Shown: positions 1 to 23,695 of the stretch, piece after piece | How the letters are laid out: each line of letters opens with the position of its first letter | Numbering within the stretch: position 1 is the stretch's first letter | Notes under the pieces: generated by a model | What the model was told of the DNA's origin: nothing | The model's input: the letters and a program-made list of their open reading frames with translations, nothing else | Databases searched by the model: none | Assembly (NCBI GenBank): GCA_016839605.1 | Contig: JAEOTX010000230.1 | Coordinates: forward strand, 1 to 23,695 | Origin: Candidatus Thorarchaeota archaeon | GTDB lineage: Archaea; Asgardarchaeota; Thorarchaeia; Thorarchaeales; Thorarchaeaceae | Direction: 5' to 3' | DNA length: 23,695 bases | Made by a program: the position numbers and the translations under genes

Positions 1-120
1 CCTCGACTTCGAGATTTCTCATCTCAAGCCTTTGGCGCAATGCTCATGACCCCAGTCTTCACCTGGATGACTCCAGGAAGATTATGAGTCTCGCGCCCTA
101 CCAGTCTAGGCCACCGCGGC
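1..120 (-). tRNA. tRNA-Met(CAT), elongator type, with 67-nt canonical 37/38 intron (16-82); 3' end cut off by the window edge
   Basis: Reverse complement reads GCCGCGG-TG-GCCT(D loop)GGGC-G-CGAGA-CT-CAT-A[intron]A-TCTCG-AAGTC-GAGG. Clean bulge-helix-bulge (CTCA/TGAG helix, TAA and AAA bulges). The GCC start and lack of three consecutive anticodon-stem G-C pairs argue against initiator Met or Ile2. BRE/TATA-like AAAAGGTTATA at about 149-159 on the minus strand. Confidence 0.9.
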
Positions 121-175
121 TCGTTCGGATGAGCAACCATGGCTCCTCTATAACCTTTTCCTTCAAACCGCATTG

Positions 176-2092
176 TCACTGGTCAAGAACCCGCTTCACC
201 TCTGAGGTCAACAGCTCCTTCACGAGCTTTCCATCAGCTTTACCTCTCAGTTCATTCATAGCCACACCCATGAGACCGCCTACTGCTGCTTCGCCCCTCT
301 CACGGACAAAGTCCAGTCTGTCCTCCACTATACTTCGAATGATCTTCTCGATGTCCTCGGTTTCAATCTTGCCAAGTCCTGTTTTGGACAGTGCTTCTTG
401 AATAGCAGCGGATGGATTGTTTGCAAGAAAGGTGAGAATTTCAGGAAGTGCTTCTGATGACATTTCACTTTTTGTCACAGTTTCAAAGACCTCAAGTAAT
501 TGGGCATCCTTGATATTCTCTATGGGGATTCCATCCCTTTGCATACTCACGAGTGTGTTCTCGAGTGTCACTGCAACAAGTGTGGGTGATACCTCCATTT
601 GACTGAGAACATATTCAAAGAGATCTAGATTTAGTGAGTTCGCCATCTGTCCTGCTAAGTCCGCACTGAGACCAAGCTCCTTGACAAACCTACGCTCCTT
701 CTCCGCCAATGTTTCAGGCATCGCTTTCTTAATCCGCTTAAGCCATGAATCCGTAATCTTGACCGGTCTCACATCAGTTTCCGGATACATTCGTTCAGCA
801 CCAGGTCTAGGACGTGCATATTTTGTTGTGCCATCTGGAAGAGGTGTTCTTGTTTCAGCTGGGACTCCCTTCACAGCCTCTCGTGCCCGTTCCAGTACTG
901 CATGCAGAGCGTCTTCACATTCCTCCTTGAGCGCGGCGACAATGACAACAGCATCTTGATCTGATGCTCCAACATGCTTTCTTAGATTAGTGACTTCTAT
1001 GTCAGTTATGCCATATCTGGGGAGTTCATCGGTGTGGAATATACCTCCTACACGACCCCAGAACTTAGCATAATCTGAGAGCTCAGTCCCAAGCCTTCGG
1101 TCAGGTTGGACCTCTCGACCGACTAAACCTGCGAATCCTGGCAATTTGGCAGCAAACACCACTCCACCAGACTTCAAGGCCCGTTTCAGAACATTGGCCT
1201 CAGTCTTGGCAAAGATTTCACTGACATCATAGGCCTTGTCAGTGATGAAGTCAATTGTGATTCCTCTCTCAACCAGGATAGACTGTATTTCCAGCAGTTT
1301 TTCCTGTCGCTGTGCTTCAAGCTCGACTAATTCAGCAAGCATGTCTAGCTGCTGAAAGCCCTTGATTTCAATGATAGCCCCCCCGCTAATCGACACATTG
1401 ACATCTTGACGAATTGTCCCGAGACCGCGTTTCACCTTTCCAGTTGACCTGAGAAGACGTCCTAGGACAAGAGCGGTTTCTTGAGCCTCCTCTGGAGTCC
1501 GGATATCGGGAGCTGTGGCAATCTCGATGAGAGGGATTCCTAGTCTGTCCAGCCTGTATATCCTCATGTTTTTCTTGTCATCTTCATCCATTTTTCTGGC
1601 TGCGTCTTCCTCCAGACAGATTGTCTGAATTCCAATCACTTTCTCTCCCACCAAGACTTTCCCACCAGTGGCCACGATACATGTGCGTTGGAACCCTGTG
1701 GTATTACTACCATCAATCACAATTTTTCTCATGGGATGTATCTCATCTACAGGGACAGAGTCAAGGAAATTTGTCATGGTCAGACTGATGTCAATGGCAT
1801 CCTCACAGAGATTGTGAGGGGGTTCTTCATCAGCCTCAACAAGACAAGTAGTGTCATTGTAATACTCGTAATAGAATCGTTTGTGTTGCTGAAACTCAAA
1901 GAGTGCCGCTGGATCCACTGCACCCATCTCACTCTGCGTTGGTCTCAGTCGTCTGACAAAACCACCATGCGGGTCTTCGTCACGAATCACCGTGGGGCAG
2001 TGACAGTAGAGCTTGCGAGAAGTATTCAACTGTTGATGGAGCTCGAGACCAACCATCAGACCGAGTTTCTTGTAGCGGTCAGCCTCATCCAT
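176..2092 (-). CDS. gatE: Glutamyl-tRNA(Gln) amidotransferase subunit E
   Basis: GLELHQQL, DGSNTTGFQRT, EEDAARK, RLGIPLIEI and RGLGTIRQDVNVSI motifs, an AspRS-like insertion and a C-terminal Yqey-like tail; abuts gatD. Confidence 0.97.
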   Translation of the reverse strand: MDEADRYKKLGLMVGLELHQQLNTSRKLYCHCPTVIRDEDPHGGFVRRLRPTQSEMGAVDPAALFEFQQHKRFYYEYYNDTTCLVEADEEPPHNLCEDAIDISLTMTNFLDSVPVDEIHPMRKIVIDGSNTTGFQRTCIVATGGKVLVGEKVIGIQTICLEEDAARKMDEDDKKNMRIYRLDRLGIPLIEIATAPDIRTPEEAQETALVLGRLLRSTGKVKRGLGTIRQDVNVSISGGAIIEIKGFQQLDMLAELVELEAQRQEKLLEIQSILVERGITIDFITDKAYDVSEIFAKTEANVLKRALKSGGVVFAAKLPGFAGLVGREVQPDRRLGTELSDYAKFWGRVGGIFHTDELPRYGITDIEVTNLRKHVGASDQDAVVIVAALKEECEDALHAVLERAREAVKGVPAETRTPLPDGTTKYARPRPGAERMYPETDVRPVKITDSWLKRIKKAMPETLAEKERRFVKELGLSADLAGQMANSLNLDLFEYVLSQMEVSPTLVAVTLENTLVSMQRDGIPIENIKDAQLLEVFETVTKSEMSSEALPEILTFLANNPSAAIQEALSKTGLGKIETEDIEKIIRSIVEDRLDFVRERGEAAVGGLMGVAMNELRGKADGKLVKELLTSEVKRVLDQ

Positions 2093-3445
2093 CTAGGCTT
2101 CCTCCGCAGGGGTAGAGTATTCTGCCATCTCTGAACGCATCTCTATCTCGCCTGATATTGTTTCGACAAGACCAGCTGTCACCTTCTTGGTGGTCTTCAT
2201 GTTGGCAAGGAGCCAAGATAGTTTGACAAATGCCGTTTCAGTAAGCATGTCTTCACATGCCACAACACCCAACTCCAATAACTCCACGCCGGTTCGGTAC
2301 ACATCCATATCAACCCGGCCAGATATACATTGACTAGTCATTGCAACAACTATATCGTTTTCAACTGCACGTTTCACAGATGATTGTAGGGACTTGGGAG
2401 CATGCCCGAGGCCAGTACCTTCAATGACTATTCCTCGATATTCGTGATTAACAAGATGGTCGATTACATCATGACTGAAACCAGGGTAAGTCTTCACAAT
2501 GGCGACCTTTTCTTCGAACTTTGGCTTCAGCTTTAGAATCCGTTTTGAATCGCGTCTGAGAAGAGGTGGGTTCATCTCTGTTATGCTAGAGGATTCGATT
2601 CGGAATAGAGGATAGGAATTGATTGATTGAAAAGCATCACGCCTGCTTGTATGGCTTTTCCGTACGCGAGTGCCACGGTGTGCATATGCAAAGCTGTCAT
2701 CCGTTTCACCATGCATAACTAGCATCACTTCTGCGGCGTCAGCACGACCTACGAAGTCTGTGGCAAGAATAAGGTTCATCGCAGCATCAGAGGATGGTCT
2801 GTCAGATGACCTTTGGGAACCTACCAAGACCACAGGTATTGGAAGATTCTGAAGTGCAAAGGACAAGGCTGCTGAAGTGAATCCAAGTGTATCTGTGCCA
2901 TGAGCAATGATGACACCGTTTGTGCCTTGTTTAATCTCACTAGCTACCGCTCTGGCCATCTTGGTCCAGTCTGATGGTCTGATGTCCTCAGAAAACACAC
3001 TCATCAAGACCTTGGCTCTGACATCGGCATGATCCTTCAGTTCGGGAACTGTGTCATACAAGTCCTGTGCGGTCAGTGCAGGATTGACTGCCCCAGTCCT
3101 ATAGTCCACTTTACTGGCGATTGTTCCTCCAGTACTAAGAATCGAAACTGCAGGGAGGTCTTTACTTTGCGCTGACACACCCTTTGAGGCTGTGCGTTTG
3201 CTTGTCCTACCCTTCTTGGCAAGTATTACTTCTGAATCATTGGTAAGACGAATTCCAAAATTATATCCAGTAGCCAGTTTGACGACAATATGGTCTGGGT
3301 CACTGCCTATCTGAGCCCGAGGCATTAGAACGCCGTTGTGCTCCTCACCATCATGTCGAATTGTGATTGTGTCGCCAATCTTGACCCCGGCTGCCGAGAG
3401 CTTTTCCAGAACAAGTCCACTATAACCAGAACCGTCCAGACTCAA
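2093..3445 (-). CDS. gatD: Glutamyl-tRNA(Gln) amidotransferase subunit D
   Basis: Asparaginase-like motifs STGGTIASKVDYRTG, HGTDT and GSQRSSDRPSSDA, plus the N-terminal GatD barrel (KLATGYNFG). Confidence 0.97.
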   Translation of the reverse strand: MSLDGSGYSGLVLEKLSAAGVKIGDTITIRHDGEEHNGVLMPRAQIGSDPDHIVVKLATGYNFGIRLTNDSEVILAKKGRTSKRTASKGVSAQSKDLPAVSILSTGGTIASKVDYRTGAVNPALTAQDLYDTVPELKDHADVRAKVLMSVFSEDIRPSDWTKMARAVASEIKQGTNGVIIAHGTDTLGFTSAALSFALQNLPIPVVLVGSQRSSDRPSSDAAMNLILATDFVGRADAAEVMLVMHGETDDSFAYAHRGTRVRKSHTSRRDAFQSINSYPLFRIESSSITEMNPPLLRRDSKRILKLKPKFEEKVAIVKTYPGFSHDVIDHLVNHEYRGIVIEGTGLGHAPKSLQSSVKRAVENDIVVAMTSQCISGRVDMDVYRTGVELLELGVVACEDMLTETAFVKLSWLLANMKTTKKVTAGLVETISGEIEMRSEMAEYSTPAEEA

Positions 3446-3521
3446 TCATATCCCACCTTGAGGTTCCAGAGTTCAACGCTGCTGGCTGAGTCATAAAGTC
3501 TTCGCCCATAACGATTAGGAA

Positions 3522-4082
3522 TCAAATGACTCCTGCAAGGACCAAAATTCCAAAAGCAATGAATACTAGGCCGGTCACTCTCCGAATGGTGCTCACAGGC
3601 ACTCGTTCAGCTACTCGGTCTCCGGCATATGCCCCAATAAGATTGACTATCAGAAAACCAGCCATAGCACCTAGGAAGACCAGTAGTGGGAAAGTAGCCT
3701 GAACTGCAAGAGCTAGAATCGCAATCTGACTCTTATCACCTAGTTCAGAGAATAGGACCAAAGATACCATACTCATGAACGTCGTCGGCTGTTTGCATTC
3801 ATCAGGTTCCGGATCATTCCTGACAAGCGTATGGATGCCCATGACAACGAAGAGCAATCCCGAAACATAGAGTATGAACTCAATCGGGATGGCTACAGCC
3901 AATACGAAGCCGGCAACAACAGCTATTGCGGAGGCAATTGCTAGAGCGGACATGGCTGCAAGGAGAATGACTGCAGGACGTCTGTACTGTGCACTGAGAC
4001 ACATGGTTGTCAACATAGTCTTGTCACCAATCTCGGTGATGAAAACAAGACCAAATGCAGACATCAGTGCTTGAATTGGCAT
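3522..4082 (-). CDS. GDT1/TMEM165 (UPF0016) family Ca2+/Mn2+ transporter
   Basis: Two E-x-G-D-K-[T/S] motifs (EIGDKT, ELGDKSQ) in a protein with about six hydrophobic segments. Confidence 0.92.
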   Translation of the reverse strand: MPIQALMSAFGLVFITEIGDKTMLTTMCLSAQYRRPAVILLAAMSALAIASAIAVVAGFVLAVAIPIEFILYVSGLLFVVMGIHTLVRNDPEPDECKQPTTFMSMVSLVLFSELGDKSQIAILALAVQATFPLLVFLGAMAGFLIVNLIGAYAGDRVAERVPVSTIRRVTGLVFIAFGILVLAGVI

Positions 4083-4143
4083 TTCGTTCTCTTCGCAAAG
4101 ATTCTACCCGATAAGGCTATCCCAATAGACATTCCAGAAAAAG

Positions 4144-4231
4144 TGGTGCGGGAGAGGGGACTTGAACCCCTGGACTCCTACGAGAGAGGATCTTAAGTCC
4201 TCCGCCTTTGACCGGTCTTGGCTACTCCCGC
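4144..4231 (-). tRNA. tRNA-Leu(TAA), CCA encoded
   Basis: GCGGGAG acceptor stem, GAGGA-CT-TAA-GA-TCCTC anticodon arm, long variable arm, GGTTCAAGTCC T-arm, ACCA end. Confidence 0.96.
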
Positions 4232-4346
4232 TTAAGACGGTCAGGCTATTTTTGACCCCTTCGATGGCTCGTAGGAACTCACCGCACGTTTTCTCTGGAA
4301 CAACAGCAGCTCTTCAACTCTTTGGTGACTTATCGTTCGAGAATTA

Positions 4347-4456
4347 TGGTGGGCCGGGCCGGATTTGAACCAGCGACCTTCGAATCTGAAGAGCACAAAG
4401 CTCAACCAGTTTCTCGGTGTAAGCGAGACATCATAGCCGGGCTAGACTACCGGCCC
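4347..4456 (-). tRNA. tRNA-Val(TAC) with a 32-nt intron at position 44/45 (4379-4410), CCA encoded
   Basis: GGGCCGG acceptor stem, TCTCG-CT-TAC-AC-CGAGA anticodon arm, GCTGG-TTCAAAT-CCGGC T-arm. Removing 4379-4410 restores an AGGTC variable loop. TTTTATT box about 28 nt upstream. Confidence 0.9.
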
Positions 4457-4496
4457 CTAGCGGTTTCGGGTGTTTCAATTGGAATAAAAGAATTGC

Positions 4497-5174
4497 CTAT
4501 TGGCGAATGCCAATCAGATGAATTTCCTGACGGATCATGTCCAGAGTAAGGTCTAGAATATCCACAAAACCCAGTTCGGAAACTTGATTGTGTAGCTCTG
4601 CTATTGTTTCAGGTGTACTTTTTGACTTGAATGCTGCCACCAGTCGACCACCTTTCTTCATGAGATTAGAGAACTTCTGAATCAGATCAAGTGTGCCATT
4701 CGGTTCTGTAGTGACATCTACAAGTAACAGATCCAAGGTGCCATTTTCGCAGATGATTGAGGAATCCATTGTGAAGGCATCATCAATCAGGATTGAAATA
4801 CTTGGATAGAAATCAGCAAGTTTCTCTAGGGTGTCTGTAAATTCATCAGAAACCTCGATGCCAATGGCGGAGATTTTTTTTTCACTCAAATAGGCCAAGA
4901 ACCCGCCTGCTGAGCTACCAATGTCAACAGCTAGACTTACCTCTTGTAGCAGGGTTCCGTCTAGATGCTTGTCAATCTCCTCAAGTTTTGCATATCCAAT
5001 GGGATGATCTTGTATTATAGTTGATACAACTATGGAGTCTGTCTTCGTAACTTGTTTAGAAGGCTTTGATAGTGCTCCATTCACCTTGACGTGCCCTGCA
5101 CGAATGGCGCGTTTTGCAGCCTGACGTGAGGAAAAATGACCTTGTTCCACCAGCCAGATATCAAGTCTTGTCAT
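4497..5174 (-). CDS. S4-domain plus FtsJ-like RNA 2'-O-methyltransferase (TlyA-like)
   Basis: N-terminal S4 (RLDIWL...SRQAAKRAIRAGHVKVNG) and SAM-binding DIGSSAGGF motif. Confidence 0.85.
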   Translation of the reverse strand: MTRLDIWLVEQGHFSSRQAAKRAIRAGHVKVNGALSKPSKQVTKTDSIVVSTIIQDHPIGYAKLEEIDKHLDGTLLQEVSLAVDIGSSAGGFLAYLSEKKISAIGIEVSDEFTDTLEKLADFYPSISILIDDAFTMDSSIICENGTLDLLLVDVTTEPNGTLDLIQKFSNLMKKGGRLVAAFKSKSTPETIAELHNQVSELGFVDILDLTLDMIRQEIHLIGIRQ

Positions 5175-5937
5175 GATACTGTTCTCCCACCTCGCTTGGA
5201 ATAAACAAATGCATTGGTACTCCTCTTAGTTTTGGACCAATGGCCGCCAAAATCCCAGAGGCACGTGTGCTTCTCTTGCATCTGAGTGAGTATTCGAAAC
5301 TACCAAGTTTCTCCACGCGATAGATGTCTTCTAGGTGATTCGACTTCTTCAGTGCACCATCCAGCATCTTCCTTGTAGAACCTAGTACAAGTAGACGTTC
5401 GTGATCATCCTTTACCCATCTGTTGAGCTGATTGAGAAAAGACTCAGCAAGCTCAGCCTCTATCTTGGGACCACGAATGTCCACGTTGGTTATGTTGATT
5501 TTGACAGGCAAATTGTCAACGAAAACTAGTGCCTTAGCAATTGCACGTAGAGAGAGCTTTTCCAATGAGAGTTGTTCCCGAAGACGAAATAGTGGAATAA
5601 GAGCATCAACGTAGAGTGGGGTAGTGATACCAATGTCGACATAGAGACCGTACCCCACCTTTCCAGTATCAACAAAGTATCCTGAATATGTAGATTCAAC
5701 TGAAATTGCATCAGTTGCAGTTACGGCACCATATTCTTTGGCGAGTACGTTAGTAACGAATTCTTCATCGTCACCATCGATTTCAACAATAATGCGGTCT
5801 CTTTTATCGGTCTTTAGCCTTGACAGGCTAACATCAAGTTCTCTGGTCATCTCGGAAATGTATGATTCTACACTATGGAGAATTCTTCCCCGAAATGAAC
5901 CATACGCACGGGCCTTGAAAACTAGACGTTTCACCAA
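5161..5937 (-). CDS. DUF2110 family protein
   Basis: GKVGYGLYVDIG and VEKLGSFEYSLRCK..T.ASGIL..IGP segments resemble DUF2110; lies directly downstream of tfe, its usual position. Confidence 0.75.
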   Translation of the reverse strand: MVKRLVFKARAYGSFRGRILHSVESYISEMTRELDVSLSRLKTDKRDRIIVEIDGDDEEFVTNVLAKEYGAVTATDAISVESTYSGYFVDTGKVGYGLYVDIGITTPLYVDALIPLFRLREQLSLEKLSLRAIAKALVFVDNLPVKINITNVDIRGPKIEAELAESFLNQLNRWVKDDHERLLVLGSTRKMLDGALKKSNHLEDIYRVEKLGSFEYSLRCKRSTRASGILAAIGPKLRGVPMHLFIPSEVGEQYHDKT

Positions 5938-5991
5938 TCCATCTCCAGATGCTGGCTAATCCTTGCTCGCTAAGTAGGTTTCTGAAGCTCC

Positions 5992-6519
5992 TTATGTTGT
6001 AGATGTGGCCTCTAGATCCGCCTTCAATTCCTCTACTCGTTTCTTGAGAAAGTTGATTGCCCTCTTGTTGTCTACGTACTCTAGCTGCTCGTTGCATGAG
6101 GGGCAACGAAATGATAGATTCATCGCCTCTTCAAATGGAACTGGAGACGAGTCGCGCTTTACACAGGCATAGAGATCATTGTTTGTTTCATGTTCAAGTC
6201 TCTGCTCGAGTAGGTTCAACACCATGCGCTTCTTCCGATTGACTAGAGCTTGAGCCTTTTTTGGGTCAATCTTCCAGTAATAAAGGAACCAGCCAGTGTT
6301 AGTATCACGAATCCGGCGATAAGAAGCCAAGTGATTGTCGTGTAGTTTGTAGAGAATTCTGCGAACAATGTTCAATTTCAAATCGGTCTTAGTTGCAATT
6401 TCCTCATCTGTGGTTTCTTCAGCATTGACAAGGACTGATGCAACGTCTACACCTTCCTTGCCTGATATCTCTTCAACTACAAGGCGGAAAAGATCATGAT
6501 TGATGTTCGCATGTGCCAT
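5992..6519 (-). CDS. tfe: Transcription factor E (TFIIE-alpha homologue)
   Basis: Winged helix TDEEIA...LNIVRRILYKL, the TGWFLYYW motif, and a Zn ribbon (YAC...FRCPSC). Confidence 0.95.
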   Translation of the reverse strand: MAHANINHDLFRLVVEEISGKEGVDVASVLVNAEETTDEEIATKTDLKLNIVRRILYKLHDNHLASYRRIRDTNTGWFLYYWKIDPKKAQALVNRKKRMVLNLLEQRLEHETNNDLYACVKRDSSPVPFEEAMNLSFRCPSCNEQLEYVDNKRAINFLKKRVEELKADLEATSTT

Positions 6520-6666
6520 TTGATGTTATCACCCTAGCGTACGATAGTTGGCTAGTCAACTGTATGTTAATGTAACCAAAAGCCCTGCGTTTGGAAACTT
6601 GAACTTGCACTTACTATACTATAATGGTATAAGACACTATATATTCACTTCGTTTGAGGTCGCATT

Positions 6667-7236
6667 TCAATCAGACTTCTGGGACTTCTTTCGTTTGACA
6701 ACTACTCTATCTCCTAGCGTAGGACCTCCACCAGAGCCTCCTCGAGAGGTCTTGATAGGGACAGAGTCAATAGGTTCAAGCAACGAAATCTCCAGCTCTC
6801 TCTCAAGGCCTCTAATCGTCTTGCGCGTAGGTTTTAGTCGACCAGCCTCTATTGCTTGAAGAGTTGAGATACGTTCTCCTACTTTCTGTGCAAGTTCCTC
6901 TTGGTTCAGCTTCTTTTTCTGCCTTGCAACCTGGATTATTTTGGCGTAGTCTTCTACTAACATCATGTCGTCAAGGAGGGTTCCACTCGACCTTGGTTTG
7001 GGTTTTCTCTTGGGAGAAGATGGTAATCTGCGTGGAGCTGTTGGGGCAGATTTTCTTGGTCGGCCAACCCAAGACGGTCTCACCTTTGGCGCGGATGAGC
7101 CCTGATGACCTGAAGCAGTTTCAGAACCACCGAATTTGCTTGCACATTGAGGGCAGACGTTCATTCTAGCACCCTCAATCTCAACGTTTCGTCCACGACC
7201 CTTCATGTTTCGTCCACAAAGTTCGCAACTGGGCAC
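6667..7236 (-). CDS. mbf1: Archaeal multiprotein bridging factor aMBF1
   Basis: N-terminal CELCG...VCPQC Zn ribbon, LVEDYA...Cro-type HTH, and C-terminal TLGD motif. Confidence 0.93.
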   Translation of the reverse strand: MPSCELCGRNMKGRGRNVEIEGARMNVCPQCASKFGGSETASGHQGSSAPKVRPSWVGRPRKSAPTAPRRLPSSPKRKPKPRSSGTLLDDMMLVEDYAKIIQVARQKKKLNQEELAQKVGERISTLQAIEAGRLKPTRKTIRGLERELEISLLEPIDSVPIKTSRGGSGGGPTLGDRVVVKRKKSQKSD

Positions 7237-7379
7237 GTCAATTTTCCCTCTTCAATCCACTCAAAATCGGATATGTAGATAAAAGTAACTACCTGGGACG
7301 TGGGTACAGGTTAGTACATATAGACCCTCAAAATAAACCTTTTAACAACATCAGGGAATTGGGGTGCGAGGTGCGCTGA

Positions 7380-8579
7380 ATGCCAGGAACTACTGATGCC
7401 AAAAAAGACGGCATTGACGATGCATCGTACACAGAGAATTACACTAGACATCTGGAACGCCGTCTTCGTGCTCTTGAAACAGAAAAGCAGATACTTCAGG
7501 CTGAGCGTTCTAGATTGGAGAAAGAAACTCAGACTCTCCGAACGGAGCTTGAAAAGCTTAGACAGTCACCTCTTATCACTGCAACAGTAATTGAGATGCT
7601 GGAAGATGGTAGAGCTGTTGTCAAGAGCTCTACAGGACCAAACTTCGTAGTGCACGTTTCTTCGTCCATAGCCAAGGACAAAATACAACCTGGGATGAGA
7701 GTAGCCCTTAATCAGCGATCTTTTGCAGTCACACAGGAACTACCTCCATCAAGAGACCCAATGATCAGAGCAATGGAGATTGAAGAGGCGCCTGAAGTGG
7801 CGTATTCCGATATCGGTGGTCTCAGGGATCAGCTTCTTGAAATTAAGGAAACCGTTGAACTGCCACTCCTGAAACCGCATCTGTTCGAACAGGTGGGCAT
7901 CGAACCGCCAAGAGGAGTTCTTCTCACTGGACCGCCTGGAACAGGAAAGACACTTTGTGCACGAGCTGTAGCACATGAAACCAATGCAACCTTCATTCGT
8001 GTGATCGGATCGGAACTAGTGCAGAAATTCATTGGAGAAGGTGCCCGTCTTGTACGGGAGATATTCTTGCTTGCTAAAGAAAAAGCACCAGCAATCGTGT
8101 TTGTGGACGAACTGGATGCGGTTGGTTCGCATAGACTTGACATAGCAACTTCAGGTGACAGGGAAGTCCAGCGGACTCTGATGCAACTCCTTAGTGAACT
8201 GGATGGTTTCGAGAGTCGAGGGCAGGTAGCTGTTCTTGGTGCTACTAACAGACCTGATATTTTGGATCCTGCCTTGTTGAGACCTGGAAGATTTGACCGA
8301 ATAATCGAGTTTCCATTCCCAGATGAGGACAGCCGTGAGGAAATCTTCAAGATTCACACCCGTGGCATGAATTTGGATGCAAAGCTTGAGTTTCGTAAAC
8401 TTGTTTCTGCTACTAGCAGTATGACTGGTGCAGATATCAAGGCAATATGCACAGAAGCAGGTATGTTTGCTATTCGTGAAAGCAGAGTCTGTGTACGGCA
8501 AGATGATTTTAGTAAGGCTATAGCAAAGGTCCAAAGCCGTGGTAAAGGAGAAGGTGCTCCAGGCAGCATGTATTGCTGA
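7380..8579 (+). CDS. pan: Proteasome-activating nucleotidase
   Basis: Coiled coil, OB domain, [15 protein letters not shown], second region of homology ([20 protein letters not shown]), and C-terminal HbYX motif (MYC). Confidence 0.97.
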
Positions 8580-8704
8580 ATTCTATGACCTCGGTCCCAC
8601 CTGCAAGTATTGTAATGCATGCAATAAAAGCAGGAGAAAGTAATGTCGTAGGATATGTCATCCTAGCATCAACATTTTATGGGAATGACCAAGGTAGATA
8701 GTTA

Positions 8705-9526
8705 ATGCAATATCTAGAGTTTCTCAAAATCAGACTTCAAGGAGTCGTTCCTGAGAGTACTAGACTTCCCTCGGGGTTCCATTTGATTGGACATGTAGCT
8801 ATTTTGAACTTGAACAATAGTTGTGTTTCTTTTGCAGAACAGATAGGACAGGTGACTCTAGAATATGACAAAAGAATAAAATCGGTTGCATTCAAAACTG
8901 GTCCCACAGAAGGATGCTTTCGTAAACCAGATTATACATTGATTGCAGGAGATTCTAACACCCTTACAACACACGTTGAGGCAGGAGTTAGTTTCAGGGT
9001 CGATCCACTACGGTTCACATTCTCTGGAGGCAACCGCGCCGAGAGAATTAGAATGGGTAAAATTGTTGAGTCGGAGGAAAGGATCTTAGACATGTTTGCT
9101 TGTGTCGGCCAGTTCTCTCTTCATGCAGCTGCAAAACCAGGAACAGAAGTGATTGCAATTGAGATTAATCCAGATGCATACAGCTTACTGGTTGAAAATA
9201 TCAGTCTGAACAAGCTGAATGATAGAATGAGTGCAATTCTGGGTGATTGTCGCAATGTTCATCCAAAGGGCTCCATGAATCGCGTGATTATGGGGTATCT
9301 TCATGATACACAGAACTACCTGATTCATGCACTAGATGCCTTAGTGTCAGAAGGAGGTATTGTACACATGCATATTGCGTTGCCTGAAGACAAGCTACTT
9401 GAAACTACTGAAACTGTAGGAGAAATCTGTTCAAGTCATGGTTTCACATCTCAGGTTTCAATTCGTAGAGTGAAGATATATGCTCCAAACATCTACCACA
9501 ATGTATTCGACATCCTAGTTGAATAG
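8705..9526 (+). CDS. Met-10+/Trm5/Tyw2-like tRNA modification transferase (probably Taw2-type)
   Basis: IGHVAIL, FSGGNRAERIRM, DMFACVGQFSL, IEINPDAY and RVIMGY motifs. Confidence 0.85.
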   Translation: MQYLEFLKIRLQGVVPESTRLPSGFHLIGHVAILNLNNSCVSFAEQIGQVTLEYDKRIKSVAFKTGPTEGCFRKPDYTLIAGDSNTLTTHVEAGVSFRVDPLRFTFSGGNRAERIRMGKIVESEERILDMFACVGQFSLHAAAKPGTEVIAIEINPDAYSLLVENISLNKLNDRMSAILGDCRNVHPKGSMNRVIMGYLHDTQNYLIHALDALVSEGGIVHMHIALPEDKLLETTETVGEICSSHGFTSQVSIRRVKIYAPNIYHNVFDILVE

Positions 9527-9602
9527 GCAAACTGTGTTCAAGCGTAAGCATTTTATCTCCTCCGTCAAGTGTCAGATTATGGACCAAACTTGAGGCCTAA
9601 CA

Positions 9603-10007
9603 ATGTCACGTAGACGTGGTCAACGCGGAATGTCCCCCAGAGCTATTGCTCGAATGATGAAACAGATGGGTATTGAACAGCAGGATATAGCTGGTGTCAA
9701 GGAAGTGATATTCCGTTTTGCGGACAAGGAATGGGTGGTGAGTGATCCTCAGGTGTCGTTGGTAAAACAGGCTGGTAGTGAATCGTTCCAAGTATCTGGG
9801 ACGAAACTAGAACGCGGTCTGACTACAAGTGGTAGCGCTGAAAGCGGCGACGCAGTTCAAGAGCCGGTGAAAGAGATTGAGATTCCAATGGAAGATGCAG
9901 CGCTTGTTGCTGCACAGACTGGTGTAGATATTGAAGTTGCAAAAGAAGCACTAAGAGAAACCCAAGGTGATCTTGCAGCAGCGATTCTGAAGCTGAGACA
10001 TGCATAA
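9603..10007 (+). CDS. nac: Nascent polypeptide-associated complex protein
   Basis: PR...MMKQMGI NAC domain and C-terminal UBA-like domain (VAAQTGV...GDLAAAIL). Confidence 0.95.
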   Translation: MSRRRGQRGMSPRAIARMMKQMGIEQQDIAGVKEVIFRFADKEWVVSDPQVSLVKQAGSESFQVSGTKLERGLTTSGSAESGDAVQEPVKEIEIPMEDAALVAAQTGVDIEVAKEALRETQGDLAAAILKLRHA

Positions 10008-10032
10008 ATGTAATACAGTTAATACCAGAGAT

Positions 10033-10665
10033 TCAACTCTCAGATTCCATCTGTTCTTTGAGGAACTTCAGTCTGAAGAAGTCTTCACGCTCTCTCTCTT
10101 CAAGGGCCTGTTTTACATATCGGGCAGTTGCATCCAATCTAGGAATTACAATTGTTTCAAGGGCTGAAACGCGTCTTTTAGTACGTTCAATTTCGATTGC
10201 CAGTCGTTTAACGGTTGAATCAATCTCGGCAAGACGTACTACAGCTTTCAGAGCTTCCTTAAACTTGGTTGACATCACATCAAGCTGGACGCTGGAATCT
10301 GGAAGTGAATATGGAAGCTGAGGGACATGTTGTTCTACTGATAGAACTGGAACTACCACACCCATCATGGACCTTGTGGATATTCTCAGATCCGCTTGGA
10401 CTTTACTTGCATTTGCGAACTCAACGACCTCAGCTGGACCCATGACCATCTTTGTTTTAGTTAGTGCAGAAAATGCTGAAGCTAGGGCCACATCAACCTC
10501 TTCCCTAGTCTTCTTAATCTCTTCAATTGAGTTGAAGAATTCCATAATTAGCGAGTCACGTTTCTCTTTGAGAAGATTATGACCTCGTTCTGCGAGTCTC
10601 ATCCTGTTCTTCAGTCGCAGGAGCTCCATTCGAGTCGTCTTGGTTCCAGGTAGAATTTTGCTCAT
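10033..10665 (-). CDS. atpD: A/V-type ATP synthase subunit D
   Basis: TRMELLRLK, GHNLLKEKRD, EIERTKRRVSALE and LEEREREDFFRLK motifs. Confidence 0.95.
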   Translation of the reverse strand: MSKILPGTKTTRMELLRLKNRMRLAERGHNLLKEKRDSLIMEFFNSIEEIKKTREEVDVALASAFSALTKTKMVMGPAEVVEFANASKVQADLRISTRSMMGVVVPVLSVEQHVPQLPYSLPDSSVQLDVMSTKFKEALKAVVRLAEIDSTVKRLAIEIERTKRRVSALETIVIPRLDATARYVKQALEEREREDFFRLKFLKEQMESES

Positions 10666-10742
10666 TGATCCTCACTTCGATGGATGAGATTGGTATAGTC
10701 AGTCGTGCAGATATTGTTGTCCTAAAACTGTTGTGATGCGCA

Positions 10743-11021
10743 TCATGCAAATGTAATGACTAATGCACTGACAAAAATGGCAAATGCACAGATAATGAGC
10801 CAGTCACGAATATACTTCTTCACCAAGCGGGGTCGGTCGTTGATTTGCCCGGTCGTGATAAGTGTCATAAATGAAATGAACAGGAATGCAAAGGGGAGAG
10901 CAACTGTTGGACTAGTTAGTTCTGCGTCTGTGATTAGAATTATTGCTGATAAGCCTCCGAAGATTAGGAAACTGAGTATCATCAGAGAGGTTAGTACATG
11001 CCGTATTCGATCGACATCCAT
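10743..11021 (-). CDS. Small membrane protein with about three transmembrane helices, function unknown
   Basis: Three hydrophobic segments; fills the gap between atpD and the ATPase gene. Confidence 0.7.
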   Translation of the reverse strand: MDVDRIRHVLTSLMILSFLIFGGLSAIILITDAELTSPTVALPFAFLFISFMTLITTGQINDRPRLVKKYIRDWLIICAFAIFVSALVITFA

Positions 11022-11135
11022 CTGGGAATTCTCCTATGTGAACGACCGGTCATGCCCGGACGTGCCTTCATGCCTATTCATCCTGTTCAAAAAGGTTGTG
11101 TCTTGAAAGTGCCAGACTGAGAGTTTACCACACGA

Positions 11136-11191
11136 TTTATTAGCGGCCAGTGCCCTGCCGGCATTGTATTACAAGAAGTACATGTGATACC
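11136..11191 (+). promoter_or_regulatory. TATA box (TTTATTA) followed by a triple 9-bp array, candidate operator of the ATPase-RHH operon
   Basis: TATA at 11136-11142; TGTATTACA-AGAAGTACA-TGTGATACC at 11165-11191 covers the expected transcription start; GAGGT ribosome-binding site at 11194-11198. Confidence 0.6.
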
Positions 11192-11204
11192 AAGAGGTCA
11201 CATC

Positions 11205-12179
11205 ATGACAATAGCGATACACGAAAGTGCGTTGATTCGCCACTTCAACACTCGCAAGGAAGTTTTGCGGGCCTGGGAGGAAAGAATCGGCGCCAGGTTC
11301 TCACCGTTTCGTGGGTATAAGATGCCGGACTCGCGTCTCTACGTTGAGCATCCGGACTTCTTAGACAGCATTGTCGATCTGATAATTACAAATGAGAGAC
11401 ACATCTTTCTCAGAGGACCGGTAGGTTCAGGGAAAAGTACTCTCATGTTGCTGGCACTCAGGGACCTGCCAACCCTAGCAGACCGACGAGGAAACAAATT
11501 CGTCACAGGCTATGTAGGGATGACCGGTCTTTATGAGAAACAGATGTCAGCAGCGATAGCAGACTCGTTGAGAGTAAAGTATCGCAGATCTTGGGAGTCA
11601 AGTCAGATCGTAGAATCAATTGCCCAAGAATGTGTGAGAAGATATAGGGAAGAGAAGAGCCGCACAGCCCTATTTGTGGAAGATGTTGCCGACAACCAAG
11701 AAGCGGCATTCCACAAGCTCAGATACCTTGCAGACCTGCCTACTCAGGAGATGAAAGCTGATCATCCAGAGGTGTTAGATGAGCCGATTATCACTTTGAT
11801 AATGTCGGGAACAGCTGTGTACTGGAACGCAATGCTAAGCTTCTTGCCGCAGATTGCGGATAGGACTGAGCCGCTTGATGTTCCTGCTCTAGACGATGAG
11901 AAAGCCAAGGAGTTCATTGGCAGAAGAATCGCCTATGCGAAAGGGCAGATTGACACCTTTGATTTGGATGATTACGGTGTCTACCCGTTCGCTGATGATG
12001 CTGTAGTAGTCATCAATACAGCGGCCAAGGGTAATCCACGTGACATTCGTATGTTGTCAAGAGGTTGTCAACAGGTGGCTGCAGAAAATTTCAGGCAGAA
12101 TGGCAATCCGGAAGTTAACAGAAAAATTGCAGAGCTTGTTTCGGATGCCTATGCTACAATACTGAGAGAGGTGCGTTAG
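11205..12179 (+). CDS. AAA+ ATPase, ExeA/GspA-TnsC-like (AAA_22-type), with no C-terminal winged helix
   Basis: PF...PD..LY N-terminal segment, Walker A GPVGSGKST, Walker B LFVED, Arg finger IADR, sensor II GNPRDI. ATG at 11205 chosen for its ribosome-binding site; the ORF track starts at GTG 11184. Confidence 0.85.
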   Translation: MTIAIHESALIRHFNTRKEVLRAWEERIGARFSPFRGYKMPDSRLYVEHPDFLDSIVDLIITNERHIFLRGPVGSGKSTLMLLALRDLPTLADRRGNKFVTGYVGMTGLYEKQMSAAIADSLRVKYRRSWESSQIVESIAQECVRRYREEKSRTALFVEDVADNQEAAFHKLRYLADLPTQEMKADHPEVLDEPIITLIMSGTAVYWNAMLSFLPQIADRTEPLDVPALDDEKAKEFIGRRIAYAKGQIDTFDLDDYGVYPFADDAVVVINTAAKGNPRDIRMLSRGCQQVAAENFRQNGNPEVNRKIAELVSDAYATILREVR

Positions 12180-12181
12180 GT

Positions 12182-12478
12182 TTGAGTGTTCTGAAAAAGT
12201 ATCGAGATGCTGGTGAAGAGGAAAGAGATTCAGCAAAGCCGGCTGCAGAGTCAGGGACTAGGGTTGCAGTAGAAAAACCAAAAGTTATGATTGCTGTGCC
12301 CAATAAAGAGCGAAAGAGTCCGATCGTGTCATTCTCGTTCACGACCGAACTTCGATCTTGTCTACAGAATGTGCGAAACGAAAAGGCAATCAATCTGAGT
12401 ATGTGGGTTGAGAGAAAGCTTCGAAAAGCGCTGACTGAGGAGTTCCCAGACATAGCCGACAAACATCTTGAAGTCTGA
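12182..12478 (+). CDS. Probable ribbon-helix-helix DNA-binding protein with a disordered N-terminal tail
   Basis: IVSFSF strand, TTELRSCLQNVRNEK helix and INLSMWVERKLRKAL helix. GAGGTG ribosome-binding site inside the ATPase 3' end; 2-nt gap to the ATPase gene. Confidence 0.75.
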   Translation: MSVLKKYRDAGEEERDSAKPAAESGTRVAVEKPKVMIAVPNKERKSPIVSFSFTTELRSCLQNVRNEKAINLSMWVERKLRKALTEEFPDIADKHLEV

Positions 12479-12496
12479 CCTATTCTCAGTGCATAA

Positions 12497-13891
12497 TTAG
12501 CTCTCTCTTGCACGCATCTCCGAGTATTCTGTAACTCGTGCCATGCATAGGGCAGCTAACGCCGGATTGTCGTAACAAGGAATACGATTCATCTCAAGTA
12601 GATCCTTTCCAGGTTTCCCTACATCACCTGCAAGCCACACTCCAACAACGGGCTTTTTGACATCTGCAGTCCGTATTCCTTCTAGGGTACCAGCTGCATG
12701 TTCAGTCTGTGTCATTCCAGCAAAAGTTGGTACTCCACATATCACTAATAGCATGTCGAGGTTAGGGTCTTTGAGCATCAGCTCAGTAGAAACTCGATAT
12801 TCTCCTCTCCCACCACTTGCAACAACATCTACAGGATTGTTGACTGATGCCATTGGAGATAGGACTTGACGTAATTCTTGACATGTCTTCTGCTCTAAGG
12901 CAGGGATATTGAGTCCGAGATCAGCTGATGCGTCGGTTGCAAGAACACCAGCTCCTCCTGTATTACTAATAATACCGATATTACGTCCTTTTGGTAGAGA
13001 TTGGTAATCAAACAACTTGGCTATTTCTAGAAGTGTGTCAAGAGAAGGAGCTGTCACACAGCCTGCCTGCCGAATCATTCCATCGAATATTGCCGTTGAG
13101 CCTGCCAATGATCCTGTGTGGGATTGGGTTGCTCGACTGCCAGCTTCACTCCTTCCACCCTTCAATACAACAACTGGTTTCTTCTTTGCAGCCCTAGTGA
13201 GAGACTCGAAGAAAGGTCGACCATCATCTACTCCCTCTATATAGACCATGATTACAGTGCTCTTTGGATCATCAGTGAAATAGTCAAGAATCTCCACGAA
13301 ACTGACATCAGCCGAGTTGCCAATACTAGCGAACTTGCTGAGACCAATACGTTTGGTGCGTGTGGTGTATATGAGCATACCACCAAGGGCTCCACTCTGG
13401 GAGATTAACGAGATATTGCCCCGTTCAGGCATCATAGTAAATGTGCCATTAAACAACCTACTGTTGGAAACACCCACACAATTAGGACCAATGATCCGAA
13501 CTCCTGCGTCTTGGGCAGCTCTGACTAGCTCTTCCTCAAGTTGTGCGCCCTGATGGCCTGTCTCACTGAAACCACCTGATATCACTACTGCAGCTTTGGC
13601 ACCAGCTCCTTGAATCTGACTCATTAGACCTGGACAATACTTTGCTGCAACGGCAACTATGACCAAGTCTACAGGCTCTGGAAGACTGTCAAGACTTGGG
13701 TATGCCTTGACCCCAAGGACCTGTTGCCTGCTACGAGTCACAGGATAGACATCAATCTCGGAAGTGATAAGGTTCATGAGAATAGAGTTACCCAACTTTC
13801 GATAATCAGATGATGCTCCGACTAGGGCAACACTTGAAGGATTGAAAAAGCAATCAATCTCATCGAATCCTTTGGATCCTAGATTGGTCAT
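12497..13891 (-). CDS. acdA: ADP-forming acyl/acetate-CoA synthetase, alpha subunit
   Basis: FNPSSVALVGAS, IGPNCVG, SQSGALG, SHTGSLAG (phospho-His), SNTGGAGV and NPVDV motifs. Start reassigned to ATG 13891. Confidence 0.92.
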   Translation of the reverse strand: MTNLGSKGFDEIDCFFNPSSVALVGASSDYRKLGNSILMNLITSEIDVYPVTRSRQQVLGVKAYPSLDSLPEPVDLVIVAVAAKYCPGLMSQIQGAGAKAAVVISGGFSETGHQGAQLEEELVRAAQDAGVRIIGPNCVGVSNSRLFNGTFTMMPERGNISLISQSGALGGMLIYTTRTKRIGLSKFASIGNSADVSFVEILDYFTDDPKSTVIMVYIEGVDDGRPFFESLTRAAKKKPVVVLKGGRSEAGSRATQSHTGSLAGSTAIFDGMIRQAGCVTAPSLDTLLEIAKLFDYQSLPKGRNIGIISNTGGAGVLATDASADLGLNIPALEQKTCQELRQVLSPMASVNNPVDVVASGGRGEYRVSTELMLKDPNLDMLLVICGVPTFAGMTQTEHAAGTLEGIRTADVKKPVVGVWLAGDVGKPGKDLLEMNRIPCYDNPALAALCMARVTEYSEMRARES

Positions 13892-13965
13892 GATTCTGAA
13901 CCAATTATGATTCGATTTATGTCTGCCGAGGGAAAGTCCGAGTTGTTGTATTACAAGTAATATTA

Positions 13966-15192
13966 TTACAAGGCTTCTCTCTTTAGAAAGTGCCTTAGGT
14001 GCCGGCGATTTTTGCATTCAGATTCCAAAGCCTCCTTAATCACAACCAGAGTTTCAGGGGATTTTTTCAGGATGTTGTCAAGAGCTTTCACTGAGGCTTT
14101 GATAATCCGTTCATCCATGGTCTTACAAACCAGGTCGACAATGGAATGGGCCGATGATTCGTGATAGAGATTTCCTAAGGCGATTATCGCCGGAGTAACA
14201 ATTCGTTGATCATCCACTCTAAGTAATTTCTCAAGGTGAGCAATTGAATTCAAATGACGAACTGCAACATGACCATTGATACATTGCAGCAGCTTTCGAT
14301 AGTCCTCACTTGATTTGGAAGTCATGTATTGAATGACAGCATCATCTAGTATTGCGTTCAGAGTAAATAGGGAATGCGTGCTGCCCTTGGATATGAGACC
14401 TTCAATGTCTTGACCTATGATGTGTTGGTGGAGTTCTTTGTACATCTGATTTGACGGGCTGACAATGGCTATCCCAGATACTTCTGCTGTTTCAGATGTT
14501 GTGATTCCTTGTTTCACTTCTGGTGATACTTGTATTACTGATAATACCATATCAAGTTGCTCTATTGATGCTTTAGTTCCTTTGATTCCAAGATCGGATA
14601 TAGCCAGGCGACCATATTCTGAATACCATAAATGTGTAAGATCCACATGTTCACCATCAAGTTTGAGAGTAAGATTGGCCATCTTTTCCGTCCGGATTGA
14701 TTCTAGTAGTCTACTGAGTTCATCGAACTTCTCATCCGGGGGGAAACTGAAGTATAGAGTGTCACCAGATTCTATTTGTTTCATTGCAGTTTCTTGTGCA
14801 TAGAGTATTAGTGACTGTGATGCATCGGCTAGAGAAGTCTTTGATTCTAGCATTTGAAGAAGGGTCATAGTATCTGTTTGCACTGGTTCAAGTCCACTGC
14901 AGGATAAAAGACTAAAGATCATTTCGCGGTACTTTAAGGGCTCAACTTGTGTCTGTTGTTTTCCGAAGCTGGCAGGAGTGGAATACATCTTGTCGGCTGC
15001 CGCAATGAGATATTCTAGTGCTGTATTCCATCCCTTGTTCTGTTCCACGGCTGCAACTAAGTCGAGCAGGTCTCGAGATCTTCTCTCACCTATGGCGTTA
15101 GTGATATCATGCAGAGTGTGTTCCATTTCTGCTTTTTCCGCACGTTCTCGACTTGCTCTTAGGAACCACTTGTCATCCCTGTCATCCGACAT
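13966..15192 (-). CDS. Hypothetical alpha-helical protein with C-terminal HEAT-like repeats
   Basis: Long ORF; IVTPAIIALGNL and IIKASVKALDNI resemble HEAT repeats; GGAG upstream of ATG 15192. Confidence 0.7.
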   Translation of the reverse strand: MSDDRDDKWFLRASRERAEKAEMEHTLHDITNAIGERRSRDLLDLVAAVEQNKGWNTALEYLIAAADKMYSTPASFGKQQTQVEPLKYREMIFSLLSCSGLEPVQTDTMTLLQMLESKTSLADASQSLILYAQETAMKQIESGDTLYFSFPPDEKFDELSRLLESIRTEKMANLTLKLDGEHVDLTHLWYSEYGRLAISDLGIKGTKASIEQLDMVLSVIQVSPEVKQGITTSETAEVSGIAIVSPSNQMYKELHQHIIGQDIEGLISKGSTHSLFTLNAILDDAVIQYMTSKSSEDYRKLLQCINGHVAVRHLNSIAHLEKLLRVDDQRIVTPAIIALGNLYHESSAHSIVDLVCKTMDERIIKASVKALDNILKKSPETLVVIKEALESECKNRRHLRHFLKREAL

Positions 15193-15384
15193 GCTCGGTT
15201 CGACTCCTGCAGTAATGCTGGAATCCTTGTTTCGAGTGATAAGACTTTGTCCAGCTGTTCTGTATTGTTTGTATCTTTTGTAATACAATGGAATAATGCC
15301 TGAGAAGACGCGTCTTTTTGGTGCCTGAAGGAGAAGATGAATCTGTTCTAAGATTAGAACTATGTATACTTGTGACCCTGTAAA

Positions 15385-15567
15385 GTATGAGTATGTCGTG
15401 TCAATGGCAGACTAGTGCTATGGGATTTCCATCCTTTGGCACCCTCAAACACCCGTCGTTGGCATCTCTATCTCCTCAAGTAAAGTACCTCCAAGAAGAT
15501 CCAATGCCGGCATGAGTTCGGTGCTAGGAAACCTGACTGACTTGCCGCAGATACGACATGCTCGTGC
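15385..15567 (+). ncRNA. Putative structured non-coding RNA of about 183 nt, family not recognised
   Basis: 18-bp terminal helix (15385-15402/15550-15567) and three further nested helices. All non-Watson-Crick pairs are G-U on the plus strand. TATA-like TATGTATA at 15361; T-rich tract at 15570-15579. Confidence 0.7.
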
Positions 15568-15577
15568 CGTTTCTTTT

Positions 15578-16171
15578 CTATGGTTCAGACTTACGCTTGG
15601 ACAGCTCAGACTTGAGTACTGTGGACGAAGTTAGTTCCTCTAGTGCCGAGAGGATGGTTCGCTCAGCTGAGCTATAGCTCTCGATTTCTTCGTCAGAGAG
15701 TTCTGTCTTCCCGGCCAATACATCACGTATTTTCCGATAGTCACCAATCCTTGTAGCTATCTCTTCAAACGGTCTAAAGAGTGTGAAGTCGAATAGACCA
15801 AGATAAGCAAGAAGCAGCATTGTGTATAGACAACGTGTTACATTTCTTCGGGCTTGTCCTAGAGTTCTATTGAACGCACCTCGTGAAACACCACTGGTTC
15901 TTCCCTTCCTTTTCGATCTGAAAGATGCCTTCCTATCATATGGTATGTGACTACCATGTTCATCTTCAACAACGAGGTCTATCAGAAGAGTTTCTAGCTG
16001 GACTTTCGTAAGCGTGGACTGATTGAGCAATGCCTTCATGATAGGTTCCTGCAAGACTCTTTGTGCCCCATCTGCAAGTTGTTTCACAGTATCACGACGT
16101 TTGGTTTTGGACCTTTTCTGACTCATTTGTGCTAGCCTCAAAATGGAGGAAATTGGAAAAGGAGGCTTCAT
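15578..16171 (-). CDS. Hypothetical protein, probable helix-turn-helix DNA-binding protein
   Basis: STLTKVQLETL...VSRGAFNRTLGQARRN has a sigma-region-4/Tfx-like HTH pattern. Alternative start at 16126. Confidence 0.75.
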   Translation of the reverse strand: MKPPFPISSILRLAQMSQKRSKTKRRDTVKQLADGAQRVLQEPIMKALLNQSTLTKVQLETLLIDLVVEDEHGSHIPYDRKASFRSKRKGRTSGVSRGAFNRTLGQARRNVTRCLYTMLLLAYLGLFDFTLFRPFEEIATRIGDYRKIRDVLAGKTELSDEEIESYSSAERTILSALEELTSSTVLKSELSKRKSEP

Positions 16172-16296
16172 AATGCTCCTTTCGTACCTCAGTTACGTAT
16201 GTCTGTATGGATACAATTTTGTATACAATGGAAGTCATAAACCTTCCCGGAGTAAGCTTGTGATACGCTTGTAATACAACAATTAATAGTTGAGAG

Positions 16297-16713
16297 CTAC
16301 CTGAATGGTAGTTTCCACTCTGATTCGGGGGGGGTTAGCACAAATCCAAGGATCAGATTGCCACGTATCTCATCAAACTTGAAAACGCCGAAGACATAAT
16401 TCGTATTGTTCATAGTCCACTCGACTCTACCCCGCGTGAGATAGTGTTGGAATATCGCACGGCATTGCTTACGTACTTGTGTGAATAGGTTCCGGTATCG
16501 CTTCCTTTGCGACGGCCGAATTCCCCATCTCTCAAGAATGAATCTATTGGCCAGACTGTTGCTCGAGAGCAAGGTGGATTTCTCTTTCTTCCTTAGCTTC
16601 TCTACGGTTTCCAGAAGAATACTCCTGAAGCAGTCCGGAATACTCGCTAGGATAGAAGGAGTAGTTTCTGGTTCGAACAGCAAAGGCCGGGAATTGTCAC
16701 CTGAAGCGCGCAC
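16297..16713 (-). CDS. Basic hypothetical protein, possible winged helix
   Basis: Three predicted helices followed by a beta-rich C-terminus; Arg/Lys rich; fills the intergenic gap. Confidence 0.65.
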   Translation of the reverse strand: MRASGDNSRPLLFEPETTPSILASIPDCFRSILLETVEKLRKKEKSTLLSSNSLANRFILERWGIRPSQRKRYRNLFTQVRKQCRAIFQHYLTRGRVEWTMNNTNYVFGVFKFDEIRGNLILGFVLTPPESEWKLPFR

Positions 16714-16844
16714 GTCAGTTCATGACTCTGTGGTCATTAGCGCCTTAAGAGGTCATATAATGAACTATCGCACTTTGCACATGCCACTTCATTGGATTAA
16801 TATCTACAACTGATACCGGTCCAACATAGTGGAGACAGATTCAC

Positions 16845-19178
16845 TTGAAGCAGAGAGCCGAAATCCATGTGACTGGTATTGTCCAGGGAGTTGGATTCAG
16901 GCCCTTTGTCTATCGAGTTGCCACTGACCACTCATTGGTAGGATTTGTGCTTAATCTAGGGGATGCTGGTGTTCAGATTGTTGTCGAAGGGAAGCGTAGT
17001 GAGATTGATGACTTCCTCAAACAACTGCATTCGAACCCTCCCTCCATTTCACGTATTGATTCGGTTGATATTGAATGGGGATCAGCAACAAACACCTTTG
17101 ATTCCTTTTCGATAAAGAAGTCTTCTACAAAGAGATCTACAGAGTCTGCCCCAGAGATGCCCCCTGATATTGCCATTTGTGAAGACTGTGTCGGAGAGCT
17201 GAGAAGTTCTGATTCACGATGGTATCAGTATCCGTTCACTTCATGCGCAGCATGCGGTCCAAGATACTCAACTATCACTAGTCTTCCCTACGACCGGCCA
17301 AACACTACGATGGTAGATTTTCCCCTATGTAATGTTTGTAATACAGGTTATACAAGTCCATTGGATCGAAGATATCATGCTCAGACAACAGCGTGTGATA
17401 GTTGTGGACCAAGATACCAGCTCTATGATGCAGACGGAAAACTGTTGAAGGGAATCAACTGTATCGATCAGGCAGCACGTCTGTTGGAGAGTAATTCTGT
17501 CCTCGCACTTCATGGCATAGGTGGAACGCATCTTGTGACAAAGACCTCAGACTATAAGCCGATTAGAGTTCTGAGGGAGAGAAAGAATAGGTTTCAACGG
17601 CCATTTGCCATCATGGCCAAAAATCCTGAGGTGTTATTTCAGTTCAGTGTACCCACAGAAAATGAACTACAGCTTATGAAAACTTGGCGAAGGCCTATCA
17701 TCTTAGTCAAGAAGCGTGATGGTTCAAGCCTACCTCAAGAATCACTTGAAGAGATTTCGCCCGGCTTAGATACATTGGGTGTCATGTTACCCTATGCTCC
17801 TCTTCATCATCTTCTGTTTGACAACCTTGATGAGGATGCCTTGGTAATGACAAGTGCGAATCCTACAGGTGTTCCGATGTACATAGACCCATCAGTGATA
17901 ACTTCTGAGTTGGGCGGGGTGGCAGACTATTTCTTGCTGCACAATCGACGAATCCATCAGAGAGCAGATGATTCAGTAATCAAATTCGTTGGCAGTGAAA
18001 ATCCGGTGTTCATTCGACGTGCCAGAGGTTATGTACCCGAACCTTTGGTAATGGACCACATTCATCCTTCAACAAAGGTTGTTGCAGTGGGACCTGAATT
18101 GAAATCTACTGGTGCGGTCCTTAAGTCCAAGAAAATATACATGACTCAGCATATCGGTGATACTGATCGAGTCGAGAACATTGACTTCCTCAGAAACAGC
18201 ATCAATCATCTGATGTTTCTGCTTGGTATCGATGGTGTCGATGGATACGCATGTGACTTGCATCCAGAATTCTTGAGTACAGACCTTGCGGAAAAGATTT
18301 CCTCCGAAATGGATGTGCCATTATATCGGGTACAGCACCATCATGCACATCTTGCAAGTATGCTTGTGGATCATAAAATGAATCTTGATACAAGTATTGT
18401 TTGTATTACAGCCGATGGTTATGGCTATGGTCCCAATGGAGAAGGATGGGGTGGTGACATACTTGTTGGAAACGGGACAGATTTCCTCAGAAGAGGTGGA
18501 CTGGCACCAAGCTTGTATCCTGGAGGCGATCTTTCTGCAAGATATGCAGCACGGTCTCTGATAGGTATCCTTGGAAATGCAGTTGAAACAGAAGATATCT
18601 TGACGGTGTTGTCAGGATCACGAATTGCCTCAGATATGGACCTCTCAGAAGAAACTCTTTCATTACTCTTGCGTGCAAGAAAACAGGACATCAATGTTCT
18701 TCGAAGCACTAGTGTAGGAAGATTCCTTGATGCAGCGGCAATCGCATTGCGAATCTGCTCTGAGAATTCCTATGACGGAGAGTGTCCTATGAAACTGGAA
18801 GCTCATGCATCTGATTCCGATCTTACTATTGAACCGGACTTTGTTTCAAATGGTGATGTGATAGAGCTGAACCCCGTAGACTCTCTCATTAAGATTCTGA
18901 ACCTTAAGAAAGAAGGAATTTCCATCCCCAAAATAGCATATGCCGTACAGCGGCATATTGGTCAAGCACTTGCGAATATGGCATGTGATATTGCTGAAGC
19001 TGAGGACATTGAGTATGTTGGATTTTCTGGAGGTGTGGCCTTGAATCGGATTATTACAGGAGCAATAGTTGATGTGGTTAACTCCAGAACAAAGAAATCT
19101 CTCATCCATGATAGGGTACCACCTGGAGATGGAGGTGTTTCAGCTGGACAGATAGCTGTTGCAGCTGCCAAATGCTAG
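16845..19178 (+). CDS. hypF: [NiFe]-hydrogenase maturation carbamoyltransferase
   Basis: GIVQGVGFRPFVY acylphosphatase domain, paired CxxC Zn fingers, DLHP, QHHHAH and PPGDGGVSAGQ motifs. Confidence 0.97.
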   Translation: MKQRAEIHVTGIVQGVGFRPFVYRVATDHSLVGFVLNLGDAGVQIVVEGKRSEIDDFLKQLHSNPPSISRIDSVDIEWGSATNTFDSFSIKKSSTKRSTESAPEMPPDIAICEDCVGELRSSDSRWYQYPFTSCAACGPRYSTITSLPYDRPNTTMVDFPLCNVCNTGYTSPLDRRYHAQTTACDSCGPRYQLYDADGKLLKGINCIDQAARLLESNSVLALHGIGGTHLVTKTSDYKPIRVLRERKNRFQRPFAIMAKNPEVLFQFSVPTENELQLMKTWRRPIILVKKRDGSSLPQESLEEISPGLDTLGVMLPYAPLHHLLFDNLDEDALVMTSANPTGVPMYIDPSVITSELGGVADYFLLHNRRIHQRADDSVIKFVGSENPVFIRRARGYVPEPLVMDHIHPSTKVVAVGPELKSTGAVLKSKKIYMTQHIGDTDRVENIDFLRNSINHLMFLLGIDGVDGYACDLHPEFLSTDLAEKISSEMDVPLYRVQHHHAHLASMLVDHKMNLDTSIVCITADGYGYGPNGEGWGGDILVGNGTDFLRRGGLAPSLYPGGDLSARYAARSLIGILGNAVETEDILTVLSGSRIASDMDLSEETLSLLLRARKQDINVLRSTSVGRFLDAAAIALRICSENSYDGECPMKLEAHASDSDLTIEPDFVSNGDVIELNPVDSLIKILNLKKEGISIPKIAYAVQRHIGQALANMACDIAEAEDIEYVGFSGGVALNRIITGAIVDVVNSRTKKSLIHDRVPPGDGGVSAGQIAVAAAKC

Positions 19179-19783
19179 AGTAGTGCTTCAACCGCTTTCA
19201 TTCCAAGTTCAAGAGCTTGTACATTAGTCCCTTCGAACTTCTTTGGGAATGTTGTCCGTACAATATCAATTGCTGTCTTCTTTTGAATGGGTGTAATTCC
19301 TGTCCCAAGAATTCCACCTAGCATTACCATATTCACTGACATAGAACTGCCAGCCTGTTGTGCCAAGGCCATGGCATCAATCTCAAGAATACGAGTGGTG
19401 AACTTCTTGAAACTACTGATGATTTCCTCATGACTTGGATACTCTGCTTTGCCCATTGATACTGCGACGGGATACTGAATGTGGGAACTTACTAATACGG
19501 ATCCATCTTCTGCGACGGTCTGAATCTCCCTTAGAGTTTCAACAGGTTCAAAGCCCACGAGTAAATCAGCAGTACCAGAATCAACTATTGGTCCTCTTGC
19601 TCCATCTCCAATTCGAACAGTACAGACAACATGACCTCCACGTTGAGCCATTCCATGAATCTCACCGACACGAACATTCAGTGAATCTGCGAGTGCCGCC
19701 TTTGCAAGAATCTCAGCAAGAGTAAGAACACCTTGACCTCCAACGCCAGTGATGGCAACATTGATTGTATTATTACCAGTCAT
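19175..19783 (-). CDS. iorB: Indolepyruvate:ferredoxin oxidoreductase subunit beta
   Basis: GVGGQG, EIHGMAQRGG and VNMVMLG motifs; follows iorA. Confidence 0.95.
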   Translation of the reverse strand: MTGNNTINVAITGVGGQGVLTLAEILAKAALADSLNVRVGEIHGMAQRGGHVVCTVRIGDGARGPIVDSGTADLLVGFEPVETLREIQTVAEDGSVLVSSHIQYPVAVSMGKAEYPSHEEIISSFKKFTTRILEIDAMALAQQAGSSMSVNMVMLGGILGTGITPIQKKTAIDIVRTTFPKKFEGTNVQALELGMKAVEALL

Positions 19784-19785
19784 CT

Positions 19786-21678
19786 CTATACCTCCTCTTG
19801 CTTAATTGCACCTTGAGGGCAGACAGAAACACAAGTACCGCACAGATTGCACAGTGTTTCATCTATCACCGCCTTTTCGGTTTCAGGATCCTGGTACATT
19901 GCCGGACAAGACAAACGGTTCAGACAACGCTTGCAAGCCGTACATGTTTCTTCATCAACATAATATTTGGAAGGATACTCGCCGCTTCTCTGACGTTCAG
20001 CTGCTGTAAGAAGAGCGCATGGTTCTATTGACACCATCACTGCTGGTGCTTGGTTTTCCCTAACCCATGTCACCATTTCCCTGACTTCTGCAACCATAGT
20101 CGCCATGGAATCGAATGGTTGGATAGTCTTAACATACTTCACACCAAGCCCCTTGCATACCTCTGCAATATCCAGAGGTGTAACCTGTTCTTGCATTCCC
20201 GTGACTCCTGTACCAGGATGTGGTTGGTGTCCTGTCATTGCCGTAGTTCGATTATCGAGAACTACTAAACTGATGGGGTGACTGTTGTATACTGCATTGG
20301 CAATACCGGGTAGTCCAGAAGCAAAGAAAGTACTGTCACCAATTGTAGCCACAACGTCTTGACCTGTCACACGGACAATTCCACAAGCTGTGGTGATTGA
20401 GGATCCCATATCAAAAAGGATGTCAGCAGTTTCAAGGGGCGGTGCTATACTGAGTGTGTAGCACCCGATATCTGAGGGATAGATTGCCTTTCCGCGTGTG
20501 GCGGTTCTGATAGCATAGTAAGTCGCTCTATGAGGACATCCCGCACAGAGAAGAGGAGGTCTTGGGGGCAAATCCGGAAGCTTTCCAGTCTTCTTGTCTA
20601 TCTTCTCCCAGTTAATACTTGTATTACGATTTATAATTCTAGAGAGTGCTGTGATAACAATTCGGGGACTGTACTCAAATGCCCTGGAAAAGTATCCTTG
20701 TTCTTTTCCAAGAATCTCTACAGATATCTTATTGACCTGAGCAATCCTTCTTGCATGAGTTTCTAGGAATGGTTCTAGCTCCTCAACAATCACAACTCTC
20801 TTGTGATGTTTGAGAAATTCCCCGATTTTCCCTTCAGGTACTGGATGAGTCATACCAAGTTTGAGAACTTCTGCTGAGAGTTCCATTGATTCGAGTGCTT
20901 CAAGGACGTAGTTGTATGATACCCCACTAGTGATTATTCCAAGGTCTCCTTCACCGTATGTGAAATTAAGTGAAGTTGTTTCAGAAACCTCCATTGCCTT
21001 CCTCATGGTTTCAAGAAGTATGGGATGACGTTTTCTAGCAACTGATGGTATTGGAACGAATCGAAATGGATCCTTTTCAAACTCGACTGTTGTAGGACGC
21101 TCCCTGATTTTTCCAAACTCTACAGGAGCTCTTGTATGATTGACACGTGTGGTTGTCCTAAGTAGTACTGGAAGTTCCAACTTCTCTGATATCTCATATG
21201 CCTCAATAAGCATCGATTTTGCCTCGGCAGGATCAGCTGGTTCAACCATTGGCATATTGCCCATTAGGGCATAGTATCTACTGTCATTCTCATTCTGAGA
21301 GCTCCACATACTAGGGTCGTCTGCTACCACGATGACCATACCGGCACGTACACCGATGTAAGTCAATGAAAAGAATGGATCAGCTGCGACATTGAGACCT
21401 GGCCCCTTGCATACCATCATTGATCGTACGCCTGCAACTGCGGCGGCACCAGCAACTTCCAAGGCGACCTTTTCGTTGGCACTGAACTCGAAGTAAAAGT
21501 TTGGTATGTTAGGTGCCATGAATGTGAGATTGTTACCAATTTCACTGCTTGGAGTACCAGGATAAAGCGCAACCAGTCGTACTCCAGCTTCAAGAACGCC
21601 TCGTGCTATTGCCTCGTTAGCAAGAAGAAGAGATTTCTTTCCCACTTTGTCTTCAAGAAGTTCTTTGGGTTTGGTCAA
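19786..21678 (-). CDS. iorA: Indolepyruvate:ferredoxin oxidoreductase subunit alpha
   Basis: YPGTPSSEI, NEKVALE, CAGCPHR, SDIGCY, GDSTF, DNRTTAMTGHQ and a C-terminal 2x[4Fe-4S] domain. Confidence 0.97.
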   Translation of the reverse strand: MTKPKELLEDKVGKKSLLLANEAIARGVLEAGVRLVALYPGTPSSEIGNNLTFMAPNIPNFYFEFSANEKVALEVAGAAAVAGVRSMMVCKGPGLNVAADPFFSLTYIGVRAGMVIVVADDPSMWSSQNENDSRYYALMGNMPMVEPADPAEAKSMLIEAYEISEKLELPVLLRTTTRVNHTRAPVEFGKIRERPTTVEFEKDPFRFVPIPSVARKRHPILLETMRKAMEVSETTSLNFTYGEGDLGIITSGVSYNYVLEALESMELSAEVLKLGMTHPVPEGKIGEFLKHHKRVVIVEELEPFLETHARRIAQVNKISVEILGKEQGYFSRAFEYSPRIVITALSRIINRNTSINWEKIDKKTGKLPDLPPRPPLLCAGCPHRATYYAIRTATRGKAIYPSDIGCYTLSIAPPLETADILFDMGSSITTACGIVRVTGQDVVATIGDSTFFASGLPGIANAVYNSHPISLVVLDNRTTAMTGHQPHPGTGVTGMQEQVTPLDIAEVCKGLGVKYVKTIQPFDSMATMVAEVREMVTWVRENQAPAVMVSIEPCALLTAAERQRSGEYPSKYYVDEETCTACKRCLNRLSCPAMYQDPETEKAVIDETLCNLCGTCVSVCPQGAIKQEEV

Positions 21679-21873
21679 CCACCTAGCCTCCGATCTCCCT
21701 AGCTGTAACTGGGATGAATCGTCCGGAGATGACTCAGTCTATCAACCTTGTGGTATTGGAAATTACAATCTTGTAGATTCTGTAATACATATAATACAAT
21801 AGATTGGATAGTTTTACTAGATTGGAACACGTGTTCTAACATATTGACGTACCCTATATCCAGGTATTATAGT

Positions 21874-22049
21874 CTGACACCCCTTCATTTCCAGTGGAGA
21901 TGATAAAATGGTGTGATCAGAGCGGTGAATGTATGATGATGATAAAATGGAGATAAATGCGAGCTCCATAAACGACTATTTATATATATCTATTTCGAAA
22001 AGTATCGAAACTTTCAAAAGTTTCTAATGGAAATCAAGGGGTGTGTCAG
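21874..22049. other. Archaeal origin of replication: two inverted ORB elements flanking an AT-rich unwinding element
   Basis: Minus-strand ORB TCTCCACTGGAAATGAAGGGGTGTCAG (21874-21900) and plus-strand ORB TTTCTAATGGAAATCAAGGGGTGTGTCAG (22021-22049) fit the TCCA-TGGAAA-G-string pattern. The 120-bp spacer contains TATTTATATATATCTATTT (21977-21995). Confidence 0.85.
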
Positions 22050-22073
22050 GTACTGGAACACGTGTTCCAAACA

Positions 22074-22361
22074 TCATACTTCTCTTACAACTTCAAAAAT
22101 TCTGGCCTTCAAGATGTCTGAATATGATGCAAACAGCGAATCAAAGAGAGATCTGTATTCACCAGGTACAAATATCGCAGAATCTGCCACTGCATATGCA
22201 CCTTCTGACGTATCAATGAGACCTGGTTTCCTTCGCTGCTTAATTCCAGTCTTTGTCTTCCAGGAATAGGCATATCCATACAGCTCCTTTGTGAATGAAA
22301 CACGTCGGGCATTGGTTTCACGTGCACGCCTACAATCATACAAATAGAGGAAAAATGCCAT
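22074..22361 (-). CDS. 95-aa protein, probable Cas2/VapD-like ferredoxin fold
   Basis: MAFFLYLYD (first strand ending in YD), RRVSFTKELYGY helix, DSAIFVP strand. Start reassigned to ATG 22361 because the longer ORF overlaps the next gene. Confidence 0.65.
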   Translation of the reverse strand: MAFFLYLYDCRRARETNARRVSFTKELYGYAYSWKTKTGIKQRRKPGLIDTSEGAYAVADSAIFVPGEYRSLFDSLFASYSDILKARIFEVVREV

Positions 22362-22485
22362 AGAAATTGGAACACATGTTCGTATTTTCAGGCTTAGTAA
22401 TACAAAATTGTTCCAATATGGAAAGGTTAATGCAATGGAAGTGTTCCACGCGAATTGCCTTTTGGAAGCAGGCAGGAGCTCCCAG

Positions 22486-23694
22486 ATGAACATTATCGGA
22501 CTTCGTAGCGAAGAAAAACCATTCGAGTCAAGAGTACCTATCGTTCCCAAGCATATCGCCGATCTTGCAAGTAAACACAATATTCGATTCGTTGTGGAAC
22601 CTAGTGATCAACGAGCTTTTACTGCTCACGATTTCACCGAAGTGGGTGCAGAGGTTCAGCCTCTGAAAGGAAGTGAAGTCCCTGTGGTTCTTGGAATCAA
22701 AGAAATGCCAAACAACTTCTTCGAAGGGGAGAAAGTGTACATTTTCTTCAGTCATACAATAAAGGGACAAGATGAAAACATGGACATGCTTCAACAGATC
22801 CTAGATGTTGGTGCGACTCTCATAGACTATGAACGTGTCATTGATGAGAAAGGTAGACGATTGATATTCTTTGGTAATTGGGCTGGAATGGCCGGAATAT
22901 CTGACACATTCAGAGTACTAGGTGAACGGCTGGAGTCCAAAGGAATCACACCTAATCCCTTTGCTGGATTAAAACCCAATTTGGAATGCAAGGGGCTCTC
23001 GGAGCTCAAAGAACAATTTCAAGCTCTTGGAGAAAGAATAGCAGGCATGGGCTTACCAGAAACTATGATTCCTTTTGTTGTTGGGTTTGCTGGATATGGA
23101 AATGTTTCGCGCGGCGCACAAGAGATGTTCGACATCTTACCTCACGAACAGGTGGAGCCGGATCAATTATCGAAAATATCCAGTCCGAAATCGAATGTCT
23201 TGTACAAATGTGTCTTCAAGGAGGAGCATATGGTCAAGCCAAAAGAACAAGGCGTTGAGTTTGATCTTCAAGACTACTACAAACATGGTGCCGCAAAGTA
23301 TCAGGGAGTCTTTCATGAGTATGTCCTCTATATGCCAGTCATTCTGAACTGTATCTATTGGACGGAAAAGTACCCCCGTCTCATAACAAGGGACTTTATC
23401 CGAAACCACTGGAAGGATAAGAATCGACGACTCGAGGTCGTTGGTGACATCTCTTGTGATGTTGATGGTGCCATTGAGTTCACAGTTAGAACAACCAATC
23501 CTGGAAGTCCTGCTTTTACTTACCTAGTGGATGAGAACAGAGCAGAACTTGGTGTGGAAGGAGAAGGTCCAGTTGTGATGGCTGTTGACAATCTTCCCGC
23601 CGAACTTCCACGAGAGTCATCAACTTCGTTCAGCGAAACCCTTTTGGACTACATACCCGCGCTGGCGAAGGCAGATTTCACGGTTTCCTTTGAG
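22486..23694 (+). CDS. Lysine-ketoglutarate reductase / saccharopine dehydrogenase (AASS LKR-like domain), runs off the window
   Basis: Not in the ORF track because it has no stop in the window. Manual translation gives MNIIGLRSEEKPFESRVPIVP...GIKEMP...FFSHTIKGQ...LIDYE...GYGNVSRGA...DISCD...MAVDNLPAELP. GGAG upstream. Confidence 0.9.
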   Translation, partial: MNIIGLRSEEKPFESRVPIVPKHIADLASKHNIRFVVEPSDQRAFTAHDFTEVGAEVQPLKGSEVPVVLGIKEMPNNFFEGEKVYIFFSHTIKGQDENMDMLQQILDVGATLIDYERVIDEKGRRLIFFGNWAGMAGISDTFRVLGERLESKGITPNPFAGLKPNLECKGLSELKEQFQALGERIAGMGLPETMIPFVVGFAGYGNVSRGAQEMFDILPHEQVEPDQLSKISSPKSNVLYKCVFKEEHMVKPKEQGVEFDLQDYYKHGAAKYQGVFHEYVLYMPVILNCIYWTEKYPRLITRDFIRNHWKDKNRRLEVVGDISCDVDGAIEFTVRTTNPGSPAFTYLVDENRAELGVEGEGPVVMAVDNLPAELPRESSTSFSETLLDYIPALAKADFTVSFE

Positions 23695-23695
23695 A

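Follow-up and report, generated by a model that had tools for sequence, protein, structure and literature searches.

The window (the whole stretch of DNA analysed, 23,695 nucleotides of contig JAEOTX010000230.1 of Candidatus Thorarchaeota archaeon, GCA_016839605.1) contains a gene pair encoding an AAA+ ATPase and a small ribbon-helix-helix (RHH) protein (11205–12478); the RHH gene directly follows that of the ATPase in the loci examined. A field of short palindromic arrays extends from just upstream of this pair to an ORB-flanked predicted replication origin at ~21.9 kb (Table 1). The origin was placed there by prediction, from inverted elements that follow the ORB consensus, and the arrays are concentrated near it, which is a trait of parS-type sites. 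About a dozen array pads, ~1 kb apart, cover 12–14 kb to one side of the predicted origin, giving a density of approximately one per kb. The field is present in all of the 15 Thorarchaeia examined and its arrays are more evenly spaced than random in 14 of them (p<0.05). The predicted-origin elements lie ~10.5–11 kb from the ATPase in most relatives. The tandem arrays listed by the first-pass annotation, which was made from the sequence alone, were all found in place.

Table 1 Features of the array field and the predicted origin.
Feature	Position	Strand	Evidence or occurrence
Decayed site after PAN gene, left fringe of field	8611–8628		exact copies at ~-2.55 kb in G004, G023
2-unit array between convergent NAC and atpD genes	10009–10026		equivalent at ~-1.2 kb in G004, G011, G024, G034
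3-unit array directly 5' of ATPase start	11165–11191		upstream core also in Thorarchaeia and Gerdarchaeales loci
Initiator-clade AAA+ ATPase, 324 aa	11205–12179	+	Pfam AAA_22, structure model
Tailed RHH protein, 98 aa, candidate array reader	12182–12478	+	atlas, orthologue Pfam match, alignment
3-unit array within acdA	12959–12985		core in 15/15 genomes
2-unit array between HEAT-like gene and acdA	13947–13964		exact-copy and array scan
3-unit array within HEAT-like gene, different reading frame (VLSVIQ)	14522–14548		fixed GTA codons
Array upstream of HEAT-like gene, one exact and two degenerate units	15261–15287		
Conserved HTH-like gene, 182 aa, travels with module and origin	15578–16126	-	
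Exact single copy, intergenic	16270–16278		
3-unit array within hypF zinc finger (CNVCNTGYT)	17328–17354		outgroups CYKEY or CMEEY
3-unit array within hypF (DTSIVCIT)	18384–18410		
2-unit array within iorA	20611–20628		in about half of relatives (turnover)
Highest-scoring array, right edge of field	21781–21798		~80 bp left of first ORB
Predicted replication origin, inverted ORB-like arms around AT-rich stretch	21877–22044	arms 21877–21898 minus, 22023–22044 plus	

The palindrome TGTAWTACA occurs in eight exact copies (10009, 11165, 13947, 15279, 16270, 17337, 18402, and 21781; all within 10009–21789). This count agrees with that of the first-pass annotation, and the expectation from shuffled sequence (mean 0.14, maximum 2) is below its estimate of 0.3. 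The copy at 16270 was absent from the earlier list and has no neighbour at 9 bp. The 3.08-Mb genome contains only 18 copies, whereas Markov models predict ~14, so that overall the word is not in excess; eight of the 18 are on this contig, which makes up 0.77% of the genome, and each of the remaining 10 stands alone. Of 130,893 canonical 9-mers, none is more strongly clustered in any 12 kb than TGTAWTACA and a shifted form of it. The single-contig genome G004 has seven of its eight exact copies at the locus, and a matrix trained on other genera placed 11 of its 13 best matches on this contig.

What is conserved is a 7-bp core, GTAWTAC, which recurs in 9-bp phase, mostly as two to three units per array. 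The distances between cores form a sharp peak at 9 bp, as had been anticipated (242 at 9 bp and 93 at 18 bp, compared with ~11 expected). Phased pairs elsewhere in the genome are at background level, as are single cores outside the field (142 versus 163 expected under the Markov model, rank 13 of 64). The excess is local and genome-unique. A genome-wide avoidance of the core, hinted at by a reversed-pattern control, was rejected by the same Markov comparison. Two weak pairs noted earlier had different fates. The pair at 8611 is a decayed copy that is intact in relatives, while the one at 1858 encodes YEYYN of gatE and is also kept in a genome where gatE is ~0.8 Mb away from the locus; for this reason it is not specific to the field and gives no evidence for it.

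Of the eight exact copies, six are intergenic and two are in hypF. Exact copies alone are not significantly enriched in coding sequence (2 versus 0.45 under a codon null, matched in 20 of 300 shuffles). Phased pairs are enriched; six of them were counted in the coding sequences of this stretch, five of them in undoubted ones, against 0.66 expected and in none of 200 shuffles. Intragenic phased pairs numbered 87 versus 14.5 with synonymous shuffling, and phased pairs exceeded the codon null in 15 of 15 genomes (p<=0.005 each). Among 169 phased arrays, 72 are intragenic, 27 lie between convergent genes, and 70 are in tandem or divergent intergenic gaps; 57% are thus intergenic, although coding sequence accounts for ~80% of the field.

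Comparison of orthologues, proposed earlier as a check of synonymous sites, indicated that the motif codons are fixed; comparable fixation was observed in only 2.8% of 1,884 conserved columns. Specifically, the acdA array retains the codons GGT, AGT, and AAT (the outgroup G037 has TNA in place of SNT), and the valine codons of the array in the HEAT-like gene are GTA in both columns. The intragenic sites survive in genomes of 52–53% GC, use different reading frames, and change conserved amino acids relative to the outgroups. These observations, together with the codon-null excess of phased pairs, demonstrate selection at the DNA level and refute for the field the reading of the repeats as a coding or compositional artefact (of Tyr-Tyr, Val-Ile, and Cys-Asn-Thr codons and AT-rich spacers), whose probability we regard as negligible even though the gatE copy behaves in this manner and the exact 9-mers in coding sequence are non-significant. 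In summary, the density is not uniform, an excess over the codon null exists, and the copies are not limited to promoters.

The ATPase matched Pfam AAA_22 (E=2e-5) and neither AAA_31/CbiA nor Cdc6_C. Its Walker A motif is the classical GPVGSGKS, not the deviant ParA type (KGGxGK), and its Walker B motif reads ED instead of DE, a non-canonical form because of which the protein might have weak activity or serve as a scaffold. The structure model (pLDDT 90), whose fold alignment of 52 rows included one spurious FtsE row (P0257), is similar to ORC2 (Z 19.2), MuB (Z 17.6), and TnsC (Z 17.2) and gave TM values of 0.70–0.75 to ExeA/MshM clusters and 0.96 to its own atlas cluster. With Orc1/Cdc6, MuB, TnsC, and ExeA/MshM the ATPase shares the initiator-clade fold, a helical insertion between β2 and β3, and a conserved arginine finger and sensor II, while it differs from them in its Walker B motif, its dedicated RHH partner, and the absence of a winged helix; over its full 323 residues the model aligns only with the AAA+ part of such proteins (for instance 1w5s residues 7–305 of 390). 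The confident AAA+ model and its matches also set the protein apart from actin and tubulin folds, and the ATPase is outside all known partition motor families. The gene is present as a single copy in 50 of 55 family genomes.

The atlas assigned the second protein of the pair to ParG/Antitox_RHH (0.93–0.94), and its Gerdarchaeales orthologue matched Pfam RHH_1 above the cut-off (E=6e-5). Its own model is weak (pLDDT 62.6) and gave low structural matches (Z 2.4–3.3), many of them to RHH proteins; Foldseek and PDB sequence searches returned no significant match. An N-terminal LxKYR peptide is conserved in the alignment. A complex prediction with two ATPase copies, ATP, and RHH residues 1–36 scored 0.00, which is evidence neither way. 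The HTH-like gene, which has relatives in Bathyarchaeota, was rejected as a reader of the arrays, as its putative recognition helix differs in Gerdarchaeales with the same motif and is near-identical in lineages with other motifs. The genome also encodes eight other RHH_1 proteins, ParA/MinD-like ATPases, and SMC.

In Asgard lineages, the motif changes together with the RHH protein; in Gerdarchaeales and Jord/Freyarchaeia, it is in each case genome-unique at the same gene pair. Gerdarchaeales keep the GTAWTAC motif; in three of their genomes every strict phased match falls in the 3 kb that follow the ATPase start, and six further loci have phased cores in the same places. In Jord/Freyarchaeia, the RHH ribbon is different (NFNVR) and the motif is GATATC in 13-bp phase, with 13 of 13 GATATC-N7-GATATC matches in five genomes located at the gene pair. 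In G037, which branches nearer to Thorarchaeia in the ATPase tree, the ribbon is altered and 7 of 13 copies of a third word are at the gene pair. The co-variation comprises only about three independent motif states. Odin and family f21 contain the gene pair, with no clear field or convincing phased motif found. The Thorarchaeia RHH profile had no detectable match to the small proteins of Odin or Jordarchaeia, so their RHH status is assigned from pattern and position. In agreement with the earlier proposal of the RHH protein as the reader, the co-variation and the RHH-like fold support the view that the arrays are probably bound by the co-encoded protein.

In Odin, Jord/Freyarchaeia, and G037, a few kb at most separate the gene pair from cdc6 and ORBs. 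Together with the resemblance of the ATPase to ORC2/Cdc6, the one-sided field that stops at the ORBs, and plasmid homologues adjoining orc1, this is consistent with a role in origin control or architecture, in which the RHH protein would coat the field and the Orc1-like ATPase, which lacks a winged helix, would use it as a specificity adaptor in the timing, licensing, sequestration, or folding of the adjacent origin. We consider such a role unlikely, though worth weighing, as Thorarchaeia retain two full cdc6 genes, the majority of the sites are kilobases away from the ORBs, and the Gerdarchaeales field is ~10 kb from cdc6 with no ORB detected beside it. Moreover, the slot of the pair has been taken over by parA-parB, not by a replication factor. 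In two complete genomes of family f13 that lack the module, parA-parB is flanked by cdc6/ORBs on one side and by the HTH-like and XRE-CBS genes on the other, which is the same syntenic slot as that of the ATPase/RHH pair in related Asgard. A complementary distribution of ParB and the module holds only in part across Asgard, and the f13 case alone counts. ParB_N is sporadic in the family (6 of 55 genomes); family f5 has it in 24 of 24 genomes, with neither parA nor cdc6 near the two loci examined, and families f9, f12, and f22 mostly have neither ParB nor the module.

The locus resembles bacterial ParABS in that its palindromes, many of them inside genes, form a genome-unique cluster close to the predicted origin, and a related Asgard lineage has parA-parB at this very locus. 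It differs in its 7-bp core in tandem phase, as opposed to the 16-bp parS palindrome, and in its candidate reader, which is RHH-like and not an HTH-CTPase clamp. The structural, parS-like role proposed by the first-pass annotation would still be the best reading, suggested by the parA-parB slot; the sites are not parS in the strict sense, because the ATPase is not ParA and ParB_N had no match in G000 (80% complete), in G004, or in the window.

MetJ-type RHH repressors typically use palindromes repeated in tandem and in phase, and this counts for a local regulon in which the RHH protein represses its own operon and neighbouring genes, the intragenic sites serving as roadblocks or looping sites. 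The conserved array at the ATPase promoter and the 70 arrays in tandem or divergent gaps would fit such a regulon. The closest printed motif is that of aCcr1, an RHH cell-cycle repressor of Sulfolobales that acts on hundreds of promoters and has no partner ATPase described (PMC9976878, PMC9976892); it also reads a 9-bp palindrome, and the core of its box is essentially GTAWTAC. However, the present sites are phased, often intragenic, and confined to this contig, with phased pairs elsewhere at background, compared with 307 promoter loci for aCcr1 (PMC9976878). The 72 arrays in unrelated genes and reading frames, the 27 between convergent ends, and the regular spacing that ends at the origin also argue against a regulon, which leaves the tightly linked ATPase and the parAB replacement unexplained. 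We regard this explanation as quite improbable.

Among partition systems, SegAB of Sulfolobales has sites clustered near its operon and mostly intragenic (83.7%) (PMC12284271), and SegB recognises a 13-bp palindrome with 39 peaks spread over the chromosome (PMC8682754, PMC12284271, PMC12139799). The consensus of SegB is unlike the clustered GTAWTAC (PMC12284271). Similar features are the two-gene operon of an ATPase and a tailed RHH protein, palindromic sites just 5' of the ATPase gene, and centromere-like short repeated units near the operon. In contrast, SegA is a ParA-type deviant Walker ATPase and not an initiator-clade AAA+ protein, SegB and the RHH protein have the fold alone in common (Z 2.7), and the sites reported here form a single field of 9-bp-phased cores abutting the predicted origin.

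Type Ib (ParF-ParG-parH, delta-omega) and type II (ParM-ParR-parC) cassettes consist of an NTPase, a small tailed RHH adaptor, and phased short repeats. The Thorarchaeia locus has a similar organisation, with an NTPase gene, an RHH adaptor, phased repeats both upstream and downstream, and probable autoregulation. It differs in that the candidate motor is neither ParA, actin, nor tubulin and that its repeats are two- to three-unit pads dispersed through chromosomal housekeeping genes; the compact layout of these cassettes is matched by the Gerdarchaeales and haloarchaeal plasmid versions. The latter encode a homologous ATPase (HH probability 99, E=3.6e-18), as detected via the Odin homologue and profile comparison; a direct search with the window ATPase gave no match. 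In these cassettes the ATPase is accompanied by a small gene, and a private repeat occurs before, between, and after the genes. The cassette adjoins orc1 in two plasmids, and no ParA-type Walker motif was found on the two small haloarchaeal plasmids scanned.

One plasmid homologue is beside an integrase. This, the fold matches to MuB and TnsC, and the patchy distribution across Asgard families, several large ones of which lack a detectable module, might suggest a domesticated mobile-element device, whose targeting ATPase and adaptor mark the origin region for integration, exclusion, or protection. We judge this very unlikely. The ATPase is a single-copy protein with 75–98% identity across Thorarchaeia, selection on housekeeping codons implies a benefit at the host level, and, unlike in the TnsC/MuB and ExeA/MshM systems, no transposase, integrase, or secretion genes were recognised among the conserved neighbours (profile runs covered part of them).

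On balance, we modestly favour a centromere-like field read by the RHH protein and served by an initiator-clade AAA+ motor. Weighing against it are the unfamiliar type of motor with its unusual Walker B motif, the match of the core to the aCcr1 box, the intergenic majority of the arrays, the other RHH_1 proteins, ParA/MinD-like ATPases, and SMC of the genome, the small number of motif states, the Odin and f21 loci, the large Asgard families in which no module was found, and the predicted status of the origin. By analogy with RHH biology, each palindromic core would take one RHH dimer and the 9-bp phase would allow two to three dimers to bind cooperatively, so that a dozen-odd pads may build a centromere-like domain beside the predicted origin. 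The conserved N-terminal peptide of the RHH protein may recruit or activate the ATPase, which probably polymerises on DNA like MuB and TnsC and would position or separate freshly copied origin regions. The promoter array at 11165–11191, likely also an operator, would autoregulate the operon. More tentatively, and with somewhat less confidence than we would need to prefer it, the locus may represent the chromosomal centromere of a fourth prokaryotic class of partition motor, an ORC/Cdc6/TnsC-type AAA+ filament, that is old within Asgard (Thor, Odin, Jord/Freyr, and Gerdarchaeales), interchangeable with ParAB at the origin, and carried on plasmids of culturable haloarchaea. A search of the literature, mostly outside subscription papers, found no description of the module.

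The locus combines a defined cis site with candidates for its reader and its motor, and selection on the DNA has rewritten amino acids in the HypF zinc finger and an acyl-CoA synthetase. The three motif/RHH states are natural specificity swaps, and binding is directly testable with purified proteins, and the homologous cassette on plasmid pNG100 of Haloarcula marismortui, which comprises RR_RS00105–00110 and flanking repeats, brings tests of function within reach of a culturable organism. Should the ATPase prove to be a motor, an AAA+ class akin to the eukaryotic origin recognition complex would join the three known partition motors.

The assembly that holds the contig (3.08 Mb, 80% complete) carries 18 exact copies of TGTAWTACA, against a Markov expectation of ~14. 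The eight copies reported by the first-pass annotation are present in the window where it placed them (0.14 expected), and the ten outside the window are all singletons. Because the total is near expectation and the copies are bunched in the window, the signal is clustering and not over-representation. When 130,893 canonical 9-mers were ranked by their best 12-kb cluster, TGTAWTACA and its shifted form came first and second, and 11 of the 13 best genome-wide matches to a position matrix whose training set came from other genera fell on the window contig. The weak pair at 1858, formerly listed with the field, is encoded by YEYYN of gatE and travels with that gene in the related genome G004, far from the locus, and is therefore no part of the count. 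The window genes are those we take to be gatE, gatD, PAN, NAC, atpD, acdA, hypF, iorAB and other housekeeping genes, partly from our own reading of the sequences. Other strongly clustered dispersed repeats with ~1–2 kb spacing were observed on contigs C20 (3.1–14.8 kb), C84 (1.3–16 kb), C143 and C180 of this assembly; they probably reflect either genes with repeat domains or further fields of sites.

Features of the window and their positions
Feature	Position	Strand	Remarks
Two tRNA-like genes	4146-4460	minus	Read by eye; second apparently intron-bearing
ATPase gene	11205-12179		Single copy; in 50 of 55 family genomes; 75-98% identity
98-aa protein gene	12182-12478		N-terminal LxKYR peptide conserved, linker variable, C-terminal domain ribbon-helix-helix (RHH)-like
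GAACACGTGTTC-core palindrome	21822-21839, 22054-22070, 22367-22384		Flanks the ORBs
Inverted arms like origin recognition boxes (ORBs)	21877-21898, 22023-22044		End of the field
Small conserved ORF beside the ORBs	22074-22580	minus	Without Pfam match

The surroundings of the ATPase gene, at most 40 kb, were read in 15 Thorarchaeia genomes, which contain 12–26 GTAWTAC cores each at −3 to +12 kb and few beyond. The proposed 9-bp phasing was borne out, with 242 partners (at most two mismatches) at 9 bp, 93 at 18 bp and ~11 at other offsets; the genomes are kin, so these pooled counts overstate significance, but each genome passes alone. The array sites turn over between genomes, with a mean separation of 0.9 kb and a spacing more even than random in 14 of 15. 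The field is unique in the genome, and density is not uniform: whole-genome lists place at the locus 7 of 8 exact copies in the single-contig G004, 15 of 22 in both G024 and G023, and 13 of 22 in G022. In ten ORB-matched genomes, 4–12 phased arrays lie within 8 kb left of the ORBs and none to the right, save two in G034; the window's own genome offers only 1.1 kb to the right for this comparison. Local inversions in the G021 and G019 loci, which fall within the field or at its margin, have not changed the site density.

The palindrome flanking the ORBs is also present at the predicted origin of most relatives and close to the origin genes of Jord/Freyarchaeia; the window's genome has a few further copies (C104, C195, C205). 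Members of the small ORF's family also border the origin in Odin, Jordarchaeia and the outgroup genome G037. The window ORF itself probably begins downstream of the position given by its longest reading. A third ORB is located ~4 kb past the two inverted ones and precedes a winged-helix-like gene (C205 near 48979; +15 kb in relatives), and two amino-acid metabolism genes appear to have been inserted into the ancestral origin. The nearest cdc6 is ~35 kb from the ATPase gene.

Phased pairs in coding sequence exceeded a codon-preserving null (87 vs 14.5 after synonymous shuffling), as they did in every genome. Flanking genes showed some excess (21 vs 3.7), for which the gatE site accounts in part. 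Only 2.8% of 1,884 conserved codon columns keep one codon in ≥90% of genomes; those of the motif in hypF, acdA and the HEAT-like gene belong to this set, and this extends to genomes of 52–53% GC. The reading frame of the motif differs from gene to gene, and the motif coincides with residue changes such as the HypF zinc finger CNTGY, which is CYKEY or CMEEY in outgroups. The claim of copies inside coding sequence holds for the phased pairs; of the eight exact copies, six fall between genes. As anticipated, copies are not confined to promoters: the 169 phased arrays comprise 72 within genes, 27 between convergent, 49 between tandem and 21 between divergent genes. Intergenic space is favoured, and a promoter location is not needed. 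The array field is real, selected and lineage-wide. Its GTAWTAC core is identical to that of the aCcr1 repressor box (PMC9976878, PMC9976892), which counts against partition and in favour of a local regulon, an explanation that we regard as quite improbable.

The ATPase model (pLDDT 90) resembles Orc1/Cdc6, MuB and TnsC (Z 17–19) and also matches bacterial ExeA/MshM clusters. It retains the arginine finger and sensor II, lacks the winged helix, and has ED as Walker B. At this motif (residues 154–163), Thorarchaeia and Gerdarchaeales share ED, Jordarchaeia have DD and Odin has the canonical DE. A three-unit array lies immediately 5' of the ATPase start, and the Gerdarchaeales orthologue of the 98-aa protein exceeds the Pfam RHH_1 cut-off. 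In haloarchaeal and Odin cassettes (L116:3995-5251, L051:18881-19234), the small protein begins with a stretch similar to the N-terminal helix of the ATPase encoded with it, a possible case of mimicry. A KaiC/RecA-like gene with three N-terminal VLSKY(R/K)K copies resembling the RHH N-terminal motif (L074:1576-2472) stands after a Bathyarchaeota-labelled ATPase homologue, which has an RHH-like gene upstream.

Beyond Thorarchaeia, members of the ATPase family are encoded in Odin, Jord/Freyarchaeia, Gerdarchaeales and two small families; a small gene comes next, and cdc6 is within 3–10 kb at most of these loci. In Gerdarchaeales (ATPase 42–44% identical, similar RHH ribbon), the same 9-bp-phased core occurs before, between and after both genes, and every strict match in three genomes falls at the pair. 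Jord/Freyarchaeia have the ribbon NFNVR and GATATC in 13-bp phase at equivalent positions; five genomes hold 13 exact pairs, every one of them at the gene pair, and six of these are in one closed 3.58-Mb genome. G037, the nearest outgroup on the ATPase tree, has a modestly altered ribbon and no GTAWTAC field; an AT-rich word has 7 of its 13 copies within 4.5 kb of the pair, the weakest case, as the pattern was derived from the same sites and the genome is AT-rich. This co-variation is strong circumstantial evidence for the RHH protein as reader, short of proof, because there are just ~three independent motif states. The candidate RHH protein is likely to bind the phased sites. The neighbouring HTH-like protein was rejected as reader, since it does not track the motif across lineages.

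Two closed genomes of the Asgard family f13 lack the ATPase–RHH module; their locus runs DP1, cdc6, ORBs, parA, parB, HTH-like gene and XRE-CBS gene, so that parA–parB takes the slot held by the ATPase–RHH pair in Jordarchaeia. A homologous ATPase (probability 99 over 283 columns) is encoded on haloarchaeal plasmids, where a 100-aa gene comes after it. In pNG100 of Haloarcula marismortui and a Natrinema plasmid, the cassette has a private repeat, which is confined to the spaces before, between and after its two genes; orc1 comes after the cassette in pNG100 and a Halomarina plasmid, and the two small haloarchaeal plasmids scanned yielded no ParA-type Walker motif. The shared slot and the plasmid cassette point to partition. 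The Orc1-like fold suits origin control as well, a reading that we consider unlikely; that the genome also encodes SMC, ParA/MinD-like ATPases and eight further RHH proteins likewise counts against partition. In the Asgard family f5, a conserved single ParB_N gene (L120:9866-10945, ~362 aa) is present in 24 of 24 genomes, with no parA or cdc6 nearby in the two loci read.

Membership of SegAB or type Ib was rejected, as a ParA motor, the SegB motif and ParB were each looked for in the system and not found. No published description of the array/ATPase/RHH system was found in the literature searched. The candidate system would most plausibly function in the manner of SegAB or of a type Ib cassette, and we lean towards a putative role in segregation or positioning.

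Follow-up and report, generated by a model that had tools for sequence, protein, structure and literature searches.

A candidate partition module for the origin region in Thorarchaeota that pairs an AAA+ ATPase with a tailed RHH protein

What does a tightly paired ATPase gene and small RHH gene do beside a predicted replication origin? The question is raised by a contig of Candidatus Thorarchaeota archaeon (JAEOTX010000230.1, analysed over its full 23,695 nt and here called the window) from a 3.08-Mb assembly that is 80% complete. The locus combines a conserved gene pair, whose products have an AAA+ and an RHH fold, with a private, phased repeat field by the origin and a repeat inside a gene that is under selection (Table 1). 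A first-pass annotation made from the window had suggested a partition system or, alternatively, an initiation regulator. We consider it probable that this is a three-part system of NTPase, adaptor and centromere, driven by an AAA+ motor, that partitions or positions the origin region.

Table 1. Operon, repeat arrays and predicted origin, with positions in the window.
Feature	Position	Strand	Basis or remark
Operon TATA-like box TTTATTAG	11136-11143	+	Sequence; similar AT-rich box upstream in relatives
Triple 9-bp array, TATA box to start codon, over the expected transcription start	11165-11191	.	Sequence, relatives
AAA+ ATPase of 324 aa lacking a C-terminal winged helix; ExeA/MuB/TnsC-like, initiator clade	11205-12179	+	Sequence, model, conservation
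98-aa tailed RHH protein with a conserved tip at the N-terminus, a variable, charged linker, the RHH core from ~residue 46 and one more helix at the C-terminus	12182-12478	+	Homologue comparison
ORF197, HTH-like protein	15578-16171	-	Syntenic with the pair in all carrier families; adjoins parA-parB in f4
Repeat array between convergent genes NAC and V-ATPase D	10009-10035	.	
Triple array inside acyl-CoA synthetase gene	12959-12985	.	
Double array upstream of acyl-CoA synthetase gene	13947-13964	.	
Triple array inside HEAT-repeat gene	14522-14548	.	
Triple array, 5' end of HEAT-repeat gene	15261-15287	.	
Array upstream of ORF197	16270-16287	.	
Triple array inside hypF	17328-17354	.	
Triple array inside hypF with fixed synonymous codons	18384-18410	.	
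Array inside iorA	20611-20637	.	
Last array of the field, ~80 bp from left ORB	21781-21798	.	
Predicted origin: inverted ORB pair, 21880-21898 (-) and 22023-22041 (+), around AT-rich element	21880-22041	.	ORB architecture

The two genes form the tightly coupled operon that the first-pass annotation described. The 98-aa ORF begins with a TTG codon 2 nt 3' of the ATPase ORF, its GAGGTG ribosome-binding site lies inside the 3' end of the ATPase gene, and the two are adjacent in 40/40 intact Thorarchaeota loci. The triple array that the annotation placed between TATA box and start codon is present, though degenerate, with units matching 7, 5 and 6 of the 7 core positions, and an exact first unit is found at most 100 bp upstream of the operon in 40 of 42 related loci. 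Transcription is expected to start within the array, a position suggestive of autorepression.

The ATPase carries a classical Walker A (GPVGSGKS), in agreement with the earlier claim that it lacks the deviant motif of ParA, together with a Walker B (LFVED), an invariant R220 at the arginine-finger position and GNPR as sensor-2 motif. Since the Thorarchaeota Walker B has ED and not DE, hydrolysis may be weak. The AlphaFold2 model is confident (pLDDT 90) and has a P-loop AAA+ fold, neither actin- nor tubulin-like, just as had been claimed; it includes the position of the two-helix insertion that is a feature of initiator-clade ATPases (PMC11292022). Structure searches with this model placed Cdc6/Orc1/ORC at the top (Z 17.4-19.5 over ~250 residues), followed by filament structures of MuB and ShCAST TnsC (Z 17.1), and PDB sequence searches returned nothing useful. 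The 324 residues align to residues 17-291 of the 366 in Cdc6 and end where the Cdc6 winged helix would start. Among 15 diverse members of the ATPase family, 12 match TIGR03015 and 3 match Cdc6, with phrog_296 also among the best sequence-family matches; all the ExeA/TniB-like and Cdc6 matches fall below curated cut-offs and denote family-level likeness only. Against the Cdc6 model TIGR02928 the ATPase scores 12 bits (cut-off, 181). Its identity to Cdc6 is 10-15%, and the family lies outside the Cdc6 clade in our tree (support 100/99), which carries long-branch warnings and leaves the deep relations among ExeA-like groups open. By sequence, then, the protein belongs to an ExeA-like family and, by its model, it has an initiator-clade AAA+ fold, consistent with the ExeA/TnsC/MuB type initially proposed. 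Its gene ranks with the best conserved in the region, with a median identity of 83% across divergent Thorarchaeota (81% for the proteasome ATPase PAN).

In 27 homologues of the 98-aa protein, residues 1-8 and the C-terminal half are conserved, and the linker varies freely. The tip noted in the first-pass annotation thus proves to be conserved, while the linker, described there as low-complexity, is instead charged and variable. The proposed C-terminal RHH pattern likewise gained support through homologues and not from a direct Pfam match of the 98-aa protein itself: the homologue from AC18 (L061) scores above the Pfam RHH_1 cut-off (23.2 versus 20.5 bits) and aligns to the 98-aa family at 98.6% probability. 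Atlas matches also point weakly toward RHH, and a Foldseek search with the RHH model put Arc repressors in the top rows at nonsignificant values (best E, 3.2). Based on the Pfam match and alignment of the homologue, with this weak agreement, we assign the protein as a tailed RHH. Its monomer model has no ribbon strand, as expected for a strand that exists only in the dimer, and its tail has a pLDDT of ~50-58. A complex prediction with two ATPase and two RHH chains, in which the fold of the partner is itself uncertain, scored 0.00 and carries no weight in either direction. We note a variant gene order in a metagenomic locus (L067:486-2472), where a tail-less RHH gene is followed by the ATPase and then by a KaiC/RecA-like ATPase that carries three copies of the tip motif at its N-terminus; the occurrence of the motif on this separate protein hints that the tip is a docking peptide.

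The arrays were said to be scattered toward an origin about 10 kb away, and the field does extend to ~80 bp from the ORB pair. Eight of the 18 exact copies of TGTAWTACA in the genome lie on the 23.7-kb contig, where 0.08 are expected (Poisson P, 3e-14), and the motif is not over-represented genome-wide (18 copies versus 11-18 expected under Markov models). Period-9 dimers, counted at a threshold of at least 13/14 core matches, are still more concentrated, with 9/10 of the genome total in the window (0.01 expected); at periods 8, 10 and 11 there is no dimer enrichment. Phasing is also visible around sites, whose flanks at +/-9 bp match the consensus at 4.3-4.6 of 9 positions (2.2-3.4 at other offsets). 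The complete chromosome CP070658 has 7 of its 8 exact sites within 13 kb around the operon, and four other genomes likewise have a single cluster. A survey of 30 long loci gave 226 sites. Intergenic positions are over-represented among them, 77 are buried well inside coding sequence and many of the rest fall between the ends of convergent genes, places in which a transcription operator makes little sense. At the hypF site the codons TGT ATT are fixed in 21/21 loci and ACA is found in 18/21, where 7.9% would be expected for the triplet, unlike the next alanine codon, which varies; the peptide at this site differs from that of lineages without the TGTAWTACA repeat. Judged from these codons, the pattern is what selection on the DNA would give, with the caveat that the relatives are not independent. 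Two other sources of the repeats were considered and rejected: chance, given 0.08 sites and 0.01 dimers expected against 8 and 9 found, and, for the intragenic sites of hypF, protein constraint.

The origin is called from ORB architecture and not from mapping. The same ORB pair lies 10.5 kb from the operon in CP070658, where GC skew, computed over a sample of 34% of the sequence, tracks coding-strand bias and does not reveal an origin. Arrays are missing from the other ORB sites of CP070658, among them the site next to cdc6 at 784 kb. The nearest cdc6 in Thorarchaeota is 35 kb from the origin, and the genomes keep several intact cdc6 genes. No transposase occurs among the called or matched neighbours of the pair. 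ORF197 has the family distribution of the ATPase plus f3, f4 and f14, with Bathyarchaeia homologues in the Atlas and a weak sigma70-region-4-like signal, and is possibly a third component or a general origin-region or segregation factor. The hypF gene (16845-19178, +) adjoins the module in Thorarchaeota, f13, f14, f15 and f16, an adjacency that likely reflects ancestral synteny and has no obvious functional link.

Checked across related genomes, conservation of the pair, its linkage to origins and its co-occurrence with a motif were found in many. Clear ATPase orthologues occur in f1 (77/85 genomes, nearly all with the pair in single copy), f2, f13, which matches Heimdallarchaeote AC18, f15, f16, f28 and f29, the Odinarchaeia by source names. 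They are absent from the large families f22 (0/135), f8 (0/31) and f11 (0/22) and from f10 and f21. Five further Asgard families have a similar pair near cdc6 or ORBs, and in 3/5 it is accompanied by a different private repeat of its own. In five test genomes from other families, the ATPase or a slot-equivalent pair lies 2.6-10 kb from cdc6, always with a tailed small protein directly after the ATPase and with ORF197 within ~3 kb. The f14 locus has a more divergent 439-aa ATPase and an RHH gene at the same place, also near cdc6. The repeat of f13 is again TGTAWTACA, that of f15 and f16 is GATATC at period 13 and that of f14 is TCAWTGA at period 9. In a complete 3.6-Mb genome, 6/6 of the GATATC period-13 dimers lie within 11.4 kb of the operon, and every TCAWTGA dimer in five f14 genomes lies near the pair. 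Since these repeats were chosen at the loci before being searched for in whole genomes, what is informative is that they are absent elsewhere. Single sites cluster weakly in the AT-rich genomes G087 and G316, and a search near the Odinarchaeia-type pair yielded no private repeat.

The pair is lacking in family f4, which does have ORF197 and ORBs, with a canonical parA-parB operon between the two. With 8 candidates scored per genome, a strong ParA was found in 0/135 genomes of the carrier families, in 3/3 of f4 and sporadically elsewhere (12/261). The pair is missing from most Asgard families, and from these ParA is mostly missing too; the mutual exclusivity therefore amounts to one replacement event and not to a statistical association. 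In f4 a 132-aa gene lies between the ORBs and parA-parB (G007, L126:17574-17972, +), and a homologue of it stands next to ORBs in f3.

An exhaustive profile search with the ATPase family also reached a haloarchaeal protein (E 5e-4) whose family has at least 52 members. In each case examined this ATPase is followed by one or more small genes, encoding a charged-tail RHH where checked, and the cassettes sit on mobile elements with local short repeats. One is carried by the circular 58-kb plasmid unnamed3 of the cultured Natronosalvus rutilus WLHS1 (NZ_CP100358.1, cassette at 57400-58468 and 1-245), which has a phage tail-tube gene and a short repeat found only around the cassette; a six-frame search of this plasmid found no ParA-type Walker A. 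By the example of P1 and N15, the par cassette of a plasmid-prophage would be expected at such a place. No phage record matched the haloarchaeal ATPase. The plasmid looks like an unannotated tailed-virus plasmid-prophage, and the ends of its record share an 11-bp overlap. Since haloarchaeal and Asgard ATPases share ~22% identity and the Thor-type, Odin-type, f14 and haloarchaeal ATPases do not form one clade in the tree, we describe a shared design and make no claim of common descent for the cassettes.

Among the closest known designs are type Ib partition cassettes (ParF-ParG-parH of TP228 and delta-omega of pSM19035), which share with this locus an NTPase gene followed by a small RHH gene, a flexible N-terminal RHH tail with basic residues, and short tandem repeats at the promoter and nearby. 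Type I systems are defined by a ParA/MinD ATPase with the deviant Walker A KGGxxK[S/T] (PMC9178275); the adjacent tailed RHH and locus-private tandem repeats are present here, and that motif is absent. The type Ib motor is thus a deviant-Walker ParA/MinD protein, whereas ours is an AAA+ ATPase that has a lid, an arginine finger and a classical Walker A, and the repeats here are split into numerous short arrays that span 12 kb of chromosome and also fall within genes. Types II and III use actin- or tubulin-like NTPases (ParM, TubZ) in place of the P-loop AAA+ fold seen here. Also among them is SegAB-segS of Sulfolobales, an archaeal chromosomal two-gene operon with an RHH-type adaptor, a triple repeat just upstream and scattered partial arrays (PMC12139799). 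SegA, however, is ParA-like, no sequence similarity to this system was found, and segS lies 166 kb from an origin with partial sites genome-wide (PMC12139799), whereas the present field is confined and touches the origin. MuB, TnsC and ExeA (COG3267-type) share the AAA+ fold and are the best sequence family, but they work with a transposase or secretion partner and, for MuB and TnsC, beside a DDE transposase in a mobile element; this ATPase has an RHH partner and is chromosomal, vertically conserved and origin-linked among fixed housekeeping and origin genes, and its homologues do not sit mostly beside transposases or secretion genes. Because the module lacks a defining feature of each, it is not a type I, II or III partition system, an Orc1/Cdc6 or a transposon ATPase module. 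Its mode of action is most likely that of a type Ib cassette driven by another motor.

We hypothesize that RHH dimers sit next to one another on the arrays, bound to the 9-bp palindrome, that the bound arrays mark ~12 kb beside the origin as a centromere-like patch and that the dimers repress their own operon from the promoter array, all three of which are predicted and likely. By analogy with MuB and TnsC, the ATP-bound ATPase may oligomerise on non-specific DNA; the flexible RHH tail would contact it through its conserved basic tip and trigger hydrolysis and release, and the marked origin would clear the ATPase locally and be moved or spaced along the nucleoid. In the presence of ATP, MuB forms polymers on non-specific DNA, from which it is released once MuA bound at its site stimulates hydrolysis (PMC11292022); stimulation of ParF by the ParG tail is likewise known (reference in PMC9178275). 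The MuB/MuA logic is the same as that of ParA and its adaptor, which is why we propose that an RHH-marked origin clears an AAA+ coat. Comparison of sequences favours partition over the alternatives on account of the lineage-private repeats, the parA-parB operon at the same locus in a pair-less family and the cassette on a ParA-less plasmid-prophage. Among the points against it, the best fold matches are Cdc6/Orc1, which fit initiation equally, and the core of the repeat is that of the aCcr1 box.

It is unlikely, in our judgement, that the pair instead regulates initiation, the RHH protein supplying the sequence-specific domain missing from a winged-helix-less Cdc6-like ATPase so that the pair licenses, times or blocks the ORB origin. 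The initiator-clade module shared with archaeal Orc1/Cdc6, including the insertion position, the linkage to an origin that no cdc6 adjoins in Thorarchaeota, the end of the field so close to an ORB and the location within 10 kb of cdc6 in other families would all suit such a role, but the ATPase is ExeA-like by sequence, falls outside TIGR02928 and the Cdc6 clade and has no winged-helix domain. Its repeat is not an ORB, its arrays are spread along 12 kb to one side instead of being gathered at the unwinding element, and the other ORB sites of the complete chromosome do without them. That several intact cdc6 genes are kept, and that parA-parB holds the locus in f4, also argues against initiation.

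Compaction roles of SegB and SegA in Sulfolobus (PMC12139799) suggest an origin-domain organiser, in which arrays and ATPase, with no directional transport, would serve to compact, loop or anchor the region or to load a condensin-like complex. Short arrays dispersed over 12 kb suit bridging, and ORF197 travels with the locus, yet we hold this to be improbable as a full account, since by itself it leaves the two-gene cassette on plasmid-prophages unexplained and no SMC gene was found at the locus in the regions examined.

A local transcription circuit, with an aCcr1/CdrS-like RHH repressor and the ATPase as co-regulator acting on origin-proximal genes, is very unlikely. The aCcr1/CdrS proteins share the RHH fold and a 9-bp palindromic box with the same GTAWTAC core, located from TATA box to start codon (PMC9976878), which is the position of the operon's own array, and the excess of intergenic sites would agree. 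The likeness is one of fold and motif core; aCcr1/CdrS are tail-less global transcription factors with no ATPase partner, and aCcr1 sites occupy hundreds of promoters genome-wide, whereas TGTAWTACA is confined to one patch of 12-13 kb with a third of its sites intragenic and many in gaps where genes converge. The neighbouring genes have no function in common, and other lineages keep the same layout with unrelated repeats.

A domesticated mobile-element remnant, that is, a transposition or secretion ATPase with no chromosome role, is largely refuted by conservation and synteny and scarcely credible, since the transposon and secretion functions of ExeA/TnsC/MuB relatives, the related cassettes on haloarchaeal mobile elements and a T2SSE-family gene 2.6 kb from the pair in AC18-type loci stand against 83% median identity, fixed gene order, the lack of a nearby transposase and a repeat under selection.

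To our knowledge, the motors of NTPase-driven partition systems are of the ParA, actin or tubulin kind, and an AAA+ motor of the ORC/MuB group would therefore be a new type. We found no published description of the module in a search that covered few subscription journals. Partition by the module carries with it a wider proposal, which we rate as evenly balanced: a fourth class of partition motor, an initiator-clade AAA+ ATPase related to MuB, TnsC, ORC and Cdc6 that, with an RHH adaptor and phased repeats, would segregate or position Asgard origins and haloarchaeal plasmid-prophages and be functionally interchangeable with ParAB. If true, it would link replication-initiator-like ATPases to chromosome movement. 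The locus offers a defined candidate for tests in vitro, made up of two small proteins and one exact DNA motif, and the haloarchaeal cassette allows a test in a culturable, genetically tractable group.

Other elements of the window were recorded around the origin and beyond. A second palindrome, with the core GAACACGTGTTC, brackets the ORB pair (21823-21838, 22054-22069 and 22367-22382) and recurs beside other ORBs (G001, 1,698,049; G000, C195:3709); from this recurrence, and with 6 exact copies in the genome, it follows ORBs and not the AAA+/RHH field. The 95-aa ORF that adjoins the origin (22074-22361, -) has no Pfam or PHROG match, and its residue pattern suggests a Cas2/ferredoxin-like fold; homologues lie beside ORBs and cdc6 in Odinarchaeia, f15, f16, f28, f2 and probably f14. 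Rfam gave no match at 15385-15579. It did identify, as the sole source of these calls, a tRNA-Leu(TAA) and a second, apparently intron-containing tRNA at 4144-4231 and 4350-4456 (-).

Follow-up and report, generated by a model that had tools for sequence, protein, structure and literature searches.

A small RNA gene of the Thorarchaeaceae with a conserved promoter, a covarying end-to-end stem and anti-Shine-Dalgarno-like loop motifs

The gap between two protein-coding genes in a contig of a thorarchaeal genome contains a real, stand-alone and previously uncatalogued small RNA gene, which represents a new and well-supported RNA family of the Thorarchaeaceae. It has a conserved promoter, a covarying end-to-end stem and an apical loop with two pyrimidine-rich motifs that resemble the anti-Shine-Dalgarno (anti-SD) sequence; the family is new, its functional kind is already known and it comes with a candidate regulator. 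The gene sits in contig C182, all 23,695 nt of which were analysed (the window), from a genome that is 80% complete. An earlier note had proposed from the sequence that an unrecognised gene for a structured RNA, under selection at the RNA level, lies here, and this is borne out by covariation, strand asymmetry, single-copy occurrence, synteny and a promoter of its own at fixed spacing, although the anti-SD-like loop and the upstream operator were absent from that reading. The features of the locus, in window coordinates, are:

13966-15192, minus strand: HEAT-repeat gene (weak HEAT_2 match), divergent neighbour outside the RNA unit
15345-15360, no strand assigned: palindromic candidate operator GTTCTA-N4-TAGAAC, overlapping the BRE position, in all extracted homologues
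15361-15368, plus strand: TATA box with a TATGTA core, its T-A-T-G-T-A columns 93-100% conserved in 59 homologues
About 15389-15579, plus strand: small non-coding RNA gene of about 190 nt, its 5′ end placed from the TATA spacing and a conserved pyrimidine-G step
15389-15402, plus strand: closing stem P1, 5′ strand, 96.9% of cells paired
15550-15563, plus strand: closing stem P1, 3′ strand, partner of 15389-15402
15405-15457, plus strand: variable 5′ middle arm, with the TGGCAG helix and a side hairpin (15415-15442); alternative rod pairings possible
15458-15505, plus strand: apical stem, 15458-15469 pairing with 15494-15505, and the conserved loop that it closes
15463-15478, plus strand: near-invariant core CAUCUCUAUCUCCUCA, mostly unpaired, antisense of an SD, spacer and AUG
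15470-15477, plus strand: loop motif 1, AUCUCCUC
15487-15492, plus strand: loop motif 2, ACCUCC, matching the 16S anti-SD and usually unpaired
15570-15579, plus strand: U-rich terminator tract, with at least six T within the last 12 nt in 53 of 59 homologues
15578-16171, minus strand: convergent uncharacterised gene (an ORF; the HTH gene of the earlier note)

The overall shape of the RNA is a rod, in which a closing stem leads through the variable middle arm to an apical stem and a loop of about 20-30 nt; homologues are about 145-200 nt long. The plus strand folds with a z-score of -4.45, a stability equalled by none of 200 shuffles, against -1.58 for the minus strand, and over 59 homologues the median z-scores are -4.9 and -2.4 respectively, with the plus strand the better in 54. 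P1 is a continuous 14-bp helix with compensatory change at nine of its 14 pairs among the homologues, the kind of covariation that the earlier note had suggested looking for. For a structure of 25 pairs, none of 500 shuffles did as well on four of five measures and one did on the fifth, in a control that ignores the relatedness of the homologues; the structure also beats all slid controls. Within the apical stem, pairing is kept in about 80% of cells across the family, with compensatory changes, when calculated from a sequence-only alignment, and in 98% in genus g12.

All of the helix arms listed in the earlier note lie where it placed them and are able to pair, and several of its helices hold: the closing stem, 18 bp long and including four G-U pairs, has a pairing probability of about 1.0, the TGGCAG/TTGCCG helix 0.56-1.0 and the GGGAT hairpin 0.64-0.81. 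Outside the genus the three outermost pairs of this closing stem are not kept, so the RNA probably starts near G15389. Two inner helices fared worse, since CTAGTGCT/GGTGCTAG has a probability of 0.00, its 5′ GTGCT preferring GGCAC at 15438-15442 (0.8), and GTTGGCAT/ATGCCGGC one of 0.13, the favoured register being GTTGG/CCAAT plus ATC/GAT (about 0.85), which is nearly unbroken in eight members of the genus. Taken as a complete fold, the earlier arrangement reaches -57.4 kcal/mol at best, 13 kcal/mol above the optimum of -70.2.

Neither the region nor homologues from 16 loci match any Rfam family. SRP RNA and RNase P RNA were rejected on this ground and because both are encoded elsewhere in the genome. 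The size and rod shape are shared with bacterial 6S RNA, a likeness already raised in the earlier note, and in genus g12 one middle-arm segment keeps both its pairing as a hairpin (92%) and its pairing as a rod (90%), as an RNA that rearranges might do. That the RNA binds RNA polymerase as a mimic of an open promoter is nevertheless very improbable: the conservation peak is the terminal loop, the middle arm varies by about 50 nt in length and also in pairing, there is no conserved central bubble between two long stems, and no 6S match is found in Rfam. We know of no archaeal 6S RNA. The companion suggestion of a Y RNA, which would fit the paired ends, pyrimidine-rich loop and U tail, was discarded, since no Ro60/TROVE gene is present in 86 genomes of the family (23 of them at least 90% complete, with positive controls detected), P1 is continuous and lacks the bulged Ro-binding helix, and there is no Rfam match.

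BLAST finds one copy of the RNA gene in most genomes of the family, and a covariance model built from 53 homologues gives a single, syntenic match in 34 of 37 Thorarchaeaceae genomes; no match occurs in any of the 22 other Asgard families searched. The model further recognises three metagenome contigs that were not among its training sequences, and all are syntenic. Homologues were not found in 101 genomes of a Bathyarchaeon's class, in a search run without a positive control, nor in viral contigs with the loop pattern. One metagenome contig (L410) carries the loop pattern four times at a spacing of about 631 bp with no match to the model, and these repeats are thus unrelated to the RNA gene. 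A MITE or other mobile inverted repeat was rejected, because each genome has a single copy and its locus is fixed.

The RNA gene lies in the gap between the divergent HEAT-repeat gene and the convergent gene, and its U tract meets the stop codon of the latter, which has no Pfam or NCBIfam match and occurs in other Asgard families without the RNA. Gene order is kept among the homologues; in genus g2 the RNA and its own promoter are inverted, and the HEAT gene is missing beside the RNA at four loci (L160, L168, L173 and L178). It follows that the RNA is not a UTR, and an origin as the UTR of either the HEAT or the HTH gene is ruled out because the RNA moves together with its own promoter. The syntenic gap is down to about 80 bp in genomes G057 and G059, and in G056 and G060 it is without promoter and loop; the RNA has therefore been lost from these four genomes and is dispensable in one subclade.

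The apical loop is the best-conserved part of the RNA, its motifs staying fixed while the stems vary. Motif 1 and ATCTCCTC both occur in 59 of 59 extracted homologues, the extraction having tolerated one mismatch, and the 13-mer TCTCTATCTCCTC in 55 of 59; motif 2 is found within one mismatch in 55 of 59, at 3-12 nt 3′ of motif 1. Motif 1 agrees with the 3′ end of 16S rRNA at seven of eight positions. Read as its reverse complement, the core gives GAGGAG, 6 nt and AUG, and an antisense ATG stands at that spacing in 41 of 59 homologues. The antisense frame encodes 2-86 codons with no conserved peptide, and a small antisense ORF or type I toxin-antitoxin was rejected accordingly. SD usage in this genome is canonical, at -14 to -7 (GGAGG seen 92 times against 13 expected), and the complement of motif 2, GGAGGT, occurs in 30 of 786 start windows against five of 700 coding windows.

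We consider the chances about even that this is a trans-acting small RNA that masks ribosome-binding sites under the control of a transmembrane regulator, and from its sequence features it would probably dampen translation upon a signal at the cell surface. It has its own promoter and terminator, is non-coding and carries a conserved, unpaired anti-SD seed. A signal sensed at the membrane would turn the RNA on or off through an ArsR-type regulator (described below), the loop motifs would serve as seeds pairing with the SD region of several mRNAs, and opening of the apical stem could extend the pairing toward the AUG; loading of the 30S subunit would then be blocked, in the manner of RsaE/RoxS or of sRNA154 and sRNA41 of Methanosarcina mazei. 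Stability would come from the closing stem and the U tail, which could possibly also offer a docking point for an Lsm protein; two Lsm genes are present in the genome.

No conserved target mRNA was found, the whole-genome scan covering one genome; several genomes more than 90% complete hold no perfect 12-nt complement besides the RNA gene itself, and no perfect complement is common across genomes. The gene iorB was considered as a specific target and set aside, its pairing of -22.1 kcal/mol here not being conserved (median -11.6), as was pairing of the P1 3′ strand with the HEAT start, which is present in this genome only. Pairing with neighbouring and regulon genes is no stronger than the average, and these are not targets; the predicted targets show no enrichment for envelope proteins. 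The loop has a modest preference for start regions (-2.45 against -1.95 ± 0.32 for shuffled loops), which is partly circular because starts were picked by SD strength.

The near-invariant core of 13 nt exceeds what SD pairing requires. A role as a protein decoy, in which the loop would mimic the 16S 3′ end or display a C/U-rich motif that titrates an RNA-binding protein, as CsrB titrates CsrA, with no pairing to mRNA, accounts for the invariance about as well as SD masking does, and on the whole we regard it as possible though somewhat unlikely. The agreement of both motifs with the 16S end is what such a decoy would need, as is a loop that is invariant across 15 genera without an invariant target, and the two motifs are joined by a flexible linker; yet just two motifs are present, no partner protein was identified, and an anti-AUG triplet, itself also part of the stem, is correctly spaced in most homologues.

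RsaE/RoxS of the Firmicutes is a trans-acting RNA with two C-rich motifs proposed to bind the SD, and its transcription needs the membrane-sensing SrrAB/ResDE (PMC6158497). The thorarchaeal RNA resembles it in its two C-rich motifs, which would be directed at the SD, and in its predicted membrane-sensing control, but shows no homology to it, being archaeal and a single long rod with both motifs in one apical loop, and its probable regulator is a one-component transmembrane protein. In the cuckoo RNAs of Alphaproteobacteria (RSs0680/CcsR, ar14), which often occur in several copies, two to four hairpins stand side by side and each carries CCUCCUCCC (PMC4615179). An invariant anti-SD-like loop motif on variable stems and a conserved genomic context are common to both, whereas the thorarchaeal RNA is single-copy and forms one rod closed at its ends, with the motifs AUCUCCUC and ACCUCC; membership of the cuckoo family was rejected on its single apical loop and other motifs. 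Among archaea, M. mazei sRNA154 (through loop 2) and sRNA41 mask ribosome-binding sites of identified targets, and these and sRNA162 are likewise intergenic and condition-controlled (PMC5867862), although they belong to another lineage, have another fold and show no detected homology. A search of the open-access literature turned up no publication on thorarchaeotal small RNAs.

The TATA-like box and the U tract that the earlier note had pointed out are both present and conserved. The palindrome abuts the TATA box and lies 40-41 nt upstream of the RNA 5′ end in every extracted homologue, and the way it overlaps the BRE position points to control by repression and relief. One to three palindrome sites occur in 72 of 86 genomes, against 11 control matches in total, and the sole perfect site in genera g12, g15 and g16 is nearly always the one at the RNA promoter. 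Most of the second sites that were examined follow a gene whose product is an ArsR-type winged-helix protein with two hydrophobic C-terminal helices, 2 or 3 bases past its stop codon, and they stand upstream of the gene for a membrane-anchored surface protein. When distinct loci were chosen by protein similarity, the palindrome was found directly 3′ of the regulator stop in 23 of 29. A search of genome contigs with the palindrome only gave mostly chance matches, and the Bathyarchaeia loci came from the same search; in a Bathyarchaeon (L115) and a Nitrososphaerote (L059) the palindrome lies between a homologous regulator and a secreted-protein gene.

From this adjacency alone we strongly infer that the palindrome is the operator of the ArsR-type winged-helix protein with two membrane helices, and that its other sites precede surface-protein genes. 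In this genome the closest orthologue of the regulator is encoded at G000 C113:3809-4258, where the palindrome site after the gene has been lost, and a paralogue at C156:9596-10024; the next-best intergenic sites, both degenerate, are C101:833-848, before a membrane-anchored surface protein, and C156:9519-9577, after the paralogue. The four genomes that have lost the RNA also show no close orthologue of the regulator, and this co-loss is probably one event, although several incomplete RNA-bearing genomes are likewise without an orthologue match. At the second operator site of locus L329 (G007:C54), TGAGTGTGTC starts at the same distance as the RNA 5′ end, a layout that hints at a common origin for the promoters of the RNA and of the surface protein.

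Transmembrane transcription regulators are common in archaea (PMC10269533). The candidate regulator shares with ArnR/ArnR1, ToxR and CadC the combination of a DNA-binding domain with membrane helices and a tie to surface-structure genes (PMC10269533, PMC6396743), and differs from them as a small ArsR-type protein with two C-terminal helices; a literature search found no report of an archaeal transmembrane regulator controlling a small RNA. A broader scheme, which we hold to be rather doubtful, is that the membrane-embedded one-component regulator would switch on an RNA bearing copies of the anti-SD as a global throttle on an envelope signal, soaking up SD-led mRNAs or decoying a factor that binds the 16S 3′ end. 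The defined seed, the defined operator and the named candidate regulator make SD masking testable without culturing the organism and, if true, it would place bacterial-style riboregulation by SD masking under a membrane sensor in the lineage nearest to eukaryotes.

The window also carries 15 GTAWTAC boxes (10010-22397), several of them intragenic, near genes for an AAA ATPase (11184-12179) and a small partner protein (12182-12478). We think it improbable that the RNA is a structural or regulatory component of this origin-side cassette, with a role in replication or segregation. Its fixed position in the contig richest in GTAWTAC (the top density in the genome) would agree with such a role, as would the location of the cassette genes near ORB-like elements in other Asgard genomes, but other Asgard families and four Thorarchaeaceae genomes have the cassette and lack the RNA, the RNA inverts independently with its own promoter, and its operator is part of the surface-protein regulon. 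Separately, two gaps that look like origins, in which inverted ORB-type boxes surround an AT-rich core (L281:370-760 and L278:5740-6090), are flanked by TAGAAC-N4-GTTCTA palindromes, which are the operator half-sites in reversed order.

Among the 3′ ends of 16S rRNA genes at L158 (G000:C82), L340, L343, L342 and L341, those of G000, G023 and G004 contain a bulge-helix-bulge-like insertion of 23-30 nt between helix 45 and the anti-SD. Its 4-bp helix covaries (GCTG/CAGC against GATG/CATC) and its excision gives GGATCACCTCCT. We note that G025 has a 16S gene without the insertion and that in G002 an insertion lies inside helix 45. An interruption just before the anti-SD could call for a guide or chaperone of a stable RNA, or for a substitute anti-SD, but it is most improbable that the RNA serves in this way: alignment of the homologues shows no conserved C/D or H/ACA boxes, and complementarity of the core to 16S and 23S rRNA is at the shuffle level in four of five rRNAs. 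The specific case of a trans anti-SD replacing a missing 16S end was rejected, as excision restores GGATCACCTCCT and G025 has the RNA together with an uninterrupted 16S end.

Helix 45 of G000 is unlike that of its relatives, so that C82 could be mis-binned; the 16S gene of this contig also has about 600 extra bases between the 515 and 1390 primer sites, suggesting further introns. At about 11555 on the minus strand of G000:C41 there is an intergenic element with a long end-to-end stem, an CUUCCUCCUU loop and a U-rich tail, a candidate for a second C-rich small RNA. Rfam identifies two tRNA genes on the minus strand of the window, at 4147-4231 and 4350-4456, and in the second about 33 nt are inserted behind the anticodon arm, possibly an intron at an unusual position.
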